Assembly: GCA_034429715.1 (NCBI GenBank)
Contig: DAOUFR010000011.1
Span: 1,601 to 65,600 of the forward strand
Reading direction: 5' to 3'
Origin: Dehalococcoidia bacterium
GTDB lineage: Bacteria; Chloroflexota; Dehalococcoidia; GIF9; UBA5629
DNA length: 64,000 nt
Positions 1 to 64,000 of the stretch are shown in pieces. The notes below the pieces were generated by a model. That model made no database searches, was not told the origin of the DNA, and saw only the letters and a program-made list of their open reading frames with translations. The number at the start of each line of letters is the position of its first letter. Positions within the stretch are counted from its first letter, which is position 1. Made by a program: the position numbers and the translations under genes.

Positions 1-2
1 GT

Positions 3-719
3 TCCAGCGACGTGACCATCGTCTACCGCCGCACCAGGGCCGAGATGCCCGCTGCGCCGGAAGAAGTCGAGGCCTGCATCCACGAAGGCATCAAGATCGT
101 ATTTTTAGCCGCCCCCAACAAGATAACGCAGAAGGGCGATAAACTGGCCATGGAGTGCATCAAGATGCGGCTGGGCGACCCGGACGCCAGCGGACGCAGG
201 AGCCCGGTGCGCATACCGGGCAGCGAGTATGTGGAGGAGTACGACAACGTTATTGCCGGCATCGGACAGGCTTCCGATATTCCCGCCAAATTCGATGTGG
301 CCGTAAACCGCGGCAACATCAAGGCCGACGATAAGACGCTCGAAACCAGCCGCAAGGGCGTATTCGCCGGAGGCGATATCAAGACTGGACCCGCCTCGGT
401 GATAGGCGCCATTGCCCAGGGCAGAATGGCCGCGTCTTCTATCGATAAATATCTGGGCGGTAAAGGACAGATCGAGGAACAGCTGGCGCCCGTAGAGGAG
501 ATGGAGCCCTGGTTCGGCGAGGAGCCGGGCTTCGCTGCCAAAAAGCAACCCGCCATGCCAGAACTGGAGAAAGCAAAGAGCCTGGGCGGCTTCGCCGAGG
601 TTGAACTGGGATACAGCGAACAGGCGGCCGTGGACGAGGCTAAGAGATGCTACAAGTGCCATTACAGGCTGAAGCTCTCGCATCCGCCGGCGCCGCCGAT
701 AACGGTAAAATCTGCCTGA
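3..719 (+). CDS. FAD-dependent oxidoreductase, GltD/NfnB-like, C-terminal part (5' end outside window)
   Basis: Frame is open from the window edge. VTIVYRRTRAEMPA, GVFAGGDIKTGPASVIGAI and the C-terminal EAKRCYKC Fe-S motif are typical of GltD-like subunits. Confidence 0.85.
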   Translation, partial: SSDVTIVYRRTRAEMPAAPEEVEACIHEGIKIVFLAAPNKITQKGDKLAMECIKMRLGDPDASGRRSPVRIPGSEYVEEYDNVIAGIGQASDIPAKFDVAVNRGNIKADDKTLETSRKGVFAGGDIKTGPASVIGAIAQGRMAASSIDKYLGGKGQIEEQLAPVEEMEPWFGEEPGFAAKKQPAMPELEKAKSLGGFAEVELGYSEQAAVDEAKRCYKCHYRLKLSHPPAPPITVKSA

Positions 720-731
720 GGGGAGGTGTGC

Positions 732-1568
732 ATGTTCAAAATCACAGCCAGCGAGAAGCTGACGCCGGTGATCGATCTTTTCAAGATCGAGGCCCCGGCC
801 ATCGCCAGGAAAGCTAAGGCCGGCCAATTCGTAATCATACGTGTTGACGAGGCGGGCGAGCGTATACCGCTTACGCTGGCCGACTGGGACGCCAAAGAAG
901 GCACGGTCACTCTGGTGGCCATGGAGGTGGGCACCTCTACCAGGAAACTGGGACAAATGAAGGCCGGGGACAGCCTGCATAACCTGGTAGGTCCGCTGGG
1001 CCTGCCCTCAGACATTGAGAAATTCGGCACCGTTATCTGCGTGGGAGGCGGTGTGGGTATCGCGCCCATCTACCCCATTGCAAGATCGTTAAAAGAAGCA
1101 GGCAACAAGATCATCTCCATCATCGGAGCGCGCAACAAGGACCTGCTCTTCTGGGAAGACCGTATGAAGACCGTCAGCGACGAGCTGATCGTCACGACCG
1201 ATGACGGATCCTACGCGCGCAAAGGGCTGGTCACCGAGCCTCTCAAGGAGAAATTGGAGCAGGGCAAGATCGACCGGGTGATCGCCATCGGCCCGGCGAT
1301 CATGATGAAATTCTGCGCGCAAACCACCAAACCTTTCAACGTGCCGACCATCGTAAGCCTGAATTCGATCATGGTCGACGGGACCGGCATGTGCGGCTGC
1401 TGCCGCGTATCAATAGGAGGGGCCACCAAATTCGCCTGTGTGGACGGCCCCGATTTCGACGGGCACCAGGTGGACTGGAACACCGTGTTCGACAGGCAGA
1501 AGGTCTATCTCAAAGAAGAAAAAGAATCCCTGGATAAATGGGAATCCTGCCGGTGCGGCAAATCTTAA
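732..1568 (+). CDS. nfnA: Electron-bifurcating transhydrogenase small subunit NfnA (SudB-like)
   Basis: GQFVIIR..ERIPLT, GGGVGIAP, MVDGTGMCGCCRV..FACVDGP [2Fe-2S] motif. GGAGG RBS before ATG 732. Confidence 0.88.
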   Translation: MFKITASEKLTPVIDLFKIEAPAIARKAKAGQFVIIRVDEAGERIPLTLADWDAKEGTVTLVAMEVGTSTRKLGQMKAGDSLHNLVGPLGLPSDIEKFGTVICVGGGVGIAPIYPIARSLKEAGNKIISIIGARNKDLLFWEDRMKTVSDELIVTTDDGSYARKGLVTEPLKEKLEQGKIDRVIAIGPAIMMKFCAQTTKPFNVPTIVSLNSIMVDGTGMCGCCRVSIGGATKFACVDGPDFDGHQVDWNTVFDRQKVYLKEEKESLDKWESCRCGKS

Positions 1569-1580
1569 GGGAGGCGGAAG

Positions 1581-2999
1581 TTGGAAGAAAAACCTAAATC
1601 AAAAATCAACCTCAACCGCATAGACATGCCGCGCCAGGACCCTAAAGTGCGCGCGCATAATTATAACGAAGTGGCCCTGGGCTACACCGATGAAATGGCC
1701 GTGCAGGAGGCCTCACGCTGCATCCAGTGCCCCAAACGCCCGTGCGTGGCCGGCTGTCCTGTAAATGTGGACATACCCGAGTTTATCAAGGCCGTCCGGG
1801 ACAACCAGATGGAGGAATCGGTCAAAATCCTTAAGGGCAAGAACGCCCTGCCCGCCATCTGCGGACGTGTCTGCCCGCAGGAGACGCAGTGCGAGCAGGT
1901 GTGCTCGCTGGGCAAGAAGGGGGCCCCGATAGCCATCGGCAGGCTGGAAAGGTATGTCGCCGATTGGGACCTTGCGCACAAAAAAGAAACAAAGGTTGAA
2001 TTGCCCCCGCCCACGGGTAAAAGGGTGGCGGTCATAGGATCCGGACCCGCAGGTCTGACCTGCGCAGCCGACCTGGCCAGGATGGGCCACAAAGTCACAG
2101 TCTACGAAGCCCTGCACACGGCAGGCGGCGTGCTGATGTACGGTATCCCCGAGTTCAGACTGCCCAAAAAAGTAGTTCAGTCTGAAGTTGATTATGTAAA
2201 ATCGTTGGGAGTGGATGTGCAGCTCGACTCTGTGATGGGAAAACTGGCCACGGTGGACGAGCTGCTGGAGAAGGACTACGACGCCGTTTTCCTGGGCACG
2301 GGTGCCGGCCTCCCCATGTTCCTGGGCATACCCGGCGAGAACCTCAACGGCGTGTACTCGGCCAACGAGTTCCTGACGCGGGTCAACCTGATGAAGGCCT
2401 ACTTGTTCCCCGAGTACGATACGCCCATCAAGGTGGGAAAACAGGTGGCGGTGATCGGCGGCGGCAATGTCGCCATGGACTCGGCCCGCTGCGCCCTCAG
2501 GCTGGGCGCAGACAAGGTCTATATTGTCTACCGCCGCTCTCGCACCGAGTTGCCGGCACGCCATGAAGAGGTCGAGAACGCCGAGGAGGAAGGCATTGTA
2601 TTCAAGTTCCTCACCAATCCCAAGCAGATTATCGGCGACGACAAGGGATGGGTCAAGGCCATGGAGTGCTATGAGATGGAGCTGGGAGAGCCCGACGCCA
2701 GCGGACGCAGGCGCCCCATCACTAAACAGGGCAGCGAGTTCATCATCGATGTCGATGTGGTCGTGGTCGCGCTGGGTACCACGCCCAATCCCCTCATCCC
2801 ATCCACAACCAAAGGCCTTGAGGTTACCAAACACGGCACGGTGGTCGTCGCGGACGAGCAGTCCGGCAAGACCGTCAAGGACCGTGTCTGGGCGGGCGGA
2901 GATGTGGTCACCGGCGCTGCCACGGTGATCAGCGCCATGGGCGCAGGCAAACGTGCCGCCGCCTCCATACACGAGTTCCTGATGGGACAGAAGGCGTAA
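1581..2999 (+). CDS. nfnB: NfnB large subunit (NADPH-dependent GltA/SudA-like oxidoreductase)
   Basis: EASRCIQCPKRPCVAGCP, CGRVCPQETQCE, two GxGxxG motifs; directly follows nfnA; TTG start after GGAGG. Confidence 0.88.
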   Translation: MEEKPKSKINLNRIDMPRQDPKVRAHNYNEVALGYTDEMAVQEASRCIQCPKRPCVAGCPVNVDIPEFIKAVRDNQMEESVKILKGKNALPAICGRVCPQETQCEQVCSLGKKGAPIAIGRLERYVADWDLAHKKETKVELPPPTGKRVAVIGSGPAGLTCAADLARMGHKVTVYEALHTAGGVLMYGIPEFRLPKKVVQSEVDYVKSLGVDVQLDSVMGKLATVDELLEKDYDAVFLGTGAGLPMFLGIPGENLNGVYSANEFLTRVNLMKAYLFPEYDTPIKVGKQVAVIGGGNVAMDSARCALRLGADKVYIVYRRSRTELPARHEEVENAEEEGIVFKFLTNPKQIIGDDKGWVKAMECYEMELGEPDASGRRRPITKQGSEFIIDVDVVVVALGTTPNPLIPSTTKGLEVTKHGTVVVADEQSGKTVKDRVWAGGDVVTGAATVISAMGAGKRAAASIHEFLMGQKA

Positions 3000-3008
3000 C
3001 CGGTCATA

Positions 3009-3038
3009 TTGACAGGCAAGACGAATTTCGTTTATTAT
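3009..3038 (+). promoter_or_regulatory. sigma70-type promoter of the T-box/trpB2 leader
   Basis: TTGACA (3009-3014), 18-nt spacer, TATTAT (3033-3038), about 20 nt before T-box stem I. Confidence 0.65.
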
Positions 3039-3057
3039 GGTAACAATTGAATATGAA

Positions 3058-3335
3058 AAGGCTGTGAACGGGAATAGTAGGTCCTGCAGCAAAGGCCACA
3101 GAGAGTCAAGCAAGGTGAGAGTTGACGCCGGAGCAGGGATCGAATGGGCCCGGGAGCCGCAAACCGAAAGGGAAGTACCTGAGTAGGCTTTGACGCAGGG
3201 ATAGCGTAATCACAATCCAGGGTATCGCCGGCAACACGGCCGTACCTGACAGAGATGGTCCGGCAACGGACCAATAAGGGTGGCACCGCGAAGCTAAGCC
3301 TCTCGCCCCTTGGGTGAGAGGCTTTATTTATTGTA
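3058..3335 (+). ncRNA. T-box riboswitch, Trp specifier, with intrinsic terminator
   Basis: AGTA motif, apical AGAGA/GGTGAGA boxes, specifier GAA-TGG-G (TGG 3145-3147), stem III TGGTCCG-gcaa-CGGACCA, T-box AAGGGTGGCACCGCG (3276-3290), terminator AAGCCTCTC..GAGAGGCTT followed by a T-run. Confidence 0.92.
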
Positions 3336-3432
3336 TGGAGGTCTAAAGGAATGAAATTGAATATGTGGCCCGGCGGGGCCGAATAGTATCAGTCAACAAA
3401 CAGTGACGATTATCTAATTAAAATAAGGAGAA

Positions 3433-4803
3433 ATGAAAGTGAAAAACGATACCAAGATTTTCTTAAAAGAAAAAGAGATGCCGACCAAGTGGTATAACAT
3501 TCAGGCCGATCTGCCCACGCCCCTGCCTCCCATACTGCACCCCGGGACGCACGAGCCGACCATTCTACCCCCGCCCCTCTTCCCTTCAACCCTGAACGAC
3601 CAGGAGTTCAGCAAAGAGCGCTTCATTGAGATACCCGACGAGGTACTGGACGTATATAAAATGTTCAGGCCTACACCGCTGATCAGGGCCCACCGCCTGG
3701 AAAAGGCGCTTGGCACCCCTGCCAAGATTTATTATAAATACGAAGGCGTGAGCCCGGCAGGCAGCCATAAGCTCAATACCGCCATCGCGCAGGCCTACTA
3801 CAACAAGAAGGCCGGCATCAAGCGTCTGGCTACCGAGACCGGCGCAGGGCAATGGGGAAGCGCCCTATCCCTGGCCTGCCAATATATGGGCCTTGAGTGC
3901 AAGGTCTACATGGTCAAGGTCAGCTATAATCAGAAGCCCTATCGCCGTATCATGATGGAGACCTGGGGAGCCACCGTTATACCCAGCCCCAGCACCGAGA
4001 CAAATTTCGGCAAGCAGATACTGGCTGAAGACCCCAACTGCCCCGGCAGCCTGGGAATCGCCATCAGCGAAGCCTGCGAAGATGCCTTCAGCCGCGATGA
4101 CACGTCATACTCACTCGGTAGCGTGCTCAACCATGTGATCCTGCACCAATCCATCATCGGCCTGGAGACACAGCTGCAGCTGGAAAAAGCCGATGCCGAG
4201 GCCGATATGGTTATCGCCTGTGTGGGCGGAGGCAGCAACTTCGGTGGCATGGCCGTCCCCTTCATCGCAGACAAGATTAAGAAAGGCAAGAAAACACAGA
4301 TCATCGCCGTCGAGCCCAGCGCCTGCCCCAGCATGACCAAGGGCCCTTACACCTGGGACCTGGGTGATGTAGCCGGCATGGCCCCCATTTGCAAGATGTT
4401 CACTCTCGGCCACACCTTCATACCCTCACCCATCCATGCAGGCGGCCTGCGCTACCACGGTATGTCACCGCTGGTTTCACACATGCAGAAACTCGGCCTC
4501 CTGGAAGCCAGGGCAGTCGATCAGAAGTCCACTTTTGAGAGCGCCATCCAGTTCGCCCGCACAGAGGGCATCATCCCGGCCCCCGAACCATCCCATGCCA
4601 TCAAAGTACTCATCGACGAGGCCCTCAAGTGCAAGAAGTCCGGCGAGAAGAAGACCATCGTGATGTGCCTTAGCGGACACGGCCATTTCGACCTGAGCGC
4701 CTACGAGCAGTTCCTCTCCGGTAAACTCGAAGCCGACGCTTATGACGAAGCCAAGGTAAAACAGGCACTGTCGCAGCTTCCCAAGGTCGATTTCAAGGGC
4801 TAA
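3433..4803 (+). CDS. trpB: Tryptophan synthase beta chain, TrpB2 type (PLP-dependent)
   Basis: [17 protein letters not shown] (PLP Lys), [28 protein letters not shown]; TAAGGAG RBS. Confidence 0.92.
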
Positions 4804-4817
4804 TAATTACATTACTA

Positions 4818-4871
4818 CAGGCCGGCATACGTGACTGATCAGTAAGAAATCAGTTCGCGTATGCCGGCCTG
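4818..4871. repeat. Long inverted repeat / hairpin downstream of trpB2
   Basis: CAGGCCGGCATACG (4818-4831) and CGTATGCCGGCCTG (4858-4871) are perfect 14-bp arms, with an inner ACTGAT/ATCAGT pair. Confidence 0.75.
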
Positions 4872-4955
4872 AAATAGCTATCCAGGCGTTTGGCCGGCCT
4901 GATACCTTTATGCTAAAATCCCAGCACTATTCCGATCAGATAGAGGTAACCGAAT

Positions 4956-6077
4956 ATGAGAATCCCCGCCGTAACGGCTTTTCTGCTTGCAGCCATACTG
5001 CTCTTCAGTGCCTGCCGCATCGAGTTCTCCACAACTCCCATATCGGCGCCGGCGCCTGCGATGGCGCCCGCCATCCAGCAAATAACTCCGGTCGATCCGG
5101 GCTGGAAATCGCCGGGGCCGGTGGAAAATACGGCGGCCCTCCCCAACATAGCAGACGTGGTTGAAAAGGGCTACCCCGGGGTGGTCACCATCACGACCGA
5201 ACAGATCGTCAACGATATGTTCAGCAGGGTCGTGCTGCAATCAGGCGCCGGTTCGGGCTGGATACTCGACAGCAGCGGCATCATCGTCACCAACAACCAC
5301 GTCGTGGAAGGCGCCCGCAAGGTCGTCGTCCAATTCTCGGACGGCCGGACCAGCGAGGTGACCGCCGACAGGGTTTTCCGCGATCCTCTGACCGACCTGG
5401 CCATCATCAAGGTCGACCTGAGCGACCTTCCAACCGTTGCTATCGGCGATTCCGGCAAGCTCAGGGTGGGCGACTGGGTGGTGGCCATAGGCAATCCACT
5501 GGGCAAGGGCATCAAGGCCAAGGAGGGCATAGTCAGCGGCCTCAAGGTCTCGCTCTCCCTGGACGAGGACGAATCGCTCTATGACCTGATCGAGACGTCG
5601 GCGGCCATCAACGAAGGCAACAGCGGCGGTCCTCTACTTAACATGAAGGGCGAGGTCATCGGTATCACCAGCGCCAAGATCGCCAAGATAGGCGTGGAGG
5701 GCATGGGCTACGCCATAAGCATCAATTCCTCTTTGCCCATCCTTCAGGAGCTGGTCAACAAAGGCTATATTACGCGGCCCTTCCTGGGTGTGGAGCTCTA
5801 CACTGTAAACGACTACGTCGCATACTACAACGGGCTGGCGGTCAAACGCGGAGCCATCATCACCACGGTGCAGCCCGGCAGCCCGGCGGCCAGGGCCGGT
5901 ATGCGCAGATTGGATGTAATCATCCGCTACCAGGGCAAGGAGATCACCACCGCGCCGGAGCTTCTGCGCGAATTGCGCAGCTCCAAAATAGGCGATGAGA
6001 TATCGGTTACCTATGTCCGTGGAAAGAATACTTACACTGTCACCGCACTGCTCACCGACAGTCCCCCTCCCCGATAG
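4956..6077 (+). CDS. htrA: HtrA/DegP-family serine protease with one PDZ domain, probable lipoprotein
   Basis: Catalytic triad motifs TNNHV, DLAII, GNSGGPL; C-terminal PDZ; lipobox-like FSAC. Confidence 0.9.
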   Translation: MRIPAVTAFLLAAILLFSACRIEFSTTPISAPAPAMAPAIQQITPVDPGWKSPGPVENTAALPNIADVVEKGYPGVVTITTEQIVNDMFSRVVLQSGAGSGWILDSSGIIVTNNHVVEGARKVVVQFSDGRTSEVTADRVFRDPLTDLAIIKVDLSDLPTVAIGDSGKLRVGDWVVAIGNPLGKGIKAKEGIVSGLKVSLSLDEDESLYDLIETSAAINEGNSGGPLLNMKGEVIGITSAKIAKIGVEGMGYAISINSSLPILQELVNKGYITRPFLGVELYTVNDYVAYYNGLAVKRGAIITTVQPGSPAARAGMRRLDVIIRYQGKEITTAPELLRELRSSKIGDEISVTYVRGKNTYTVTALLTDSPPPR

Positions 6078-6110
6078 CGGTCTGATTTTTCGATTCGCTC
6101 GCAGCGCCGG

Positions 6111-9100
6111 CTAATCTTGTTTCTTGATGGACAGGGTGATCTCGAGCCCAGATAATTTGAACTTCTCGCTGTGCGCCGGCGGCTCGGCTGCCTTTTGAAG
6201 AATCTCCGTGGACAGCGTCTCCTGCCTGATATAATCGGCGAAATCCTTCATCACGGCCTGCACCTGCTCTCCGCCCTCGTAGTAGGTCCGGATATGGTCT
6301 GCGATCTCGAGGCCGGCGGACCTGCGCATCGTCTGCAGCCTTCTGACTATCTCCCTGGCAAGGCCCTCAGCCTGCAGCTCCGGGCTGATCTCCGTCACGA
6401 CGCCGACCTGGTAGTCGCCCTCAGCTATCACAGACAGGTTCTTGTCCTCTTTCATCTCTTCCTCTGTGAATCCCATGTCCTTGACGTTTAACTCGTCCGT
6501 GATCTGAGTGCATAGTTTCTGCAGCGCCTCCCTCTCATGAGACGACCTGGCCTTCACGATTACCTTCGGCAGGGGCTGTCTGACCTTGACAGCGCTCCTG
6601 GAGCGCGCCGCCCTTCCCATGCTGCAAACCTTCATAGCCAGCTCGGTGCCGGCGATTATATCCGTATCGATCAATTTCTCGTCCGCCACGGGGAACAGCG
6701 CCAGATGAACGCTCTCCGGCGCATCCTTATCAACCGTCCTGACCAGATTCTGATAGATCTCCTCCGCGACGAAGGGCGTGAAGGGCGCAAGCAGCTTGGC
6801 CAGCGTTACCAGCGCCTGGTAGAGCGTATGGTAGGCCGACAGCTTATCGTCGTCGTTCTGGCTCTTCCAGAAACGCCGCCGGCTGCGCCTGACGTACCAG
6901 TTCGACAGGTCGTTTACAAAGGACTCGATCTTCCGGCCGGCCCCGGTGGGATCATATTCGCCCAGCAGCCTATCTACATCGATTATCAGCTGGTTCAAGC
7001 TCGATATCAGCCACCTGTCCAGCTCCGACGTGATTTTGGGCGCTTTCTTTGCGGGAACGAAATTGTCGATGTTGGCGTAGATAACGAAGAACGAGTAGGT
7101 GTTCCATAGAGTCATGAGAAAGTTGCGCATGACCTCGACCACCATGTCGGGAGACATGCGCCTGACGTTGCCGGGAGGGCCGGAGGTAAACATATACCAG
7201 CGCAGCGCATCCGCGCCTGAGGAATCGAGAACGGTCCAGGGGTCCACCACGTTTCCCCTGGTCTTGCTCATCTTCTCCCCCTGCGCGTCCAGTATATGGC
7301 CCAGGCAGATGACGTTTTTAAAGCAGGGCTGGTCGAATATCAGTGTGGAAAGGGCGTGCAGGCTGTAGAACCATCCTCTCGTCTGGTCCACGGCCTCAGA
7401 TATGTAATCGGCAGGGAAGCTCTGCTTGAAGAGCTCGACATTCTCAAAGGGATAGTGCCACTGGGCAAAAGGCATGGCGCCCGAATCGAACCAGCAGTCG
7501 ATGACCTCGGGCTGCCTGACCATGGTATCGCCGCAGGCGGCGCAGGTGTAGGTGACGTCATCGATATACGGCCGGTGCAGGTCCATGCCGTCCGAGTAAC
7601 CCTGTAATCCGGATTTACTCTTGATCTCCTCCACTCCACCCGGGCATTCGTAACGCCCGCACTTGCGGCACACCCATATATTGAGGGGCGTACCCCAGTA
7701 TCTTTCACGTGAAAAGGCCCAGTCCACATTGTTGTTTAGCCAGTCGCCGAAGCGGCCCTCTTTGATGTGCTCGGGATACCAGTTTATCTGCCTGTTCCCG
7801 GCAATCATCTCGTCCTTTCTGGCGGAAGTCCTGATGTACCAGGTCTTCTTGGCGTAATAGACCAGGGGCGCGTCGCAGCGCCAGCAGAACGGATATGTAT
7901 GCGTGATTTTGACGGTCTTGTAGAGAAGGCCGCGCTTTTCGAGATCGGCCAGTATATCGGCATCGGCGTCTTTAACGAATTTTCCCGAAAATGAGTATGT
8001 GCCGGTGATATTGCCGGCCAGGTCCACCTGCTGTACGAAATCGAGATTGTTATCCAATCCGGCCTGGAAATCCACCTCGCCGAAAGCCGGCGCGATATGT
8101 ACTATGCCCGTGCCGTCCTCCATCGAGACGAAATCGGCGGTAATAATCTTATAGGTGAGGTCTTTAACCGGCTTCTGCACATCGAACTGCCCCGGCTGGC
8201 CTTCCTTTGCGCGCTTCCTTTCGACGCCATATTCGTGAGGGTTATACAGAGGGTAATAGAGCGAGCCTGCCAGCCGGCCTCCCTTGAACGTCTTGAGCAC
8301 GGGCAGGCCGCCCAGTCCGGCCTGATCAAGCAGGGCCTGCGCAAAGATCAGATACTCGTCATCCAGTGCGATAACGGCATAATCGGCATCCTCCGCCAGG
8401 GCCAGCGACGTATTGCCGGGAAGCGTCCAGGGGGTGGTCGTCCACGCCAGGAAGTAGACCTTACCCTTCGATACCGCATCCGCCAGCGTGAGACCGCCGG
8501 ATTTATCGGAAGCCACGGACGGCGGCAGTGTATGTATCCTGAACTTCACATACACGGACGGGTCGACCGTGTCATCCTTGTATCCGAGGGCCACCTCGTG
8601 TGAACTGAGTGAAGTACCGCAGCGCGGGCAGTGGGGTGTTACCTTGTAACCCTGATAGATCAGGTCCTTGTTCCAGAGCTGGTTGATACCCCACCAGCAT
8701 GATTCGATGTATGAATTGTCCAGCGTCACATAGGGATGGTCGATATCCAGCCAGAAACCGATCCTCTCGGTAAGGGAATCCCATTGTTTGAGATACTTGA
8801 ATACACTTTCTCGGCAGAGCGCGTTGAATTTGGCTACGCCGTATTCCTCGATCTGCGCCTTGCCTGTGAAACCGAGCTGTTTCTCGACCTCGAGCTCGAC
8901 CGGCAGGCCGTGCGTATCCCAGCCGGCCTTCCTGGGCACGCAGAACCCCTTCATGGTCTTATAGCGGGGTATCACATCTTTGAAGACGCGTGACAGGACA
9001 TGGTGGATGCCGGGATTGCCGTTGGCGGTGGGAGGACCTTCGTAAAAAATATATCTGGGTGAAGAAGATCTGGCGTCTATGCTCTGCTCGAAGATTTTCC

Positions 9101-9173
9101 TGTCGCGCCACAGTTCCAGAATTCTCCTCTCCAAATCAGGGAAGCTGACCTTGCTGTTAACGGGCTGGAACAT
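6111..9173 (-). CDS. ileS: Isoleucine--tRNA ligase, type 2 (IleRS2)
   Basis: EGPPTANGNPGIHH, WTTTPWTLPGN, DWAFSRERYWG, KMSKT; long IleRS2-type C-terminus without the IleRS1 zinc finger. Confidence 0.96.
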   Translation of the reverse strand: MFQPVNSKVSFPDLERRILELWRDRKIFEQSIDARSSSPRYIFYEGPPTANGNPGIHHVLSRVFKDVIPRYKTMKGFCVPRKAGWDTHGLPVELEVEKQLGFTGKAQIEEYGVAKFNALCRESVFKYLKQWDSLTERIGFWLDIDHPYVTLDNSYIESCWWGINQLWNKDLIYQGYKVTPHCPRCGTSLSSHEVALGYKDDTVDPSVYVKFRIHTLPPSVASDKSGGLTLADAVSKGKVYFLAWTTTPWTLPGNTSLALAEDADYAVIALDDEYLIFAQALLDQAGLGGLPVLKTFKGGRLAGSLYYPLYNPHEYGVERKRAKEGQPGQFDVQKPVKDLTYKIITADFVSMEDGTGIVHIAPAFGEVDFQAGLDNNLDFVQQVDLAGNITGTYSFSGKFVKDADADILADLEKRGLLYKTVKITHTYPFCWRCDAPLVYYAKKTWYIRTSARKDEMIAGNRQINWYPEHIKEGRFGDWLNNNVDWAFSRERYWGTPLNIWVCRKCGRYECPGGVEEIKSKSGLQGYSDGMDLHRPYIDDVTYTCAACGDTMVRQPEVIDCWFDSGAMPFAQWHYPFENVELFKQSFPADYISEAVDQTRGWFYSLHALSTLIFDQPCFKNVICLGHILDAQGEKMSKTRGNVVDPWTVLDSSGADALRWYMFTSGPPGNVRRMSPDMVVEVMRNFLMTLWNTYSFFVIYANIDNFVPAKKAPKITSELDRWLISSLNQLIIDVDRLLGEYDPTGAGRKIESFVNDLSNWYVRRSRRRFWKSQNDDDKLSAYHTLYQALVTLAKLLAPFTPFVAEEIYQNLVRTVDKDAPESVHLALFPVADEKLIDTDIIAGTELAMKVCSMGRAARSRSAVKVRQPLPKVIVKARSSHEREALQKLCTQITDELNVKDMGFTEEEMKEDKNLSVIAEGDYQVGVVTEISPELQAEGLAREIVRRLQTMRRSAGLEIADHIRTYYEGGEQVQAVMKDFADYIRQETLSTEILQKAAEPPAHSEKFKLSGLEITLSIKKQD

Positions 9174-9176
9174 GGA

Positions 9177-9839
9177 CTATTTTTTCCTTGATTGTATTAC
9201 CACACGGCGCCCGTCCCCTTCTCCAGTGCTCTGGGTCATAACGTCAGGATTATCGGCCAGCGTTATATGCACAATCCTTCTCTCATCGGGAGGCATCGGC
9301 TCCATGGTAATGGGACGCCTTCTCCTCGCAACCTGCTCGGACAGACGAAGGGCAAGCTTCTTGAGAGACTCATAGTGGCGTTTTTTATACCAGTCCACGT
9401 CGACATTGACGGAGACCCATTTTTTCAGTTTTTCGGCTACGATCAGCCTGACCAGGTATTGCAGAGACGACAGGGCCTGCCCGCGCCTGCCGATGAGCAC
9501 CCCCAGGTCGTCCCCCTCGATATTCAGCGTGATGGGAACTCCATCGTCACCCGACCCGGTTACATCCACCGTGGCTTGAATGCCCATGTTGTGCAGGACA
9601 TCGCACAACACCTGCCGGGCTGTATCGGCCGCATCACTGGTTGCACCCGGTTGCCTTTCATCGTCATCTTCGAGCAGTACCACCTTGATGCGGGCATCCT
9701 CGGCGCCGACTCCCAGCACGCCCGATTTACCTTTCTTGACCACGATAATGTCAACCTCTTCGCGGGCGACACCGAGCTGCAAAAGGGCAATCCTGGTAGC
9801 CTCCTCCACCGTCTTGGCGCTCAGTTCTAATTCTCTCAC
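9177..9839 (-). CDS. jag: Jag/EloR (KhpB) RNA-binding protein
   Basis: Jag-N (SAKTVEEA), KH domain (LIGRRG), R3H domain (ERRIVH). Confidence 0.93.
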   Translation of the reverse strand: MRELELSAKTVEEATRIALLQLGVAREEVDIIVVKKGKSGVLGVGAEDARIKVVLLEDDDERQPGATSDAADTARQVLCDVLHNMGIQATVDVTGSGDDGVPITLNIEGDDLGVLIGRRGQALSSLQYLVRLIVAEKLKKWVSVNVDVDWYKKRHYESLKKLALRLSEQVARRRRPITMEPMPPDERRIVHITLADNPDVMTQSTGEGDGRRVVIQSRKK

Positions 9840-9841
9840 TT

Positions 9842-10669
9842 CTATCCCTTCTTTTTGTCGCTGCCTTCCTTAAGTGCCTTGGAAGGCTGTTCCGCTGCTT
9901 TTTGAGTCGCGCTCTGAGGCTGAGTCTGAGCCTGAGGCTGCCTGAAGGACGGGAAGGTGAAATAACCCCAGCCGCCGGCCACGAAGTACTGGATGATTAT
10001 GCCGATGATGTTGGATACCACCCAGTAAAGGGCTAATCCACTGGGGAAAGACAGTGTGAAAAAGGCAAACATCAACGGCATCATCATAGTTGTCATGCTC
10101 GACATCTGCTGCTGGCGGGGATCGGTGGCGGGCGGCGTAACCATCTTCTGCTGCACCCACATAGTCAGGCCGACCAGTATGGCAAGGATCATGGTCGGGT
10201 CAGGCTGGGACAGCCTGAGCCCCAGGAAGTTCTCGTTGAGCGGTATGGCCTGGTCCACCATATCCCACGGATATAGATGCTGCGACAATATGAGAAGGTT
10301 CTCAGGCGTAGCCGCAAGGGCCTGCATGATAGATTGATAGAGCGCAATCCAGATAGGCATCTGTATCAGCAGAGGCCACATGCAGCCGAGAGGATTGATA
10401 CCGGCCTCCTTGTAGAGGCGCATCATCTCCTGCTGCAGTTTCTTCTGGTCGCGCGCATACTTTTTCTGGAGCTCCTGCATCTTGGGCTGCAGTTCCTGCA
10501 TGGCTTTAGTCGACTTTGTCTGCCTGAACGTGAGGGGCATGAGGACGATCCTGACCGCTATGGTCAGCACGATGATAGCCAGGCCGAAGTTGCTCCAGAG
10601 TATCTGGGAAAGCGCAATCAGACCGTTCAGTACCGGATCGAGTATAGCTACATTCCAAATATCAACCAT
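9842..10669 (-). CDS. yidC: Membrane protein insertase YidC
   Basis: LTIAVRIVLMPL, MQELQPKMQELQKKY, GINPLGCMWPLLIQMPI, GLALYWVVSN. Confidence 0.95.
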   Translation of the reverse strand: MVDIWNVAILDPVLNGLIALSQILWSNFGLAIIVLTIAVRIVLMPLTFRQTKSTKAMQELQPKMQELQKKYARDQKKLQQEMMRLYKEAGINPLGCMWPLLIQMPIWIALYQSIMQALAATPENLLILSQHLYPWDMVDQAIPLNENFLGLRLSQPDPTMILAILVGLTMWVQQKMVTPPATDPRQQQMSSMTTMMMPLMFAFFTLSFPSGLALYWVVSNIIGIIIQYFVAGGWGYFTFPSFRQPQAQTQPQSATQKAAEQPSKALKEGSDKKKG

Positions 10670-10678
10670 ATAACTAAC

Positions 10679-11857
10679 CTACTTTATCGCTGAAGAAAAA
10701 TCCCAGGTGATGGTATTCTTCACCGTATCAACTGCATAGACTTTGTGATCCCGGGCATATATATAAACCATGTCGCCCTCCGCGTAAGGATTCCCGTAGA
10801 CGGTATAGCCGACCGATATACTGCTGATCTTGGTCCCGTTGGTTATATCCAGCTTGTAAAGCGTCCCCTTTTCACTCACCGCGAATATGTGTTTATCGGT
10901 CACGGCAGGGGTCGACACCATCTGTCCGTCTCCCTCGAATTGCCAGATCTCTTTGCCGCCGACAGCCTCGATGGCATATATCTTTTTGTCCATGCAGGCT
11001 GCATAGATCGTGCTGTCGCGAATCACCGGCGTGGCCCAGAACCAGTTGCCGGCCTGGTATTTCCACTTCACCGTCCCATCGGCCTTATCAACGGCATACA
11101 GGTTCCGGTCGAAGGTGCCGAAATAAAGCAGCTGGTCTTTTACAGCGAGAGACGAGGCTACCGCCGAGGGGATCTTGATGCTCCATACCTCCCTGCCGGT
11201 TTCGGCCGATATGGCATACACGTTGCCGCCGTAGTTGCCGGAATAGATTATTCCATTGTCCAGAACGGGAGCCGTCCATATCTTGTCGGAGGTCTGGAAC
11301 TCCCAGATAAAATCGCCTGTAACGGCATCGAGCGCATAGATTTTACCGTTGGCGCTGCCGAAATACAGCGCCTTCCCATCGGTGATTACATTACCGACGA
11401 TCGCTCCTACCGTTTCGAAGCCTTCCCTCGGGTAAATCCAGCGGACCACTCCCCGATTGGCATTGAGGGCATAGATTTTACCGGTGTAGGTGCCCACTAA
11501 AACCAGGTCGCCGATTACCACAGGAGTGGCGTAGATGCCTTTGCCGGAGGCCGCCGATGACGGGGCGCACATGGCGCCGCAGGCGGATCCCGGCGTGGCG
11601 GTTTTAATGGCATATATCCACTCAGTCTCGGCGGGGAAGGTCTTTCCCTCGCTTCGCGCCTGCGGGCTGAGGGCAATGACCGATCCCTCCATAGACCCGA
11701 AGCAAATCAACTCGTTGTAGGGGGCAAAGCCGGACCAGCCCTGGGCCTGTGCTCCTGAACATCCCCCATCCATACCGGGCATACAACCTGAAACAAATAC
11801 CAGCAGGAGTATCCCCAGAAGAATAACAATCCTGACCAAATTTCTAACTTTTCTCAT
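10679..11857 (-). CDS. PQQ-like beta-propeller lipoprotein (BamB-like repeats)
   Basis: Signal peptide with lipobox VSGC; repeated YALDA.TG...W.F..W..P motifs. Confidence 0.85.
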   Translation of the reverse strand: MRKVRNLVRIVILLGILLLVFVSGCMPGMDGGCSGAQAQGWSGFAPYNELICFGSMEGSVIALSPQARSEGKTFPAETEWIYAIKTATPGSACGAMCAPSSAASGKGIYATPVVIGDLVLVGTYTGKIYALNANRGVVRWIYPREGFETVGAIVGNVITDGKALYFGSANGKIYALDAVTGDFIWEFQTSDKIWTAPVLDNGIIYSGNYGGNVYAISAETGREVWSIKIPSAVASSLAVKDQLLYFGTFDRNLYAVDKADGTVKWKYQAGNWFWATPVIRDSTIYAACMDKKIYAIEAVGGKEIWQFEGDGQMVSTPAVTDKHIFAVSEKGTLYKLDITNGTKISSISVGYTVYGNPYAEGDMVYIYARDHKVYAVDTVKNTITWDFSSAIK

Positions 11858-11899
11858 ATATTATCCTATTAAAGTTTCATTCAATCTAAAGCCGGCCTA

Positions 11900-12112
11900 T
11901 CATGGAACAGGATCGTAGCCGCGGGGCGTCCAGGGATTGCAGCGACAGATCCTGAGAAAAGTCATCCAACTTCCTTTAAAAATGCCGTATTTCTGTATTG
12001 CCTCGTATCCATATTGAGAACACGTCGGTGTAAAGCGGCAGGCCGAAGGCGTGACCTGCGAGATAGTGCCCTGGTACAACTTAATTGATTTTAGAGCTAC
12101 CGTTTTCAGCAT
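11900..12112 (-). CDS. yidD: Membrane protein insertion efficiency factor YidD
   Basis: CRFTPTCSQY..RICRCNPW..GYDPVP. Confidence 0.95.
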   Translation of the reverse strand: MLKTVALKSIKLYQGTISQVTPSACRFTPTCSQYGYEAIQKYGIFKGSWMTFLRICRCNPWTPRGYDPVP

Positions 12113-12443
12113 CTATTACCATCAAATCCAGGCGGTTAAGCAATTTTGTTATCGACCTGTTAATCTCATGATAATCAACGCCTGCCACAGGTCGCCGGGC
12201 GATCAACACCATATCCCACCCGGATTTTATTATCATCAGGCGAATATTCTCCTTTAGCAGCCTCCTGACACGGTTTCTGACAGTCGCCTTCCCGATATCC
12301 TTGGTTACAGAGAAGCCCACGCGTAAAGCATCCAGACGGTTGGGAAGAGCTTTTATTACCAGCAGTTTATCCGCTGCGGCTTTGCCAGATTTATATACTG
12401 CTAAATACTGCGATCTCCTGGTTAAAGCCAATCTCTTGGCCAT
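12081..12443 (-). CDS. rnpA: Ribonuclease P protein component
   Basis: RVGFSVTKDIGKATVRNRVRRLLKE (RNR motif). Start placed at ATG 12443, inside the longer track ORF. Confidence 0.93.
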   Translation of the reverse strand: MAKRLALTRRSQYLAVYKSGKAAADKLLVIKALPNRLDALRVGFSVTKDIGKATVRNRVRRLLKENIRLMIIKSGWDMVLIARRPVAGVDYHEINRSITKLLNRLDLMVIDAENGSSKIN

Positions 12444-12450
12444 CTCAACG

Positions 12451-12591
12451 CTATACCTGGGTGAGCTTCCAGCGCCCTCGGGCACGCCTGGCCTTTAATA
12501 CAGCTCGCCCACCCTTGGTGGACGCGCGTGCGCGAAAACCGTGCTTCCTGATTCTTCCTCTTTTTTTCGGTTGATATGTCCTCTTGGGCAA
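12451..12591 (-). CDS. rpmH: 50S ribosomal protein L34 (46 aa, below the ORF-track cut-off)
   Basis: Manual translation from TTG 12591: [46 protein letters not shown]. Confidence 0.95.
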
Positions 12592-12610
12592 TTCAATACT
12601 CCAAATTTGA

Positions 12611-12898
12611 TTAAGCTTTTTTCTCGGCTGCGCTCATGTTGTAGACATGGTTGGGCGACGAGGGCAGCATGGCCAGATAACGCGACCTTTTAATGGCCTG
12701 AGCCAGGCTGCGCTGGTGCCTGGCACACACACCGGTGCGCCTCCTCGGCACTATCTTGCCGCGGTCAGAAACAAAACGCTGCAGAAGAGACACATTCTTA
12801 TAGTCGATAGGCGCTTTGTCGGCACAAAACATGCACACCTTGGGTTTAACAATGAATTTGCGCCCCCTCTCCCTTCTTTGTACGGTATTGGTTTCCAT
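12611..12898 (-). CDS. rpsR: 30S ribosomal protein S18 (Zn-binding form)
   Basis: [37 protein letters not shown]. Start placed at ATG 12898 with AAGGAG upstream. Confidence 0.95.
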
Positions 12899-12933
12899 TG
12901 GTCTAAAAAACTCCTTCTCTAACAATTAAGGAT

Positions 12934-13338
12934 TTAGAAGGGGATATCCTCCGGCTCGATATCACCTTCGATTACACGGGCATCCTCGGGCGGCAGTTGC
13001 GCAGGCCCCTGTTTGTCCAGGAAGAGCACCTTATCTGCGGTCACATCCAGGCTGACCCGTTTCTGTCCGTCCTTGCCGTCATATAAGCGTGTACGCAAAT
13101 TTCCTTCCACGTAAACCAACTTACCTTTGTTTAAAAACTGGTTGCATGTCTCCGCCAGCTTTCTCCACGCGCTGATGCGAAACCATTCGGTCTCCTCTTT
13201 GAAGGACCCGTCGGGCTGGCGCATATTGCGATTGGCCGCCAGGCTGAAAGTGGTGACTGCTACACCGTCCGCAGTAAACCTCATCTCGGGATCACCCCCG
13301 ACCCGGCCAATCAGAATAATCTTGATTAAGCTCGCCAT
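12934..13338 (-). CDS. ssb: Single-stranded DNA-binding protein
   Basis: ILIGRVGGDPEMRFT, ETEWFRISAW, VYVEGNLRT; acidic tail EDIPF; lies between rpsF and rpsR. Confidence 0.96.
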   Translation of the reverse strand: MASLIKIILIGRVGGDPEMRFTADGVAVTTFSLAANRNMRQPDGSFKEETEWFRISAWRKLAETCNQFLNKGKLVYVEGNLRTRLYDGKDGQKRVSLDVTADKVLFLDKQGPAQLPPEDARVIEGDIEPEDIPF

Positions 13339-13354
13339 CAACCACCTCCGGAGA

Positions 13355-13642
13355 TCAGCTATTCTCGCGAACGAACAGGTACCTTAATACATCCTCGGAC
13401 ATCTTCAAACCGGCATCAAGTTCTTTTAAAGCCGTCTGTTTGATCTGCACTTTTTCGAGCACGTAATTGCCTTCAGTCTGCTTCTTAATCGGGTAAGCAA
13501 ACCTTCTTTTTCCCCATTGATTCGTCTCCGTAACCGTTCCACCGAGCTTGGTTATCTGGTCGTTGACCTTTCCCAATACCCGGGTGAAATCATCTTCACT
13601 CAAGTCCGCATTCAGAATAAAAACCAGTTCGTAACCGGGCAC
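13355..13642 (-). CDS. rpsF: 30S ribosomal protein S6
   Basis: YELVFIL, WGKRRFAYPIKK, EDVLRYL; GTG start with GGAGG RBS. Confidence 0.95.
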   Translation of the reverse strand: MPGYELVFILNADLSEDDFTRVLGKVNDQITKLGGTVTETNQWGKRRFAYPIKKQTEGNYVLEKVQIKQTALKELDAGLKMSEDVLRYLFVRENS

Positions 13643-13701
13643 AATAAATCCTCCAAGCAGCGAAATTCTACTGATTATAGCATACAGCCCGATTCCTCAA
13701 C

Positions 13702-13723
13702 AAGCTTGAGCAAGTTGCGAAAC
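13702..13723 (+). repeat. Left inverted repeat of the island
   Basis: AAGCTTGAGCAAGTTGCGAAAC; its reverse complement matches 16560-16581 at 20/22 positions. Confidence 0.8.
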
Positions 13724-13741
13724 TGCCCATCATCTGCTCGG

Positions 13742-13939
13742 TCATTTATCATCATTTTCCTGCAATATCCTTAGCACCAATTTAATGCGTTTGATTTTGT
13801 TTTCCAGACTGTTAATTTCAGCCATATCATTTTTCACCCTTTTGTGGGCGATATAGACATTCCGCTCCTCATTCCCCAGGGTCTTTATTAGGTTTAAAAT
13901 TACATTATTTTGCAAATTTCCATTAAATGTACTTGACAT
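13742..13939 (-). CDS. Small hypothetical protein (65 aa) with a coiled-coil-like C-terminal half
   Basis: Strong AGGAGG RBS 5 nt before ATG; heptad-like MAEINSLENKIKRIKLVLRIL; divergent from the 161-aa ORF. Confidence 0.6.
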   Translation of the reverse strand: MSSTFNGNLQNNVILNLIKTLGNEERNVYIAHKRVKNDMAEINSLENKIKRIKLVLRILQENDDK

Positions 13940-13949
13940 TGTCTCCTCC

Positions 13950-13977
13950 TAATGTTATTATGAATGTACTAACATTA
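13950..13977. promoter_or_regulatory. Palindromic operator-like site between divergent island ORFs
   Basis: TAATGTTA-N12-TAACATTA; the related AATGTACT..ACATT motif also occurs at 13926-13940 and 13963-13976. Confidence 0.5.
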
Positions 13978-13996
13978 AACTATGGGGGTCGCATAA

Positions 13997-14482
13997 ATGA
14001 TGAAAGTAAATGATGATATTCAGAAGGGGTTGAAGGATGAATTGATAATATTGGAAGACAAACTTTTTCAAATTCAACAAAGGCTTAAGAAAGACCAGGC
14101 TGAGTTTGGCATTGCGAGTCGCAAATATGCCGCGATGAGAGATATGCTTACAAAATATTTGGGGCACAGCCCATATGTGCCTGATGCTAATTTTGATGGG
14201 CTTGAGCCTGTGTCGGATAGGGAGGATTTTTATGGTGGCTTTAGATTCATCTATATGCCTGTTGGAAAAGCGGTAATAACAGCGCTTAAAGAAGCTGACA
14301 CACCACTTTCCCTCGAAGAAATTGTTAAATGGCTTCAGACGGGTGGAGTTGAGCGAGAAGAAAGTTCCCTTATTCGCGCAGTAAATGCAGCACTTATTAA
14401 GACAAAGGGAATACAAAAGTCCAAGGATGGGAAATACTCGTACATACCAAGTGATGTTGAGCCAGATGATGTACCATTTTAA
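13997..14482 (+). CDS. Hypothetical protein: N-terminal coiled coil, winged-helix (HARE-HTH-like) domain, SSB-like acidic tail
   Basis: VITALKEADTPLSLEEIVKWLQTGG..LIRAVNAAL..GKYSY fits a wHTH pattern; ends DVEPDDVPF. Confidence 0.6.
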   Translation: MMKVNDDIQKGLKDELIILEDKLFQIQQRLKKDQAEFGIASRKYAAMRDMLTKYLGHSPYVPDANFDGLEPVSDREDFYGGFRFIYMPVGKAVITALKEADTPLSLEEIVKWLQTGGVEREESSLIRAVNAALIKTKGIQKSKDGKYSYIPSDVEPDDVPF

Positions 14483-14486
14483 TAAT

Positions 14487-14518
14487 GAGGAGTGGCGCTG
14501 ACACGCCACTCCTCGTTT
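14487..14518 (+). terminator. GC-rich hairpin (terminator or processing signal) just upstream of the tRNA
   Basis: GAGGAGTGGCG-ctgaca-CGCCACTCCTC is a perfect 11-bp stem with only a short GTTT tail; it ends 13 nt before tRNA position 1. Confidence 0.7.
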
Positions 14519-14527
14519 GCTATTCGT

Positions 14528-14600
14528 GGGGGCGTAGCTTAGTCGGCAAAGCAGCGAACTTAAAATTCGCTGGATACGGGTTCGAGTCCCGTCGCCTCCA
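14528..14600 (+). tRNA. Atypical tRNA: anticodon TAA (Leu) on a class I body with alanine acceptor identity (G3.U70, A73); CCA not encoded
   Basis: Cloverleaf: GGGGGCG/CGCCTCC acceptor, GCTT-AGTCGGCA-AAGC D arm, GCGAA-CTTAAAA-TTCGC anticodon arm, 5-nt variable loop TGGAT, ACGGG-TTCGAGT-CCCGT T arm, A73, then CTA. Confidence 0.88.
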
Positions 14601-14665
14601 CTATTTAGCCTAGTATTCTGGGTACTAGCAGCTGTAACTGAACTAGCACCCATTGTCTCGGAGGG

Positions 14666-15685
14666 ATGAGCTCCTTGACTACTTATTATGATAACGAATG
14701 CTCTGGAAATGTCAACACTGTACCAGTGGTCAGACAGCTTCATGCTGTATTTAATTCTATCCCAGATGCCGAACTGTTGACCGCTCTGAAGTCTCCAACC
14801 GGAAGACCAGGATATACCGTCAACATTCTCTGGAAGACTTATGTCGCAATGACCGTCCTCAACCTGCCGACATTTGCTGACCTGATAAGAACATTGCATA
14901 ACAATCCGTTTATTGCAATTGCATGTGGGATAACAAGCGAAAAGGACATACCGAGTAAATTTGCGTATTCCCGCTTTATTCGCAAGTTGTCTCAACCTGA
15001 TATCGTACCGATGGTAAAGAATGTATCTCGAAACCTTACTCGGCAACTCTATGAGAAAATTCCAGGTTTTGGCAAAAGTGTGGCAATAGACAGTACAGAT
15101 TTGAAAGCATGGTCGAACGGGGCTAAAAAGCCCGTTTCTGATAAGGATGCAACATGGGCGGTAAAACCGGATACTGCTGGCAAGAAGAAATATTTCTTTG
15201 GTTATAAGCTTCATCTTATGGCTGACACACAATGCGAAATCCCGATAGTAGCGAATGTGACAACCGCCTCTATCGCTGATGTCCGTGTAGCTAGTAGGGT
15301 ATTGAGCCATGCACGATTCGCAAATGGGGCTTTTCATCCTGAATATGTGATTTGCGATGCTGGATATTGCAGTAAGAGCTTGAGGCGATCGATAAAAAGA
15401 CAGTACAGGGCTGAGCCAATAATTAAAGTGAATCCCACGCACAAGAAATCTTTGTTTGTTGAGACTAAGGAATGGCAGCAAATTTACGGTAGGCGTACTG
15501 CCATTGAGCGCATGTTTAGTCGACTCAAGTTGTATAGGCGACTTAACAATATTACTGTTCGTGGTATTCGTAAAGTAACTGTTCATTGTTTTCTTTCATT
15601 AATTGTTACTCAAGCTCAAGCCTTTTATGCTTCATCAAATAATCAATTGGCTTCTGCTAGACAATGTGTTTACTCATCAGTCTAA
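14666..15685 (+). CDS. DDE transposase (IS4/IS5/IS1182-like; DUF772-type N-terminus plus DDE_Tnp_1-type domain)
   Basis: GRPGY.., VAIDST (D1), FFGYKLHL, ICDAGY (D2), RTAIERMFSRLK (E); GGAGG RBS. Confidence 0.88.
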   Translation: MSSLTTYYDNECSGNVNTVPVVRQLHAVFNSIPDAELLTALKSPTGRPGYTVNILWKTYVAMTVLNLPTFADLIRTLHNNPFIAIACGITSEKDIPSKFAYSRFIRKLSQPDIVPMVKNVSRNLTRQLYEKIPGFGKSVAIDSTDLKAWSNGAKKPVSDKDATWAVKPDTAGKKKYFFGYKLHLMADTQCEIPIVANVTTASIADVRVASRVLSHARFANGAFHPEYVICDAGYCSKSLRRSIKRQYRAEPIIKVNPTHKKSLFVETKEWQQIYGRRTAIERMFSRLKLYRRLNNITVRGIRKVTVHCFLSLIVTQAQAFYASSNNQLASARQCVYSSV

Positions 15686-15762
15686 GAAACCATGTTTTGA
15701 TAGGTGTATAATATTCATACTCGATTCCTCTTATAAGATTGATGTTGTCGGGAAGGAAGCAT

Positions 15763-16500
15763 ATGCATTCTTTTGATGGGGTCAATCTCAAAATCGTCAG
15801 GGTAAAGGAACAGATCGAAGCTTTCCGCAGAGATATTGAGTTGTTTCATACCTCTAAGCCCAAACCATGTGAAATCATTCCACATGGCGATACTAAAGGT
15901 CTTAACTATAGTCTTACCTATTGCATCAATCGACACCCCCCGAAAGAATGGGGTGTTCTTGCGGGTGAGATTGCTTATAACCTCCGATCCGCTCTCGACC
16001 ATTTGGCTTGGCAATTGGCATTGCTCAAGACCAATAATCCTTCTAGAAGTACTGAGTTTCCCATTTTTTACGATCAAGCCATATTCAATGATCCAGGAAA
16101 AGGGGTTAAGAATAAATGGAAGGATATACCTCTCTATATCCGACCTACTATCGAAAAGTTTCAACCTTACAATAGAGGAAAGTGGCCGGAACTTGAACTT
16201 CTTTGGTGTCTCCATGAAATTAATCGTATTGACAAGCATAGGGAAATTATCCCGTGTTTTCTTCAACCAAGGATCGGTATCAAAGGTGAGCAATTTGGTA
16301 CTTTTCAACCTATGAAATTGAACGATGGCGATACAATAACAGTCCTCAAATCTGAAGGTACAGCAAAATTGAAGATTATGGCAGAGATAGCGTTCGATGT
16401 CCCTGATTTCAGTTATCTCTTTCCCGCAATGGGTTTCTTGGGCATATATAAATTTATCAGCGATGAAGTAATCCCACGTTTCAAAGTCTTTTTCAAATGA
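15763..16500 (+). CDS. Hypothetical protein, putative HEPN-like RNase
   Basis: GEIAYNLRSALDHLAWQL, TEFPIF and LHEINRIDKHR resemble HEPN-type helical nucleases. Start placed at ATG 15763 (AAGGA RBS). Family assigned from memory of motifs only. Confidence 0.5.
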   Translation: MHSFDGVNLKIVRVKEQIEAFRRDIELFHTSKPKPCEIIPHGDTKGLNYSLTYCINRHPPKEWGVLAGEIAYNLRSALDHLAWQLALLKTNNPSRSTEFPIFYDQAIFNDPGKGVKNKWKDIPLYIRPTIEKFQPYNRGKWPELELLWCLHEINRIDKHREIIPCFLQPRIGIKGEQFGTFQPMKLNDGDTITVLKSEGTAKLKIMAEIAFDVPDFSYLFPAMGFLGIYKFISDEVIPRFKVFFK

Positions 16501-16559
16501 ATTAGCTGTAACCATTGGTATAACGATTTACTCCATATCTAGATATTTATTTACACAGG

Positions 16560-16581
16560 GTTTCGCAACTGCCTCAAGCTT
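16560..16581 (-). repeat. Right inverted repeat of the island
   Basis: GTTTCGCAACTGCCTCAAGCTT, inverted partner of 13702-13723. Confidence 0.8.
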
Positions 16582-16649
16582 CAGCCTCGAGCTGTGGTAT
16601 TGCATTTTCGTTCAGGCTGTCATATAGTTTTCTGGCAGGTCAACACAAT

Positions 16650-17750
16650 ATGGAAATCAGCATTATAGGTTTGCCCGGCAGCGGAAAAACAACTGTTTTC
16701 GACGCTTTGACCAAATGTTCCGCCGAGCCCAGGCCGCACGGCGGCGCCGGGCTTACCCTGTTTCCGGCAGTAGCCAAGGTGCCGGACGCGCGCGTGATGA
16801 AGCTCAGCGATATCTTCCATCCCAAAAAGACTACACTGGCCGAGATAAAATACGTGGATTACGCCGGGCTTCCCAAAGGATTCGGCAGGGAGCAGGGGGT
16901 CAGCGGGCAGTTTCTCAACAGCCTCAGCACCTCGGATGCCATTCTGCAGGTCGTGAGAGCTTTCGAAGACGCGAATATACCCCATGTGGACGGGAGGATC
17001 GATCCGCTCAAAGACATCGAAACTCTGGACATGGAGCTCGTGTTCTCCGACCTGACCATCATCGAGAAACGGCTGGGACGCCTCGAATCAGCATTGAAAA
17101 TGGGGAAGTCCTCCGAGCGGGACGCGGCCGTCAAAGAGCAGGCGCTGCTCGGGAAAATCAAGGCTTCTCTGGACCAGGGAATCCCCATCAGGCTGCAAAA
17201 ATTGGCCGCAGACGAATTACGGGCGATCAGTAATTACCAGTTTTTGACGGCCAAGTCGATGCTGATCGTGATCAACATCGGCGAAAAGCAGTTGCCCGAG
17301 GCGGAAAGCATTCTTGGCACTCTTAAAGCAGCCTACTCCATGCCACAGGTGGAGCTCATCTCCATGTGCGGCAAACTGGAAAGGGAGCTGGCGCAACTGC
17401 AGGACGATGAGGCGGAGGAGTTCCGCAAGGATATCGGCCTCAAAGAAACCGCCTTCGCCGCTGTTATCAGACACTCTTATAGCCTGCTGGGTTTAATATC
17501 TTTCTTCACGGTGGGAGATGATGAGGTGAAGGCCTGGACTGTCAGGGAGAATACACCCGCCATCCAGGCGGCCGGCAAGATCCATACCGATATCGAGAGG
17601 GGTTTTATCAGGGCCGAGGTTATGAGCTATGACGATTTTATCAAGAGCGGGAGCACGGCCGAGGCGCGCAAGCACGGTTTACTGAGGCTGGAAGGTAAAA
17701 CCTATGCCGTGCGCGACGGGGATATCATGCATTTCCTGTTCAACGTATAA
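16650..17750 (+). CDS. ychF: Redox-regulated ATPase YchF (Obg family)
   Basis: IIGLPGSGKTT, DYAGL, NIGE, LISFFTVG, AGKIHTDIERGFIRAEV, DGDIMHFLFNV. Confidence 0.95.
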   Translation: MEISIIGLPGSGKTTVFDALTKCSAEPRPHGGAGLTLFPAVAKVPDARVMKLSDIFHPKKTTLAEIKYVDYAGLPKGFGREQGVSGQFLNSLSTSDAILQVVRAFEDANIPHVDGRIDPLKDIETLDMELVFSDLTIIEKRLGRLESALKMGKSSERDAAVKEQALLGKIKASLDQGIPIRLQKLAADELRAISNYQFLTAKSMLIVINIGEKQLPEAESILGTLKAAYSMPQVELISMCGKLERELAQLQDDEAEEFRKDIGLKETAFAAVIRHSYSLLGLISFFTVGDDEVKAWTVRENTPAIQAAGKIHTDIERGFIRAEVMSYDDFIKSGSTAEARKHGLLRLEGKTYAVRDGDIMHFLFNV

Positions 17751-17869
17751 TAATCGCTAATATTTGTACCGTGCCCCCTGTGATCCTTTCTCTTCAAGTT
17801 CACCGGCAAAAACCACGGTGTTATAATAGTCGATGATTTTTCCGGCATACTCACTATTAAGGAGCTTCC

Positions 17870-20143
17870 ATGAAAAAAAGCCACAAGGTCATAGCCTGGT
17901 TTGAGGAAATCACAAGGGAAGACATCGGCATCGCGGGCGGCAAGGGCGCCAACCTGGGCGAGATGGTACACGCCAATATACCGGTCCCACCCGGCTTTGT
18001 CGTAACCGCCACAGCCTATTACGAGTTCCTGGAAGCGACCGACCTTATGGACGAGATAAGGAAATTGCTGAAGGATGTAGATGCGAACGACAGCCGGGCG
18101 CTGCAGGACGCGTCTTACCATATAAAGGAGAAAATCGTCAGCGTGGCCATGCCGGAACACATGGTGAAAGAGATACAGACATCCTACCGCAAGCTGGGAG
18201 GCGGGCTGGTGGCGGTGAGGTCTTCGGCAACTGCGGAGGACCTTCCGGATGCTTCGTTTGCCGGACAACAGCGCACATTCCTTAACATACAGGGCGAGGA
18301 ATCCGTGGTCAAGGCTGTGCAGGAATGCTGGGCTTCCTTATTTGAATCAAGGGCCATTTTTTACCGCCATGAGCAGGGATTCGATCACTTCAAGGTTGGC
18401 ATAGCCGTACCTGTGCAGCGAATGATCCAGTCGGAGGCCGCCGGCGTGATGTTCACGGTGGAGCCGCTCAGCAGCGACCGCAGCAAAATACTGATCGAGG
18501 CCATTTTCGGGCTGGGTGAAGCCATAGTATCAGGGGACCTGACCCCCGATCAGTACACTCTGGACAAAAACAGCCTGTCTATTCTGGATAAAAAAATCGT
18601 CGAACAGGACTGGTTCCTGACGCGCAATCTCGAGGTGAAACCCGACGAACTTGAGACAAATATTAAGGTGCCGGTGCCGCCCAAACGTCAAAAAATACAG
18701 AAAATTGACGACGCCGATATTATCGGTCTGGCCACCATCGGCAAAAGGCTGGAGGAACACTATAAGACGCCGCAGGACGTCGAATGGGCCAAGGAAGGCG
18801 GGAAACTGTATATCGTACAGACACGTCCCGTCACCACTCTCAATCAACCCATGGACGCCTCTACCGTGGACGAACTGAAAGCCGAGGCCATCTTAACCGG
18901 TGTAGCGGCAAGCCCCGGCGCAGCCAGCGGCGTGGTCAAGATCATCCGTGACCCATCGCAAATCGATAAAATCATAGACGGCGATATCCTGGTAGCCGAG
19001 ATGACGACACCTGATTTTGTGCCGGCCATGAAACGGGCCGTTGGTATAATTACGGACAGGGGCGGAAGGACCGCCCATGCAGCGATCGTCAGCAGGGAGC
19101 TCGGCATCCCCTGCATCGTGGGCACCGAGCGCGCTACCTCCCTGCTCAAAGACGGCCAGGAGGTGACCGTCGACGGATCGTCCGGCAAGGTGTATTCGGG
19201 CCGCGTTGCTATCAAGAGCAAAAAGGCCAAAATCCGCAGCACGTCGGGCGCCCGCATCAAGACTAAAACCAAACTTTATGTAAATCTGGCTGAGCCCGAG
19301 CTGGCGGAAAGGATAGCGGAACGTGACGTGGATGGAGTGGGACTTTTGAGGGCCGAGTTCATCATGGCCAGGATGGCGGGACATCCTCGCTTCATGCTTC
19401 ACGAAGGTAAAGCCGCCCAATACATGGATGTGCTGACCAAGAATATCACCATGTTTACCAGGGCCTTTCATCCCAGGCCGGTCGTGTACCGCACCACCGA
19501 TTTCAAAACCAACGAGTACAGGAATTTGCCCGGCGGCTATAAATACGAGGAAACCGAAGAAAACCCGATGATCGGCTACCGGGGCTGCTCAAGGTATACC
19601 CACGAAGTTGAGGTTTTCAGGATGGAGCTCGACGCCATTAAAAGAGTCTGCCAGTCCTACGATAACCTTTACGTCATGATACCCTTCGTGCGCTTTGTAT
19701 CCGAGATCGTACAAATCAAGAAGATACTGACGGAGGAGGGCTTTTACCAGTTCCCCAAGTTCAAGCTGTGGATGATGGTCGAGGTGCCTTCCAATATCCT
19801 GCTCATGGACAAATTTATCGATGCCGGCATTGACGGCATATCCATTGGTTCCAACGACCTCACGCAGCTTATCCTGGGTATAGACCGGGATAACTCCAAA
19901 CTTGCCACGCAATTCGACGAAAGGAACGAGGCCGTGATGCTGGCCATCGAAAAGGCCGTAACCACCTCGGTCAGCAAGGGCATCACCTGCTCGATCTGCG
20001 GGCAGGCGCCATCTACCTATCCCGAGATAACCGAAAAGCTGGTAAGCTGGGGCATCACATCGATATCCGTGACACCTGATATGATCGACGAGACGCGGCA
20101 TATCATAGCCGACGCGGAAGAAAAACTGGCCGCCCGAAAATAA
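17870..20143 (+). CDS. ppsA: Phosphoenolpyruvate synthase
   Basis: GGKGANLGEM, VAVRSSATAEDL, GGRTAHAAIVSRELG (phospho-His), SIGSNDLTQL. Confidence 0.95.
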   Translation: MKKSHKVIAWFEEITREDIGIAGGKGANLGEMVHANIPVPPGFVVTATAYYEFLEATDLMDEIRKLLKDVDANDSRALQDASYHIKEKIVSVAMPEHMVKEIQTSYRKLGGGLVAVRSSATAEDLPDASFAGQQRTFLNIQGEESVVKAVQECWASLFESRAIFYRHEQGFDHFKVGIAVPVQRMIQSEAAGVMFTVEPLSSDRSKILIEAIFGLGEAIVSGDLTPDQYTLDKNSLSILDKKIVEQDWFLTRNLEVKPDELETNIKVPVPPKRQKIQKIDDADIIGLATIGKRLEEHYKTPQDVEWAKEGGKLYIVQTRPVTTLNQPMDASTVDELKAEAILTGVAASPGAASGVVKIIRDPSQIDKIIDGDILVAEMTTPDFVPAMKRAVGIITDRGGRTAHAAIVSRELGIPCIVGTERATSLLKDGQEVTVDGSSGKVYSGRVAIKSKKAKIRSTSGARIKTKTKLYVNLAEPELAERIAERDVDGVGLLRAEFIMARMAGHPRFMLHEGKAAQYMDVLTKNITMFTRAFHPRPVVYRTTDFKTNEYRNLPGGYKYEETEENPMIGYRGCSRYTHEVEVFRMELDAIKRVCQSYDNLYVMIPFVRFVSEIVQIKKILTEEGFYQFPKFKLWMMVEVPSNILLMDKFIDAGIDGISIGSNDLTQLILGIDRDNSKLATQFDERNEAVMLAIEKAVTTSVSKGITCSICGQAPSTYPEITEKLVSWGITSISVTPDMIDETRHIIADAEEKLAARK

Positions 20144-20178
20144 CGGGCGCCGCCGATCAGCATGGTAAGTTATTACTC

Positions 20179-21207
20179 ATGTCTGAAATGAATGTTCGAC
20201 AAAGGCTGGAGCAGGCCGAGGAGAACCTGTCGCCCTACGCGGCGCGCAGCATTGCCAGCCGCGGCAGGAGGGTTGCCGAGCAGCCGTGCCCTTTGAGAAC
20301 CGCTTTCCAGCGCGACCGCGACCGCATTATATTCTCCAATGCCTTCCGCAGGCTTAAACACAAGACCCAGGTATTCATTGCTCCGGAGGGCGACCACTAT
20401 ATAACACGCCTGACGCATACGCTGGAAGTTTCACAGATAGGCCGCACTATCTCCCGGGCGCTTTCCCTGAACGAAGACCTGACTGAAGCTATAGCTCTTG
20501 GCCATGACCTGGGGCATACACCCTTCGGGCACATAGGTGAAAATGTGCTGAACGAACTGGTCCCCGGCGGATTCAAGCATTACGAGCAGAGCCTGAGGGT
20601 GGTGGACCATATCGAAAATAAAGGCACGGGACTGAACCTGACCTGGGAGGTGCGGGACGGCATATTGAACCATTCCAAGGGCGACCTAGAGATACTGGAA
20701 GAAGGATGGAATACCGTGTCCACAGTGGAGGGCCAGGTGGTGAAGATGGCCGACCTGGTGGCATATATAAACCACGATGTCGAAGACGCTATCCGCGCCG
20801 GCATAATATCCAGCTCCGACCTGCCGGTCTCCACCGTCAGGACGCTGGGACAGTCCAATTCAAGCCGCATCAATACGCTGGTCACGAACATCGTAGCCTT
20901 TTCATCGGGAAAGATGGACGGCGGCGCCGACCGGCAGATCATAGGGATGAGCCCCGAAGTCCTGAACGCTGCCAACGAGCTGCGCGAGTTTCTCTTCGCC
21001 AGGGTTTACCGGAACAGCCTGGAGGAAGGGAAAGCGTCGGACGCCCGCGAGATAATACTCCTTCTGTACCGCCATTTCCTCAAGGATCCGACGAGGCTGC
21101 CCGGGGAGTACAGGATGTTGGATGGCGGCCATGAACGCCGCATCGCCGACTATATAGCAGGCATGACGGACCATTATGCTATACTCACAGCAGAAAACCT
21201 CAGATAA
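20179..21207 (+). CDS. dgt: dGTP triphosphohydrolase (HD family)
   Basis: FQRDRDRII..FRRLKHKTQVF, TRLTHTLEV, LGHDLGHTPFGH, YIAGMTD. Confidence 0.93.
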   Translation: MSEMNVRQRLEQAEENLSPYAARSIASRGRRVAEQPCPLRTAFQRDRDRIIFSNAFRRLKHKTQVFIAPEGDHYITRLTHTLEVSQIGRTISRALSLNEDLTEAIALGHDLGHTPFGHIGENVLNELVPGGFKHYEQSLRVVDHIENKGTGLNLTWEVRDGILNHSKGDLEILEEGWNTVSTVEGQVVKMADLVAYINHDVEDAIRAGIISSSDLPVSTVRTLGQSNSSRINTLVTNIVAFSSGKMDGGADRQIIGMSPEVLNAANELREFLFARVYRNSLEEGKASDAREIILLLYRHFLKDPTRLPGEYRMLDGGHERRIADYIAGMTDHYAILTAENLR

Positions 21208-21254
21208 ACACCGATCTCTCCCTATCCGCGCAATAAACAAGCTCTGATCAGACT

Positions 21255-23126
21255 ATGAACACGACAGACGAGATCAAACAGAGGCTGGACATCGTGGACG
21301 TGGTGTCGCAGTACGTCAAGCTGACCAAGTCGGGCCGCAACTACAAGGCCAACTGCCCCTTCCACAGCGAAAAAACGGCCTCTTTTTTCGTTTTCCCCGA
21401 GAAGCAAAGCTGGCATTGTTTCGGAGCATGCGCCACGGGAGGCGACATATTCACCTTCGTGATGAAAAAGGAGGGTATCGATTTCGGCCAGGCGCTACGT
21501 ATCCTGGCGGAAAAGGCCAATATCACTCTCACTTACAGGACCAGCCAGGCCTCCGCCGAAGAGAAGTCCCGGCAGGACACCCTTTTCAAACTGAACGAGG
21601 TCGCTGCGGAATACTATCACTATCTGCTGCTGCATGACGCAGAGGCTGAGACAGCCAGAAAATATACGGCAGGCCGGGGCCTCTCCCAGACGGTGATAGA
21701 CAATTTTCAACTGGGATACTCGCCCAATAAGTGGGACGGCCTGCTCGGCTATCTGTCCAAAGCAGGCTACAGGGAAGACGACATACTGGCAGTCGGGCTG
21801 ATCATTCAGCGCGACACAGGCGGCTTCCACGACAGGTTCAGAAACAGGCTGATGTTCCCCATACGGGATGTAAAGGGCCGTGTGGTCGGATTCGGCGGCC
21901 GTGCGCTGGACGATTCAATCCCCAAATACCTGAATTCGCCGCAATCGATATTGTTCGACAAGAGCTCCATTATCTACGGGATAGAGCGCGCTGCATCAGC
22001 GATCAGGCAGCATGACAGCGTGGTGATCAGCGAAGGATACATGGACACTCTGGCGGCGCACCAGTTCGGCTTCGAAAATACGGTCGCATCAATGGGCACC
22101 GCCCTCACGGAAAAACAGATATCGACTCTGCGCAAGCTGACGCGCAATATCATCGTTGCACTCGATGCCGACGCGGCCGGGCTTGAGGCCACGGCCCGCA
22201 GCATCACCACCATCGATGAACAGATACCCAAGGACCATTGGATGCCCTGGATTGAGCCGAAGACCTACAGTGAACTGGTCAAGCACGAGGTTCAGGTGGT
22301 CGAGATCGCGGGGGGGAAAGATCCGGACGAAATCATACGCAGTTCGCCCGACAAATGGGCCGGGCTGCTCAAGGAGTCTCAGCCCATAATCGATTTTACT
22401 TTAAAAAAGGAAATTGCTAATATAGACCAAAATAATCCCAAAGATAAGTCCGCATTAGTATCAAAGTTTTTACCAATTCTATCTCAGGTAGATGACAACG
22501 TCCGGCGTGCCCATTATGTTGAGAAGTTGTCGCACCTTCTCGGGCTTAATAAAGGGTTCGTACATGATGCAATATCCGATTTCCGGACCAGGGAAAAGAA
22601 ATCTAAAGCGGCGAGTGGCAGCAAGGCCATAAAGAGCTATGCCGATCAGATCGCATCTCCACATCATATTGAAAAGTATGTTCTGGCGTTATTACTCCTG
22701 TTCGCCGATCTCCGGGAGGAAGGCATGAGACTATCTGAGAAATATTTTGAACTTTCGGAAAATAAGGCTATATTATTGAAATGGCAGGGTGCTGCTAATC
22801 CGGATTCGCTTGGCGAGGATATGGATCCCCTGCTAAAGGAATTCTATGACCAGCTGATATCCATGGGGAATAAAATACCTTCATCCGTATATCATGATCG
22901 TAAGGATCGGGAAAACACATTGAACGATTGCATCAATAGATTGCTTGAGCGCCACATAAGAAATCGTGAGATCGAGAAGAAATTCATCCTATCCGAAGAG
23001 AAAGGCAGCGGTGATGTCGATAGTCAATTAGCGAAACTGATCGAACTGGATATAAAGGAAAGCCAGCAACTGCATGATATCTTCAATAAGCGCGGCCGAC
23101 TTTTCAGCCGTACAAAGGGAGACTGA
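21255..23126 (+). CDS. dnaG: DNA primase
   Basis: CPFHSEKT..WHCFGAC zinc finger, KYLNSP, SEGYMD, ALDADAAG (TOPRIM). Confidence 0.96.
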   Translation: MNTTDEIKQRLDIVDVVSQYVKLTKSGRNYKANCPFHSEKTASFFVFPEKQSWHCFGACATGGDIFTFVMKKEGIDFGQALRILAEKANITLTYRTSQASAEEKSRQDTLFKLNEVAAEYYHYLLLHDAEAETARKYTAGRGLSQTVIDNFQLGYSPNKWDGLLGYLSKAGYREDDILAVGLIIQRDTGGFHDRFRNRLMFPIRDVKGRVVGFGGRALDDSIPKYLNSPQSILFDKSSIIYGIERAASAIRQHDSVVISEGYMDTLAAHQFGFENTVASMGTALTEKQISTLRKLTRNIIVALDADAAGLEATARSITTIDEQIPKDHWMPWIEPKTYSELVKHEVQVVEIAGGKDPDEIIRSSPDKWAGLLKESQPIIDFTLKKEIANIDQNNPKDKSALVSKFLPILSQVDDNVRRAHYVEKLSHLLGLNKGFVHDAISDFRTREKKSKAASGSKAIKSYADQIASPHHIEKYVLALLLLFADLREEGMRLSEKYFELSENKAILLKWQGAANPDSLGEDMDPLLKEFYDQLISMGNKIPSSVYHDRKDRENTLNDCINRLLERHIRNREIEKKFILSEEKGSGDVDSQLAKLIELDIKESQQLHDIFNKRGRLFSRTKGD

Positions 23127-24848
23127 ATGGCAAAGATCTCAAACAAGGTGAAGCGTAAGAAAACGTCTCCGGCAAAGCCTGCGCGGAAGGGTAAAGTCGC
23201 GGTTAAGGGCGCAGCTAAGGGCGCAGTTAAAAGTGCGGTTAAAAGCGCGGCTAAAAGCCCGGTTAAGGCTGCGGTCAAGAGTACGCCAAAGGATGCTGCC
23301 AGGGATAAAGTGAAGGTCAAGGTAAAGGTCAAGGTTGAGCCTGTGACTGTCGAAGTCGAAGGCGCCACACTAACACAAACGGAATTCGAGGTACGCCCCG
23401 ACCCCTGGGGCAAGATCGAAGCCGAAGCCATGCCTCAGGACGAGAAAGAGCTGCTTTTCAGCGATATCGAAGCTGCCCCGGAGTTTGCCGAAGAATGGCT
23501 CAAGCCCGAAGTAGAGGAAAAGCCGCTCATAGAGCTTGAGATCGAGCTGGCCGAGCATGAAGCAATCGACGACCCGGTCAGGATGTATCTGCACGAGATC
23601 GGAAAATACCCGTTGTTGAACGCCAAGCTGGAACGTGAACTCGCCAGTAAAATCGAGCCCTTTAAATATATGGCCCATATCCGGGAGGCCTTCCGCCACC
23701 AGGAAAACCGTTTCCCCAGTATATCCGACTTCGTTATTCAGCTGCTGAAGAACCTGGCGGACAGCGACACCGTTATCGACAGACTGGGGGAACAACTCAA
23801 CGTCGCCAAGAAACCCAGCTTTAAAGAAAGGCTGCTCAATCAGAAGCTGCATCAGGCGATCGATGATTTTATCAATCCCGAAACGGTCATAAAAATCGCG
23901 GCGGATTTGAACCGTGAGCCCCACGAGATCGAAAAGAGGCTTGTCGATTACTCAATCTATGTTCGCATCATCAATCCCGAGATATTTTCTATCATAGACA
24001 GCAACTCGACCTGGGACAAAGTCAAGCAGATCGTTAATAAGGACGGCGAGACCAAACTTGCCGCAAAAATCGACGGACACAGCCATCCGTTTCAACAGAA
24101 ATTCGAACACATCGACAGGGACGGCAGGGAAGCCAGCAAGCAGCTTACCGTCTCCAATCTCAGGTTGGTGGTCAGCGTGGCCAAGAAATATGTCGGACAC
24201 GGGATGCCTCTGCTTGACCTGATACAGGAGGGCAACATCGGCCTGGTCAGGGCTGTTGAAAAGTTCGAATACCGCAAAGGATACAAATTCAGCACATATG
24301 CCACGTGGTGGATCAGACAGGCCATCACACGGGCGATAGCGGACCAGGCCAGGACCATACGCATACCGGTACATATGGTTGAGACTATCAACAGGCTGCT
24401 CAAGGTCAACAGAAAGCTGTCCCAGGAGTTTGGGCGCGAACCCAGTTGCGAGGAGATCGGTGTGGGCATGGAGATATCGGCGGAGAAGGTCAGGGAGATT
24501 ATGAAACTCTCTCAGGTGCCCATCTCCCTTGAGATGCCCATCGGCGAGGAAGAGGACAGCCATCTGGGTGATTTTATCGAAGATCGCTCCAACCTGCCCC
24601 CTGCTGACGCGGCTTCACGCGAGCTGCTCAAAGCCCAGCTCGATAAAGTCCTGGGCGAGCTGACTGAACGCGAGCGCAAGGTGCTGCTGCTCAGGTTCGG
24701 ACTTGAGGACGGCCGGGCCAGGACGCTGGAAGAGGTAGGCAAGGAGTTTAACGTAACACGCGAACGGATAAGGCAAATCGAAGCCAAAGCTTTACGCAAG
24801 TTGCGGCATCCCAGCCGGAGCCGTAAGCTTAAAGATTACCTCGAATAA
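23127..24848 (+). CDS. rpoD: Primary sigma factor RpoD with a Lys/Ala-rich N-terminal extension
   Basis: [60 protein letters not shown]; follows dnaG. Confidence 0.95.
23193..23276 (+). repeat. Seven degenerate 12-nt tandem repeats encoding K-x-A/P-V/A tetrapeptides in rpoD
   Basis: aaagtcgcggtt aagggcgcagct aagggcgcagtt aaaagtgcggtt aaaagcgcggct aaaagcccggtt aaggctgcggtc. Confidence 0.8.
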
Positions 24849-24874
24849 TCACTGGCTGACTTAGGAGGGAACCG

Positions 24875-25483
24875 ATGAGAATCCTTCAAGGATTTTTAAT
24901 ATTCATGGGCGCCCTGGCGGTGCTGGCCATTATCGCCCTGGTATTTGGCTACGTACTGGCATTGCTGACACCTGACATGCGCACGAGTATGAGGCCCGTG
25001 GTCCTGTCTTCGGAGGCTGTCGACAGCCTCAATAAAAAGATCAGCGATACGCAGAAAATTACCGAGGCAGCCTACGAAGCGAAAACCAGCAAAGATGTGC
25101 AGATAGTAATCACAGAGGAAGAGCTCAACTCCACTATCGTCATGGCCCTGGCCGAAGGAACCGTGCCCGCCAAGGAGATGCTGGTTAATTTCAACGACGG
25201 TTACCTGATGATGTATACGTCATGGAACTTCCCCGGTATTCCGGTTAGAACGGGTTTCATCGGAACACTGGACGCGGAAAACGGAAAACCGGTATTCGTA
25301 ATCCATGACTTTTACCTGGGAAAACTGCCGGTTCCGGATGATGTCGATAGAGGGGTGCAGAGCTGGATAAATATCCTCTTCCAGTTGAACGCTCCCATGG
25401 ACGAACTGGGATTCGAACTGAAAGAGATCACCATAACCGAAGGACAACTAAAACTGGCCGGTGTGACGAAAACAGGAAAGTAG
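24875..25483 (+). CDS. Membrane-anchored hypothetical protein (possibly YpmS/LmeA-like)
   Basis: N-terminal hydrophobic helix, ITEEELN motif, beta-rich C-terminus; GGAGG RBS. Confidence 0.55.
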   Translation: MRILQGFLIFMGALAVLAIIALVFGYVLALLTPDMRTSMRPVVLSSEAVDSLNKKISDTQKITEAAYEAKTSKDVQIVITEEELNSTIVMALAEGTVPAKEMLVNFNDGYLMMYTSWNFPGIPVRTGFIGTLDAENGKPVFVIHDFYLGKLPVPDDVDRGVQSWINILFQLNAPMDELGFELKEITITEGQLKLAGVTKTGK

Positions 25484-25491
25484 GCCGCCGC

Positions 25492-26823
25492 TCAGCGCCC
25501 CAGCAATCCCGACATATCCCTGGGCAATTTGCCTTTTGCCATCATTTTGGTCATCTTCTGAATACCATAGAACTGGTTAAGAAGCTGGTTGACGTCGCCC
25601 GGCGTGGTTCCGCTGCCTCTGGCTATCCTGCGTTTCCGGCTGCCGTTGACCAGATCGGGATTTGCCCTCTCTTCCGCTGTCATGGATAAAATAATCGCCT
25701 CTATCTTTTTAGTCCTGTCCTGACTCTCGCTATCCGATATCCCCTTGGTGAGCTTGGAGAAGCCGGGTATCATGTCCATGAGCTGGCTGAAGCTGCCCAT
25801 CTTCTTTATCTGCCTCATCTGTTCCAGCAGGTCATTGAGGTCAAATTCGGACTTTCTCAGCTTCGATTCCAGCTTCGCCATCTGCTGTTTATCGAAGGTC
25901 TTTTCCGCTTTCTCAATGAGCGTAAGCACATCGCCCATTCCCAGGATGCGCGAGGCCAACCTGTCAGGATAGAAAACCTCCAGCGAAGCGGTCTTTTCAC
26001 CCATGCCGATGAATTTAATCGGTACACCGGTCACCGATTTGATGGAAAGCGCCGCACCGCCTCTGGCATCTCCGTCCATCTTGGTCAATATGAGCCCGGT
26101 CAAACCCAGGTTGCTGTTGAATTCCCCCGCGATATTAACCGCATCCTGTCCGGTCATGGCATCGGCTATCAACAATATCTCGGCCGGCAAAACCGCCTTT
26201 TTAATGTCCTTCAGCTCCTGCATCAGAGGCGCATCGACATGCAACCTGCCCTGGGTGTCGATTATCACCCACGCAGCCGCCATCTCCTCCCCCCTCGCAA
26301 TAGAATTACAGCTGATCTGAACCGGGCTGGCGGTAACGTCCTCATGATAGACGGGAATATCAAGCTGGCCTCCCAGTACCTTAAGCTGGTCGATGGCGGC
26401 CGGCCTGCGCGTATCGGCCGCCACCAGAAGCACCTTCTGGCCTGATTGTTTTAAGTGAAACGCCAGCTTGGCCGCCGTGGTGGTTTTACCCGCACCCTGC
26501 AGCCCCACCAGCATGATCACAGACGGTTGACGGGAGGAGGCCTTCAGCCTGGCAGGCTCCCTGCCCAGTATGTCAACCAGTTCCTCGTTGACTATTTTGA
26601 CTATTTGCTGGGCCGGCGAAAGACTCTCGAGTACCTTTGCCTCCAGCGCCTTCTCTCTCACTACGGCCAGGAAGCTCTTCACAACCTTGAAATTGACGTC
26701 AGCCTCCAGCAGGGCCAGACGTATCTGCCTCAATGCCTCGTCTATGTCTTTTTCGCTCAGCCTGCCCTTGTTATTCAGCCCGCTGAATATCTTGCTGAGC
26801 TTCTCGGTCAATACTTCGAACAT
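25492..26823 (-). CDS. ffh: Signal recognition particle protein
   Basis: LLEADVN, GLQGAGKTTT, DTQGR, TKMDGDARGG, RILGMGD, M domain. Start placed at ATG 26823. Confidence 0.96.
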   Translation of the reverse strand: MFEVLTEKLSKIFSGLNNKGRLSEKDIDEALRQIRLALLEADVNFKVVKSFLAVVREKALEAKVLESLSPAQQIVKIVNEELVDILGREPARLKASSRQPSVIMLVGLQGAGKTTTAAKLAFHLKQSGQKVLLVAADTRRPAAIDQLKVLGGQLDIPVYHEDVTASPVQISCNSIARGEEMAAAWVIIDTQGRLHVDAPLMQELKDIKKAVLPAEILLIADAMTGQDAVNIAGEFNSNLGLTGLILTKMDGDARGGAALSIKSVTGVPIKFIGMGEKTASLEVFYPDRLASRILGMGDVLTLIEKAEKTFDKQQMAKLESKLRKSEFDLNDLLEQMRQIKKMGSFSQLMDMIPGFSKLTKGISDSESQDRTKKIEAIILSMTAEERANPDLVNGSRKRRIARGSGTTPGDVNQLLNQFYGIQKMTKMMAKGKLPRDMSGLLGR

Positions 26824-26880
26824 CACTAAAGCATAGCATATTTTTTTGCCGCGATTGCAGTCAGGATGTGTGGTGAAAAC

Positions 26881-26933
26881 GGGCGAATTTAAAAATCCGC
26901 CCCTACTGTAGGGGCGTACCTTCAGGTCCGCCC
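26881..26933. repeat. Inverted pair of GTAG-type REP-like palindromes (REPIN-like)
   Basis: Minus-strand copy GTAGGGGCGGATTTTTAAATTCGCCC (26881-26906) abuts plus-strand copy GTAGGGGCGTACCTTCAGGTCCGCCC (26908-26933). Confidence 0.7.
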
Positions 26934-27004
26934 GCATAGTGATTGTCATAGCCCCTACCATGTTGACAGCCAATTACTGCGGGATTATCCTAAATACATT
27001 TAAG

Positions 27005-27685
27005 ATGGCAGAAAAATACGAAATCAACAACTTTGAAAAGGAAGAGTCCTGGCGGCTTTTCAGATATATCGGCGAGCTGGTGGAGGGATTCGACAAGCTG
27101 TCGGGAATCGCTCCGGCCGTAACCATCTACGGCTCGGCAGTGGCCACGGAGAACCAGACCGATTACCAGAATGCCCGCCAGATCGCCTACCTGCTCGGTC
27201 AGCAGGGTTTCAATATCGTCACAGGGGGCGGTCCCGGCATGATGGAGGCTGCCAACCTGGGGGCAAGCGAAGCCGGCGTCAAATCGGTCGGGCTGAATAT
27301 AGTCCTGCCCAAGGAGCAGAAATGCAATACTTATTCAGGCCTGACCATCAACTTCAACCACTTTTTCGTGCGTAAGGTGATGCTGGTCAAATACGCCACC
27401 GCCTTTGTTATCATGCCGGGCGGCCTGGGAACGCTGGACGAGTTAACCGAGGTCCTGACGCTGATACAGACCAGCAAGATCAAGCCTTTCCCCGTGATAC
27501 TGTTCAACTCGACTTTCTGGCGCGGCTTCCTCGACTGGCTGCAGACCACCGTCCTGGCGACGGGTTATATTTCCGATTCGGACCTACACCTGCTCAGGAT
27601 CACGGATAAACCCTCCGAGGTGCTGGATATCGTCAGCAGCTGGTATCTGAGGCAGGCCATAGTAGGCAGGCAGGCTATTGATTAA
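27005..27685 (+). CDS. LOG-family protein (TIGR00730-like Rossmann fold)
   Basis: VTIYGSA, TGGGPGMMEA, HFFVRKVML, PGGLGTLDE. Confidence 0.92.
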   Translation: MAEKYEINNFEKEESWRLFRYIGELVEGFDKLSGIAPAVTIYGSAVATENQTDYQNARQIAYLLGQQGFNIVTGGGPGMMEAANLGASEAGVKSVGLNIVLPKEQKCNTYSGLTINFNHFFVRKVMLVKYATAFVIMPGGLGTLDELTEVLTLIQTSKIKPFPVILFNSTFWRGFLDWLQTTVLATGYISDSDLHLLRITDKPSEVLDIVSSWYLRQAIVGRQAID

Positions 27686-29072
27686 CCTGTCGTTTCACGG
27701 CGCCGCACGCACGGTCACAGGTTCACGGCACCTGCTCGACATCAACGGTTATCGCCTACTTCTCGATTGCGGGATGTTTCAGGGCCGCAGATCGGAGACT
27801 TATCAACGCAACCTGCATTTCTCGTTCGATCCAAGGTCGGTCGATTCAGCCATCATCTCACACGCGCACATGGACCACCTGGGCAACCTGCCCAACCTGG
27901 TCAAGCAAGGCTTCAGGGGCGAGGTAAACTGCACGTCGGCCACGCTTGACCTGGCCAATATTATGCTCACAGATTCGGCCAGCATCCAGGAAAGCGATAT
28001 CCAGTATGTCAACAAGGTCCGCCGCAGGCATAATGAGCCGCCGGTAGAGCCTCTTTACGATTCGACCGACATACCGCCCACACTGAAACTGCTGCGCGGC
28101 AACTCCTACGATAATAGATTCGTTCTGACCAGCGGCATCAGCGTTGTTTTTCATGACGCCGGCCATATACTCGGCTCGGCCATCACGGTTATCGATATAG
28201 TGGATGGAGACAGGCGGCTATCTGTTTGCTTCACAGGCGACCTGGGGCGCAAATATATGCCCATCATCCGCGATCCCTATATTGTCTCCGATGCGGACGT
28301 GCTGATCATCGAAAGCACCTACGGCAATAGAACGCACTCGGATATAAATCTGGTACTGGACAAGCTTGCGGCGGTGATCAATGAAACCATCTCGAGAGGA
28401 GGCAAGATCATCGTGCCGTCATTTGCTCTCGAGCGGACGCAGGAGCTGATCTACTGCCTGCACCAGTTGAAACTGGCCGGCCGCATACCGAGCTTCCCGA
28501 TTTACGTTGACAGCCCCCTGGCCATCGATGCCACCGATATTTTCAGGGTCCACCCGGAATGTTACGACACCGAGACCGCCCAATTGCTCAGGACCGTGTC
28601 CGATCCATTCGGTTTCCGCGGCCTGCGTTATGTATCATCGGTAGAGGAGTCCAAGCACCTCAATACGGTCAAAACGCCCATGATGATCATCGCAGGATCA
28701 GGCATGGCCGAAGCCGGACGCGTACAACACCATCTCAAGAATAATATCAGCAATCCCAATAATACCGTGTTGATCGTGGGATGGCAGGCGGAGAATACAC
28801 TGGGCCGCAAGATCGCGGAAAGGTGGCCGGAGGTAACCATCTTCGGAGAGAAACGCAAGCTGCGCTGCCGCGTGGAGATATTCAATGAATTCAGCGCCCA
28901 CGCGGACCGCAACGACCTTGTCAGATGGGCCGGCGCCGGCAGGGAAAGGTGGCAAAAGGTATTCGTAATACACGGTGAGGAACAATCGGCCCTGTCCCTG
29001 GCTGATGCGTTCAAAGAAATGGGTCTGCAGGATGTAACAGTGCCTGAGCAAGGACAGACTTTTCAACTGTAG
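27678..29072 (+). CDS. MBL-fold beta-CASP metallo-hydrolase (RNA-processing type)
   Basis: GAARTVTGS, SHAHMDHLG, AGHILGS, TGDLG, FSAHAD, VIHGE. Confidence 0.92.
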   Translation: MINLSFHGAARTVTGSRHLLDINGYRLLLDCGMFQGRRSETYQRNLHFSFDPRSVDSAIISHAHMDHLGNLPNLVKQGFRGEVNCTSATLDLANIMLTDSASIQESDIQYVNKVRRRHNEPPVEPLYDSTDIPPTLKLLRGNSYDNRFVLTSGISVVFHDAGHILGSAITVIDIVDGDRRLSVCFTGDLGRKYMPIIRDPYIVSDADVLIIESTYGNRTHSDINLVLDKLAAVINETISRGGKIIVPSFALERTQELIYCLHQLKLAGRIPSFPIYVDSPLAIDATDIFRVHPECYDTETAQLLRTVSDPFGFRGLRYVSSVEESKHLNTVKTPMMIIAGSGMAEAGRVQHHLKNNISNPNNTVLIVGWQAENTLGRKIAERWPEVTIFGEKRKLRCRVEIFNEFSAHADRNDLVRWAGAGRERWQKVFVIHGEEQSALSLADAFKEMGLQDVTVPEQGQTFQL

Positions 29073-29110
29073 ATCCAATCAGCCCTCCAATAAAATGCGG
29101 GTGACTATCG

Positions 29111-30079
29111 ATGGCCGGATTTTATCTACGTAATTTCGACGAATTGCGCCAGCCCTGGACCGAGATTTTCCTGCGCTCCCGGATCAGGTCGCCTTTCTCA
29201 TCACCGGACTGGGCGGAGAACTGGTGGAAACATTTCGGCGAGGGGAGCACGCTGTATGCGGGCTCGGTGGAAGAAGAAGGCAACGTGGTCGGCATAGCGC
29301 CCCTGCGCCTGCAGGATGGGATACTGCGTTTTATCGGCAGCGACAACCTGTTCGATTTCCAGGATTTTATAATCGAAAAGGGACGTGAGGAGGTTTTTTA
29401 TCGCACGCTGTTGCGTCACATTTCTGAGACCAGGGCAGCAAAATTGGATTTAGGTTTGCTCCTGCCGGACTCCAGCGTGCACCGGGCGCTCATACCCCTG
29501 GCCAAGGAGAGGGGCCTCGATGTAAGTTGCGCTCAGGACGATGTTACAGTATCGCTCGATCTACCCGCCGATACGGCGGCATATCTTGCTCTGCTCAGCG
29601 CAAAGCAGAGGCACGAATTGCTGCGCAAGGAGAGGCGGCTGAACGAGGAGGGCGACGTAGCATACAGGGTACATGACAGAGCAAGAGAATCCGATATAGA
29701 TCTCTTCCTGCAATTTTTCAGGGAGAGCAGGGAAGACAAAAATCGATTTCTCACGCCACCCATAGAGCTCTTCATGCGGGAGATTATTCGCTTAAGCGAG
29801 GCCCGCGGCATGCTGCGGCTGGGGATACTGGAGCTGAATAACACACCGATCGCAGCCACCCTGTGCTTTGAATACCAGGACAGTATGTATCTGTATAACA
29901 GCGGCTATTCCCCTGCCTTCCGCTGGCTGAGCGCAGGGCTGCTGTCAAAGTACTACAGTATCCGGGACAGCATCATGAAGGGAAAGACGCATTATGATTT
30001 CCTTAAAGGCGCAGAGAAATACAAATTTCACCTGGGCGGTAAAGAAAACGGCCTTTTTAGATGTATAATTAATTTTTAG
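29111..30079 (+). CDS. GNAT-family acetyltransferase (CelD/BcsL-like)
   Basis: PFSSPDW..WW..F, YLYNSGY, SAGLL, YDFLKGAEKYK. Confidence 0.82.
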   Translation: MAGFYLRNFDELRQPWTEIFLRSRIRSPFSSPDWAENWWKHFGEGSTLYAGSVEEEGNVVGIAPLRLQDGILRFIGSDNLFDFQDFIIEKGREEVFYRTLLRHISETRAAKLDLGLLLPDSSVHRALIPLAKERGLDVSCAQDDVTVSLDLPADTAAYLALLSAKQRHELLRKERRLNEEGDVAYRVHDRARESDIDLFLQFFRESREDKNRFLTPPIELFMREIIRLSEARGMLRLGILELNNTPIAATLCFEYQDSMYLYNSGYSPAFRWLSAGLLSKYYSIRDSIMKGKTHYDFLKGAEKYKFHLGGKENGLFRCIINF

Positions 30080-30105
30080 ATATCAGATACCGGAATAATC
30101 CTTCG

Positions 30106-31323
30106 ATGGACCATTTGCGCATCGCGCTCTTAAGCTTACATACTTGCCCCTGGAGCAAGCCGGGAGGCCGTTACACGGGCGGGATGAACGTTTATATTCA
30201 GAATCTGTGCCGTGAACTCGCAAAACTGGGGGTAGCTACAGACGTATTCACCTGCTGCCATGAAGACAACCAGCCGTGCAACTTCAGCGGGCCGGCCTGC
30301 CACACAGGATTGATACATATCAATGACGCCCGCTCCAGGCTTATTGCAGATTCCGGTCCGGCGGACTATGCCCGCAGCCTGGCGCAGGCCGTTAGCTCAC
30401 ACTGCCGGGAACAGGACCTGCACTACGATGTTATACACAGCCACTACTGGCTCTCGGGTCTGGCCGGCAACCACTTAAAGGACATCTGGCAGATACCGCA
30501 CATAACCATGTTCCACACGCTCGGCGCTCTGAAAAACAGCTCCTTGCCGGGATCTCCGGAGCCTGAATCCAGAATAGTCCATGAAAGGTCCGTTATCCAC
30601 TCCTGTGATCACGTCATCGCATCGACCTCGGTTGAAAAACAGGAAATGGTCGACCGGTACGGCGTATCTGCGGATAAAATCAGCGTCATACCCTGCGGTG
30701 TTAATCCCGCGCTATTTCGCCCCATACAAAGGCCGGCTGCCAGAGCCGCCTGCGGCCTTCCCGATAGGCCGACGCTTTTGTTTGTCGGCAGGCCCGATCC
30801 CATCAAGGGGCTCAAGAACCTCCTGCAGGCAATCTCGCTGCTCGGGCCGTGCAATGATTTTCAACTCCTGGTGATAGGTTGCGGCAACCGCCGTATGGGA
30901 GATCCCGGGCAGGCTGGCGGCTTCGGGAGTGAATATCTCGAGGACCGTGTGATTTTTACGGGCCCGGTCGACCACGAAAAAATGTGCCTGTATTACAACG
31001 CAGCCGATCTCTGCGTAATACCGTCGTATTACGAAAGCTTCTGCCTGACCGCGCTTGAGTCAGTGGCCTGCGGCACGCCTGTCCTTGCGACATGCGTGGG
31101 GGAGATACCTGAGATATCGAAACGTACATCTTTATGTAAAGTTATCCCCGATAACAGTCCGGAAACCCTGGCGGCGTATATCAGTATATATCTAAAAGGC
31201 AACGCGCTGGATGTACCCCATCCGGGGGCGGAACTTTCAATGAACTATGGATGGGACTCAATTGCAGACAGGGTCATTCGTGAGTATCGGGACGTGTTAA
31301 AAGTGCTTGTAGAAGCTGTATAG
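30106..31323 (+). CDS. GT4 glycosyltransferase, MshA-like
   Basis: LSLHTCP..GGMNVYI, IHSHYWLSG, HITMFHTLGALKN, FVGRPDPIKG, PSYYESF. Confidence 0.85.
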   Translation: MDHLRIALLSLHTCPWSKPGGRYTGGMNVYIQNLCRELAKLGVATDVFTCCHEDNQPCNFSGPACHTGLIHINDARSRLIADSGPADYARSLAQAVSSHCREQDLHYDVIHSHYWLSGLAGNHLKDIWQIPHITMFHTLGALKNSSLPGSPEPESRIVHERSVIHSCDHVIASTSVEKQEMVDRYGVSADKISVIPCGVNPALFRPIQRPAARAACGLPDRPTLLFVGRPDPIKGLKNLLQAISLLGPCNDFQLLVIGCGNRRMGDPGQAGGFGSEYLEDRVIFTGPVDHEKMCLYYNAADLCVIPSYYESFCLTALESVACGTPVLATCVGEIPEISKRTSLCKVIPDNSPETLAAYISIYLKGNALDVPHPGAELSMNYGWDSIADRVIREYRDVLKVLVEAV

Positions 31324-31369
31324 ACAATACTGTTATGCAAATAATCCAGGATCGACAGAGGAATATGCT

Positions 31370-32062
31370 ATGACAGATAAATTCGACCTTATGGTTATAG
31401 CCCCGCACCCCGACGACCCCGAATTCGGAATCGGCGGCACGATAGCGCAGTGGACGAAAGACGGTAAAAAAGTAGTCTATATCATATGCACCAACGGCAA
31501 TAAGGGCACGGATGATCCTGCCGTAACGCCGGCCCAGCTTGCAGAGATCAGGAGGTCCGAGCAGCTGGCTGCAGCCAATTCACTGGGGGTATCCGAAGTC
31601 ATCTTCCTCAATCACGACGACCAGTCCATCGAGGACACACCCGAGTTCCGCAAGGAGCTGGTCAGGATGATACGTACATATAAGCCCGATGTCGTGGCAG
31701 CCCCGGACCCTTACAGAAAATATGTCTGGCACCGTGATCACCGCATAACGGGGCAAGTTGTGCTGGACGCGGTTTATCCTTTCGCCCGAGACCGCTTATC
31801 CTACCCGGACCTGATCCAGGACAATTTTCAACCGCACAAGGTCAAAGAGCTGCTGTTCTGGGGAGCCGAACAGCCCAACTACTTCAGCGATATCACAGCC
31901 ACTTTTAATAAGAAGATCTCGGCGCTTAAATGCCATCAGAGCCAGGTAAGCCACTTCCCACAAGGCTGGGAAGAGGCCTACCGCAACGTATTATCCAGCT
32001 ACGGCAAAGACCACGGCTACGATGTTGCAGAAACGTTCTACCGGGTAGTGCTGCCGCCTTAA
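31370..32062 (+). CDS. PIG-L/LmbE-family deacetylase (MshB/BshB-like)
   Basis: APHPDDPEFG, CTNGNKG, HRDH, KISALKCHQSQ. Confidence 0.9.
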   Translation: MTDKFDLMVIAPHPDDPEFGIGGTIAQWTKDGKKVVYIICTNGNKGTDDPAVTPAQLAEIRRSEQLAAANSLGVSEVIFLNHDDQSIEDTPEFRKELVRMIRTYKPDVVAAPDPYRKYVWHRDHRITGQVVLDAVYPFARDRLSYPDLIQDNFQPHKVKELLFWGAEQPNYFSDITATFNKKISALKCHQSQVSHFPQGWEEAYRNVLSSYGKDHGYDVAETFYRVVLPP

Positions 32063-32069
32063 TCCAGGG

Positions 32070-32375
32070 CTATGAGGACGACCATTTCTCGGCCAGGTCG
32101 CCGATGCCCGGCAGCTTGAACTTCTGGCCCTGATAGGCCTTGACCATCAGCAGTATCCACAGCACCAGAGCGATTATCCAGATGAACCAGCCGATTACCG
32201 GTATGAACCCGAGGATAAAACAGGCGCCGAACGTTATGATAGACTGCATGGCATGGAACTTAACGAACTTGCTGTCTTTTTCAATCAGGAAAAAGATAAG
32301 GCCGGTTACCCAACCGACCAAGTAGCACAATAACCCTGCAACATTTTCTTCCATTCCGGTTGATGATTTGGCCAT
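32070..32375 (-). CDS. DUF4870-like small membrane protein
   Basis: NVAGLLCY..LIFFLIEKDSKFVKFHAMQS..KAYQG..FKLPGIG. Confidence 0.85.
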   Translation of the reverse strand: MAKSSTGMEENVAGLLCYLVGWVTGLIFFLIEKDSKFVKFHAMQSIITFGACFILGFIPVIGWFIWIIALVLWILLMVKAYQGQKFKLPGIGDLAEKWSSS

Positions 32376-32407
32376 TGCTCAGACCCCCCTTCATTATTTA
32401 TTACCGC

Positions 32408-33517
32408 TTATATCTTTTTAGCTGCCTTAAAGGCGGCGAATGTCACGATAGCAATCAACATAACACCAATTGCTATAACTATAATCGCCCAGACCGGCAC
32501 ATTCTCCGGAGCTGGGGCCGTCCGGGTACTATCTGACGGGGCGGATTCCGTGGTAAATGTGAATACGGATCCTGCATCCCCGGGCACAGGCTCCACGGCT
32601 GAAGCCTGCCAGAAATAAGCCGTATCATAGTTGAGCTTGACCGGCAGCGAATATGCGGAGGTAGGGGTGAAATCCTCCACCACTACATTCTGCAACTGGG
32701 CGTCCCTGGCTAAAATAAATCTGTATTTCGTTGTGCCCTGGTAGCCGCTCCAGCTGAAAGCCAGCGGGCTGACCGGAACACCCGTTGCCCCGCTGGCAGG
32801 GCTTAAAGACTGCACGCCATATGAAGGCGTACTCACGGCATATCCCGGCCTTATACTGAAAGGCACAGCCTCCGACCATGGACTGGCAATCCTCTGGCCT
32901 GTGGCTGCCTGTGTGGTACGTACCCTCCAGTAATATGTATGCCCCGCCTCCAGAGTTCCGGGCGGGTACCAGAAGGCCGGCGACGTCGAATCGGCCGGGA
33001 CCAGTATACCTGAATCATAAACCTTCAATGTAAAGAGCGGGTCCCTGGCAATCTGCACCTGATAACTGCCCGATAAGCAGTAATCCTCCCAGCGCATATC
33101 CACCGAAGAGTTGCGCCCGGTCACGGGATCCACATCAATCGTGTTCTCCGCGGGCAGCTGCGGGGCGTTAACATTCAGAGTAATAGACCTTGTCCTGGCG
33201 CCGGTGGGATTAACGGCGGTCAGTTTATAAGTAGTCGTATACAGCGGCGATACGGCAGCCTGCCCGACCGGGAGCACTTCGCCTATCCCGTGGTCGATAT
33301 ATACGGAAGAAGCATTTTTAACGTCCCAGGAAATAACGGCAGAGGACGATCGCTCTATGCCGGAAGGTGCGACTTTGTAATCGCTTATTTCAGGCAGCGC
33401 GGGCAGATCGACGGAGCCCGTGCACGGCGCAGGGATCGCTACGGCTGCCAGACATGCAAGGAGCAAAAGCAATCCCGCCACATGCAAAAATCCTGACTGA
33501 AATGCTCTTATATTCAT
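32408..33517 (-). CDS. Secreted surface protein with Ig/Fn3-like repeats and a C-terminal membrane anchor
   Basis: Signal peptide, two YxxQIAxD..F / YxWRV-type modules, C-terminal hydrophobic helix followed by KAAKKI. Confidence 0.7.
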   Translation of the reverse strand: MNIRAFQSGFLHVAGLLLLLACLAAVAIPAPCTGSVDLPALPEISDYKVAPSGIERSSSAVISWDVKNASSVYIDHGIGEVLPVGQAAVSPLYTTTYKLTAVNPTGARTRSITLNVNAPQLPAENTIDVDPVTGRNSSVDMRWEDYCLSGSYQVQIARDPLFTLKVYDSGILVPADSTSPAFWYPPGTLEAGHTYYWRVRTTQAATGQRIASPWSEAVPFSIRPGYAVSTPSYGVQSLSPASGATGVPVSPLAFSWSGYQGTTKYRFILARDAQLQNVVVEDFTPTSAYSLPVKLNYDTAYFWQASAVEPVPGDAGSVFTFTTESAPSDSTRTAPAPENVPVWAIIVIAIGVMLIAIVTFAAFKAAKKI

Positions 33518-33536
33518 CGTCTTACCCTTCGTGGTA

Positions 33537-35285
33537 TCACTGGGAGCTGACATTTGATCCTTTTACCATAACTCCTGATTTCACAAGGTAATCATAATAA
33601 CCGGTTAGTTTGAGCAGGACCCTGGCGGCACGATTGCCGGACGTATAGTCGTAGTGATTGCCCGCCAGCTTCACCTGTTCCTCCGTAAAGGTCGTGGTGA
33701 TGACCGGCTTGCCGTAGCTCTCGATCCACTGAGAGCTGAGCGCCTGCATCAGCCTGACGATCATATCATTGATAATATCCAGGCGCGACCTGCCGGTCTT
33801 TGCCGTAAAAGCCTTGCCGCTGGCCAGCTCGAGCAGGTCATCCACCAGCACATCATCGATCTTGCCCGAAAAACGGGCGGCGATAATAGTAACTGCCAGG
33901 TCCTCGACCTCCATTTTACCCTGCAGGCCAAGCACCCAGGCAAGCATATCGATTAGTTGCTTGATGGCGGTCTCAGTTTTATATACGTTGCCCGACTTGA
34001 TATCTTCGATAATGGGAATTATAGCCCTCAGGGCGCTGTCCCTTTTAGCCAGGTCCTCCGGCGACATCTTCTGTTCCTGGCTGGAGCGCTGCTGGAGCAG
34101 CAGGTTGCCGAACAGGGTAAAGCCGCCGAAACCCATGAATATAAGCGAATCGACTGTTTCCAGCTCCAGCAGCCTGGCAGGCGCCGTCAGATAGGCGATG
34201 AAATTGCGGTCGCCTGCAGGATCGACGGGATTGGCGTGGCTCCACCTGGGCGGAAAGATATTATTAAACTCCTCAATTGTCTTTTCAGGCAATTTAACCA
34301 CGTTCAGCCCGCCCTCTTCGCAGGCCTCGGCGCAGAGCACGCCGTAGCTGCCTCCCGGAGTAATGATGGCCACGTTGCGCCCCCTGGGCAGAGGCTGGGT
34401 CAAGCACCCGATGGCGACATCGAGCATCTCCTCCGGGCTGTCCACCCGCATGGCGCCCATCTTTTTAAAGGCCGCATCATAAACAGCATCGCTGCCCGCC
34501 ATGGCTCCCGAATGCGATCTTATGGCCTCGGCGGCGGCCGCCGTTTTTCCCGGCTTCAACACGATAACAGGTTTATTGCGGGTGACTTTGGAAACTATGT
34601 CCATGAATCTGGCGCCGTCATTAAGCCCCTCGATGTAGGTCATGATCGCTTTGACTCTATTATCCTTCCCGAAGTAATCGATGTAGTCCTCAATTTGTAC
34701 ATCCGCCGCGCATCCGCAGCTCACATAATGCGTGAAACCGACGCCCCGTTCGTATCCGGCCACCACCACCGCAGCGCCGACGTTGCCTCCCTGCGATACG
34801 AATGCCAGCTGCCCGTCCCTGATCAGCAAAGGCATCATAAAAGCCGCAAGAGAAGATGACGAGCTCCAGTAACCCATGCAGTTCGGGCCGATGAACCTGA
34901 TATTGCCGCTGCGCGCTATGCCCAGCACCTCGTCCTGAAGCTTCTTTCCTTCAGGCCCTATCTCCGCAAAGCCTGCAGATATGATGACCGCCGATTTAAC
35001 CCCCTTCTTCACACAATCCCGCATAACCGCTACCACGTGTTCAGCCGGTATGGTGAAAACGGCCAGGTCTACGGGTCCCGGGATATCGGTCACCCTGGGA
35101 TAAACCGTCAGCCCCTGTATCTCGCTCTCTTTGGTATTTACCGGATAAATAGGCCCTTTAAAGCTATGGATAAGGCTGGTGATAGTGGAAAAACCCCATT
35201 TGTTGCGGTTATTGGTGGCTCCTATGTGGGCGACCGAGGCCGGGTTAAAGAGGGGGTCCAGGTCCCTGATAATGTCTTCATTCAT
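33537..35285 (-). CDS. NDP-forming acyl-CoA synthetase alpha-type subunit (CoA-binding), with an internal helical insertion
   Basis: PASVAHIGA, IYPVN, FIGPNCMG, SQGGN, RSHSGAMAG (phospho-His), NPVD. Confidence 0.85.
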   Translation of the reverse strand: MNEDIIRDLDPLFNPASVAHIGATNNRNKWGFSTITSLIHSFKGPIYPVNTKESEIQGLTVYPRVTDIPGPVDLAVFTIPAEHVVAVMRDCVKKGVKSAVIISAGFAEIGPEGKKLQDEVLGIARSGNIRFIGPNCMGYWSSSSSLAAFMMPLLIRDGQLAFVSQGGNVGAAVVVAGYERGVGFTHYVSCGCAADVQIEDYIDYFGKDNRVKAIMTYIEGLNDGARFMDIVSKVTRNKPVIVLKPGKTAAAAEAIRSHSGAMAGSDAVYDAAFKKMGAMRVDSPEEMLDVAIGCLTQPLPRGRNVAIITPGGSYGVLCAEACEEGGLNVVKLPEKTIEEFNNIFPPRWSHANPVDPAGDRNFIAYLTAPARLLELETVDSLIFMGFGGFTLFGNLLLQQRSSQEQKMSPEDLAKRDSALRAIIPIIEDIKSGNVYKTETAIKQLIDMLAWVLGLQGKMEVEDLAVTIIAARFSGKIDDVLVDDLLELASGKAFTAKTGRSRLDIINDMIVRLMQALSSQWIESYGKPVITTTFTEEQVKLAGNHYDYTSGNRAARVLLKLTGYYDYLVKSGVMVKGSNVSSQ

Positions 35286-35477
35286 ATTGTCGGCCCTCGC
35301 AATCCATTAAGTCGGAATAGTCCACGCTATAAATTAAAAAATGCCTTGAGATTCAAAGCATCATGCTATATAATAACACTCCGGCAGGTGTCCGACAAAT
35401 TCAATTCGTTCGTTATTAGCTTTCTCATATACGATATTTATTACGATGCCTGCAACTAATTTCATAAGGAGCAAACG

Positions 35478-36530
35478 ATGATCAAAACCCGCATGACCGA
35501 GCTGTTCGGATGCAAACACCCCATCATGCTGGCGGGTATGAACTGGGTAACCACTCCGGAGCTGGTGGCCGCAGTCTGCAACGCGGGCGGCCTGGGCATA
35601 TTCGCCACGGCCAGATGCACTCCCGAAGAAACAAGAAAGAACATCAATGAGATCAGGAAGCTGACGGACAAGCCTTTCGGCATCAACCAGATATTGATAC
35701 TGGGGCAGGTGGCGCGTGACACCATCCAGGTAGCCATCGAGGAGAAGGTCCCCGTGATCAACTATACCCTGGGCAAGCCATGGTTTATCGACGACGTCCA
35801 TAAATACGGGGGCAGGGTGATCGGCACCACCGCTTATGTTAAACATGCGATAAAAGCCGCCGAGCTGGGATGCGACGCCATCGTCGTTACCGGCACTGAG
35901 GCCGCGGCGCACGGCGAAGAGGCCTCCACGCTGGTGATGCTTCCCATCGTTGCCGGCAAGGTAAAGATACCCATCATATCGGCCGGCGGATACGGCGACG
36001 GCAGGGGCCTGGCGGCGGCTTTATCCCTGGGCGCCAGCGCCATCTCCATGGGAACCCGCTTCGCTCTGACAAAGGAAAGCATGGTGCATGAGCACTTCAA
36101 GCAACTCTGCCTCAAGGCCACGGAGAATGACACGATCGTAAGCACCAAATTCGACGGCATGCGCGGCCGCGCCCTTAAAACACCCGTTACCGAGCGAATC
36201 GCCAGGGGCGGATTCCCGCTGCTTGAAGCTTTCAGAGGCGCCTACGAAACCAAGCAACTGTTTAACCTGAGCTGGCCGAAATTTATCGGAATGAGCTTCT
36301 CCATGATGGGATCGGACGACCAGCATCCCCTGTGGGTGCAGGCGCGCCAGGCCGCAGGCTATCGCCGCCATACGCTGGCTATCTACGACGGAAATATGAA
36401 GGACGGCATATATTTCGCCGGGCAAATACTGGGCGCCTGCAACGACGTGCCCACGGTGGCAGAGCTCGTCGACAGGATTATGGTTGAGGCCGAAGCGACC
36501 CTCAAGAAAACTTATTCGATGCTGGCCTGA
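35478..36530 (+). CDS. Nitronate monooxygenase / FabK-like flavoenzyme (paralogue 1)
   Basis: KHPIMLAGM, VCNAGGLG, EAAAHG, AGGYGDGRGL, MGTRF. Confidence 0.9.
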   Translation: MIKTRMTELFGCKHPIMLAGMNWVTTPELVAAVCNAGGLGIFATARCTPEETRKNINEIRKLTDKPFGINQILILGQVARDTIQVAIEEKVPVINYTLGKPWFIDDVHKYGGRVIGTTAYVKHAIKAAELGCDAIVVTGTEAAAHGEEASTLVMLPIVAGKVKIPIISAGGYGDGRGLAAALSLGASAISMGTRFALTKESMVHEHFKQLCLKATENDTIVSTKFDGMRGRALKTPVTERIARGGFPLLEAFRGAYETKQLFNLSWPKFIGMSFSMMGSDDQHPLWVQARQAAGYRRHTLAIYDGNMKDGIYFAGQILGACNDVPTVAELVDRIMVEAEATLKKTYSMLA

Positions 36531-36549
36531 GCACACATTACGCATATAG

Positions 36550-36582
36550 AAAGGGGGAGGCACTTAAATGCCTCCCCCTTTT
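36550..36582. terminator. Bidirectional intrinsic terminator between convergent NMO genes
   Basis: AAAGGGGGAGGCA-cttaaa-TGCCTCCCCCTTTT. Confidence 0.85.
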
Positions 36583-36606
36583 GCTTTCATATGACGGGCG
36601 CGTCTG

Positions 36607-37587
36607 TTACTTCAGGCGTGAACCCTTAAGCAGCGCCTCCGCCTGTTTGGCCATCCGATCCAGCAGCTCCTTGCAGCTGACCACATCGTGGATGAGGCCG
36701 ATGGACTGCCCTACCGGCATCAACCCAGCCTCTATATCGCCCTCGTCCCAGATAGCGGTCTGGCGCAGGCCGGACAGGAAAGGCGCCAGTTCGTTAAGCG
36801 TGGCATGCTTGGCTTCCATATCCTGGATCTGCTTCAGGATATCGTTCTTCATGGCACGGCCCTGGAATCCGATGGTCTTGCCGTAGAGCAGAGTATCGAA
36901 CTCCTGTCGGCTGACAAGCTCCTGCTTGACCTTATTGTTCATGCGGCACTCGGTAGTGGCCATAAACCTCGAGGCCATCATTACGCCCTCGGCTCCCAGC
37001 ACGATTGCCGCAGCCAGGGACCTGCCGTCGGCGATGCCCCCGGTTGAAATGACGGGGATTTTGACCGTCTCCGCCATGCGCGGTGTGAGCACCATGGTGG
37101 TTACATCGTCCATCAGAGGGTGTCCGCCCTCTTCCACGCCTGCCGCGATTACGGCGTCATACCCGGCATGCTCCGCATGGACGGCATGCCTGACGGATCC
37201 GAGCTTGTGGATGAACTTACAGCCGGCGTCATGCCCGCGCTTGATAGCGTCCGGACCGAAGAACTTGTCCACCGGCGTGCCCGAGATCTCGAACGCGGGC
37301 ACCTTCTCCGCGATGCAGGCATCGAACCAGTCCTGGTACATCTCCTTGGTTATGCGAAAAGACGGCAGCAGGGACAGGTTCACGGAAAACGGCTTATCGG
37401 TTTTTTCCCTGGTCTCCCTGATGGCCTGGCGCATCTCCTTACCGTCTTTGTAATTGGCGGCCGTGATGTTCCCCAGGCCGCCTGCATTGCTGATGGCGGC
37501 GCAAAGGTCAGGTTTGCACAGCCACATCATGCCGCCGCACATAATCGGGTGCTTGATGCCAAACAGTTCGGTCATTCTGGTTTTCAT
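36607..37587 (-). CDS. Nitronate monooxygenase / FabK-like flavoenzyme (paralogue 2)
   Basis: KHPIMCGGM, ISNAGGLG, EEGGH, TGGIADGRSL. Confidence 0.9.
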   Translation of the reverse strand: MKTRMTELFGIKHPIMCGGMMWLCKPDLCAAISNAGGLGNITAANYKDGKEMRQAIRETREKTDKPFSVNLSLLPSFRITKEMYQDWFDACIAEKVPAFEISGTPVDKFFGPDAIKRGHDAGCKFIHKLGSVRHAVHAEHAGYDAVIAAGVEEGGHPLMDDVTTMVLTPRMAETVKIPVISTGGIADGRSLAAAIVLGAEGVMMASRFMATTECRMNNKVKQELVSRQEFDTLLYGKTIGFQGRAMKNDILKQIQDMEAKHATLNELAPFLSGLRQTAIWDEGDIEAGLMPVGQSIGLIHDVVSCKELLDRMAKQAEALLKGSRLK

Positions 37588-37655
37588 CTCTCTTCTCCTC
37601 TGTCAGCCAATGAAAATTTATGCGATTATAACACACGGATCAGCTTAAGGTAAAG

Positions 37656-37671
37656 TTGACTAATCAGTCAA
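37656..37671. promoter_or_regulatory. Palindromic operator (TetR-like) between divergent NMO genes
   Basis: TTGACTAATCAGTCAA is a near-perfect palindrome overlapping a TTGACT -35-like hexamer. Confidence 0.55.
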
Positions 37672-37748
37672 TCATCTTTGACAATTCCGGCGTTTTTTGA
37701 GATTATTATCGATCGATAGGAATCAACAAATAATGGAGGTTTGAACTC

Positions 37749-38777
37749 GTGAAAACCAGAATAACGGAACTCTTCGGAATAAAACATCCCATTGTGTTAT
37801 CGGGAATGGCCTTCGTCAGCCTGCCCAGGCTGGTTGCGGCGGTCAGCAACGCAGGAGGTCTGGGTATCTTCAACAGCGTGGCAAACTCTCCCGACCAGCT
37901 CAAGGGGATTATCCAGGAGATCAAGACTCTGACGGACAAACCTTTCGCGATTAACGTCACCCTCATATTCCCCAACGGAAAAGAGAATGCCGAGATGGCG
38001 CTGGCAGAGAAGGCCCCTATCATCAACTTCGCCCTGGGCAAGGGCGACTGGATCATAAAGCAGGCGCATACCTACGGCGGCAAGGTCGTATCCACGGTAG
38101 CCACGGAACGCCATGCCATCAGAGCAGCCGAGCAGGGCGCCGACGGCATTATCGTCACCGGACACGAGGCCGCAGCACATGGCGGCGACGTGGGCGGCAT
38201 GGTACTGCTGCCGCAGATAGCCAGCAAGGTAAAGATACCGATTATCTCCGCCGGTGGATACTGCGATGGAAGGGGGCTGGCTGCAGCGCTGGCCCTGGGC
38301 GCCGACGCCATCGCCATGGGCACAAGATTCGTGGTCACGCAGGAATGCGAGGTGCACCCCAACATCAAACAGACTGCAATGAAATGTCAGATGGAAGAGA
38401 CCATCTATTCGGCGGGCATCGACGGCCTGCCCGGGCGATGGTACGCCAACAAGCGCGCCCTGGAGATGGCCAACAGCAAGACATCGTACATGGAAGCGTT
38501 AAAAGCAGGCTGGGCGATGAGAAAACAGGTGGATACCCCTGTCTGGAAGCTGCTTGCGGGCAGCCTGCAGAAGAGGGGCGTGCAGCAGCTGGCGCAGCAG
38601 GCTATCGGTATCGATGCGCTGGGCAAAATCCTGGACGAGGGCGACCTGGAGAACGGCGTGGTACCTTTCGGACAGGTCGTAGGCCGCATACGCGACCTGC
38701 CCACCTGCAAAGAGCTGATCGAGCGTATTGTAGCCGAGGCAGAGGAAACCATCAAAGGGCTTCAGGCAAAGGTTTAG
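37749..38777 (+). CDS. Nitronate monooxygenase / FabK-like flavoenzyme (paralogue 3)
   Basis: KHPIVLSGM, VSNAGGLG, EAAAHGG, AGGYCDGRGL, MGTRF; GTG start with GGAGG RBS. Confidence 0.9.
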   Translation: MKTRITELFGIKHPIVLSGMAFVSLPRLVAAVSNAGGLGIFNSVANSPDQLKGIIQEIKTLTDKPFAINVTLIFPNGKENAEMALAEKAPIINFALGKGDWIIKQAHTYGGKVVSTVATERHAIRAAEQGADGIIVTGHEAAAHGGDVGGMVLLPQIASKVKIPIISAGGYCDGRGLAAALALGADAIAMGTRFVVTQECEVHPNIKQTAMKCQMEETIYSAGIDGLPGRWYANKRALEMANSKTSYMEALKAGWAMRKQVDTPVWKLLAGSLQKRGVQQLAQQAIGIDALGKILDEGDLENGVVPFGQVVGRIRDLPTCKELIERIVAEAEETIKGLQAKV

Positions 38778-38882
38778 ATCTCTGTGCCCGGCGGCTGCCG
38801 TTAAATTAGTTACTCCCCTCATACCGCTTCATTATGCTAATATCTTTATGTGTTTTAAGCAGTATTCTGCGGGAGTAAGACA

Positions 38883-41603
38883 ATGACACAGAGCACAGAC
38901 ACCCTCCAGCTGGACAGATTCAACAGGACCGTCGCCCTCAAAGACGGATCGGTTTTACATCTCCGGCCCATTACGCCGGACGATGAAAACCGGCTGATGG
39001 CCTTTTTCCTGCGCCTGAGCGGGCGCACCATATACCTGCGATACCACCATGTGCTTACCGACCTGTCCAGGGAGGAGGCGCACCAGTATTCTAATATTGA
39101 TTACGACAACACCTTTGCGGTGGTGGGAATACAGGGAGAAGGGGAGGATGAAAGCATCATAGGTGTCGGCCGATATTGGAGGCTATCACAGCCCAACAAG
39201 GCGGAGATCGCCTTTATAGTTGAGGACCCTCATCAGCGCAAGGGAATCGGTACACACCTGCTGGAACTGCTGGCAGCGGCCGCCCGCGAGCACGGGATAG
39301 GTGTATTCGAGGCCGAGGTGCTGCCCGAAAACACCGACATGATCGACGTGCTGCAGGACAGCGGCTTCAAACAGCTCGAAAAAATCACCGAGTCTCACGG
39401 ATGGAGGGGTGTATACAGCATAGCTCAGACGCCGCTGGTGGAGCAGAAGTCAGCGGAGCGTGAGAAGGTCGCCTCCATCGCATCCATACGTAAATTCATG
39501 TTCCCGCGGTCCATTGCCGTTCTCGGGGCATCCAACAAGCCTGGTATCGGCAATGCGCTGGTCAAAGACCTGATCAAGAATGAATATAACGGTATTATCT
39601 ACCCGGTCAATCCCAAAGATGAGGTCGTATCATCGATCAAGGCATATCCGTCCGTCCTTGATATTCCCGGCCAGGTGGACCTGGCTATTGTGGCTGTCGC
39701 GGCAGAGAGGATACAGCCGTTGATCGAAGAATGCGGCAGGAAGGGAGTAAAAAGCCTGGTTATCATTACCGCCGGCTTCTCCGAGATGGGGGGTGAAGGC
39801 ATCGAGAGGGAGAAGAAACTGCTGAATACCGCGGGGGCATACGGCATGCGTATTATCGGCCCCAACTGCCTGGGTATCCAGAATACCAATCCCACTGTCA
39901 ACATGAATGCCAGTTTTGCGCCTATCTACCCGCTGCACGGTAAAACCGCCTTCGGCAGCCAGAGCGGCGCACTGGGCGGCGCCATCATCAGTTACGCCAT
40001 TCAAATCAACCTGGGCCTCTCGAATTTCGTCAGCATCGGCAACGGAGCGGACGTCACCGGCAACGAGCTGCTTCAGTACTGGGCGGAGGATCCCGACACC
40101 AATCTGATACTTCTTTACCTCGAATCGTTCGGAAACCCGCGCAAATTTGCGCGCATTGCACGTGAAACAACGCTTAAGAAACCTGTAGTAATAGTAAAGA
40201 GCGGGCGCTCGGCCGTGGGCGCGCGCGCGGCCGCCTCTCATACGGGCGCGCTGGCATCGGATGACACCGCCACTACGGCACTTATCAAGCAGACCGGCAT
40301 GCTGAGGTGCAACACACTGGAGGAGCTCTTCGATACCGCCCTGCTGCTGTCGAACCAGCCGATACCAAAAGGCAACCGGGTCGCCATTCTGACCAACGGC
40401 GGCGGCGCAGGTATCATGGCCGCCGATGCGCTGGCAGCGGCCGGCTTTCAACTGCCGATCCTCTCGGACAAAGCCAGAAGCGCCCTCAAGTCATTCCTGC
40501 CTCCCAAGTCCAGCTACATGAATCCCATCGATACCACCGCCGCGGTATCGCCCGACCAGTACCGCCAGGCTCTCAACGTGATATTGCAGGAGGATATAGA
40601 TGCCCTTATCATCATCTATATCCCGCCCATGGAGTTCATGATCGAGCTGATGAGGGGAGTTATACGTGAAACGGCCCCGTCATTCCGTGCCAAAGGCATA
40701 CCCGTCCTGGCCAACTTCCTCGGCCTCGAATCGAGGCTGGTTGTAGGGTCCAAAGAGGAAGGTTATGTCCCCACCTACGTTTTTCCGGAGTCGACCGCGC
40801 ATGCGCTGGCCAAATCGTACGAATACAGCGAGAGGCTCAAACGTCCCCTGGGAAACATACCCTCATTCAAAGATATAAACAAGGCCGCAGCTGAAAAGGT
40901 GATCCAGGATGCTCTGGCGCGCACGGATAAACATCCGGTCTGGCTGGATACCGGAGAGATAGTCAAGCTGTTCTCCGCCTACGGCATCAAGCTTGCTCAG
41001 TCCGGCGTCGCCACCACGGCCCAGCAGGCAGCCAAGATGGCCGATAGTATCGGCTACCCGGTGGCGCTGAAGCTGTTCTCGGCAACGATCTCCCACAAGA
41101 CCGATGTGGGCGGCGTGATGCTCAACCTGGGCTCCGCGGCGGAGGTCAAAAAGGCCTATGCACAAATCGAGCAAAACCTGGAGAAGCTATCGCGCAGGTC
41201 TGAGATGCAGGGCGTGACGGTGCAGAAGATGCTGACAGGCGGCGTTGAGCTTATAGTGGGCGTTACCGAGGACAAATTCTTCGGGCCGCTGATTATGTTC
41301 GGCCTGGGCGGCATCTACACCGAGCTGTTCAAAGACGTGGATTTCAGGATCCATCCTCTGACCGACTACGATGCCCATGAAATGCTTGCCTCTTTTAAAG
41401 CACATAAGATACTGGACGGATGGAGGGGCGCACCGCCCTCCGATACGGCGGCCATAGAGGACGTGCTTCTCAGGGTTTCAGCCCTGATCGAGGATATTCC
41501 TGAAATACAGGACCTCGATCTTAATCCACTCATAGCTATGCCGGTTGGAGAAGGCTGCGTGGTGGCGGATGCCAGAATATCCGTCTCACCGATTTCTGTA
41601 TAA
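38883..41603 (+). CDS. GNAT / NDP-forming acyl-CoA synthetase fusion (Pat/PatA-type), paralogue 1
   Basis: N-terminal GNAT (HQRKGIGTHL), CoA-binding domain (GPNCLG), SHTGALA, C-terminal ATP-grasp (HKTDVGGV, DLDLNP). Confidence 0.9.
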   Translation: MTQSTDTLQLDRFNRTVALKDGSVLHLRPITPDDENRLMAFFLRLSGRTIYLRYHHVLTDLSREEAHQYSNIDYDNTFAVVGIQGEGEDESIIGVGRYWRLSQPNKAEIAFIVEDPHQRKGIGTHLLELLAAAAREHGIGVFEAEVLPENTDMIDVLQDSGFKQLEKITESHGWRGVYSIAQTPLVEQKSAEREKVASIASIRKFMFPRSIAVLGASNKPGIGNALVKDLIKNEYNGIIYPVNPKDEVVSSIKAYPSVLDIPGQVDLAIVAVAAERIQPLIEECGRKGVKSLVIITAGFSEMGGEGIEREKKLLNTAGAYGMRIIGPNCLGIQNTNPTVNMNASFAPIYPLHGKTAFGSQSGALGGAIISYAIQINLGLSNFVSIGNGADVTGNELLQYWAEDPDTNLILLYLESFGNPRKFARIARETTLKKPVVIVKSGRSAVGARAAASHTGALASDDTATTALIKQTGMLRCNTLEELFDTALLLSNQPIPKGNRVAILTNGGGAGIMAADALAAAGFQLPILSDKARSALKSFLPPKSSYMNPIDTTAAVSPDQYRQALNVILQEDIDALIIIYIPPMEFMIELMRGVIRETAPSFRAKGIPVLANFLGLESRLVVGSKEEGYVPTYVFPESTAHALAKSYEYSERLKRPLGNIPSFKDINKAAAEKVIQDALARTDKHPVWLDTGEIVKLFSAYGIKLAQSGVATTAQQAAKMADSIGYPVALKLFSATISHKTDVGGVMLNLGSAAEVKKAYAQIEQNLEKLSRRSEMQGVTVQKMLTGGVELIVGVTEDKFFGPLIMFGLGGIYTELFKDVDFRIHPLTDYDAHEMLASFKAHKILDGWRGAPPSDTAAIEDVLLRVSALIEDIPEIQDLDLNPLIAMPVGEGCVVADARISVSPISV

Positions 41604-41653
41604 TATGGATTGATTGGCCCTTGGTGCCCCTCATGTGAAGGAGTGCAACGGTG

Positions 41654-44377
41654 ATGGCGGACCTGGACAGTAAAAGCTTCGAGAAATATTCGACCAGCGT
41701 AGCGCTCAAGGACGGCTCCAGCCTGCATTTGCGGCCTATCCTCATGTCGGACGAGGAGAGGCTGCTGGCGCTGTTCAGCCGTATGAGCAAGCAGACCATT
41801 TACCTGCGCTTCCATCATGTCCTGACACACATGTCCCGGGAGGAAGCGCGCCGTTTCTGCACGGTGGATTACGAAGATACTTTCGCGCTGGTAGGCACGC
41901 TGGGGGAGGGATCGGAGGAGCGCATCATAGCCGTTGGACGTTACGCGAGGCAGCCGGGCGCCAACCGGGCCCAAATAGCTTTTGAGGTTGAGGACAAGTA
42001 CCAGGGGCTGGGTATCGGCACACATCTGCTGGACCAGCTCGCTTATATCGCGCGCGACAAGGGCATAACCACCTTCGAAGCCGAGGTGCTGGCGGAGAAC
42101 AAGGACATGATGAACGTGCTCATCAACAGCGGCTTCACCATGCAAAGGCAATACCAGGGCACCACTTATGTGGGTCTTCTCGACCTGGCCCCCACCGATG
42201 TAGTCGAGCAGAAGTCGTTCGAACGCGAGAAGTTCAGCTCTATTGCCTCCTTGCGCGCCTTCCTCAATCCGAAATCGGTAGCGGTTATCGGCGCCTCCAG
42301 GAGGCCTAATACCATCGGCAACTTCGTCTTCCGCAACCTTATACAACAGGATTTCAAGGGCGTGGTATACCCGGTCAATCCCAACGCTGAGGTGGTGGCA
42401 GCCATCAAGGCCTATCCCTCCATCCTGGATATACCGGGGGATATCGACCTGGCCATCATCGTCGTACCGGCTGACAAAGTGCAGCAGGTGGTGGAAGAGA
42501 GCGCGCACAAAGGGGCCAGAGGCGTGGTCGTGTTATCCTCGGGCTTCGCCGATATAGGCGGCGAAGGGCTCGAGCGGCAGAACAAGCTCCTCACGACTAT
42601 TCGTAGTTACGGTATGCGCATGCTGGGGCCCAACTGTATGGGGATGATGAATACCAGTCCCGAAGTCAACCTGAATGCCACGTTCGCCAACATAGTGCCA
42701 CCCCACGGCAATATAGCTTTCGCCACCCAGAGCGGGGTACTGGGCTCCGCCATCCTGATGTATGCGACCAGCCTCAATATCGGCCTTTCCACCTTCGTTA
42801 GCATAGGCAATCGCGCGGATATATCCAGCAACGAGCTATTGCAGTACTGGGAGGACGACCCGGACACAGATGTCGTGCTGCTTTACCTGGAGTCGTTCGG
42901 CAATCCCAGGAAATTCACGCGCATAGCTCGAAGTATCACGGCTAAGAAACCGGTCGTCTCGCTGACCGGCAACCGCGGCAATATCCAGAAGAGGACGATC
43001 ACATCGCACACAGGCGCCATGGCCACCGACCAGGCGGCCACCGAGGCGCTTTACAAACAGGCGGGTATATTGAGGGCCGATACGCTGGAGGACCTGTTTG
43101 ACACAGGCAGCCTGCTGGCTAACCAGCCGCTGCCTCAGGGCAATAGAGTGGCCATCATATCCAATGCAGGCGGTCCGGCGCTGCTGACGGCAGAAGCCTG
43201 CAAAAGCAGGGGCCTGGAAATCCCCCCGCTGTCCGACGGGCTGGCAGCGCGGCTCAAAACATTCCTGCCTTCGCGGGCCAATATATTAAATCCCCTGGAC
43301 ATGTCCCCCGAAGTGTCTACAGAACAATACGGACAAACCCTCAAGCTGATGCTCAAAGACGCCAGTCTGGACATGGTGGTGGTCATTTTCATACAGCCCA
43401 TTCCCAGGCTGTCAGAGGAATTTGCCGCGGTCATTCGCGAGGTTGCCCCGTTATACCGTGAAGCCGGCAAGCCGCTTGTCACATCTATCCTCGGCATACG
43501 GGGCGCAGGCATCAGTCTCGGCCCGCAGGAGAGAAGGGTCGTGCCGTCCTTCGCTTTCCCCGAATCGACAGCCGGCGCACTGGCGCGCGCAGTTGAGTTC
43601 AGCCAGCGGTTGAAACGACCATCGGGCAAGATACCTGAGTTTTCCGACATCGACAAAGACAGGGCTGACCGCATCATCAGCTCAGCCATTGAAAAATCGG
43701 GCAAGCGCCAGGTATGGCTGGACGCCGAGTCCATCCTGGGCCTTTTTGAGTGTTACGGAATCAAATTCGTAACGCTTAAGATCGCCAGGACCCCGGAGGA
43801 AGCCACGTCCGCTGCAAAGGAGATCGGGTGTCCCGTAGCAGTTAAGATACTCTCCCCCTCCATCACGCAGAAGACCGAAGTCGAAGGTGTGATTCTCGAC
43901 TGCCGCTCAGGCGACGAGGTAAAGAAAGCCTTCGCCCGGATCAGGGAGAACCTGCAAGGGATAGGCAAGAGCGCCGAGATGGAGGGAGTGATAGTTCAAA
44001 AGATGGTACAGGGTGGTGTCGAGGTGATCGTAGGCGTAACACAGCACCCGGCCTTCGGTCCTCTTGTAATGTTCGGCCTGGGCGGGGTGTATGTTGAGCT
44101 CTTCCAGGACGTTATTTTCAACATCCATCCATTGACCGATATAGACGCGCACGAGATGATCAAGTCGGTCAAGGCTTACCAGTTACTGGAAGGCTGGCGG
44201 GGATCCAAGCGCGCCGACATCCCGGCCATCGAGGATTTGTTGCTCAGGATATCGGCCATGGCAGAGAACCACCCGCAGATACTTGAAATGGACCTGAATC
44301 CCGTCAAGGTATTGCCCGAAGGGCAATTCTACCTGGTGGTGGACGGACGTATACTGGTCAGCAAAGAACAGGAATAG
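41654..44377 (+). CDS. GNAT / NDP-forming acyl-CoA synthetase fusion (Pat/PatA-type), paralogue 2
   Basis: YQGLGIGTHL, GPNCMG, SHTGAMA, QKTEVEGV, EMDLNP; same architecture as the upstream gene. Start may be GTG 41651. Confidence 0.9.
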   Translation: MADLDSKSFEKYSTSVALKDGSSLHLRPILMSDEERLLALFSRMSKQTIYLRFHHVLTHMSREEARRFCTVDYEDTFALVGTLGEGSEERIIAVGRYARQPGANRAQIAFEVEDKYQGLGIGTHLLDQLAYIARDKGITTFEAEVLAENKDMMNVLINSGFTMQRQYQGTTYVGLLDLAPTDVVEQKSFEREKFSSIASLRAFLNPKSVAVIGASRRPNTIGNFVFRNLIQQDFKGVVYPVNPNAEVVAAIKAYPSILDIPGDIDLAIIVVPADKVQQVVEESAHKGARGVVVLSSGFADIGGEGLERQNKLLTTIRSYGMRMLGPNCMGMMNTSPEVNLNATFANIVPPHGNIAFATQSGVLGSAILMYATSLNIGLSTFVSIGNRADISSNELLQYWEDDPDTDVVLLYLESFGNPRKFTRIARSITAKKPVVSLTGNRGNIQKRTITSHTGAMATDQAATEALYKQAGILRADTLEDLFDTGSLLANQPLPQGNRVAIISNAGGPALLTAEACKSRGLEIPPLSDGLAARLKTFLPSRANILNPLDMSPEVSTEQYGQTLKLMLKDASLDMVVVIFIQPIPRLSEEFAAVIREVAPLYREAGKPLVTSILGIRGAGISLGPQERRVVPSFAFPESTAGALARAVEFSQRLKRPSGKIPEFSDIDKDRADRIISSAIEKSGKRQVWLDAESILGLFECYGIKFVTLKIARTPEEATSAAKEIGCPVAVKILSPSITQKTEVEGVILDCRSGDEVKKAFARIRENLQGIGKSAEMEGVIVQKMVQGGVEVIVGVTQHPAFGPLVMFGLGGVYVELFQDVIFNIHPLTDIDAHEMIKSVKAYQLLEGWRGSKRADIPAIEDLLLRISAMAENHPQILEMDLNPVKVLPEGQFYLVVDGRILVSKEQE

Positions 44378-44391
44378 CTGAAAGTGACCAG

Positions 44392-44477
44392 GTCACTGCG
44401 AGCTTAGCCAAGCAATCTTGTGTTGTGAGCCACGACAGCAGCAGATTGCCGCGTCGCCTGCGGCTCCTCGCAATAAC
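44392..44477. repeat. Palindromic intergenic element of the GTCATTGCGAG...CTCGCAATGAC type
   Basis: GTCACTGCGAG..AGCAATCT...AGATTGCC..CTCCTCGCAATAAC; nested inverted repeats between convergent genes. Confidence 0.65.
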
Positions 44478-44494
44478 ATTTACGTTACATGATA

Positions 44495-45160
44495 TTAATA
44501 CGTCGAAACGTTCAGCTCTTCCATCTTGCCGGTGACCATAAAGACCACCCGCTCGCAGATATTGGTGACCCTGTCGCCGGTCCTTTCCAGGTTGTGCCCC
44601 ACCCACATCAATCTGGTGGCCCTGGTAATGGTGCGGGGATCCTCCATCATAAACGTCAGCAGCTCCCTGAAGACCTGGTCGTAGAGTTGGTCGATCTCAT
44701 CGTCCTCCGGCACAATTTTTCGGGCCGCTTCAGCATCATGAATAATGAATGCATTAAGGCTGCGGTGCAGCATGTCGATAACCTTTTCATTCATGCGGGG
44801 CAAGTCTATCAGCGGCTTGAGCGGCGGCTCATTGCCTATCATGATGACAATTTTGGCGTTGCCGGCCGCGTGATCGCCCATCCTCTCAAGGTCCTGTACA
44901 ATAAAGAGTATCGCCAGCAGGATCCTCAGATCGCTGGCCATAGGCGCCTGACACGATATGATATCCAGCGCTTTTTCTTCTATCTCAAAACGTTTTTTGT
45001 TTACATTGCGGTCTTCCTCGAGCACCAGCCTGGCCAGGGTAAGGTCACGTTCCTTAAGGGCCTGCATGGACCTTTCCAACGCTTTCTCTATCATGCTCCC
45101 CAGGGCCAGCACATCATCCTGTAACTCGCGCAGATTTCTCTGATAAGATTCTCTCGGCAT
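44495..45160 (-). CDS. phoU: Phosphate signalling protein PhoU
   Basis: APMASDLR, DLERMGDHA, HNLERTGDRVTNICE. Start placed at ATG 45160. Confidence 0.95.
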   Translation of the reverse strand: MPRESYQRNLRELQDDVLALGSMIEKALERSMQALKERDLTLARLVLEEDRNVNKKRFEIEEKALDIISCQAPMASDLRILLAILFIVQDLERMGDHAAGNAKIVIMIGNEPPLKPLIDLPRMNEKVIDMLHRSLNAFIIHDAEAARKIVPEDDEIDQLYDQVFRELLTFMMEDPRTITRATRLMWVGHNLERTGDRVTNICERVVFMVTGKMEELNVSTY

Positions 45161-45172
45161 GTTCAACCTCCT

Positions 45173-46009
45173 TTAACCGAAACGCCCTGTGATGTAATCC
45201 TCAGTCCTCTTGTCTTTGGGCACGGTGAAGACCTCTTTGGTACGAGCGTATTCTATCAGTTGTCCCAGCAGCATGAAACCGGTCCAGTCCGATACGCGGG
45301 CGGCCTGCTGCATATTATGTGTGACTATGACGACGGTGTAGTCTTTCTTCAGTTCCATCATCAGTTCCTCTATCCTCAGCGTTGATATAGGGTCCAGCGC
45401 CGAACACGGCTCGTCCATCAGTATGACTTCCGGCTCAATGGCGATAGCGCGCGCTATGCAGAGGCGCTGCTGCTGCCCGCCCGACAGGGAGGCGCCGGGC
45501 TGGTCGAGCTTGTCTTTTACCTCCTCCCACAGGGCGGCCTTTCTCAGACTGCGCTCCACGACATCCTTTAAATCACTGCGCCGGCTCCAGAACCGCGTAA
45601 GGCTTATCCCGGAGGCCACGTTACTGAATATAGACATAGTTGGAAACACGCTGGCCCGCTGAAATACCATGCCAATACGGCGGCGGATGGCAACCGGATC
45701 GGCCTGCGGAGCATATATATTCTGTCCGTCCATAAGCACACGGCCGGTCACCCTTCCCCCCTCCGACACCTCGTGCATGCGGTTGAGACAGCGTATAAAA
45801 GTCGATTTGCCGCACCCGGATGGGCCGATCAGGGCTGTGATATGCTGAGCGCCAATGCCCATACTTATATCTTGAATAGCCATCCTGTTACCGTACCAGG
45901 CACTCAGTTGCTCCACCGTTAATATGCATTTTTGAGGTCTCGATTGGCCGCTGTCTTCACCGTCAACGGTCCCAACCTTGATATTCTGACCCAGCATGTT
46001 GTTTATCAT
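45173..46009 (-). CDS. pstB: Phosphate ABC transporter ATPase
   Basis: [38 protein letters not shown]. The track ORF is over-extended; start placed at 46009 (45997 is possible). Confidence 0.94.
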
Positions 46010-46041
46010 TGCACCGTGTCCTTCCTCTTGCTTACAGACTT

Positions 46042-46887
46042 TTATTTCTTTTTCCTGCTGCTGGCCAATCGCACAACGATATTTATTCCAAGAACAAGTA
46101 TCACCAGCAGGAAAGCAGCCGCCCAGGCCTGCTGCTGCCAGTCGCTGTAGGGAGACAGAGCGTAGCGGTATATCTGCAAAGGTAAAGCTCCTATGGGCTG
46201 GGTAAGCCCCTGTACACCGAAGGCGCTGCCCAGGGCGGTGAATATCAGCGGCGCCGTCTCCCCTGCTATGCGTGCCACGGCAAGCATGATGCCCGTGACT
46301 ATGCCTGTAACAGCGCCCGGCACGATCACACCCAGCGTTATGCGCCATCGACTGATGCCGAGGGCCAGGGCTGCCTCGCGCTGAGAATTCGGCACCAGCC
46401 GCAGCGACTCCTCGGCTGTACGCGCCACAACCGGTATCATGATTATTGCCAGTGCAACTCCTGCCGAGAGGGCCGAGTAGGTATGCATGGGACGTACGAG
46501 AATGGCATAGGCGAAAACGCCCACGATAATCGACGGTACGCCGGCAAGTATATCGGCGGCAAAGCGGATGACCGACGCCATCTTCGGCCCGGCGAATTCG
46601 GCCAGAAATATGCCTGCCATCAGTCCCACCGGCAGGGCAATGAGTGAAGCCAGCCCAACCAGTATAAAAGTGCCGTATATATCGTCCCGCATACCACCCC
46701 CAACCTCACCCACCGGTTTGGACTGCTGTGTTATGAAATCCAGGCTCAGATAGGAGATGCCGTTGATCAGAGTATAACCAAGTATCAGGATGAGAACCAG
46801 TATCACAATGGCTGTGGCAACTCCGCACAGCACGAGCATCATCCGGCTGAACTGCTGGCGCCTGAAATAGCCGCTTTGCGCTTTCAT
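46042..46887 (-). CDS. pstA: Phosphate ABC transporter permease
   Basis: [25 protein letters not shown]; ATGA overlap with the pstC stop. Confidence 0.94.
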
Positions 46888-47873
46888 TCGCCCGTCCCCC
46901 TCACAGAAACGGTGCGCCATACCAGTAACCTGGCGATAATATTAACCAGCAGCGTGATGGCGAAGAGAACCAGGGCCAGCTCGATCAGGCTGCCGATGTA
47001 GAGGTCCCCCGAGGCTTCATTAAATTCGCTTGCCACTTTACTGGCAATGGTCGCACCGGGAGAGAAGAGCGAAGGCGAAAGGGCGTAGGAATTGCCGATA
47101 ACCATTGTCACCGCCATGGTCTCGCCGAGCGCACGGCCCAATCCCAGTATCACCCCACCCATCAGGCCGGTGCGGCAATAGGGCAATACAGCTCTGGTGA
47201 TCATCTCCCAGCGGGTTGCCCCCAGCGCCAGCATGGCCTCGCGCTGAGTCAGCGGTACCGCGGCTATAACTTCACGGCTGACTGCCGTAATGATGGGTAT
47301 GACCATGATTGCCAGGATGATTCCGGCGGAGAGAAAACCCACTCCGAAAGGAGGCCCCTGGAACATGGGCAAAAAGCCCAGGTTGCTTCCCAGCCATGTC
47401 TCGATGGGATTCCTGATAAAGGGCACCATCACATATAGACCCCATAATCCAATGATCACGCTCGGTATAGCAGCCAGCATCTCGATGACAAAAGAACACG
47501 GCCTGCGCATCCAGCCTGGGGCGAGCTCACTCAAAAACACGGCTGAGCCCAGGCTGATAGGCACGGCGATTAGAAGGCCGATCAGAGAGCTCAGCAGCGT
47601 GCCGTAGATCGCCGGCAGGGCGCCGAAGACCTCGTTGACCGGATCCCATTCGGTGGATGTAATAAATGAAAGCCCGAACTTCTGGATGGCCGGCCATGCA
47701 TCGATGCCAAGTGCGATAAGCAGCGCGATCAGTATTGCCACGATTAAAACGCTGAAGAAAAGTGTCAGACGGGAAAAGATTTTATCGCCTACCCGTGCCC
47801 GCACTGCGCTTCCAGTATTGCTTCCGACTGCTGTGAGAGATGTATCTGGTCTACACTTTTCCATATTTTTCAA
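46884..47873 (-). CDS. pstC: Phosphate ABC transporter permease
   Basis: AAIPSVIIGLWG, REAMLALGAT, RALGETMAV. Start is TTG 47873 or ATG 47864. Confidence 0.94.
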   Translation of the reverse strand: MKNMEKCRPDTSLTAVGSNTGSAVRARVGDKIFSRLTLFFSVLIVAILIALLIALGIDAWPAIQKFGLSFITSTEWDPVNEVFGALPAIYGTLLSSLIGLLIAVPISLGSAVFLSELAPGWMRRPCSFVIEMLAAIPSVIIGLWGLYVMVPFIRNPIETWLGSNLGFLPMFQGPPFGVGFLSAGIILAIMVIPIITAVSREVIAAVPLTQREAMLALGATRWEMITRAVLPYCRTGLMGGVILGLGRALGETMAVTMVIGNSYALSPSLFSPGATIASKVASEFNEASGDLYIGSLIELALVLFAITLLVNIIARLLVWRTVSVRGTGE

Positions 47874-47898
47874 CCGTCTATTATAAACTCAACAATAC

Positions 47899-47934
47899 GG
47901 AAATGCAGGAAAGGTGGACCCTTCCCGCATTTCC
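47899..47934 (-). terminator. Hairpin between pstS and pstC (probable mRNA stabiliser or partial terminator)
   Basis: GGAAATGC.GGAA..TTCC.GCATTTCC inverted repeat. Confidence 0.6.
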
Positions 47935-47960
47935 AGGATCTATTGCTTAAATCCGCCCGA

Positions 47961-49064
47961 TCAGCGTGTGATCAAAGGTTGTCCCTGGTATTTAATAGAT
48001 AGAATAGCCGTTTCGGCCTTGGTCACTGCCGTGCTTGCCAGGCTGCCATAGCTAAGCGCGCTGGTATAATGCTGGCCGTCGTGAATCGCCCACCAGAGCA
48101 TTTTAACCAGGGCTTCTCCCTTGTCCTTATCTTTCTGGTTGGTATATACCAGTATCCAGGTGAATCCAGCGATGGGATAGGCTTGCGGATTGGACGAGTC
48201 GGTCAGCATAACCTTCATATCGTCCGGCAGCGACACGCCTTCCGCTGCTTTTGTGGTCGCCTCCAGCGAAGGTTCGACAAAGTTACCAGCCGAGTTCTTC
48301 AGCTTCGCCCATGCCAGTTTGTTTTGTTCGGCATAGGCCAGTTCCACGTATCCAATAGAGTTGGGGATCTGCTGCACCTGCCCGGCCACACCGGCATTGC
48401 CCTGACCACCGATATCGCCGGGCCATTTGACGGATGTGGCATTGCCCACTTTTGAACTCCAATCCTGACTGACCTTGGAAAGGTAATTGGTGAAGATATA
48501 AGTTGTGCCCGATCCATCAGAGCGGAAGACGACAGCAATGGGTGCATCCGGTAACTTCAGGTCCGGATTAAGTGATGCTATTGCTTGGTCATTCCACCTG
48601 GTAATCTTCTTAAGATAGATATCGGCCAGCATCTCGCCTGTGAGTTTAAGCCGGCCCGTGTCTATATCGGCCAGGTTGTATATGACAGCTACAGATCCGC
48701 TGGCCATGGGAATATGTAGAATAGTCCCGTTCTTTTGTTCTGCCTTGGTTATTTGCGCTTCAGTCATAATGCCATCGCTGGCGCCGAAATCAACCGTACC
48801 CTCGGTGATCTGGCTGATGCCACCACCCGATCCGATGGGCTGGTAATTGACCTTTACACCGGTGAGTTTGTTATACTCGTCAAACCACTTGGTGTAAAGG
48901 GGAGCAGGAAAGGTAGCCCCCGCCCCATTCAGGTTAATTGACTTCGCCGGCGTTACTGTCGAAGCCGCAGGGCTGCCTGACGGAGAGCTGCAACCTGCAA
49001 ACGCAACTGCTGCTATCAGGATTGCAGCCATGCCTGCAAACCAGTTTTTGCTCCATTTACTCAA
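47961..49064 (-). CDS. pstS: Phosphate-binding lipoprotein
   Basis: Lipobox FAGC, GAGATFP, GSGGG, RSDGSGTT, YPIAGFTW. Confidence 0.95.
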   Translation of the reverse strand: MSKWSKNWFAGMAAILIAAVAFAGCSSPSGSPAASTVTPAKSINLNGAGATFPAPLYTKWFDEYNKLTGVKVNYQPIGSGGGISQITEGTVDFGASDGIMTEAQITKAEQKNGTILHIPMASGSVAVIYNLADIDTGRLKLTGEMLADIYLKKITRWNDQAIASLNPDLKLPDAPIAVVFRSDGSGTTYIFTNYLSKVSQDWSSKVGNATSVKWPGDIGGQGNAGVAGQVQQIPNSIGYVELAYAEQNKLAWAKLKNSAGNFVEPSLEATTKAAEGVSLPDDMKVMLTDSSNPQAYPIAGFTWILVYTNQKDKDKGEALVKMLWWAIHDGQHYTSALSYGSLASTAVTKAETAILSIKYQGQPLITR

Positions 49065-49134
49065 GGTGTTCTCCTTCTAATAAATTATTTCAGCGGCATA
49101 AGCATTTGCCACTAAATTAAGTCTATATCCGCTA

Positions 49135-49173
49135 TATAAAGGAAGCATTAATCCAATATTAAATTTGTGTTAA
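49135..49173 (-). promoter_or_regulatory. Pho box: four TT(A/T)A(C/T)(A/G)-like hexamers at 11-bp spacing upstream of pstS
   Basis: Minus strand TTAACA-caaat-TTAATA-ttgga-TTAATG-cttcc-TTTATA, matching the Gram-positive PhoP TT(A/T/C)ACA repeat architecture. Confidence 0.75.
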
Positions 49174-49190
49174 AACCTGCGATGCGCAGT

Positions 49191-50204
49191 TCAGGCGCCC
49201 ATTGGAAGAGTGAAAAAGAAGGTCGATCCTTTGCCCTCAACACTTTCTACCCATATTTTGCCGCCGTGAGCAGCGATAATATGGCGTGATATGGCCAGTC
49301 CCAAACCGGTACCCTCATCATCCCTGGCCTTATTGACCTTATAGAAACGCTCGAAAATGCGCGGCAGTTCGTCGGCCGGTATCCCGATGCCAGTATCGCT
49401 CACAGAAAAAAGCACATCACTGCCCTGTTTATCAACCTGAATAGAAATCGAACCGCCCGGATTCGTAAATTTTATTGCATTGTGAATTATGTTCAACAAT
49501 ACCTGCTCGATTCTATATTGATCGATGACCAGATCAGGTAAATCGGGGTGGATATCCAGATTCAAGCTCAGGTTTTTTTTATCTGATTGCGCCTGTAAGC
49601 GCTGCACCACCTGTTTGACCAGGGAATCTATTTTCAGTGTGTCTTTAATCAGCGCCGGCTCCCTATTCTCCAGCCGGGAAAGCTCTGTCAGCTCGTCTGT
49701 CATACGAGCCAGCTTATCGGCCTCTATATTTATTTTCCGCAGGAAATCCTTGTAAACCTCGCTATCTATCGGTGCTCCATCGGCCAGTGTTTCAGCAATC
49801 AGTTTTATAGAGGAAATGGGGGTGCGAAACTCATGCGACACGTTGGAGATAAAGTCCCTGCGTATCTCTTCCAGATGGCGCTTCTCGCTAAGGTCCTTCA
49901 CAATTACGATATAGCTGTGGGTTTCGGCGCCGGGGCAGACTTTTAAATCGAGGTACTGGTTTTTTCCGCGAATCTTGACTGCTGCAGTCTGCGGAACGCC
50001 GGTGCTGATGCATTTCTTCACAAGGGCGTCGCACTCATAGTCCCTGACGGCCTCGATAAACGACATGTTCCCACTTTTATCGTCAGCAATGTTGAATATG
50101 CGCGCGGCGGCCTGGTTCATATACCGGATCTCTCGGCGCTCGCCAAGCACAAATATTCCCTCATCGATCAATGATAAAAGATATAAATAACCTGTATCAG
50201 GCAT
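49191..50204 (-). CDS. phoR: PhoR-like PAS sensor histidine kinase (no transmembrane segment)
   Basis: VSHEFRTP (H box), NAIKFT, DTGIGI, FERFYKV, GTGLGL; sits between phoB and pstS. Confidence 0.9.
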   Translation of the reverse strand: MPDTGYLYLLSLIDEGIFVLGERREIRYMNQAAARIFNIADDKSGNMSFIEAVRDYECDALVKKCISTGVPQTAAVKIRGKNQYLDLKVCPGAETHSYIVIVKDLSEKRHLEEIRRDFISNVSHEFRTPISSIKLIAETLADGAPIDSEVYKDFLRKINIEADKLARMTDELTELSRLENREPALIKDTLKIDSLVKQVVQRLQAQSDKKNLSLNLDIHPDLPDLVIDQYRIEQVLLNIIHNAIKFTNPGGSISIQVDKQGSDVLFSVSDTGIGIPADELPRIFERFYKVNKARDDEGTGLGLAISRHIIAAHGGKIWVESVEGKGSTFFFTLPMGA

Positions 50205-50221
50205 TTTCGGGCCGCCCGCAA

Positions 50222-50923
50222 TCAGCCGGCAAATTTATACCCATATCCTCGCACTGTGAGCAGGTACCGCGGATTATCGGGATCCGTTTCCAGCTTGCGA
50301 CGCATCCATCGCATATGGACGTCGACCGTCCTGTCATTTCCTATGAAGTCATAACCCCATACCTTTCTTAATATCTGCTCCCTGCTGATAACCTGCCCGC
50401 GATTGCTCAGAAGCAATACCAGCAGCTCAAATTCCTTGGGATTTAACTCCACCTTTGTTCCGCTCCTGCTCACTTCGTGCTTCTTGAGATCGACTGTTAT
50501 ATCGCCGGCCTCAAGAAATCCACTGCTTCCAGCGGCAGCCGTTCCTGCGTCTTTTACGGCTTCAGAACGTCTCAACACGGCTTTGATCCTGGATAACAGT
50601 TCGCGCATGCTGAAGGGCTTGGTGACGTAATCGTCCGCTCCCAGCTCCAGGCCCACCACCCTGTCCACTTCCTCCGACCTGGCGGTCAGCATGATGATGG
50701 GTACCTGTGATTCCGCACGGATTATCCTGCATACTTCTGTCCCGCTCATAATCGGCAGCATGATATCCAGAATGATCAACGCAGGCTTATTGCTGCGATA
50801 CATCTCCAGCGCTTGGGCCCCATCGCCGGCCGTCAGCACGCCATAACCCTCTTTTTTAAGGTTATACTGAAGCAGCTCTCTCAGAGTATCGTCATCTTCG
50901 ACTACAAGAATACTGGCATTCAT
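50222..50923 (-). CDS. phoB: PhoB/PhoP-like OmpR-family response regulator
   Basis: LVVEDD, LDIMLP, GADDYVTKPF, RTVDVH, TVRGYGY. Start placed at ATG 50923. Confidence 0.9.
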   Translation of the reverse strand: MNASILVVEDDDTLRELLQYNLKKEGYGVLTAGDGAQALEMYRSNKPALIILDIMLPIMSGTEVCRIIRAESQVPIIMLTARSEEVDRVVGLELGADDYVTKPFSMRELLSRIKAVLRRSEAVKDAGTAAAGSSGFLEAGDITVDLKKHEVSRSGTKVELNPKEFELLVLLLSNRGQVISREQILRKVWGYDFIGNDRTVDVHMRWMRRKLETDPDNPRYLLTVRGYGYKFAG

Positions 50924-50972
50924 AGAACTGTTAAATAAATACCTGCCGTTTATTGCCAACTAAGCATAAAAC

Positions 50973-51007
50973 AAACACTCGCAGCATTACAAACGCTGCG
51001 AGTGTTT
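50973..51007 (-). terminator. Intrinsic terminator of the second sigma gene
   Basis: AAACACTCGCAGC-N9-GCTGCGAGTGTTT 13-bp stem; T-rich tail on the minus strand. Confidence 0.8.
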
Positions 51008-51029
51008 CAAATGTTTAACAACCGAATGC

Positions 51030-52463
51030 TTAAGCTAAATAGTCGATCAGTTTGCGGCTGCGGCTGGGGTGTCTGAGCTTGGCCAGCGCTTCTTTTTCAA
51101 TCTGCCTGATTCTTTCACGCGTCAGGCCGAACTCGTGCCCGACTTCTTTCAGAGTCAAGCCCTGCTCGTTGTCCAGGCCGTAACGCATTTCGATGATCTT
51201 GCGCTCGCGGTCGGTCAGCGAGGACAGGACATCCCTGAACTGTTGCCTGAGCATGCTGTTGGCCGCCTCATCCTCAGGCGCCGGATTGACTTCATCCTGT
51301 ATGAAGTCGCTCAACTGGCTCTCATCATCGCCGATGGGGATATCCAATGATACCGGCTCTGCGTAAAGAATACTCACCAGCCAGTCTATCTTGTCGGTTT
51401 CGACCCCCATTTCGGTGGCGATCTCATCGCTGGTCGGTTTTCGCCCCAGCTTCTGCAAGAGCTTTTGCCGGGCGTTATTCATCTTGGTAATGGTCTCGAC
51501 CGTATGTACTGGCAGTCGAATGGTCCTCGACTGGTCGGATATTACCCTGTTGATGGCCTGCCTGATCCACCAGGTGGCATAGGTGCTGAATTTAAATCCG
51601 CGCCTGTAATCGAATTTCTCCACGGCGCGCATCAGGCCTATGTTCCCCTCCTGGATGAGGTCGGAAAGCGGCATGCCGCGCGCCCTGTATTTCTTGGCCA
51701 TGCTCAGCACAAGCCTTAGATTAGCCTTGATCATGTGCTCAGCCGCCTCGCGGCCGGATTTTTTCAAAGCCGCGAAATGCTCCCGCAGTCTGAGATTCAT
51801 GGTCTCGAGGTACCTGGCAAATTCCGGTTTGGCCGAGGCTTCTTTCAACTCGGCAATGCTCTTATACTCGTGGTAGCCGTCTATTATCTGCCATGGTATA
51901 AGGCGCGTAACAATTGAAAGCTCGGTTATGTCCTGCAGCGCCTCTTCTGTCTCAGCATGAGTAGCCTTGGCTGCGAACTGCACCGTCTCCTCAATGATCA
52001 CGTCGTCGATACGGGCCCTCAGCGCGCTGTCCGAGACTTTCATTGAAAGGATTGTTGCGCCGGACGAATGATAATGCTTGAACAGCTTTTCCAGCAGGCT
52101 TCCGTGAACCGCCAGGCGTGATATCAGGAAACGTATAACATCGACCTCGCGGGACCTCCTGGGAGTTACGGCGGGCAACTGCTTCTCAACGTGGGAAAGA
52201 TAGTTGGCCAACTCCATGCGGCTGCTCAGAATCTTCTCATCCCTGGATGTGAGCAGGGGAGTTTTGCTGCATTCGGCAATATACAGGCTGACCGAATCCT
52301 CGGAGTAATCGGTGCTTTTTCTGTCGTCGGGGAAAACAACGTCTTCCACATCAGCTTTAACGTAAGCTGATTCACTGGATGTCCTGTTGCCTTCTATGTG
52401 CTCTAATCCCCAGTCGATACCAATTTTTTCCATGGTCTTTACACCTTGTTTTGTCTTAGCCAT
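51030..52463 (-). CDS. Second RpoD-like (group 1/2) sigma-70 factor
   Basis: [10 protein letters not shown] (region 1.2), [49 protein letters not shown]. Start placed at ATG 52463. Confidence 0.92.
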
Positions 52464-52501
52464 ATCAATAAACTCCTTCCGCAATCACCAACTTCGCGGA
52501 G

Positions 52502-52540
52502 TGTAACCATTCAACAATAAAATTGTGAATTCTTTATGAA
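52502..52540 (-). promoter_or_regulatory. Possible Pho box upstream of the second sigma gene
   Basis: Minus strand TTCATA, TTCACA (+11) and GTTACA (+33) are in 11-bp register; the +22 position does not match. Confidence 0.4.
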
Positions 52541-52690
52541 TTTTCAGCACAAATATAATAATCTATACCGGTTTGCCGGTAAGCGACTTAGGTCGCAAAT
52601 AGTAAAACGTACCGAATGGTAAAAAGGTTGCGGCGGAAACAATAACAATAGCCCGATTAAATAAGGATGAGAGTCCGGCGGGGGCTGCCG

Positions 52691-52921
52691 TCAGCTTTCC
52701 AGGGCAACGATCTCAAACGGACACTGTAGTGCTCCGGTTGCGCAAACAAGCTCGCAGTCGGTGCACCATCCGCAGTTATCAACTTCGAGTATAGACACGG
52801 TATTATCACTGAGCACGAGGGCGCCGCATTTGCATACCGTAACGCAAAGGCCGCATCCGTCGCACCTGGCATGGTCAATGACGGGCATTATGGGCAATCG
52901 GTTCTTCTCCTCGGATAACAT
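52691..52921 (-). CDS. 2[4Fe-4S] ferredoxin-like protein
   Basis: CDGCGLCVTVC and CGWCTDCELVCATGA. Confidence 0.88.
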   Translation of the reverse strand: MLSEEKNRLPIMPVIDHARCDGCGLCVTVCKCGALVLSDNTVSILEVDNCGWCTDCELVCATGALQCPFEIVALES

Positions 52922-52980
52922 GTCTATTATTTACAATATTTTATCTCTTTACCGTGCAGTATAATGTAACCTATATCACC

Positions 52981-53652
52981 TCAGTTCAATCCTGCCAACC
53001 GGTCCAGGTAGCTCCGGTCCTTGATAACAATACGGTGCCTTTCCAGACTGATTGCGCCGCTGTCCTCCAGATTCTTGAGAGACCTGCCCACAACTTCCCT
53101 GGCGGTCCCGGCCATGGCCGCCATCTCGTATTGAGTCAACCTCTGATAGCCTTCAGGCCCGGGGGCTGCATTCTGCAATAGTATTTTAGCCACGCGACCG
53201 GTGACGTTTTTGAAGGACAGGTCTTCCACAAGGGTCAAAAGCAAACGCGCCTGCTCCGATAATATCTCGAGGGCATTGCGCACTATGCGCCAGTTCTTCT
53301 CCATGACGGGCAACAGGTCATTCTTATGTATCCAGTATATTATGGTGGTATTGCCCAGTGCCTGTGCGCTGTAAGGACAGAAGCTGCCCCCGAAAACCGC
53401 CACGTCGTTGAACGACTCGCCCGGCCGGACTATCTTAATAATCTGCTCTTTGCCCTCGGACGAGGTCTTGTATATTTTAACCACGCCCGTATTGACGAAA
53501 TGCAGGTTCTCCTGTTTATCCCCCTCGGATACGATGGTCTGTCCTTTGATGAAAGACTTGCTGTTAAACAGGGACGGCAAACCCGACAGCCTGTCGTTTT
53601 CAACGCCGTTAAAATAACTCAGCCGGCTTATACTCTCAATCGTTATATTCAT
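52981..53652 (-). CDS. Crp/Fnr-family transcriptional regulator
   Basis: cNMP-binding fold (GVVKIYKTSSEGKEQII..PGESF) and HTH LTQYEMAAMAGTAREVVGRSL. Confidence 0.92.
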   Translation of the reverse strand: MNITIESISRLSYFNGVENDRLSGLPSLFNSKSFIKGQTIVSEGDKQENLHFVNTGVVKIYKTSSEGKEQIIKIVRPGESFNDVAVFGGSFCPYSAQALGNTTIIYWIHKNDLLPVMEKNWRIVRNALEILSEQARLLLTLVEDLSFKNVTGRVAKILLQNAAPGPEGYQRLTQYEMAAMAGTAREVVGRSLKNLEDSGAISLERHRIVIKDRSYLDRLAGLN

Positions 53653-53765
53653 TATACTTACGTCAATGCTTGAAATTTATCAAATTATACCAGTCCCTGC
53701 ACTATTATGAAATGGCCCGCGCTATCCCTCCAGGGGCAATAACGCACGCTTTAAATCCATGCAGT

Positions 53766-53795
53766 TTGACTGGAAATTATTCAAGTCCTTATAAT
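53766..53795 (+). promoter_or_regulatory. sigma70 promoter of the riboswitch/CDF transcript
   Basis: TTGACT, 18-nt spacer, TATAAT; predicted start site coincides with riboswitch P1 at about 53801. Confidence 0.8.
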
Positions 53796-53800
53796 GTGCT

Positions 53801-53895
53801 AACCTGCAACAGACGCTGCCGCACATATATGGCGCGGTCGGGCCAAAAGCAACGGACTATGACTCCGTGGGAACACAGGTTCCACGGAGTTTTAT
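53801..53895 (+). ncRNA. NiCo (czcD) metal-sensing riboswitch with overlapping terminator
   Basis: P1 AACCTG/CAGGTT; conserved blocks CAGAC..GGTCGGGCC..GCAAC..GTGGGA; P4 ACGGA/TCCGT; alternative terminator ACTCCGTGGGAAC..GTTCCACGGAGT-TTTT; upstream of a CDF gene. Confidence 0.78.
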
Positions 53896-53905
53896 TAATT
53901 TAAAT

Positions 53906-54901
53906 ATGGAAATTCAGAAACAGAAGACTTCTGTAGCGCTGCTGTCGGTGGCGTCTAACTGCATGCTGGTTATCCTTAAGCTGATAGCCGGCATACTTAC
54001 AGGGTCCATCTCGATACTGTCCGAGGCGGCGCATTCCTCCATGGACCTGATCGCCTCGGTCATAGCTTTCTTTGCCGTGCGAATCTCGGCCAGGCGTCCG
54101 GATGCAGAGCACCCCTTCGGCCACGGCAAGGTCGAGGACATCTCCGCCCTGGCAGAGGCGCTGCTGATCGTCATAGCCGCCGTCTGGATCGTGGTGGAAG
54201 CAGTCAACAAGATAATAGCCCCCCAGCCGCTGGAAACGATCGACTGGGGCATCGCTGTGATGATGCTGTCTGTGGTGGCCAATATAATCGTATCGCAACT
54301 CCTTTTTACCGTGGGTAAAAGGGCGGATTCGCCTGCCCTTATCGCAGATGCCTGGCACCTCCGCACCGACGTCTGGACTTCCGCAGGGGTGCTGACAGGC
54401 CTGGCGGTCATCTGGGTGGGCGCCAGATTGTGGCCGAATATAAATTTGACCTGGATCGATCCGGCGGCGGCCATTTTAGTGGCCACGCTGATCCTGCGGG
54501 CAGCCGTCAACCTGACCTTGGGAGCAACCAAAGACCTTATCGACACCAGCCCGCCGGCCCACGAACTGTACTGGCTGTCGAGTTACCTGCAGAGCTGGTA
54601 TCCCACCGTAAGGTCCATCCACCGCATCCGCACCAGGAAATCCGGCGCCGCGCGCTTTATAGACCTTCATATCGTGGTGGACCCCGCTATGACAGTCAGC
54701 GATTCCCATGAAATCACCGAGAAGATGACCGCGGCAGTGAGGGAAAAACTGAGCGGGGCAGACCTGACGGTGCATATTGAACCCTGCGACGGCCTGTGTA
54801 AAAAAGCCTGCGCCAGCGGTTGCATGCTGCCCTCAGAGGAGAGAACAGCCATACAGCAGGAGGCGGCGGCGGCGGTCAAAAAGGCCAGGCAAACGATTTG
54901 A
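53906..54901 (+). CDS. Cation diffusion facilitator (CzcD/FieF-like) with a Cys-rich tail
   Basis: SEAAHSSMD, HPFGHGKVE, DAWHLRTD, IHRIRTRKSG, VHIEP, then CDGLCKKACASGC. Start placed at ATG 53906. Confidence 0.92.
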   Translation: MEIQKQKTSVALLSVASNCMLVILKLIAGILTGSISILSEAAHSSMDLIASVIAFFAVRISARRPDAEHPFGHGKVEDISALAEALLIVIAAVWIVVEAVNKIIAPQPLETIDWGIAVMMLSVVANIIVSQLLFTVGKRADSPALIADAWHLRTDVWTSAGVLTGLAVIWVGARLWPNINLTWIDPAAAILVATLILRAAVNLTLGATKDLIDTSPPAHELYWLSSYLQSWYPTVRSIHRIRTRKSGAARFIDLHIVVDPAMTVSDSHEITEKMTAAVREKLSGADLTVHIEPCDGLCKKACASGCMLPSEERTAIQQEAAAAVKKARQTI

Positions 54902-54947
54902 TAGGGATGGCTGTCAGTTAAATATCAGCAATAGTGAGGTGGATCGA

Positions 54948-56090
54948 ATGGCAATCAGCAGTTTTTATATGCCCATCAGGTTTATCATCGGTCAGGGAAG
55001 CTTCTCAAGGCTGGGAAAGGAAGCCGCCCGCCTGGGCAAGTCTGCCCTATTGGTCACAGGATCGCGCAGCATGCGCTCTTCGGGCATGCTTGATAGGGCG
55101 ACAGGTGACCTTGCGGCCAACGGTGTCACGTCAGTTATTTTCGACAAGGTGGAGCCCAATCCTCGCACATCCACGATCGACACTGCTGCCAGGATTGCGC
55201 GGGACAAGAGGGTCGAGATGGTCATCGCGCTGGGCGGAGGCAGCGTGATGGACGCCTCCAAATGCATCGCCCTGGCCGCAGCGGGAGGAGAGCCTATTTT
55301 CTCCTACTATGAAGGTAAAGCCAACAGCAAGATAAAGGCTCTTCCAATCATAGCCGTGCCTACAGTGGCAGCCAGCGGGTCCGAAGCCAACAACGGGGCG
55401 GTCATTACGAACTGGGAGACGCATGAAAAAGTGGTCCTCATGCATCCCTCCGTTTATCCGGCAATATCCATCGTCGATCCCGCCCTGACCTTAACCGTCC
55501 CGGCCAAAACGACAGCCCAGGGGGGTGTGGACATCTTCTGCCACCTGGTCGAAGCTTACGTCACGGCACATGAATTCACACTGATCAATGATGGGCTGCG
55601 CGAATCGTCCATGCGCACGGTGGTCGAAGTGCTTCCGGATGTGCTGGCCAGGCTCGACGATATAGAGGGACGTTCCAGATTAACCTGGGCCAGCACCATA
55701 GCCTGCTCGCAGTTTGCCAACCTTGGAGGCGGCACGGGCCTCATGTCGTTACATGGACTGGAGCACGCACTGAGCGCGTTTTACGATCTGGCCCATGGTG
55801 ATGGCCTGGCTGCGCTGCTGATTGAATGGATGAAGTTCACCCTTCCATCCCGCCGGGAACGCGTCGAAAAGCTCGGACAGAACGTGTTCGCAGCCAGCGA
55901 TGGCATAGCGGCGACGCAGAACTGGCTGCATAAAGTCGGCATGGACCACAGGCTGCGCGCCCTCGGTGTTAAGGAAGCGGATCTCGAGGCTCTGGCCGAC
56001 AACGCCCTCAGGACGGCTCCCTGGGTCAAGTTCCACCCAATCCCGCTGGATAAAGAAGCTATTGTAGCTATATATAAGAAATCCTGGTGA
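54948..56090 (+). CDS. Iron-containing alcohol dehydrogenase
   Basis: VEPNP, GGGSVMDASK, VPTVAASGSE, DIFCHLVEAY, HGLEHALS, HGDGLA. Start placed at ATG 54948. Confidence 0.93.
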   Translation: MAISSFYMPIRFIIGQGSFSRLGKEAARLGKSALLVTGSRSMRSSGMLDRATGDLAANGVTSVIFDKVEPNPRTSTIDTAARIARDKRVEMVIALGGGSVMDASKCIALAAAGGEPIFSYYEGKANSKIKALPIIAVPTVAASGSEANNGAVITNWETHEKVVLMHPSVYPAISIVDPALTLTVPAKTTAQGGVDIFCHLVEAYVTAHEFTLINDGLRESSMRTVVEVLPDVLARLDDIEGRSRLTWASTIACSQFANLGGGTGLMSLHGLEHALSAFYDLAHGDGLAALLIEWMKFTLPSRRERVEKLGQNVFAASDGIAATQNWLHKVGMDHRLRALGVKEADLEALADNALRTAPWVKFHPIPLDKEAIVAIYKKSW

Positions 56091-56307
56091 GGATCAAAAT
56101 ATTGGCTGATAGGCCCCGAGGTCGTTGGTTCAAATATTGCTTAAGAGATAGTAAATTATTAGTTCAATCATTCAATCGAAATCAGCATCAACTACTACAG
56201 TGCCTCATGACAGCAATGTAGCTTGGCAAGATGAGCTTACTATCAGGGAATTGTCATCAAATAATATCAACCTTTTTTACCGAATCGTGACCAAAGACAT
56301 TTAATAA

Positions 56308-57717
56308 TTAGATTGTATCCAAATTCTCTATCCCCTCTATTGGGCTGGCTGTGTCTTTATCTAGTATTTTTTGCGCAACTTTTTCTATTTTATCTTTGAA
56401 TTGATCTTTATTAATACCTGCGTCGTCTAGAATTGATAACATATGCTCTGCAACATTCTTTACTTGTTCCTCATTAGTAGCACCGAAAGCATCTCTGGGG
56501 GCTCTAGTTCCCAATGGCCATATATTATTCTGAATAAGGTGTGATATTTCTAATTCTGTAACTTTTTCTTTATGTATTTGGTGTTCCTCTATATCCTTAA
56601 AAATTGTGAGTGGTTGGCGTTCATATGGTTGTATATCATCATCCAAACCTAATAACACTCTGCAAAACGCTAAATGACCATAAAATATATTTTCCATTCG
56701 ATCATAATATGAAAGAGCATAAGCTAAATCTGCGCCGGAAAGAACCACCTTATAGCTATCTCCACTACGATATGCTGAAATGGCTGATACTATCTTCATA
56801 TCCCAGTCTTTTAGAGTACTTGAACTATCAAGGGAACGAAGCGATTGAACATCTTGAAATAGCTGTTTAAGTACTACGTGCAGTTTAGATTCTTGTAGAT
56901 TGCCTGAAGTACGATCGAAAGTTAGAAATATTCCTTGATGTAATGCAGCTTCGATGATCTTTGTACTTAATTCCTGTCCGCTTGTTCTACCTATAAGCGC
57001 CATACCCAACGGTAATACTAGATCATCCACCACTTCAATTTGTTTATAGATATCTTTGGCTGAAATATTCAGTTGTTTTCTCACTTTACTCATGTAATGA
57101 TGAGGTAGAAATACACTGGTACGTCTACGACTTACGAGATGTGTAAGATTCAATAATAATTCTGATAACAAAGAATATCTAATCTGTTTCTCCACTAGAT
57201 TTCTACCCAAGTTCATCCTATTGGATAAAGATTCCATCAATTCCTTAAAATCATTAAAACGAGTTAGCCAACTTGGTGCACCCTCTATATCTGGTTGTTG
57301 AATTTCTTCAATAAATGACTTTAAATGTTTTGGATCATCAATACCTGATGCTAATTGTTTCTTGCGTGTATTTTGAAGTAACATCTCCGTATCTCTTCGT
57401 AAATAGAAGAATAATCGTGGTCGCTGCGACGACATGAATGCATTTCTTGCCACTCTATATTCCTGTCGTGTTATCGAAACTCCTTCTTCAAATAGGCTCC
57501 CCCTTGTATTGCCTACTAGTAATATATAGTAGTCACAGTTATTGATATTCTCGAAGCATTCATCAAATGCTGTGCGGTCACCTTTAATATCAAAATCAGA
57601 GGCTTCTGATTGATACACAATAAATCCTTGCTCATTTAACGTAAAAGATATTGCTGATCTCAGATCACGAAATTCTTTGATAGTTGACGAGATAAATATA
57701 GAGGGTTGATTACTCAC
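56308..57717 (-). CDS. DUF4062 (TIR/nucleoside deoxyribosyltransferase-like) domain protein with an unknown C-terminal region
   Basis: IFISSTIKEFRDLR..CFENINNCDYYILLVG..GS..SITRQEY matches the DUF4062 signature; GTG start with GGAGG RBS. Confidence 0.82.
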   Translation of the reverse strand: MSNQPSIFISSTIKEFRDLRSAISFTLNEQGFIVYQSEASDFDIKGDRTAFDECFENINNCDYYILLVGNTRGSLFEEGVSITRQEYRVARNAFMSSQRPRLFFYLRRDTEMLLQNTRKKQLASGIDDPKHLKSFIEEIQQPDIEGAPSWLTRFNDFKELMESLSNRMNLGRNLVEKQIRYSLLSELLLNLTHLVSRRRTSVFLPHHYMSKVRKQLNISAKDIYKQIEVVDDLVLPLGMALIGRTSGQELSTKIIEAALHQGIFLTFDRTSGNLQESKLHVVLKQLFQDVQSLRSLDSSSTLKDWDMKIVSAISAYRSGDSYKVVLSGADLAYALSYYDRMENIFYGHLAFCRVLLGLDDDIQPYERQPLTIFKDIEEHQIHKEKVTELEISHLIQNNIWPLGTRAPRDAFGATNEEQVKNVAEHMLSILDDAGINKDQFKDKIEKVAQKILDKDTASPIEGIENLDTI

Positions 57718-57760
57718 AATTTAGTACCTCCCAAATCTCTCTCAAATATTTTAACGACGT

Positions 57761-58777
57761 CTACGGGTTACTTTCTCTGAAGTATTTCTCAATATCCATA
57801 TTCCAAACGTAAAATGCTAATACAATTGATACCCAGTCAATTGTTGGAATATCAAAATCTGTTTGGAATATTTTCACTCGTTTGCCTATTTTACCCATGT
57901 TACGAACATGTGTTGTATAACGTTGTTCAATCTCTTGAATAGAATATATTCTTATTGCACCATCGCAGTGTATGAATCGAGGATTGTCTGGTACATAAAT
58001 GCCATGAAAATAGCGGCTTCCTCTTATACTTACTAGTTCTTTTTTAGGTAACTCTTCACAGATAAAATGTATTTCGTTATCTCTCGGAGCCCAAACTAAA
58101 TCTGTAAATTCAACATCAGGCTGAAAGCCATGATTTGGAAGCCATTTCATATGACGATCTTCTTTTAGACTACTAATATCCTGCCAATCAAGTTCCTTAC
58201 CATAAACCCACATCTTATATTCCGTGGGCCTATAGGTTGATGCCTCTTGCACCATTAATGGATCTAATCTGATTCTTATTTCTCCCTGTTTGGCAAGGCG
58301 AAACAGAATATGCGATAACCAATATACTGAATTTATTGAGTAGGCAATTGAAGGAAGAATCTGAAATACTGTGGAACCTCTTTTTAAATAACGCAAAGAG
58401 GTATCAAATTCACTCAATCTAACCAAGCAATTATTATCCAGTTCTATCCCATTCAGATTGGGATGGTCGTATGGCTTAATTTGAGGTGAATTTTTGCTGG
58501 TTTTCAGTAGCGAAATCCTTTTAGTAGCAATAGCTCTATCGATGAAATGACCTATTACCCAATTCACATCAATGTCGCCGTGCAAGTTTGCCAATTCTTT
58601 ATACCAGGAAGGTTGATATTGCCGATCTAGAGTATTAATTTGCGTTAAACGCTTCGACAACTCGCGAAGCATCCTGCCTACTTTAGAATTCTGTTTAATG
58701 TTTTCTGCTATCAGAAATACACTTGAGGTATCGGATGTACTAAAGTAATCAACTATTTCACTTGGAATCTCTATCAT
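57761..58777 (-). CDS. Hypothetical protein (338 aa) with a conserved-looking polar C-terminal motif cluster
   Basis: Long ORF in AT-rich DNA, co-oriented with the DUF4062 gene 43 nt downstream; SRYFHGIY..HCDGAIRIY..HVR..GK motif. Confidence 0.7.
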   Translation of the reverse strand: MIEIPSEIVDYFSTSDTSSVFLIAENIKQNSKVGRMLRELSKRLTQINTLDRQYQPSWYKELANLHGDIDVNWVIGHFIDRAIATKRISLLKTSKNSPQIKPYDHPNLNGIELDNNCLVRLSEFDTSLRYLKRGSTVFQILPSIAYSINSVYWLSHILFRLAKQGEIRIRLDPLMVQEASTYRPTEYKMWVYGKELDWQDISSLKEDRHMKWLPNHGFQPDVEFTDLVWAPRDNEIHFICEELPKKELVSIRGSRYFHGIYVPDNPRFIHCDGAIRIYSIQEIEQRYTTHVRNMGKIGKRVKIFQTDFDIPTIDWVSIVLAFYVWNMDIEKYFRESNP

Positions 58778-58949
58778 AGCCTAATACTAATTATTAAATA
58801 TCCTACTTTAAAAACAGTCAACATTTTGGTGTCAAAGCACCTTTTCTTATCCGCATATGCAGTACTATAGTATATGTGGGGGCCGAAGTTAGCCGTATAT
58901 GACGAATTTTTATCCACACTTCACAACTTCTCAAGGGCTGTTTATCCTT

Positions 58950-60692
58950 TCATGCCGCCACCAGTTCCCTGGCCCCGCTTTTCCATTTCTCGGCGTTTTT
59001 GATCAAGGCCTCTGCGCCCTTCATCATAACCCCGCCGTTTCTCTCGGAACCGAGCATGACGGCCAGTTCCCTGATGCGATCCTGTCCTTCGATGGTCTCA
59101 ACTGTGCTTGAGGCCCGCCCACCCTCGATGACCTTATTCAATTTGAAATGAATGTCGCCGAAACAGGCGATCTGAGGCAGGTGTGTTATACACAGCACCT
59201 GATGGAAGCCTGCCAGGCTGCCCAACTTGCGTCCGACGGAGTCCGCGCTCCTGCCACCCACTCCCATGTCTATCTCGTCGAAGACGAGCGTGGGAATGGG
59301 ATCAGCAATCTTGAGCGCGCTCTTCACAGCCAGCACGATGCGTGAGGTCTCTCCTCCCGAAGCGATGGCCGACATAGGCCTGATGGGTTCACCTGGATTG
59401 GTGGCCACCTGAAACTCCAGCCGATCGATGCCGTCCCCCGTGTAGGCATATGCTTTACCGCCGGCCGCTGAAAGCCCTTGAGCATCCTCCCTGCGCGAAA
59501 GTGCGATATCGAACCTGGCCCATTCCAGACCGAGATCGGCGAGCTCGCTGTTGACCAGCCTGACCAGCTTTTCCGCGGCACTGCGCCTGGCCAGAGAAAG
59601 CTCTTCGGCTTTCCTGCCCGCTTCGGCCTTGAGCTCCGCCCTCTCGGCCTCCAGCCTTGCCCTCGTCTCTTTGCCGTTGCGCAATTCCAGCAGCTCGGAT
59701 ACAGACTTATCCCTGAAGGCCTTTACGGCGTCGATGTTGCTGCCGTATTTGCGTTTCAGCGCCGAAAGCATCTCGATTTTATTCTCGATCTCCTCCAGCT
59801 TTTCCTGACAACTCTCCACGTTTTCAGCATAAGCCCTTAACTCCCGCGCCGTCTCCTCGATGGCAGCCAATCCACCCTCCAGTCCTTCGGAAAACTCCGC
59901 CAGGCGTGTATCGGCGGAGCTGATGCCCCGCAAACAGGTGAGCACTTTATGCATGAGAACGGACACAGACCGATCTTCGCCGTAGAGGATTGCATAGGCG
60001 TCAAGGCATCCCCCGCTGATGGCGCCGGCCCTGCGATAAATATCCCTCTCCCTGAGCATAGCTTCCTCATCCACCTCGTCCAGCCCGGCGGCGTCTATCT
60101 CATCGATCTGATACTGGAGCAGGTCGATATACCCGTCCTTTTCCCTGTGCTCCAAAGCGCCAAGGATTTTCTCTTTGGCCCGCAATTCCTCGATTATTCT
60201 CCTGACCTCTTTACGCCTGCCTTCCAGTTCGCCGTACTTATCAACCAGCATCAGCTGATTGGCGCTATCCAGCAGGGACAGATATTCCATCTGGCCGTGA
60301 ATGTCCACCAGATGTCGTCCTATCTGCCTCAGCAGCGAGAGAGGCACCGCTCGATTGTTGACCCTGGCGATACTCCGGCCGCCCTCTTGAAAGTCGCGCG
60401 ATATCAGCAACATCCCGTTGGCCTCGGGCTCGATGCCGCTCTCCTCAAGTATCCCCCTGATCAGGCCGATCGTGACCTCGGACGGCCAGAATATAGTCTC
60501 GACATGCGCCGCCCTGCTTCCGCTGCGGATCAAACCAGATGGCGCCCTGGCGCCCATCAGCAGGCTCAAAGCATCCACCAGCAGCGATTTGCCCGTGCCC
60601 TCATCCCCGCTTATCACGTTTAAACCCGGTACAAAACGTATGGAGATATCCCGTATAACAGCGAAATTCCTGATATGCAGTTCTCCTAACAT
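58950..60692 (-). CDS. recN: DNA repair protein RecN
   Basis: IRNFAVI, SGDEGTGKS, VDIHGQ, ASGGETSR, FDEID, CITHLPQIA. Confidence 0.96.
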   Translation of the reverse strand: MLGELHIRNFAVIRDISIRFVPGLNVISGDEGTGKSLLVDALSLLMGARAPSGLIRSGSRAAHVETIFWPSEVTIGLIRGILEESGIEPEANGMLLISRDFQEGGRSIARVNNRAVPLSLLRQIGRHLVDIHGQMEYLSLLDSANQLMLVDKYGELEGRRKEVRRIIEELRAKEKILGALEHREKDGYIDLLQYQIDEIDAAGLDEVDEEAMLRERDIYRRAGAISGGCLDAYAILYGEDRSVSVLMHKVLTCLRGISSADTRLAEFSEGLEGGLAAIEETARELRAYAENVESCQEKLEEIENKIEMLSALKRKYGSNIDAVKAFRDKSVSELLELRNGKETRARLEAERAELKAEAGRKAEELSLARRSAAEKLVRLVNSELADLGLEWARFDIALSRREDAQGLSAAGGKAYAYTGDGIDRLEFQVATNPGEPIRPMSAIASGGETSRIVLAVKSALKIADPIPTLVFDEIDMGVGGRSADSVGRKLGSLAGFHQVLCITHLPQIACFGDIHFKLNKVIEGGRASSTVETIEGQDRIRELAVMLGSERNGGVMMKGAEALIKNAEKWKSGARELVAA

Positions 60693-60736
60693 AGCGCGCC
60701 TCCTGTATTCGCAGGAAATAATACATTTGTTCTACT

Positions 60737-60766
60737 ATCATAAAGAACAAACGTTCTATTTGTCAA
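60737..60766 (-). promoter_or_regulatory. recN promoter with a LexA (SOS) box in the spacer
   Basis: -35 TTGACA (60766-60761), -10 TATGAT (60742-60737); AGAAC-AAAC-GTTCT at 60744-60757 is the Gram-positive/Dehalococcoides-type LexA box. Confidence 0.88.
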
Positions 60767-60823
60767 ATTGACATGGGGGGCAGGTTGCGGTTAAGGTTGG
60801 GGGTAAATTCCTGATAGGCCTAC

Positions 60824-62521
60824 TCAGCGCCTTACGCCGCCAGGGAAACCGCCGCCAGGCATGCCGCCCGTTGTCGTGCCGCTGCCGGTTAAAATGCTGG
60901 AAACGGTGAAGCTGGCAACCTGCGTGCCGGGTATATAGGCGCCGTCGGTATATAAGCCGTCCAGTGCAGTGCCGGTTGACCTGCCTCCGCAGTATACGAT
61001 ATAGGTTGTACCGTTTTGCAGTTTGGAAGAGGATAGCACGACCGACTGGTATGCCTTTGACGGCGCGAACGTAAGGATCGGCTGGCCTTCCGTAGACTCA
61101 ATATGAATTAAAGCATTTGCTGGTTGAGCCGACGAAAGATTCATAATCACCGCATACTGGGTGGACGATGTGTCCGGGGCCTGCGCCATGCCGGAGCTAC
61201 CGACCGCCAGCAGGAAGCCGCCTGTCATTACAAACCCGCTGTGATCCAGCGCACCGTTATCGTTGGCCGTGGGGCCGTTCACGATAACCAGGCCTCCGGT
61301 CATACTGATTTTTCCATTCACATCAAGGCCGTCACCGACAGCATCAATAATCGTGTATCCGCCGTTGATATTCAGATAGTTGTTGCCGGAAGACTCGAAG
61401 GCATTCTGGCCCGGCCTTCCGTCGATCGAGGAGCCGTCATTACCACCGGCGACGTTTACCCCGTCATCACTGGCGACAACGTGAATATCTCCGTTATTGA
61501 TCGTCACAGTTGCGCTTTCAATGCCTTCATAAGATTTCTTGATACATACATCTCCGCCATTGATCTCCAACGTAGAATCCGAATGTATCCCGTCGTCTCC
61601 CGATGTTAAAACAATGATGCCGCCATTGATCTTCAAACTGCCGTTCGAATGCAGGCAATCATCTGCCGAATCTATTTTGATATTGCCGCCGCTGACAACA
61701 ACGTTCGTTTCCGCTTGAATACCATCCATGGCAGCAGCTATATCTACAGTACCGCCGGAGATATCAACATATCCCTTTTGCGCATCCTCATCGTTATTGG
61801 ATTGCATCCCGTCGCCGCCCGCATTAATCCGGATATTCGCGTTTCTCACGGTCACCGAGTCTCTGCCCCTGATACCGTCGTTTACTGCATTTACAACGAT
61901 ATTTGCGTCAGTGATTTCAAGGTCATCCTTGCTTTGAATCCCGTTATTATAATTCGCGTTAACCGTCAGCGATCCTTTTCCGTCAATAGTCAGGTCGTCC
62001 TTGCTGAAAAGCGCTGCATTGGGCTCGTCAGATGTTGAATCTGCAAAAATGTAAGAGCTCCCGTCTGTTATATAATTTTCAGTTCCATCAGCCAAAGTGA
62101 TAATGGTTTGTTTGGCTTTGTCGATATAAATCGCAGCGCCGGTTGAACAGGTTATATCCACTCCGTTTAAAACTAAATTAATAGTCTCTTTATCCTCAGT
62201 TTGCACTACAATCTGCCCGTTGTTGAGTGTGCCGCTAACAATATACTTGCCGGAAGAGGTGATGGCTATTCTATTGCCGTCCACTACCCCACCGCTCCCG
62301 TCCAGGATTATCGAATCGCCTTTCAACACGATGCTGGATATCCCTGAGCCGTCATCGCTCAAATCCGGATCTTGTTTTATGTCAACTATTGTGCCGTCCG
62401 TGTTATCCAATCCGCTTTCAGACTGGTATGCAGATACGGCGCCGGAAGAACCGGCATCGATGCAGGTAAAAAGAGGGAAGGCCAGAACCAATATGAATAA
62501 TAGTGCAATTATTTTCTTCAT
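60824..62521 (-). CDS. Secreted DUF4353 / Cthe_2159-like beta-helix carbohydrate-binding protein
   Basis: Signal peptide; ITSSGKYIVSGTL, GNYNNGI.SKDDL, repeated DGI/DGV beta-helix turns; GGMPGGG tail. Confidence 0.85.
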   Translation of the reverse strand: MKKIIALLFILVLAFPLFTCIDAGSSGAVSAYQSESGLDNTDGTIVDIKQDPDLSDDGSGISSIVLKGDSIILDGSGGVVDGNRIAITSSGKYIVSGTLNNGQIVVQTEDKETINLVLNGVDITCSTGAAIYIDKAKQTIITLADGTENYITDGSSYIFADSTSDEPNAALFSKDDLTIDGKGSLTVNANYNNGIQSKDDLEITDANIVVNAVNDGIRGRDSVTVRNANIRINAGGDGMQSNNDEDAQKGYVDISGGTVDIAAAMDGIQAETNVVVSGGNIKIDSADDCLHSNGSLKINGGIIVLTSGDDGIHSDSTLEINGGDVCIKKSYEGIESATVTINNGDIHVVASDDGVNVAGGNDGSSIDGRPGQNAFESSGNNYLNINGGYTIIDAVGDGLDVNGKISMTGGLVIVNGPTANDNGALDHSGFVMTGGFLLAVGSSGMAQAPDTSSTQYAVIMNLSSAQPANALIHIESTEGQPILTFAPSKAYQSVVLSSSKLQNGTTYIVYCGGRSTGTALDGLYTDGAYIPGTQVASFTVSSILTGSGTTTGGMPGGGFPGGVRR

Positions 62522-62572
62522 ATCTATCTAATCTTCCCTCGTAATGACCTGTGAGTTTCGTTTACGCCTGTA

Positions 62573-63235
62573 TCAACTGACGAAAACTTCGACTTTGGCG
62601 GTCCCAGCAAGCTGATTGAGCTCGTTGGTAAAAGCCGACCAATCGAAGTCCGACTGCCGGCGATACTGATAGTGCAGGCTGACCCTGTCCTCCATGGTTG
62701 ACATGGTCTCCAGGTTCAATCCCCGCAGCTTTAACTTAAGGTAAGAAGTCAGCTTGTTTTCAACAGCCGGGTAAGAGGTCTGGTCGACGGCGATCATCAA
62801 ATGTCCCATGCCGAACATGGTCACTCGATTGTTTATCAGCCATTGTGTCCCCAGGGCCAGGAAAGCAACTGCAAACAAAAGGCCGGTGATCAGGTAGTTG
62901 CCGGTAGCCGCTCCGATGGAGGAGGCGATCAGAAGCAGCAGAAAGCCTATCTCGGCCGGATCTTTCACGGGAGTCCTGAACCTGACGAAGGACAGGGCGC
63001 CGAGCAATCCCAGGGAGAGGGGTATGGATGACTGGATTCCCAGGAAAAGAGTCGTGATGGACGGTCCGCCGATGAGAAAAGTGCGGTGCACGCCCGCCCC
63101 GATGTGCTTTGATCCATAGAACACCTGGTACATCAGATAGGCGACGATGGAAGCCAGCAATGAAAAACCGATGGGGATAAGCGCCTCCCATATTCCCATT
63201 TGTGATTCGAACAGTACGTTAAATTCTTCCCACAT
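62573..63235 (-). CDS. DUF4956 membrane protein
   Basis: LSLGLLGALSFVRFRTPVKDPAEIGFL. Confidence 0.9.
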   Translation of the reverse strand: MWEEFNVLFESQMGIWEALIPIGFSLLASIVAYLMYQVFYGSKHIGAGVHRTFLIGGPSITTLFLGIQSSIPLSLGLLGALSFVRFRTPVKDPAEIGFLLLLIASSIGAATGNYLITGLLFAVAFLALGTQWLINNRVTMFGMGHLMIAVDQTSYPAVENKLTSYLKLKLRGLNLETMSTMEDRVSLHYQYRRQSDFDWSAFTNELNQLAGTAKVEVFVS

Positions 63236-63252
63236 GATGTTCTCCTTGTAAC

Positions 63253-63999
63253 TTATATCTCGATTATTTTCCCCGAGGGCGACAAACGCCCGGCTGCGCC
63301 GGGCATCTCCATATGCGCTTCAATGCAGGATGAGTACTTGGAGAACCGGCTCCAGTCCACATCCAGTAATTGCAGGTCTTTTAGTGTGACGGGCAGATCG
63401 AGGCCCGAACCCTTGAGCTCTATGACTGCGCCCGGCAATTTAAGGTCGGTCTCACCGTTGCCGATGCTGCCGGTTAAACAGGTTGACCGGATATCGCTGT
63501 CCAGGGCTACTCTTTTTCCGCTGAAAACCTCGATGAAACGATAACGCCTGTAAGAGACCTTGATGATCGGCTGCAGCGGCGCCGGAGGCAAATAGCCGAA
63601 GTCCGCCAGTGTATCGTAGAGCAACGTTTTCGTGACGATGCCTTCACGCAGGCGCTTTAATTCCAGGCGCTCAGCAGGAACACTCAACTCGAGCCTCTGT
63701 TTGAAACTGGCGAAGCCCTCCCTCGATTTAAGCTCCAGAAACACAGTCTGCAGATCCTTTACACCTCGCTCATTACCGTACCAGCGGATGCGCACCTTGT
63801 CCTTGCGGTAATCGCCGGCTAAAGACCTGGTATGCTGGTCCAGGTCTGCAGTATCGAAATAGATACTGTTTATCTGCTCACAGGCATACTCAGGAGCCGG
63901 AGGGCATGCGTGACTCAACACTCCATATGCGAATTCAACTCTGGCAGGAGCGATAAAGAATTTCATCTCCATCCTGCGAGGCAGAAGGTCGGCGTTATG
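63253..63999 (-). CDS. VTC-domain (polyphosphate polymerase, CYTH-like) protein; frame open to the window edge, so possibly 5'-truncated
   Basis: (R)MEMKF, INSIYFDT, KVRIRWY, FLELKSR, VALDSDI, VIELKG, FSKY; no stop upstream of ATG 63972 within the window. Confidence 0.88.
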   Translation of the reverse strand, partial: HNADLLPRRMEMKFFIAPARVEFAYGVLSHACPPAPEYACEQINSIYFDTADLDQHTRSLAGDYRKDKVRIRWYGNERGVKDLQTVFLELKSREGFASFKQRLELSVPAERLELKRLREGIVTKTLLYDTLADFGYLPPAPLQPIIKVSYRRYRFIEVFSGKRVALDSDIRSTCLTGSIGNGETDLKLPGAVIELKGSGLDLPVTLKDLQLLDVDWSRFSKYSSCIEAHMEMPGAAGRLSPSGKIIEI

Positions 64000-64000
64000 G

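Follow-up and report, generated by a model that had tools for sequence, protein, structure and literature searches.

A complete mobile insertion sequence of 2.87 kb occupies positions 13708-16575 of the window (the 64,000-nucleotide stretch of DNA analysed here), in a Dehalococcoidia-type genome where it separates rpsF from ychF. Just ahead of the transposase gene it carries a hybrid tRNA, in which the anticodon UAA is joined to an acceptor end bearing G3:U70. This transposon-borne hybrid is real and unusual. Our preferred reading, to which we give slightly less than an even chance, is that it is a missense tRNA borne by an intact transposon, charged with alanine and inserting it at UUA and probably UUG.

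The insertion sequence and its relatives

The block is AT-rich, as the initial annotation had stated (GC ~0.37-0.47, against ~0.50-0.59 in the flanks). That annotation bounded it by 22-bp inverted repeats. Inverted arms of 22 nt are present at 13702-13723 and 16560-16581 (20/22 complementary), but comparison with related copies reduces the true inverted repeat (IR) to 16 bp (14/16 paired), the rest of each arm being a 6-bp target-site duplication. This duplication, AAGCTT, is palindromic, and its position beside the 16-bp IRs gives the repeats their 22-bp look. Its left copy lies at 13702-13707 (assigned from the sequence and by analogy with the 6-bp duplications around complete relatives) and its right copy at 16576-16581 (from the sequence and comparison with relatives). 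An inverted-repeat search together with the relatives defines the left IR as GAGCAAGTTGCGAAAC (13708-13723, plus strand), where relatives show GAGCTTGTTGCGAAAC, and the right IR as GTTTCGCAACTGCCTC (16560-16575, plus strand). Every complete copy examined, at five insertion sites, has 16-bp IRs of this type and a flanking 6-bp direct repeat (AAGCTT in the window, GTATTT in L004 and L013, AAATAC in the inverted L023 copy, TGTATC and TATATT), and the neighbouring genes differ at each site among the copies compared. Since copies with 16-bp IRs and 6-bp target duplications stand at five sites, the whole unit moves.

The family shares one layout, found again in L004, L013, L014, L020, L021 and L023: IR, small minus-strand ORF, DNA-binding ORF, hairpin 1, tRNA slot with hairpin 2, DDE transposase, cargo slot and IR. 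The transposase (14675-15685, plus strand) has 336 aa from a conserved TTG start, or 339 aa from an alternative in-frame ATG at 14666. Profile searches bear out its earlier annotation, with a DDE_Tnp_1 domain (E 2e-23), and ~400 of its homologues are named Dehalococcoidia/Chloroflexota. A transposase with IRs, a target duplication and copies at different sites identify a DDE insertion sequence of the IS4/IS5 superfamily. The transposase is IS5/IS1182-like and falls under every NCBIfam equivalog cut-off; the named families IS5, IS1182, IS982 and IS4 were rejected, the best scores being 122 bits for IS1182 (cut-off 270) and 79 bits for IS5_4 (cut-off 140).

At the left end, orfA (65 aa, 13742-13939, minus strand; ORF calling and profile searches) has no family match and reads outward; relatives have at its position a small ORF of 59-74 aa, in some cases with HTH_17. 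Upstream of orfB lies a promoter-like site, TTGACA-17-TATTAT with a TG extension (13933-13961, plus strand), which is a consensus match only (11/12). The 161-aa product of orfB (13997-14482, plus strand; stop region TAA TAA TGA) is predicted to have a long N-terminal helix and a C-terminal winged-helix domain, in agreement with the earlier assignment of a winged helix-turn-helix: the AlphaFold model (pLDDT 79.5) matches Rok, forkhead and Fur/Zur winged helices in Foldseek with probability 0.99-1.0. Its ten homologues are all Dehalococcoidia/Chloroflexi.

Hairpin 1 (GAGGAGTGGCG...CGCCACTCCTC; 14484-14517, plus strand), a putative weak terminator or ribosome-binding-site control element, is kept in all family members, including those that lack a tRNA. 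The gap between it and the tRNA is too short for a sigma-70 promoter, so expression of the tRNA may be very low. Hairpin 2 (GGGTACTAG...CTAGCACCC; 14620-14651, plus strand) occurs only in copies with a tRNA and is followed by the transposase Shine-Dalgarno sequence GGAGGG (14660-14665, plus strand), which is partly paired in the predicted fold. An antisense promoter-like site, TTGACA-16-TATCAT (14688-14715, minus strand; consensus match, 11/12), lies in the 5' end of the transposase gene and points toward the leader; its hexamers fall within conserved codons.

The tRNA, its charging identity and the slot

The tRNA (14528-14600, plus strand; class I, anticodon UAA, no encoded CCA) was located by ARAGORN, which labels it Leu-TAA, by Rfam and by direct reading. 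It matches the Rfam tRNA model (RF00005) over its full length (73.2 bits, E 4e-14), has the canonical features of an elongator tRNA in that model, among them U8, A14, G18G19, U33 in a 7-nt anticodon loop and T54-Psi55-C56, and emerges as a cloverleaf from free folding of the leader. The arrangement is a canonical 7/5 with a 5-nt variable loop, anticodon loop CUUAAAA and all stems paired. Any tRNA with G3:U70 in an acceptor stem of the G1-G4/A73 kind is charged by AlaRS whatever its anticodon; in E. coli the supporting elements are A73, G2:C71, G4:C69 and G20. The AlaRS identity set claimed for this tRNA is present at the acceptor end (G1:C72, G2:C71, G3:U70, G4:C69, A73) but not at position 20, which is C. 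Two reports describe both AlaRS and LeuRS as enzymes that do not read the anticodon (PMC10543346, PMC11028032). From these identity rules we infer that the tRNA would be charged with alanine and would decode Leu codons as Ala. A73 is also the main LeuRS determinant, and some charging with Leu may occur.

We consider it highly improbable that this is an ordinary tRNA-Leu(UAA) supplying a rare codon to an AT-rich element, as many phage tRNAs do. The anticodon-based ARAGORN label, A73 and the AT-richness of the element agree with such a role. Bacterial tRNA-Leu, however, has a class II body, recognised by a long variable arm, a 3-bp D-stem and a Leu-type D-loop (GGAAUUGGUAGAC-like); the short variable loop, 4-bp D-stem and D-loop AGUCGGCA of the window tRNA rule out that body, and G3:U70 also counts against it. 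Moreover, TTA is scarcely used by the element, and TTA-rich cargo is found in elements without this tRNA, the opposite of what codon supply predicts. The body is also non-Ala, its best database similarities being to suppressor, Trp and Arg phage tRNAs. A strict pattern search for TAA-anticodon tRNAs with G3.U70 did recover examples, but they are rare (1 of 185,579 species genomes and 2 metagenome records).

In related Dehalococcoidia copies the slot is either empty or filled by the same tRNA(UAA), by a Glu-type body with the anticodon UUG or the ochre-reading UUA, or by a Leu-type body with GUA. G3:U70 is present in the UAA copies (window, L002, L023/24/26) and G3:C70 in every other slot tRNA. 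The tRNA(UUA) of L014 (U11:A24, U13:G22, 4-nt variable loop) matched only tRNA-Glu in E. coli, with weak E-values of 0.2-0.6. The tRNA(GUA) of L021 has a class II Leu-type body, unlike the window tRNA, and matches phage tRNA-Leu genes (best 83% identity, E 2e-13). These further mismatches between anticodon and body strengthen the idea of encoded miscoding, and the mismatch looks like a property of the slot; we found no description in the literature of mismatched tRNAs in this transposon slot.

The three UAA copies score 73, 70 and 64 bits in Rfam (a host tRNA-Asp scores 64) and share 92-95% identity, against ~51% at the third codon positions of their transposases. All 7 single changes among them fall in the D, variable or T loops, for which the chance estimate is (31/73)^7 ~0.0025 with the compensatory pair uncounted; that pair, 31:39 A-U to U-A, is the sole stem change. 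Because the changes are confined to loops or to a compensatory pair, the fold of tRNA(UAA) is under purifying selection. Part of the high identity may stem from recent exchange. The transposase tree does not track tRNA type, and from this disagreement module shuffling is evident. Two lineages (L010-L012, L020) have lost both the tRNA and hairpin 2 and keep intact transposases, which shows that the element can do without the tRNA. Glu-type slot tRNAs carry C33, C54 is found in L004 and L013, and the L004 tRNA has a mismatched T-stem pair and falls under the Rfam threshold; some slot tRNAs may lack decoding ability.

These observations bear on a reading that we judge unlikely but worth serious attention, in which the tRNA is mainly a cis-acting RNA processing or regulatory module and decoding is incidental, weak or absent. 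Cleavage at the tRNA by RNase P/RNase Z would split the transposase mRNA from orfB or from read-through transcripts, hairpin 2 would shield the new 5' end, and any tRNA shape would serve, so that bodies and anticodons could swap or drift. This would agree with (i) the joint gain or loss of tRNA and hairpin 2; (ii) the acceptance by the slot of unrelated bodies (class I Ala-like, Glu-like, class II Leu-like); (iii) the slot tRNAs that look impaired for translation; (iv) a leader as conserved as the tRNA (85-95%), whose predicted fold is much more stable than those of shuffled sequences (z = -4.9) and leaves the Shine-Dalgarno sequence partly paired; and (v) the position of the tRNA, 13 nt past the hairpin and without a promoter of its own. 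RNase P and RNase Z do not require the anticodon arm. For processing, the acceptor/T-arm minihelix is enough, but in every slot type compensatory changes preserve the pairing of the anticodon arm despite many sequence differences, and the UAA type retains U33, a 7-nt loop and G3:U70 across diverged elements. The easiest outcome would be a cognate anticodon that does no harm; all three body types are nevertheless mismatched. Copies without a tRNA also cope with hairpin 1 only.

On the missense reading that we prefer, the layout suggests that orfB, tRNA and transposase would share one transcript from the orfB promoter, with read-through attenuated by hairpin 1. RNase P and 3' processing would free the tRNA, the output of which would follow transcription of the transposase. 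AlaRS would then load it with alanine, which would be inserted at UUA, and probably UUG, in competition with host tRNA-Leu. A broader proposal, which we regard as rather doubtful, is that this Dehalococcoidia family maintains a selected, same-transcript slot upstream of the transposase for deliberately mismatched tRNAs, pairing Ala identity with UUA reading, a Glu-type body with CAA or UAA-stop reading, and a Leu-type body with UAY reading. If true, transposons would disseminate switchable suppression, both missense and nonsense, among genomes; a possible target is the A-ending codons typical of AT-rich invaders, beside the defence genes of the cargo slot.

Codon usage, cargo and the question of defence

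The initial annotation proposed that UUA is recoded as Ala to poison AT-rich invaders while sparing host and element, as a codon-bias defence or addiction system possibly coupled to a HEPN RNase. Given the codon usage and cargo described below, this seems improbable to us. The UAA anticodon on an Ala-identity tRNA agrees with it, as does the avoidance of TTA, which is genuine: the three plus-strand genes use TTA for 1 of 61 Leu codons, where their own base composition predicts ~10 (P = 1.6e-4), and all element genes together for 2/69. The avoidance is nevertheless not linked to the tRNA. CTA lies outside the reading range of a UAA anticodon and is depleted to the same degree in those three genes (0/61, P = 8e-6), and core genes of relatives with UUG, UUA, GUA or no tRNA likewise have 0-1 TTA. 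The bias suggests adaptation to the tRNAs available in the host, not self-protection. TTG, normally also read by a U34 tRNA, is the commonest Leu codon of the element (24/69).

In the host, at ~53% GC, TTA makes up 5.8% of Leu codons, but at least one TTA occurs in 39 of the 46 host genes, and the stop codon used most is TAA. In host YchF, Leu282, invariant in solved homologues, is encoded by TTA, and UUA therefore means Leu in this host. A UUA/UUG missense tRNA would strike those 39 genes and the TTG-rich genes of the element itself, which counts against any miscoding reading, including our own.

Foreign genes are more favourable to the defence proposal. In the AT-rich foreign genes of the window, TTA accounts for 28 of 82 Leu codons, ~6 times the host rate per codon, and the slot anticodons UAA, UUA and UUG all read A-ending codons, which are rarer in this host. 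Cargo genes beside UAA tRNAs have 1 TTA in 76 Leu codons, against 37/128 where the element has another tRNA or none (Fisher P = 1e-7); CTA is depleted as much as TTA in the same cargo genes. Sister cargo slots hold matches to the defence genes PD-T7-4/RAZR and PDC-S45.

The cargo of the window is orfD (15763-16500, plus strand; 245 aa), characterised by homologues, an AlphaFold model and motif counts. None of its 495 homologues has a Pfam domain, its conserved motifs are NLRSALDH and DKH(R), and its model (pLDDT 91) has a BFVD match, A0A514TZW7 (E 2e-9). The earlier description of orfD as HEPN-like corresponds to an Rx4H motif (RSALDH; R75 in 42/44 homologues, H80 in 37/44 with Q in 6), which in the model sits in the second long helix, not the last; no HEPN or other family or fold was found in Pfam, NCBIfam, PADLOC, PDB profiles or Foldseek-PDB. 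At the orfD position, sister copies L004 and L014 encode a 201-202-aa zinc-finger and DUF4145 protein matching PD-T7-4 (RAZR), to which orfD is unrelated (hhalign probability 0.1%).

The replacement of cleaved host tRNAs by phage tRNAs is a known theme, and the tRNA might be tied to RNA-cleaving cargo: against a HEPN-type RNase it could serve as a decoy, an RNA antidote or a spare that resists cleavage. RAZR, matched by the DUF4145 cargo of L004 and L014 and not by orfD, is a HEPN RNase that cuts tRNA, rRNA and mRNA upon phage infection (PMC13017515). We find this quite improbable, as cargo and tRNA are not in fixed pairing: DUF4145 occurs with UUG (L004) and UUA (L014), orfD with UAA (window, L024) or, as a close copy, with none (L010), and a third cargo type with UAA (L023). 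A spare tRNA would also be expected to have matching identity and anticodon. A 58% orfD homologue is freestanding, with neither transposase nor tRNA. The types of tRNA, left module and cargo vary independently of one another from copy to copy, and a toxin-antitoxin or addiction module was rejected, there being no consistently co-occurring toxin and antidote. The initial interpretation is partly borne out, by a canonical tRNA that joins an Ala acceptor stem to a Leu anticodon and by its place in a mobile element, and the fold is under selection; unsupported or weakened are the TTA link, host shielding, the HEPN assignment and defence or addiction by the tRNA itself, of which no sign was found.

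Comparison with known systems

Passenger-gene (transporter) insertion sequences of IS5/IS1182-like type share DDE_Tnp_1, short IRs, a target duplication and extra internal genes; in the literature we found no insertion sequence reported to contain a conserved tRNA gene among its internal parts. Phage suppressor tRNAs come close in sequence, the window tRNA being 77% identical to the amber suppressor of T5-like Aeromonas phages, and the anticodon of L014 is of ochre type. They serve phages that have recoded stop codons or large tRNA sets, whereas the carrier here is a 2.6-4 kb insertion sequence, in whose genes no in-frame stops were seen.

Encoded dual-identity bacterial tRNAs that mistranslate sense codons are also represented by tRNAProX with ProRSx in Streptomyces/Kitasatospora (PMC11415595). 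That tRNA has Pro identity, its anticodon is of Ala, Asn or Thr type, and it depends on a dedicated synthetase paralogue. The window tRNA is transposon-borne and housekeeping AlaRS would suffice; membership was rejected on the Ala-type acceptor stem and the lack of a synthetase gene in the element. Anticodon variants of yeast and human tRNA-Ala (PMC10543346, PMC12084884) use the same G3:U70 principle to place Ala at other codons. They are engineered or sporadic mutants of true tRNA-Ala; the window tRNA has a non-Ala body and is a selected component of a bacterial mobile element.

A further parallel is with allo-tRNAs, rare bacterial tRNAs whose anticodon is likewise mismatched to their identity; the identity elements of some of them determine whether Ala, Ser or Cys is inserted in E. 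coli, and they often lie near toxin-antitoxin genes or transposon remnants (Mukai et al. 2017, PMC5389517). By definition their 12-bp acceptor branch is arranged as 8/4 or 9/3 (PMC5389517), and they were mainly attributed to Acidobacteria and others. The 7/5 arrangement excludes the window tRNA from this class, and its place, unlike theirs, is a fixed slot ahead of the transposase gene within an intact insertion sequence.

Borders and relatives of the insertion sequence

A repeat search of the window returns two 22-nt arms that are 91% complementary (13702-13723 and 16560-16581), and GC content is approximately 0.37-0.47 between them against 0.50-0.59 outside, bearing out the AT-rich, repeat-bounded block of the initial annotation. 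Its neighbours are rpsF on the left (13355-13642, minus strand) and ychF on the right (16650-17750), both confirmed by Pfam. From left to right, the block comprises orfA (65 aa, minus strand), orfB (161 aa), a 14-bp hairpin (hairpin 1), the tRNA gene (14528-14600), a second hairpin (hairpin 2), a DDE transposase and orfD (245 aa). This layout is common to the eight transposase homologues and one orfB homologue whose contexts were examined, at differing genomic places. Every copy with both ends has 16-bp inverted repeats of the kind GAGCTTGTTGCGAAAC / GTTTCGCAACAAGCTC, and a 6-bp direct repeat brackets the element (GTATTT in the related copies L004 and L013, TGTATC in L014/L015, TATATT in L021 and AAATAC in L023). 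The window copy has GAGCAAGTTGCGAAAC and GTTTCGCAACTGCCTC with the duplication AAGCTT. Since AAGCTT is a palindrome it stretches the apparent repeat to 22 bp, so that the repeats originally given as 22 bp comprise a true 16-bp repeat and the duplication. This places the mobile unit at 13708-16575, a complete insertion sequence that encloses the four ORFs and the tRNA.

The transposase is IS5/IS1182-like, scoring under every NCBIfam equivalog cut-off. The named members among its approximately 400 homologues belong to Dehalococcoidia or Chloroflexota, and searches of viral collections found no relatives. No exact-sequence record was found for orfB, the transposase or orfD, and genomic context was taken from homologues instead. 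The ten homologues of orfB all fall within the Dehalococcoidia/Chloroflexi phylum. Its AlphaFold model consists of a long helix and a C-terminal domain of three helices and two strands, which Foldseek places among winged-helix DNA-binding domains, as the first description of this ORF had it; HTH_17 proteins stand in this position in other copies.

We considered whether the tRNA gene might be a chromosomal insertion target outside the element. This is rejected, as the tRNA sits well within the inverted repeats and travels with the element to different sites. L004 and L023 lie at the same site in the prfA-MCP intergenic region in opposite orientation with an identical 6-bp duplication (GTATTT/AAATAC). 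Their transposases are 92% identical, yet their tRNAs (UUG and UAA, respectively) and cargo differ, and a solo IR-like sequence is found just beyond the right end of L023.

The tRNA and its slot

ARAGORN calls the window tRNA Leu(TAA) and Rfam scores it at 73.2 bits with the full model covered. Its features were read directly from the sequence, then checked by script. The acceptor stem is 7 bp (GGGGGCG/CGCCTCC), with G1:C72, G2:C71, G3:U70, G4:C69 and A73. The D-stem has 4 bp, the anticodon stem is GCGAA/UUCGC with loop CUUAAAA, the variable loop has 5 nt, the T arm is ACGGG-UUCGAGU-CCCGU and CCA is not encoded. Bacterial tRNA-Leu is class II, which this tRNA is not, and the acceptor-stem set (G1:C72, G2:C71, G3:U70, G4:C69, A73) is one that directs AlaRS. 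By its sequence, the molecule is a class-I tRNA in which a Leu anticodon is joined to a predicted Ala identity, and the original claim of such a hybrid on a mobile element holds. According to two reports, the anticodon is read by neither AlaRS nor LeuRS (PMC10543346, PMC11028032).

A genome search had been proposed for such tRNAs. A degenerate pattern (class-I, UAA, GGGG...U70-C-C-A73), demanding U70, 5' GGGG and TCC in the T-loop, matched 1 of 185,579 species genomes and two metagenome records, with none found among viral contigs; because U70 was required, the pattern is unable to test the association of G3:U70 with UAA. One T-loop base kept it from catching three further UAA copies, L023 (T-loop GAGGCC), L024 and L026, which were found via the orfB homologue. 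The metagenome match L002 has the same hairpin-tRNA-transposase unit as the window, but a different HTH gene upstream. Two pattern matches outside the IS family are leads only. In a Parcubacteria MAG (PKTI01000036.1; L001:295-469), two neighbouring class-I tRNAs have Leu anticodons, A73 and an encoded CCA; the first is UAA with G3:U70 and G5:U68, the second is CAA, with A1:U72 in the acceptor stem and C, a pyrimidine, at position 37. On a high-GC contig (Ga0302325_10587162; L003:1433-1508), a class-I tRNA(UAA) with G3:U70 adjoins the end of an opposite-strand, rve-type (IS481/IS3-like) element; this organism is GC-rich and TTA codons should be very rare there.

The tRNAs of the window, L023 and L002 are 92-95% identical, whereas identity between their transposases at third codon positions is only approximately 51%. 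All seven single substitutions among UAA tRNAs fall in one of three loops (D, variable, T), and the sole stem change is compensatory (A31:U39 to U31:A39). By our own arithmetic, the chance of seven from seven changes falling in the 31 unpaired positions is approximately 0.0025, the compensatory pair not being counted. The anticodon loop and G3:U70 are constant across these copies. The transposase tree is at odds with tRNA type, L023 (UAA) pairing with L004 (UUG) and the window transposase being 90% identical to that of the tRNA-less L010; modules have therefore been exchanged between copies, and the identity of the UAA tRNAs may stem in part from recent transfer. Despite this exchange, the substitution pattern argues for a constrained tRNA fold. 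Along with the Rfam scores, it leads us to reject a decayed or hitch-hiking pseudogene for the UAA type; for the tRNA of L004 that reading is plausible.

UAA/G3:U70 is one of several contents of the slot between hairpin 1 and the transposase. L004 and L013 carry a tRNA with loop CCUUGAA (UUG, C33), which scores 51 bits in L013 and falls under the Rfam threshold in L004, where C54 and one mismatched T-stem pair are seen. L014-L018 carry one with loop CCUUAAA (the ochre-reading anticodon UUA, C33), and both types have U11:A24, U13:G22 and a 4-nt variable loop. In L021 the slot holds an 86-nt class-II tRNA with anticodon GUA; in L010-L012 and L020 it is empty and hairpin 2 is absent as well. As judged from sequence, the anticodon is mismatched to the body in three different bodies, all of which share the acceptor start GGGGGC and A73; a single C70-to-U change separates this family stem from the Ala set. 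The ochre-reading tRNA (L014:3353-3427, likewise in L015-L018), labelled tRNA-Stop by ARAGORN, has a tRNA-Glu-like body, matching only tRNA-Glu genes in E. coli genomes with weak E-values (0.2-0.6); three of the four element genes of L014 stop with TGA and the remaining one with TAA TAA. The GUA (Tyr) tRNA (L021:2850-2935) had no BLAST match in E. coli genomes. Its best database matches, in phages, are all genes annotated tRNA-Leu (83% identity at best, E 2e-13), from which Leu insertion at Tyr codons is predicted.

A near-consensus promoter-like match lies upstream of orfB, and hairpin 1 directly follows the orfB stop. Only 10 nt separate hairpin 1 from the tRNA, leaving no room for a promoter of its own. 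Between the tRNA and the transposase come hairpin 2 and a Shine-Dalgarno sequence that is partly paired; the 197-nt leader folds into exactly hairpin 1, tRNA, hairpin 2 and the partly paired Shine-Dalgarno (z = -4.9). We propose that a single transcript would be attenuated at hairpin 1, and that RNase P and 3' processing would free the tRNA from read-through RNA. The freed tRNA would most likely be charged by AlaRS and would compete at UUA, probably also at UUG. The main alternative is that tRNA and hairpin 2 form a processing or stability module for the transposase mRNA. Their joint gain and loss, the acceptance of unrelated tRNA bodies by the slot and the impaired look of some of these tRNAs would fit such a module. 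It would not be expected to keep the anticodon arm in every slot tRNA type, nor to have non-cognate anticodons in all three bodies when a cognate one is the harmless default.

Two further regulatory features were noted in the window. A near-consensus antisense promoter-like site (TTGACA-16-TATCAT; 14688-14715, minus strand) lies within the first transposase codons, its hexamers falling in conserved codons; RNA from it would be complementary to the tRNA, hairpin 2 and the beginning of the transposase gene. A T-box leader (3055-3313; 104 bits) stands upstream of a 456-aa PLP-dependent enzyme (PALP), near an isoleucyl-type class I tRNA synthetase gene (6111-9173, minus strand).

Leucine codons and cargo genes

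The three plus-strand genes use TTA for 1 of 61 Leu codons, where their base composition predicts approximately 10 (P = 1.6e-4), so the reported avoidance is real. It is not specific to the tRNA: CTA is used for 0 of 61 (P = 8e-6), other A-ending codons are freely used, and the orfB-like gene and transposase of every relative have 0-1 TTA regardless of slot content. Because a UAA anticodon does not read CUA, the tRNA offers no explanation for the CTA half of the bias. Self-protection from the tRNA is therefore rejected as a specific signal, CTA being equally shunned and the bias common to relatives without a UAA tRNA. The commonest Leu codon of the element is TTG (24/69). The single TTA of the transposase gene (15599-15601, codon 309 of 336, …FLS-L-IVTQ…) recurs at the equivalent codon in L004 and L010, and most relatives likewise have exactly one.

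In the host, TTA makes up 5.8% of Leu codons (5.5 per 1000 codons) and TAA is the commonest stop codon. That a TTA-poor host would be shielded is weakly supported, in that AT-rich foreign genes would be approximately six-fold more exposed, and is weakened by the 39 of 46 host genes with at least one TTA. UUA means Leu in this genome, as YchF Leu282, Leu in three of three aligned solved homologues, is encoded by TTA; reassignment of UUA to Ala in the host is thereby rejected. A second AT-rich patch (56308-58777, minus strand; GC 0.36, GC3 0.26-0.31) has two genes, one for a 469-aa DUF4062 protein and the other for a 338-aa product without family, with TTA at 28 of 82 Leu codons and no PADLOC match for either.

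Cargo genes next to UAA tRNAs use TTA for 1 of 76 Leu codons; in the other elements the figure is 37 of 128 (Fisher P = 1e-7). CTA gives the same contrast, so the difference reads as one between host-adapted and newly acquired cargo. TTA-rich cargo and the UAA tRNA are anti-correlated, which speaks against a simple role in supplying a rare-codon tRNA.

The content of the cargo slot varies between copies. L004 and L014 carry zinc-finger and DUF4145 proteins matching PADLOC PD-T7-4, which is RAZR, a HEPN RNase that cuts tRNA, rRNA and mRNA upon infection (PMC13017515); L013 has a PDC-S45 match. Sister copies thus have defence genes in this slot, and its position there would make orfD a candidate defence gene too. 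The cargo region of L021 also has a nested IS3-type insertion (HTH_Tnp_1 and rve). For orfD there are 495 homologues, none with a Pfam domain, and NCBIfam, PADLOC and PHROG gave it no family. The model is confident (pLDDT 91); neither fold nor profile comparison with the PDB gave a match, a single unnamed viral protein is structurally related, and direct comparison showed no relationship to DUF4145. The HEPN-like assignment is accordingly rejected on the present family, profile and fold evidence. Because RSALDH is conserved and DKH invariant, a divergent HEPN is kept formally open through the Rx4H motif, supported by no tool. Co-occurrence with the tRNA, put forward initially as a check, fails for orfD: L010 carries orfD and no tRNA, and a 58% homologue stands alone between tsaD and pdxS (L028:3501-4232; also L029-L036) with no transposase, inverted repeats or tRNA nearby. 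Given the CTA bias, host use of TTA and the orfD evidence, a codon-bias defence or addiction system coupled to a HEPN protein does not stand. The observation behind the initial annotation is confirmed and its interpretation is supported in part: what stands is a mobile element that carries a hybrid tRNA.

Significance and known systems

To our knowledge, few natural mistranslating tRNAs have been described (tRNAProX, allo-tRNAs and Sec/Cys hybrids), with no agreed biological purpose. The UAA tRNA appears to be maintained by selection and is carried by an intact transposon, beside a slot occupied in sister copies by phage-defence genes. Were it charged with Ala, mobile elements could carry tRNAs that alter the genetic code, and this 2.9-kb element would be a compact test system for why cells or parasites keep them. 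Were it a processing signal for the transposase mRNA, it would represent a new mode of transposase control by an insertion sequence.

Our literature search for tRNAs of suppressor or hybrid type, whether in Dehalococcoidia or in insertion sequences, found nothing relevant. We regard an encoded tRNA of hybrid identity as a known kind; what is new is the canonical shape and its being built into a transposon. The tRNA-Ala anticodon variants of two reports are eukaryotic point variants (PMC10543346, PMC12084884). Allo-tRNAs resemble the window tRNA in anticodon range and in their link to TA genes and transposons; their defining geometry is 8/4 or 9/3 (PMC5389517), whereas the window tRNA is canonical in shape. 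tRNAProX requires its own synthetase (PMC11415595), whereas the window tRNA would need only the housekeeping AlaRS.

Follow-up and report, generated by a model that had tools for sequence, protein, structure and literature searches.

Positions 13702-16581 of the window, by which we mean the whole 64,000-nt stretch of Dehalococcoidia bacterium contig DAOUFR010000011.1 that was analyzed, are occupied by a single IS5-like transposon of 2.87 kb. The whole island is enclosed by 16-bp inverted repeats and a 6-bp target duplication, and it is laid out as follows.

13702..13707, left target-site duplication AAGCTT, a perfect 6-bp direct repeat of 16576-16581
13708..13723, left terminal inverted repeat GAGCAAGTTGCGAAAC, from repeat analysis
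13742..13939, minus strand, small gene of 65 aa, coiled-coil-like, with the Shine-Dalgarno sequence AGGAGGAG; homologues lie at the equivalent position in the related elements L001 and L005
13940..13996, divergent intergenic region; the promoter scan places a strong promoter-like site, TTGACA-17-TATTAT with TG, at 13933-13961 on the plus strand
13961..15595, minus strand, antisense open frame (ORF-as) of 545 stop-free codons, from the ORF scan and family comparison (ORF 13958..15586 including the stop)
13997..14482, plus strand, winged helix-turn-helix-like (wHTH) gene of 161 aa; weak winged-helix Pfam matches over residues 90-150
14484..14517, plus strand, perfect terminator-like hairpin after the wHTH stop codon, kept in L001 and L005
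14528..14601, plus strand, class I tRNA of 74 nt with anticodon UAA, G3:U70, and A73 (Rfam tRNA, 73 bits)
14666..15685, plus strand, IS5-like DDE transposase of 339 aa (Pfam DDE_Tnp_1, 2e-23; N-terminal DUF772, 4e-8)
15718..16527, minus strand, second antisense open frame of 270 codons, from the ORF scan (ORF 15715..16515)
15763..16500, plus strand, HEPN-like cargo gene of 245 aa with 305 homologues; alternative TTG start at 15739
16560..16575, right terminal inverted repeat GTTTCGCAACTGCCTC, from repeat analysis
16576..16581, right target-site duplication AAGCTT, matching 13702-13707

Related elements, found in Chloroflexota/Dehalococcoidia metagenomes, are bounded by the same 16-bp repeat (consensus GAGCTTGTTGCGAAAC), and a perfect 6-bp duplication lies outside the repeats in the window copy, L010 (AACCTA), and L015 (AACTTT). 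The small gene of the window occupies the slot that in most relatives holds a small gene of the HTH_17 (excisionase) type. Ten homologues of the wHTH protein come from Chloroflexota/Dehalococcoidia MAGs, and substitutions in its plus frame follow the coding order of third over first over second codon position. Judging from its AlphaFold2 model (pLDDT 89.7, four long helices), the HEPN-like gene encodes a real folded protein; its family has an invariant R75, an RxxxxH consensus (RSALDH), and D-K-H159. This protein had no match in Pfam, PADLOC, or a PDB profile search and no Foldseek match in the PDB at E<1e-3. A literature search found no account of this transposon family or of antisense ORFs that cross a tRNA.

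A sequence-only reading of this DNA had reported that the AT-rich genes of the island avoid TTA, CTA, and TCA and that two long antisense ORFs run in codon register with them. Both ORFs (13958..15586, 542 aa, and 15715..16515, 266 aa) are present in register with the wHTH, transposase, and HEPN-like genes, and the reported numbers of TTA among Leu codons were reproduced (0/14 in the wHTH gene, 0/22 in the HEPN-like gene, and 1/25 in the transposase). All three codons are missing from the 161 codons of the wHTH gene, from transposase codons 1-310, and from the HEPN-like gene, whether this is read from ATG 15763 (245 codons, 22 Leu) or from TTG 15739 (253 codons, 24 Leu). The avoidance does not hold for the small gene, with four such codons in 65 (1 TTA, 2 CTA, and 1 TCA), or for the transposase tail, where codons 311-338 include five TCA and one TTA. 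Out of frame the same triplets are plentiful, with 10 and 7 in the two other frames of the wHTH gene and 26 and 12 in those of the HEPN-like gene.

We evaluated the significance of the depletion in the window with the Leu/Ser formula for frame -1 antisense ORFs. The probability of such an absence is 9e-5 under the codon usage of the GC-rich host in the window (1.44 such codons per 100), 6e-27 under that of the AT-rich islet at 56308-58777 (5.6-9.8 per 100), and 1e-16 relative to homologous transposases of matched GC3 that lack the trait. The sequence-only reading was right about the islet gene, which has TCA, TCA, and TTA within its first 30 codons, and depletion proved significant against GC3-matched controls (1e-16).

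The depletion is common to every relative that carries what we refer to as the module, a small minus-strand gene, a plus-strand HTH gene, a tRNA in some cases, and the transposase. In 18 module-bearing transposases (5,317 codons, GC3 0.31-0.49), TTA and CTA each account for 0 of 451 Leu codons and TCA for 0 of 383 Ser codons. In 34 sister transposases of equal GC3 without the module, by contrast, TTA and CTA make up 0.196 and 0.186 of Leu codons and TCA 0.186 of Ser codons. All other A-ending codons (GCA, GAA, GGA, ATA, AAA, CCA, CAA, AGA, CGA, ACA, and GTA) are used nearly equally by the two groups. Two exceptional loci separate the module from the transposase phylogeny: the transposase of L061 is closer to the sister group, yet this element has the module and an open antisense frame, whereas L029, with a transposase closer to the module group, has no module and contains 10 TTA, CTA, or TCA codons. 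Sister elements that carry a tRNA have normal codon usage. The trait therefore tracks the module, and neither the transposase tree nor the tRNA.

[quoted passage not shown] This explanation is ruled out statistically by the window alone (1e-16 to 6e-27), by the absence of the three codons from 5,317 family codons against 3.8% (392/10,253) in GC3-matched homologues with other A-ending codons unaltered, and by the spacer statistics described below. We consider its probability practically nil, and chance is excluded because the transposon DNA is AT-rich.

The avoidance of TTA had been interpreted as self-protection, with the island genes avoiding UUA because their own UAA tRNA, which has an Ala-type G3:U70 acceptor stem and would probably accept Ala, would misread this codon. 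The island tRNA is truly anomalous (class I, 74 nt, G3:U70, A73, anticodon UAA), and TTA is indeed missing from the wHTH gene, the HEPN-like gene, and transposase codons 1-310. However, comparison of homologous islands with and without such a tRNA revealed depletion in both. It is equal in elements whose tRNAs have other anticodons (11 kinds seen: GCC, GUA, CCC, UUC, UGG, UUG, GGA, UAG, UGC, GUU, and UUA), in elements with a degenerate tRNA (L005/L012), and in elements with no tRNA (L023, L025, and L026). Moreover, no element avoids the cognate codons of its own tRNA, their usage being equal to that of other family members; L016 (UUC) has GAA 10 times and L018 (UUG) has CAA 8 times. TTG, another codon within reach of a U34 tRNA, shows normal usage (10 occurrences in the window transposase); one TTA occurs in the small gene, and several lineages retain a TTA near transposase codon 309-312. 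Self-protection would also leave unexplained CTA, TCA, and the features of the spacer, tRNA, and out-of-register loci described next. As homologues not linked to such a tRNA are equally depleted, this reading is refuted, and we assign it a vanishingly small, if not quite zero, probability.

TTA, CTA, and TCA are the reverse complements of TAA, TAG, and TGA. In all module-bearing relatives examined, the minus strand contains a single uninterrupted open frame of about 545-700 codons. From the vicinity of the transposase stop codon, it extends back across the transposase, spacer, tRNA gene, and upstream gene into the divergent promoter region. In the window, the sequence opposite ORF-as comprises transposase codons 1-310, the spacer, the tRNA, the hairpin, the wHTH gene, and 36 nt of the divergent intergenic region. 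The 5' limit of ORF-as is not fixed: it lies between 92 nt inside the transposase stop and 46 nt past it, except in L015 and L016, where the frame begins still further out. Its openness is conserved in at least 15 lineages, defined as clusters at 80% transposase identity. In complete module-bearing elements, 85-91% of the minus strand falls within open stretches of at least 100 codons; in the window, the two antisense frames of this length cover 85% and are separated by a 123-nt gap.

Two observations distinguish selection on this frame from selection on sense codons. First, across 20 nonredundant loci, antisense stops in the spacer and tRNA number 0 in the frame that continues the transposase register, whereas the two alternative frames have 72 and 79 (Poisson P about 1e-33). 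The rule holds for unrelated tRNA sequences of 71-89 nt and for spacers without a tRNA. Second, at about 20 of 27 loci the upstream gene is in frame with the transposase and the spacer length is a multiple of 3; L015, L018, L019, and L061 have an out-of-register upstream gene. Decisively, these four upstream genes have 2, 5, 2, and 1 TTA, CTA, or TCA codons, respectively, in their own frames and 0 such triplets in the frame that continues ORF-as, where in-register genes have 4-9. The missing codons are thus very probably the sense-strand footprint of a minus-strand frame kept stop-free by selection, an option that the sequence-only reading had raised in passing and that the stop-free spacers and tRNAs and the out-of-register loci strongly support.

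The same reading had also suggested that the HEPN-like protein, or another effector, might destroy class II U34 tRNAs (Leu-UAA, Leu-UAG, and Ser-UGA) and that the genes avoid the corresponding codons to remain immune. The avoided codons are exactly those read by these tRNAs alone, and the cargo is defense-like, with an RxxxxH motif in the HEPN-like family and, in some elements, a DUF4145 gene resembling PD-T7-4. The three codons also tend to be absent from HEPN-like genes located outside the transposon. Yet the avoidance remains where the third gene is the DUF4145 gene or is missing (L005, L010, and L015), and codon use elsewhere in the elements contradicts immunity: the DUF4145 gene has 17 such codons in 201, the small gene 4 in 65, the transposase tail a TTA and in the window also the five TCA, and the out-of-register upstream genes use such codons in their own frames. 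No model based on sense codons predicts that noncoding spacer and tRNA DNA follow the frame rule, and the HEPN assignment is itself putative, with no match in Pfam, PDB profiles, or Foldseek. Nuclease immunity is therefore highly improbable.

The HEPN-like part may have a separate cause, since HEPN-like genes outside transposons are also depleted. Here the depletion would be a property of the gene family, through an antisense frame of its own or as a transposon relic, and would be distinct from the transposon-wide frame. Four genes outside transposons (P0013, P0015, P0019, and P0036; GC3 0.57-0.68) have 0 such codons and P0002/P0003 just 2-3, and the antisense frames of nontransposon copies reach past both gene ends. 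On the other hand, P0099 has 8 such codons and the phage copies L104/L105 have 19-20, while the three transposon-borne copies, only 23-29% identical to one another, contain none. The antisense frame over the gene in L028 extends from the right inverted repeat as far as the transposase antisense frame, which it abuts. In the window, the second antisense frame starts 33 nt inward of the right inverted repeat and spans the entire HEPN-like gene. We consider a separate cause unlikely, but a serious contender; alternatively, this open frame would continue the same ORF coverage to the right end of the element.

Does ORF-as encode a protein? A genuine overlapping gene with a functional product would account for openness over 545-700 codons in at least 15 lineages, and an ATG lies opposite transposase His307 (CAT) in 19 of 20 cases. 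A gene caller has also annotated the frame once (P0131). However, CAT is the majority codon for His307 in the sister group as well (26/34), and the sense synonymous sites, which are the first positions of the antisense codons, are saturated. Among module-bearing transposases, pS is 0.6-0.75 and is not meaningfully below that of the sister group at equal pN, so this comparison shows no purifying selection on the antisense amino acid sequence. The middle and C-terminal thirds of the product lie opposite interchangeable parts, namely tRNAs, spacers, and nonhomologous upstream genes. The 542-aa product has no homologues outside the overlap: a search of 5.8 billion proteins returned one match, P0131, itself an antisense call in a related element, and Pfam gave none. 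AlphaFold2 returned a pLDDT of 26.7 from a two-sequence alignment, which is weak evidence but consistent with the lack of a fold. A conserved strong Shine-Dalgarno sequence and start codon for ORF-as were not found across lineages; a weak AAGGAA precedes the ATG opposite His307 in some lineages only. Because the synonymous sites are saturated, openness alone is conserved and not the product sequence, and the antisense product changes with the tRNA and upstream gene present. An overlapping protein-coding gene is accordingly improbable.

The end of the frame provides a clue to its role. In the window, 18 nt separate the end of ORF-as from the small-gene ATG, and at 15 of 15 loci its stop overlaps the small-gene start or is separated from it by a gap of at most 22 nt. 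It crosses the entire AT-rich divergent intergenic region of 58-155 nt at 10 of these loci and stops 2-22 nt before the start at the other five. Stop and start overlap as ATGA, GTGA, or UGAUG in L010, L018, L021, L027, and L076, although in L010 the preferred start is instead a GTG 6 nt downstream. A scan found no minus-strand terminator-like sites inside the element; as promoter and terminator matches were no more numerous than in shuffled sequence, the scan is informative only for the promoter at 13933-13961 and for the missing internal minus-strand terminators.

Such an end at or near the small-gene start suggests translational coupling or protection from premature transcription termination. 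In the scheme we propose, which as a whole falls a little short of an even chance, ORF-as would be a track for ribosomes and not a protein gene. Its predicted translation would shield a long predicted minus-strand transcript, antisense to the tRNA/transposase operon, from termination or degradation and would hand ribosomes to the small regulator gene via translational coupling. That a "product-free" frame of 545-700 codons might be kept purely for ribosome transit along the antisense transcript, feeding the small regulator gene, is a more tentative suggestion still. The small gene usually has its own Shine-Dalgarno sequence and possibly its own promoter in the divergent region, so coupling may be unnecessary. 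A 545-residue byproduct would also be costly.

Catalogues of long antisense ORFs that avoid stop codons go back decades, dnaK being the classic case, and we know of no agreed explanation for them. Textbook bacterial gene expression includes translational coupling as well as Rho-dependent polarity acting on RNA that is untranslated or antisense. ORF-as resembles coupled cistrons in its stop/start overlaps (ATGA and UGAUG) or short gaps and, as proposed here, the Rho-polarity case in having a long transcript that needs translation to escape termination. Unlike in coupled cistrons, the upstream cistron would be a 1.6-kb ORF without product function, antisense to other genes, and to our knowledge coupling from a product-free antisense ORF has no described example. 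Known systems that link a special tRNA to the use of its codon, as had been proposed for the island, are bldA-type restriction of TTA codons in Streptomyces and anticodon-mismatched tRNAs, such as tRNAProA, that bring about deliberate mistranslation. The transposon depletion differs from these in being independent of the tRNA, in including CTA and TCA, and in following the antisense frame and not gene boundaries. In E. coli IS5, small ORFs have been reported opposite the transposase gene. The element shares with the IS5 family and cargo-carrying "transporter" IS a DDE_Tnp_1 plus DUF772 transposase of about 336 aa, inverted repeats, a duplication, and passenger genes. It differs in its 6-bp duplication, in a cargo that comprises a tRNA with an anticodon-scaffold mismatch, an HTH pair, and a defense-like gene, and in an antisense frame that spans nearly the whole transposon.

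Like the surveyed frame -1 antiparallel ORFs (bioRxiv 10.1101/724807), the transposon genes lack sense TTA, CTA, and TCA opposite a long in-register antisense ORF, and a further similarity is that the antisense amino acid sequence is not under purifying selection. Both window antisense ORFs overlap an annotated gene in register by at least 180 bp. Unlike the surveyed ORFs, the transposon frame occurs at a GC3 of about 0.4, and such AT-rich DNA is not expected to contain ORFs of this kind. It extends over two or three genes together with a tRNA gene and intergenic spacers, becoming frame -2/-3 over out-of-register genes. It also ends at the start of a downstream gene and has a matched sister clade without the trait. 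The E. coli O157 genes asa and laoB are antisense overlapping genes with experimental support (PMC6294744, PMC5810103) and, like ORF-as, are minus-strand ORFs embedded antisense in annotated genes, fully so in their case; they are short and proposed to encode proteins with phenotypes, whereas ORF-as has 545-700 codons and an unconstrained product sequence.

This transposon family thus offers an unusually clean natural experiment on long antisense ORFs. The sister group shares the transposase, the GC3, and the kind of tRNA cargo but not the trait and serves as a matched control, and saturated synonymous sites separate "open" from "conserved". The passage of the frame across noncoding DNA and a tRNA gene and its conserved end at a small regulator gene add to the case. 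The question is therefore directly testable by a handful of synonymous mutations. If true, a product-free frame would constitute a functional class of ORF invisible to annotation and to tests based on dN/dS, and it would explain in mechanistic terms the conservation of some long antisense ORFs. As a caution, depletion at the codon level should not be taken as linked to a tRNA.

Two further candidates were considered and rejected. The minus strand is not the true coding strand of the wHTH and HEPN-like genes, in which substitutions follow the order of third over first over second position in the plus frame; the transposase Pfam match and the confident HEPN-like model also argue against this possibility. 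Gene callers sometimes pick the wrong strand in such elements (L001 and L109). Host read-through into rpsF could likewise call for an open frame, but, as read from the sequence, a TTGAGG-15-TATAAT promoter lies between the insertion and rpsF in the window. As rpsF appears to keep its own promoter, host read-through would not be required there.

The AT-rich genes of the island, an IS5-like transposon, carry almost no TTA, CTA or TCA, the reverse complements of the stop codons TAA, TAG and TGA (hereafter, the three codons).

Features of the island in which the depletion was assessed
13997-14482, +, wHTH gene
14528-14601, +, tRNA, 74 nt, anticodon UAA (Rfam 73 bits)
14666-15685, +, DDE_Tnp_1/DUF772 transposase
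15763-16500, +, 'HEPN-like' gene, 245 aa

Codon counts reproduced the TTA figures of the sequence-only reading (0/14 Leu codons in the wHTH gene, 0/22 in the HEPN-like gene and 1/25 in the transposase), and the antisense ORFs that it described, 13958..15586 and 15715..16515, are present in codon register with the sense genes. None of the three codons occurs in the wHTH gene, the HEPN-like gene or transposase codons 1-310. The claim of avoidance in the island holds for these stretches and fails for the small minus-strand gene at 13742-13939, where 4 of 65 codons belong to the three, so that the depletion is not island-wide, and for transposase codons 311-338, which include five TCA and one TTA. 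Per 100 codons, the three codons number 1.44 in the host genes of the window and 5.6-9.8 in the AT-rich islet at 56308-58777. Calculated as in bioRxiv 10.1101/724807, with the standard probability based on Leu and Ser content for antisense ORFs in frame -1, the combined P of the depletion is 9e-5 with host usage, 6e-27 with islet usage and 1e-16 with GC3-matched homologues. The islet, the second AT-rich one in the window (GC 0.36), has genes for a 469-aa protein with a DUF4062 domain and for an unannotated protein of 338 aa, and uses the three codons normally to heavily.

The inverted repeats at 13702-13723 and 16560-16581 comprise 16-bp terminal repeats (consensus GAGCTTGTTGCGAAAC) and a perfect 6-bp direct repeat, AAGCTT, and enclose all of the cargo. 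The same repeats, with their own perfect 6-bp target-site duplications that differ from AAGCTT, bound related elements at L010 (2671-5647, AACCTA) and L015 (107-2418, AACTTT), indicating that the island is a single transposon, ~2.87 kb long, and moved as one piece. Its insertion site lies between rpsF and ychF. For rpsF, a promoter-like TTGAGG-15-TATAAT (about 13670-13701, minus strand) immediately adjoins the left target duplication, which places the insertion just upstream of the rpsF-ssb-rpsR operon's -35 box; minus-strand transcription out of the element would enter this operon.

Relatives were found through wHTH homologues and their contigs, a transposase genome scan and a metagenome scan with the transposase alignment. 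Approximately 90 related loci were recovered, and those with taxonomic labels are Chloroflexota/Dehalococcoidia MAGs. Many share a module in which a small minus-strand gene, usually HTH_17 of the excisionase type, diverges from a plus-strand HTH-domain gene, followed 3′ usually by a tRNA, then the transposase and lastly a third gene that varies. This third gene is plus-strand and HEPN-like in some elements and a minus-strand DUF4145 gene (resembling PD-T7-4) in others. At one site, between prfA and an MCP/82-aa gene, L001 and L005/L012 carry such an element in opposite orientations, with a HEPN-like third gene in the former and DUF4145 in the latter, pointing to an inversion or to separate insertions at a single hotspot.

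TTA avoidance had been proposed from the sequence as self-protection from a UUA-mistranslating tRNA. The tRNA upstream of the transposase varies by element (anticodons UAA, UAG, UUG, UUA, GCC, GUA, CCC, UUC, UGG, GGA, UGC and GUU), its slot is occupied by a degenerate tRNA-like remnant in L005 and L012, and L023, L025 and L026 have no tRNA. Whatever their tRNA, all module-bearing elements lack the three codons in the upstream gene and approximately the first 300 transposase codons, so the same depletion is found in homologues not linked to a UAA tRNA; no element was found to avoid codons cognate to its own tRNA. Equal depletion in homologues never linked to such a tRNA is what the sequence-only reading had named as refuting its idea, and protection of the island from its UAA tRNA is accordingly refuted.

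Transposases of module-less sister elements (53-64% identity to the window copy, GC3 0.37-0.48) served as a matched control. They contain 7-18 of the three codons in their first 300, and their antisense open stretches span only 9-114 codons. Codons were pooled over the first 300 transposase positions for 18 module-bearing (5,317 codons) and 34 sister sequences.

Use of the three codons in module-bearing and sister transposases
TTA: module-bearing, 0/451 Leu; sister group, 0.196
CTA: module-bearing, 0/451 Leu; sister group, 0.186
TCA: module-bearing, 0/383 Ser; sister group, 0.186

For all eleven remaining A-ending codons, usage is about the same in both groups, and the depletion is therefore exclusive to the reverse complements of stop codons. 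The open frame tracks the module, not the transposase tree: L061 has the module and an open antisense frame with a transposase nearer the sister group, whereas L029, with a transposase nearer the module group and no module, has 10 stops in the frame. The sister elements (L029, L032-L044, L047-L072) have the same inverted repeats without the HTH_17 pair, are larger at about 4.1-4.2 kb (e.g., L037 1576-5792 and L072 1353-5472), and carry minus-strand genes resembling HigB/HigA and ParB. Some have a tRNA upstream of the transposase (anticodon ACC, GCC or GCU). The sister elements use the three codons normally.

Across the spacer and tRNA gene, 20 non-redundant loci contain no antisense stops in the transposase-register frame, versus 72 and 79 in the other two. 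The upstream gene and transposase share one frame, with a spacer that is a multiple of three, in ~20/27 loci. Out-of-register upstream genes use the three codons in their own frame (two in L015, five in L018, two in L019 and one in L061) and have none in the frame continuing the antisense ORF. Together, these results reveal that the antisense frame, not the sense codons, is constrained, in support of the open antisense frame that the sequence-only reading had held as a fallback. Models based on avoidance of sense codons (tRNA self-protection, or the immunity to a tRNA nuclease that was also raised in that reading) do not predict the stop-free spacer, the frame sharing or the out-of-register loci. 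Also arguing against them are the TTA retained at transposase codon 309-312, the TCA-rich transposase tail in the window, and the free use of the three codons in the small gene and the DUF4145 gene. Nuclease immunity in particular is at odds with a spacer and tRNA that obey the frame and with the codons used by the out-of-register, small and DUF4145 genes.

In the window, the constrained frame is ORF-as (13961..15595, minus strand), which lies antisense to transposase codons 1-310, the spacer, the tRNA and the wHTH gene. Synonymous divergence among module-bearing transposases is saturated (pS 0.6-0.75) and not meaningfully below that of the sister group at equal pN, indicating that the amino-acid sequence of ORF-as is not under selection. 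Opposite the middle and C-terminal parts of its product lie tRNAs that are interchangeable and upstream genes that are not homologous. For this product a database search gave a single relative, which is an antisense call as well, and Pfam gave no match; AF2, using an alignment of just 2 sequences, gave a pLDDT of 26.7 and predicted no fold. Openness alone is maintained, across at least 15 lineages (80% transposase-identity clusters).

In 15/15 loci examined, the antisense frame runs past the upstream gene's start into the AT-rich divergent promoter region, crossing the whole of this 58-155 nt region in 10 and stopping 2-22 nt short of the start codon of the small gene in the remaining 5. The window is among these five, with an 18-nt gap that contains the Shine-Dalgarno AGGAGGAG. 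Stop/start overlaps (ATGA, GTGA or UGAUG) occur in L010, L018, L021, L027 and L076; the preferred small-gene start in L010 is a GTG 6 nt past the antisense stop. No terminator-like sites were found on the minus strand inside the element, and open stretches of at least 100 codons make up 85-91% of this strand in complete module-bearing elements. A continuous stop-free minus-strand frame ending at the small regulator gene is kept by selection.

A possible explanation, to which we give somewhat less than an even chance on the sequence evidence, is that the frame is kept for the act of translation itself rather than for a protein product. Ribosomes behind RNA polymerase would shield a 1.7-kb antisense transcript of the tRNA/transposase operon against decay and Rho-type termination, with reinitiation following at the small HTH gene. 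This would tie the regulator's output, and possibly transposase repression, to antisense transcription. Weak points are that a search for a conserved ribosome-binding site for ORF-as found none and that the small gene has a Shine-Dalgarno of its own. This mechanism is testable. Stop-codon avoidance in frame -1 has been catalogued, generally without selection on the antisense protein (bioRxiv 10.1101/724807), and the transposon frame belongs to that kind. Its new features are that it lies in AT-rich DNA, traverses intergenic DNA and a tRNA gene with register shifts over some genes, has a sister group without the trait, and has a conserved end at a downstream cistron. We found no description in the literature of this transposon family or of such an antisense frame.

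For the HEPN-like gene, the substitution pattern, 305 homologues and an AF2 pLDDT of 89.7 establish the plus frame as the one that codes. The copies carried by transposons (window, L001/L003 and L028) share only 23-29% identity; all three lack the three codons entirely, and their antisense frames extend over 270-520 codons. Outside transposons, the three codons number 0 in P0013, P0015, P0019 and P0036 and 2-3 in P0002 and P0003; P0099 has 8 and the phage copies L104 and L105 have 19-20. The depletion in this gene may be a legacy of earlier residence on transposons, or it may come from a separate frame on the antisense strand. The family (~300 members, P0001-P0120 among them), for which HEPN is a provisional label, conserves R75, H159 and a D-K-H motif, has no Pfam domain and, for the AF2 model, no PDB fold match at E<1e-3. 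It is also present in phage contigs and, in L101 and L103, standing alone between tsaD and pdxS beside a 43-aa basic minus-strand gene.

Open antisense frames mislead annotation: public gene calls have the antisense ORF in place of the real gene, for the HEPN-like gene in L001 (7725-8513, minus strand) and for the wHTH/tRNA/transposase region in L109 (3501-4778).

Scaffolds mismatched to their anticodons were observed for the tRNAs of the window (14528-14601) and of L001, L010, L011, L014-L019, L021, L022, L024, L027, L030, L045, L061, L073, L076 and L109. Judging by eye against E. coli tRNAs, we take these to be an Ala-type class I scaffold (G3:U70, A73) carrying UAA or UAG; a Leu-like class II scaffold (A73) carrying GCC, GUA, CCC, UUC, UGG, GGA or GUU; a Ser-like class II scaffold (G73) carrying UGC; and a Glu-like scaffold carrying UUG or the ochre-suppressor anticodon UUA. 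The Ala-type scaffold keeps G3:U70 and A73 while pair 6:67 covaries. The anticodon is not read by AlaRS, LeuRS or SerRS, making the mismatched transposon tRNAs candidate agents of deliberate mistranslation or suppression. The tRNA-like sequence at L005 6549-6625 (identical in L012), with a Glu-like scaffold, C33, T-loop CTCGACA and encoded CCA, has no match by ARAGORN or Rfam and looks like a decaying or repurposed tRNA. L015 has a second tRNA (2123-2197, ACU by ARAGORN) downstream of the transposase and within the inverted repeats, and the antisense frame is open across it too.

Follow-up and report, generated by a model that had tools for sequence, protein, structure and literature searches.

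The window analysed in the current work, a stretch of 64,000 nucleotides of Dehalococcoidia DNA, contains a tRNA gene in which the leucine anticodon UAA is placed on a class I body with the acceptor determinants of tRNA-Ala, raising the question of which amino acid such a tRNA would insert and what the gene does at this location. Few natural tRNAs are known to uncouple the anticodon from the amino acid, and the known bacterial examples are mostly misshapen or tied to a special synthetase; the window tRNA is fully canonical in shape and would rely on the housekeeping alanyl-tRNA synthetase (AlaRS). A preliminary description had predicted the insertion of alanine at UUA. Its observation is confirmed as real and its interpretation is partly supported, but it had overlooked that the tRNA is the passenger of a transposon, residing in a slot which in related copies holds other mismatched tRNAs. 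This context shifts the question from an odd host tRNA to what such transposons do with tRNAs.

A leucine anticodon on an alanine acceptor stem

The sole tRNA gene detected by ARAGORN in the 64-kb window (14528-14601, plus strand) is labelled tRNA-Leu(taa), the label which the preliminary description had foreseen and a warning that automatic annotation counts such genes as tRNA-Leu. With the Rfam tRNA model it scores 73.2 bits (E 4e-14; gathering score 29), and none of its pairs is flagged as non-standard. The layout is the canonical 7/5 arrangement, with a 7-bp acceptor stem, a 5-bp T stem and a short variable loop. Within the acceptor stem (GGGGGCG/CGCCUCC), six Watson-Crick pairs are accompanied by a single wobble, G3.U70, formed by the G at 14530 and the T at 14597. 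The D stem (GCUU/AAGC) encloses the loop AGUCGGCA, which contains A14, G15 and G18G19 and is without 20a, U48 being present; the anticodon stem (GCGAA/UUCGC) carries the 7-nt loop CUUAAAA (U33, UAA, A37, A38), and is followed by the 5-nt variable loop UGGAU and by a T stem (ACGGG/CCCGU) with the loop UUCGAGU. Full pairing of all stems apart from G3.U70, a class I body with a 5-nt variable loop and a complete alanine acceptor set (G1-C72, G2-C71, G3.U70, G4-C69 and A73), all claimed in the preliminary description, are borne out by this direct reading, and so is the lack of an encoded CCA, since A73 (14600) is followed by a CUA trailer (14601-14603). A strong hairpin upstream had been raised as a caveat; it is present, at a distance of 10 nt (from its end at 14517 to G1) rather than 13 nt, and proves to belong to the upstream transposon gene, as its conserved, terminator-like hairpin.

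Compared with tRNA-Leu, the window tRNA has the leucine anticodon and A73; it lacks the long variable arm of class II as well as the combination of A15-U48 and A20a (G15 is present with U48, and 20a is absent). Compared with tRNA-Ala, it has G3.U70, A73, G2-C71 and G4-C69 and carries UAA in place of an NGC anticodon, so that only acceptor determinants are held in common: there is no G20, and the D and anticodon arms differ. A BLAST comparison with E. coli genomes retrieved no canonical isotype, the only match being a plasmid 'tRNA-Arg' at 78%. A tmRNA-like or other Rfam family was considered and rejected, as it yielded only sub-threshold noise.

A transposon with a tRNA slot

A transposon of 2,868 bp (13708-16575), bounded by 18-bp inverted repeats and by the 6-bp target duplication AAGCTT, encloses the tRNA gene (Table 1). 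This transposon forms an island of 43% G+C in surroundings of approximately 55% G+C, and is inserted between rpsF and ychF: on its left, yidC, rnpA, ssb and small ORFs (those near ssb being rpsR and rpsF, as read by position) occupy the minus strand (9842-13642), and on its right ychF and a pyruvate phosphate dikinase-like gene follow on the plus strand from 16650. Named homologues of YchF belong to Dehalococcoidia or Chloroflexota, as do the named ones among the 394 homologues of the transposase. Elsewhere in the window, a T-box leader (104 bits; 3055-3313) is found ahead of an ORF at 3433-4803, and a second A+T-rich island (56300-58800; 36% G+C), which is probably foreign DNA, contains ORFs with a GC3 of 0.26-0.30 and TTA at 20 of 469 codons.

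Table 1 Features of the tRNA-bearing transposon (window positions)
Feature	Position	Strand	Remarks
Left target-site duplication AAGCTT	13702-13707		Identical hexamer immediately outside each inverted repeat
Left terminal inverted repeat GAGCAAGTTGCGAAACTG	13708-13725	+	Matches family consensus GAGCTTGTTGCGAAACTC
Small ORF, 65 aa	13742-13939	-	Same position as small minus-strand ORF of relatives
161-aa ORF, first plus-strand transposon gene	13997-14482	+	Homologous to 167-aa ORF of L040
G+C-rich terminator-like hairpin, then U-rich tract	14484-14517	+	14-bp arms, -25.1 kcal/mol, z -6.2
tRNA gene	14528-14600	+	Class I, anticodon UAA, G3.U70, A73; ARAGORN, Rfam, direct reading
Second conserved hairpin GGGUACUAG...CUAGCACCC	14620-14651	+	In spacer before transposase gene
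Shine-Dalgarno GGAGG and transposase start region	14660-14677	+	ATG 14666 or TTG 14675
DDE transposase, 336 aa, IS5/IS1182-like	14675-15685	+	DDE_Tnp_1 2e-23, DUF772
Cargo ORF, 253 aa	15739-16500	+	89% nucleotide identity with L044
Right terminal inverted repeat GAGGCAGTTGCGAAACCC (read on minus strand)	16558-16575	-
Right target-site duplication AAGCTT	16576-16581

The 18-bp ends are also found at both extremities of six relatives (L040, L047, L048, L050, L056 and L057), whose 6-bp duplications are GTATTT, GTATTT, AACCTA, TGTATC, TATATT and AAATTA; the same ends and duplications of the same length in the window and in these relatives identify the island as a transposon. Insertion sites differ across the seven copies, most relatives being located between different housekeeping genes. 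Two other origins of the arrangement were rejected. Creation of the tRNA as a hybrid by integration at a tRNA gene does not fit a tRNA well inside the ends and duplications that are A+T-rich hexamers unrelated to it, while insertion of an IS beside a host tRNA does not fit upstream genes and a hairpin that travel with the transposase, the whole unit lying within one duplication.

The order of elements (minus-strand ORF, 161-aa ORF, hairpin, tRNA, spacer, transposase, cargo) was compared with the DNA around transposase homologues at 61-90% protein identity, and is the same in all surveyed relatives except the most distant one (L062, 61%). No Pfam match was obtained for the 65-aa ORF, the counterparts of which match HTH_17 in L045, L048, L049, L056 and L057; nucleotide homology between the window and L040 begins at 13763. 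An exact look-up of the 161-aa ORF returned nothing; in other copies its position is taken by HTH_17 proteins instead, and the stop codon of the ORF at this position abuts the hairpin in every copy. This terminator-like hairpin is present in all copies, whether or not they hold a tRNA. Depending on the copy, its loop (window 14498-14503; also L013, L040 and L050) reads CTGACA or the reverse complement TGTCAG, as if it had been inverted between perfect arms.

Between the tRNA and the transposase gene there is a spacer of 74 nt, comprising the second hairpin and a stem that sequesters the Shine-Dalgarno sequence. The second hairpin, thermodynamically unexceptional by itself, occurs in every copy holding a tRNA, including L060, in which the tRNA is located 440 nt farther upstream, and is absent from the tRNA-less L044 and L049. 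In the predicted fold, GGAG of the Shine-Dalgarno sequence can pair with CUCC (14671-14674) just before the TTG codon, and such pairing is also possible in L013, L040 and L047 despite changes between the arms. Translation of the transposase more likely starts at TTG 14675 than at ATG 14666, considering that the homologues are 336 aa long and start at that position. The best promoter candidate upstream of the tRNA (9/12; 14457-14486) is located at the end of the upstream ORF, and none is convincing. An antisense promoter-like site on the minus strand (14715-14688; TTGACA, 16 nt, TATCAT; 11/12) points across the transposase start, the spacer and the tRNA, and could be the source of a transposase antisense regulator.

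Against IS-family models the transposase attains 122 bits for IS1182 (cut-off 270) and 79 for IS5 (cut-off 140), and it remains below every NCBIfam IS-family cut-off. In common with the tIS of the IS5/IS1182 group, the window element has a DDE_Tnp_1 domain in its transposase, terminal inverted repeats and a target duplication that are both short, and passenger genes between its ends; it differs from IS5/IS1182 proper in that its transposase falls under the family cut-offs. Translation of the cargo ORF probably begins at residue 9. Its product falls into an uncharacterised family of great size (7,852 representative clusters) with the conserved motifs NLRSALDHLAWQL, EFPIF, LQPYHR and DKHR, and its RSALDH stretch fits the Rx4H pattern. 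Searches of Pfam, PADLOC and PDB with this ORF gave no match and hhalign gave no link to DUF4145, while a single-sequence AlphaFold model was uninformative (pLDDT 32).

The slot is a fixed position between the terminator hairpin and the transposase gene, and it holds different tRNAs in different relatives. A UAA/G3.U70 tRNA as in the window is present in L013. The slot of L040 and L047 is occupied by a 71-nt tRNA with a body most like tRNA-Glu and the anticodon loop CCUUGAA (C33, UUG), and that of L050-54 by the same type of body with the loop CCUUAAA (C33, UUA). Class II tRNAs of 83-86 nt with the anticodons GUA, GCC and GUC are found in L056 (2850-2935), L048 (2842-2927) and L057 (2842-2927); their D arm (GGAAUUGGUAGAC) and T arm align with those of E. 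coli tRNA-Leu, not tRNA-Tyr, and they have A73. L060 holds a 72-nt tRNA with GUU and C33, whereas in L064 the slot is cut by the contig end, the remaining ...CCCGUCCCCUCCA again having U70. In two copies (L044-46 and L049) both the tRNA and the second hairpin are absent. Nearly all acceptor stems start with GGGGGC, A73 is present in all, and most slot tRNAs place an anticodon on a body of other specificity. Of five related slot tRNAs compared with Rfam, those of L013, L047, L048 and L050 exceed the tRNA threshold with 51-70 bits, while that of L040 gave no Rfam match at E <= 0.1; the T loop is CUCGA in L040 and L047. A separate observation on the class II slot tRNAs is that CAGGCC, running from the last part of the D stem into the anticodon stem, can fold with GGCCUG of the variable arm as one long hairpin, which ViennaRNA favours over the cloverleaf in L048, L056 and L057.

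The cargo varies among relatives, and the type of tRNA does not correlate with the type of cargo. L040 carries a DUF4145 ORF with a PADLOC match to PD-T7-4 (1e-8), and L047 a 298-aa ORF matching PDC-S45 (2.5e-18), further types of ORF occurring in other copies; in L056, an IS3-type element (HTH_Tnp_1 and rve; 4112-5154) is inserted between transposase and cargo gene. A search of viral contigs for further copies gave no match to the spacer-hairpin pattern and four solitary matches to the inverted-repeat pattern, these being without tRNA or transposase. Literature searches turned up no description of an IS-like transposon with a tRNA slot.

Selection on the tRNA and recurrence of its features

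The window and L013 align over 14481-15385 (79%), which allows the divergence of the tRNA to be set against that of its surroundings. At four-fold degenerate sites of the transposase gene, 51 of 95 positions (54%) are different, as compared with 6 of 73 (8.2%) in the tRNA, 11.6% in the hairpin and leader, and 10.8% in the spacer. Two of the six tRNA changes compensate each other, turning pair 31:39 from A-U into U-A; the remaining ones are in the D and variable loops, and the anticodon loop is identical at 7/7 positions. The slow divergence and the compensatory pair argue, in agreement with the preliminary description, that the gene is not a decayed pseudogene. In an alignment of six G3.U70/UAA tRNAs, for which the search pattern had fixed part of the acceptor stem, 96.8% of cells in the cloverleaf were paired and 12 of the 21 pairs showed double changes; none of the shuffles and slid registers came near this pairing. 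The anticodon stems of the Leu-like slot tRNAs covary (CCAGA/UCUGG, CCCGA/UCGGG and CCGAG/CUCGG), and their loops differ at positions 35 and 36 only. From these comparisons the window tRNA is judged to be kept intact by selection, the gene to be functional in some sense, and the anticodon arm to matter.

The recurrence of the combination was assessed with a pattern that required G1-G4, C69-U70-C71-C72-A73, a short variable loop and YTTAAR in the anticodon loop. It matched at three places in 185,579 species (one genome each), two of which are real tRNAs; in IMG/VR it matched two odd phage tRNAs, and in metagenomes 34 stretches, mostly of unrelated families. The UAA/G3.U70 combination is thus rare. 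U70 recurs in L013, L003 and the contig-end-cut L064, and its presence in these three independent relatives argues against a local sequencing error. In L003 (MAG SJ655, JADZBC010000009.1), placed in Saccharibacteria by its RadA names, the tRNA (207-279) has UAA, U70, A73 and 34 nt of acceptor and T arms that are the same as in the window, whereas its D and anticodon stems are unlike those of the window tRNA. This gene is chromosomal, is equipped with a near-consensus promoter and a terminator-like hairpin, and is located upstream of a NusA-like ORF with no transposase; the genome uses TTA often, at conserved leucines (Clp and RadA motifs). L005 (Parcubacteria MAG PKTI01000036.1; 295-469) contains tandem class I tRNAs with leucine anticodons, the first having UAA, G3.U70, A73 and CCA and the second being an odd CAA tRNA with C at position 37; an A+T-rich promoter-like stretch is present upstream of this pair. 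Recurrence across phyla argues that the features are selected as a combination. Other metagenome tRNAs of this kind (L006, L012, L020, L024-26, L028 and L035) were set aside: long ORFs are almost absent from their contigs, which probably come from eukaryotic nuclear genomes and contain repeats of tRNA origin.

That the gene is a pseudogene in decay, that its cloverleaf arose by chance or that U70 is a sequencing error, as the lack of an encoded CCA, the mobile island and the unusual features might suggest, is hardly credible in light of these data: such a reading is refuted by the 73-bit Rfam score, by a tRNA that diverges six times more slowly than neutral sites and includes a compensatory pair, and by U70 in four independent sequences.

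Charging, decoding and competing explanations

AlaRS needs no more than G3:U70 to accept a tRNA, and mistranslation in vivo results from tRNA-Ala bodies that carry foreign anticodons, leucine ones included (PMC7609411; PMC10543346); likewise, allo-tRNAs with G3:U70 insert alanine in E. coli (PMC5389517). Given this sufficiency and the behaviour of such bodies, the predicted charging of the window tRNA by AlaRS is well grounded, and the most likely predicted product is Ala-tRNA(UAA), causing leucine-to-alanine missense at a codon which is rare in the host (TTA, about 5-6 per 1000 codons). Neither LeuRS nor AlaRS takes account of the anticodon, and E. coli LeuRS needs A73 together with D-loop features (A15-U48, A20a) and not the long arm (PMC9976931). 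As A73 is common to tRNA-Leu, the class I body alone does not exclude leucylation, and partial leucylation is possible.

Reassignment of UUA to alanine was rejected because TTA and TTG occur at invariant leucine columns: in YchF, TTA282 corresponds to leucine in 120/120 homologues and TTA344 in 107/120; in the transposase, TTA309 corresponds to leucine in 106/120; TTG is likewise placed at conserved leucine positions in both proteins, and the genes of L003 are alike. Alanine insertion at such positions would therefore be mistranslation rather than a change of code. The transposon genes contain two TTA in 819 codons, and 26 TTG at conserved leucine positions. Self-protection by TTA avoidance was nevertheless rejected, since the fraction of leucine codons written as TTA is low in the tRNA-less L044 (1/57) as well as in the window (2/71) and L013 (0/26), and thus does not discriminate.

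The main explanation, to which we give about even credence, is that an IS-like Dehalococcoidia transposon of 2.9 kb carries the gene as a functional tRNA passenger, which would be charged with alanine and act as a mobile missense suppressor. Transcription would either continue through the hairpin or begin at a weak promoter located where the upstream ORF ends; RNase P and RNase Z would excise the tRNA, and the CCA-adding enzyme would supply its CCA. Host AlaRS would then charge it through G3.U70, A73, G2-C71 and G4-C69, and the product would read UUA, and perhaps UUG, in competition with genuine tRNA-Leu. Candidate gains for the transposon as such a suppressor may be stress or addiction of the host, damage to A+T-rich invaders, or control of its own genes. 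Several observations speak against this explanation: no promoter is convincing (9/12 at best) and a strong hairpin stands just upstream; the copies without tRNA (L044 and L049) indicate that it is dispensable for transposition; poor decoding features occur in relatives, namely C33 (L040, L047, L050 and L060) and the CUCGA T loop (L040 and L047); the Glu-like bodies are not those of an anticodon-blind synthetase; and the 26 TTG codons at conserved leucines of the transposon itself would be hit if U34 also reads G.

In another reading, which we consider possible though rather doubtful, the tRNA shape acts in cis: its RNase P and RNase Z sites would part the transposase mRNA from the upstream transcript, or the shape would tune the transposase in some other way, with charging and decoding irrelevant and G3.U70 incidental. 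The location between a terminator hairpin and the transposase ribosome-binding site, beside the second hairpin and the sequestering stem, is consistent with it, as are the flanking non-coding DNA, which is as conserved as the tRNA (11-12% different), the wide variation of anticodons among copies, several of which have C33 or an odd T loop, and the existence of tRNA-less copies; the antisense promoter-like site (11/12) suggests that the transposase is controlled at more than one level. RNase P and RNase Z, however, need only the acceptor/T minihelix and not the anticodon arm, whereas here the anticodon stem is kept by compensation and the whole loop is retained at 54% neutral divergence. Moreover, loop changes within each body type are confined to positions 35-36, the Saccharibacteria homologue has its own promoter and terminator without any transposase, and the transposase persists in tRNA-less copies. 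Were the slot tRNAs uncharged, they would provide a clear case of a tRNA shape reused as a cis element for transposase control.

Acceptance of leucine, making the gene a class I tRNA-Leu(UAA) comparable to animal mitochondrial tRNA-Leu(UUR) that decodes a rare codon for an A+T-rich element in a G+C-rich host, or one of dual Leu/Ala identity, is unlikely. A73, A14 and G18G19 are present, the element has 43% G+C in a host of 55% with TTA rare in host genes, and the Saccharibacteria homologue is strongly promoted in a genome with frequent TTA at conserved leucines. To our knowledge, G3.U70 recruits AlaRS in every bacterial system tested, and the transposon, with its two TTA codons, has little need of such a decoder. 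E. coli LeuRS requires neither the long arm nor the anticodon, yet it does require A15-U48 and A20a (PMC9976931), in place of which the window tRNA has G15 with U48 and no 20a. A role in defence or counter-defence, as a decoy or spare for anticodon nucleases tied to defence-type cargo, is more improbable still: the PADLOC families matched by cargo of L040 (PD-T7-4) and L047 (PDC-S45) and the fast variation of anticodons would agree with it, but tRNA and cargo types are uncorrelated, the window cargo has no defence match, and a spare should retain a matching identity, which slot tRNAs do not.

Extending the mobile missense suppressor to the whole slot family, we tentatively suggest that these Dehalococcoidia transposons may carry swappable, deliberately mismatched tRNAs as mobile missense or nonsense suppressors charged by anticodon-blind synthetases; the mismatches would comprise a leucine anticodon joined to an alanine acceptor, Tyr, Asp and Gly anticodons on leucine bodies, and ochre and Gln anticodons on Glu-like bodies. 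If this is true, mistranslation would be a transferable trait, by which the host might be manipulated or addicted, or foreign genes that differ in codon use might be damaged. If the slot tRNAs are active, it would spread horizontally as a cassette, and transposons would gain a passenger of an undescribed kind.

Mismatched tRNAs as such are already known, and what is new here is a natural identity-mismatched tRNA of canonical shape in a new mobile context. The tRNA-Leu(UUR) of animal mitochondria is likewise of class I with UAA and A73; it lacks the G3.U70 of the window tRNA and is charged by an adapted mitochondrial LeuRS. Nematode nev-tRNAs, reportedly described by Hamashima et al. in 2012, are said to combine a leucine class II body with Gly or Ile anticodons; they mirror the Leu-like bodies with non-leucine anticodons of L048, L056 and L057, but are eukaryotic, chromosomal and not mobile. 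In Pachysolen, nuclear CUG is read as alanine by a G3:U70 tRNA, a full codon reassignment. The mitochondrial tRNA-Ala(UAG) of Ashbya gossypii also has G3:U70 and reads leucine-box codons as alanine (PMC7609411); both cases are genome-wide reassignments, whereas the code of the window is standard and its tRNA would compete with tRNA-Leu. Human tRNA-Ala anticodon variants, both engineered and natural, for which mistranslation was measured, combine an alanine body with a foreign anticodon (PMC10543346, PMC12084884), yet they are point mutants of tRNA-Ala genes, while the window tRNA has the acceptor determinants only, conserved across phyla.

Among bacteria, the allo-tRNAs of Acidobacteria and other bacteria (Mukai et al. 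2017, PMC5389517) are comparable as a natural mismatch between anticodon and charging: their anticodons include UAA and other leucine ones, some have G3:U70, and they are found near toxin-antitoxin genes and transposon-related ORFs, the window tRNA being linked to a mobile element too. In allo-tRNAs, however, the acceptor and T stems are arranged 8/4 or 9/3 and the variable arm is long, in contrast to the 7/5 class I window tRNA, which furthermore is a defined internal module of an end-mapped transposon in a Dehalococcoidia host. The tRNA-ProX/ProRSx system of Streptomyces and relatives likewise provides a genome-encoded bacterial tRNA for missense decoding, in this case with a dedicated second synthetase that leads to proline at Ala, Thr or Asn codons (PMC11415595); the window tRNA would use housekeeping AlaRS, and there is no extra synthetase in the element.

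A further set of metagenome contigs, A+T-rich and phage-like (L007, L009, L015, L022, L029-L032, L034, L036, L038 and L039; e.g. L038 6392-8556), contains two to three tRNA copies approximately 1.1 kb apart with the anticodon UUA (reading the stop codon UAA), G3.U70, A73 and an encoded CCA. ARAGORN, run on three of these contigs (L009, L022 and L030), places a tRNA(CUA) labelled Pyl beside them in each case (3/3), and from their sequence these UUA tRNAs look like alanine-inserting ochre suppressors of a recoded phage.
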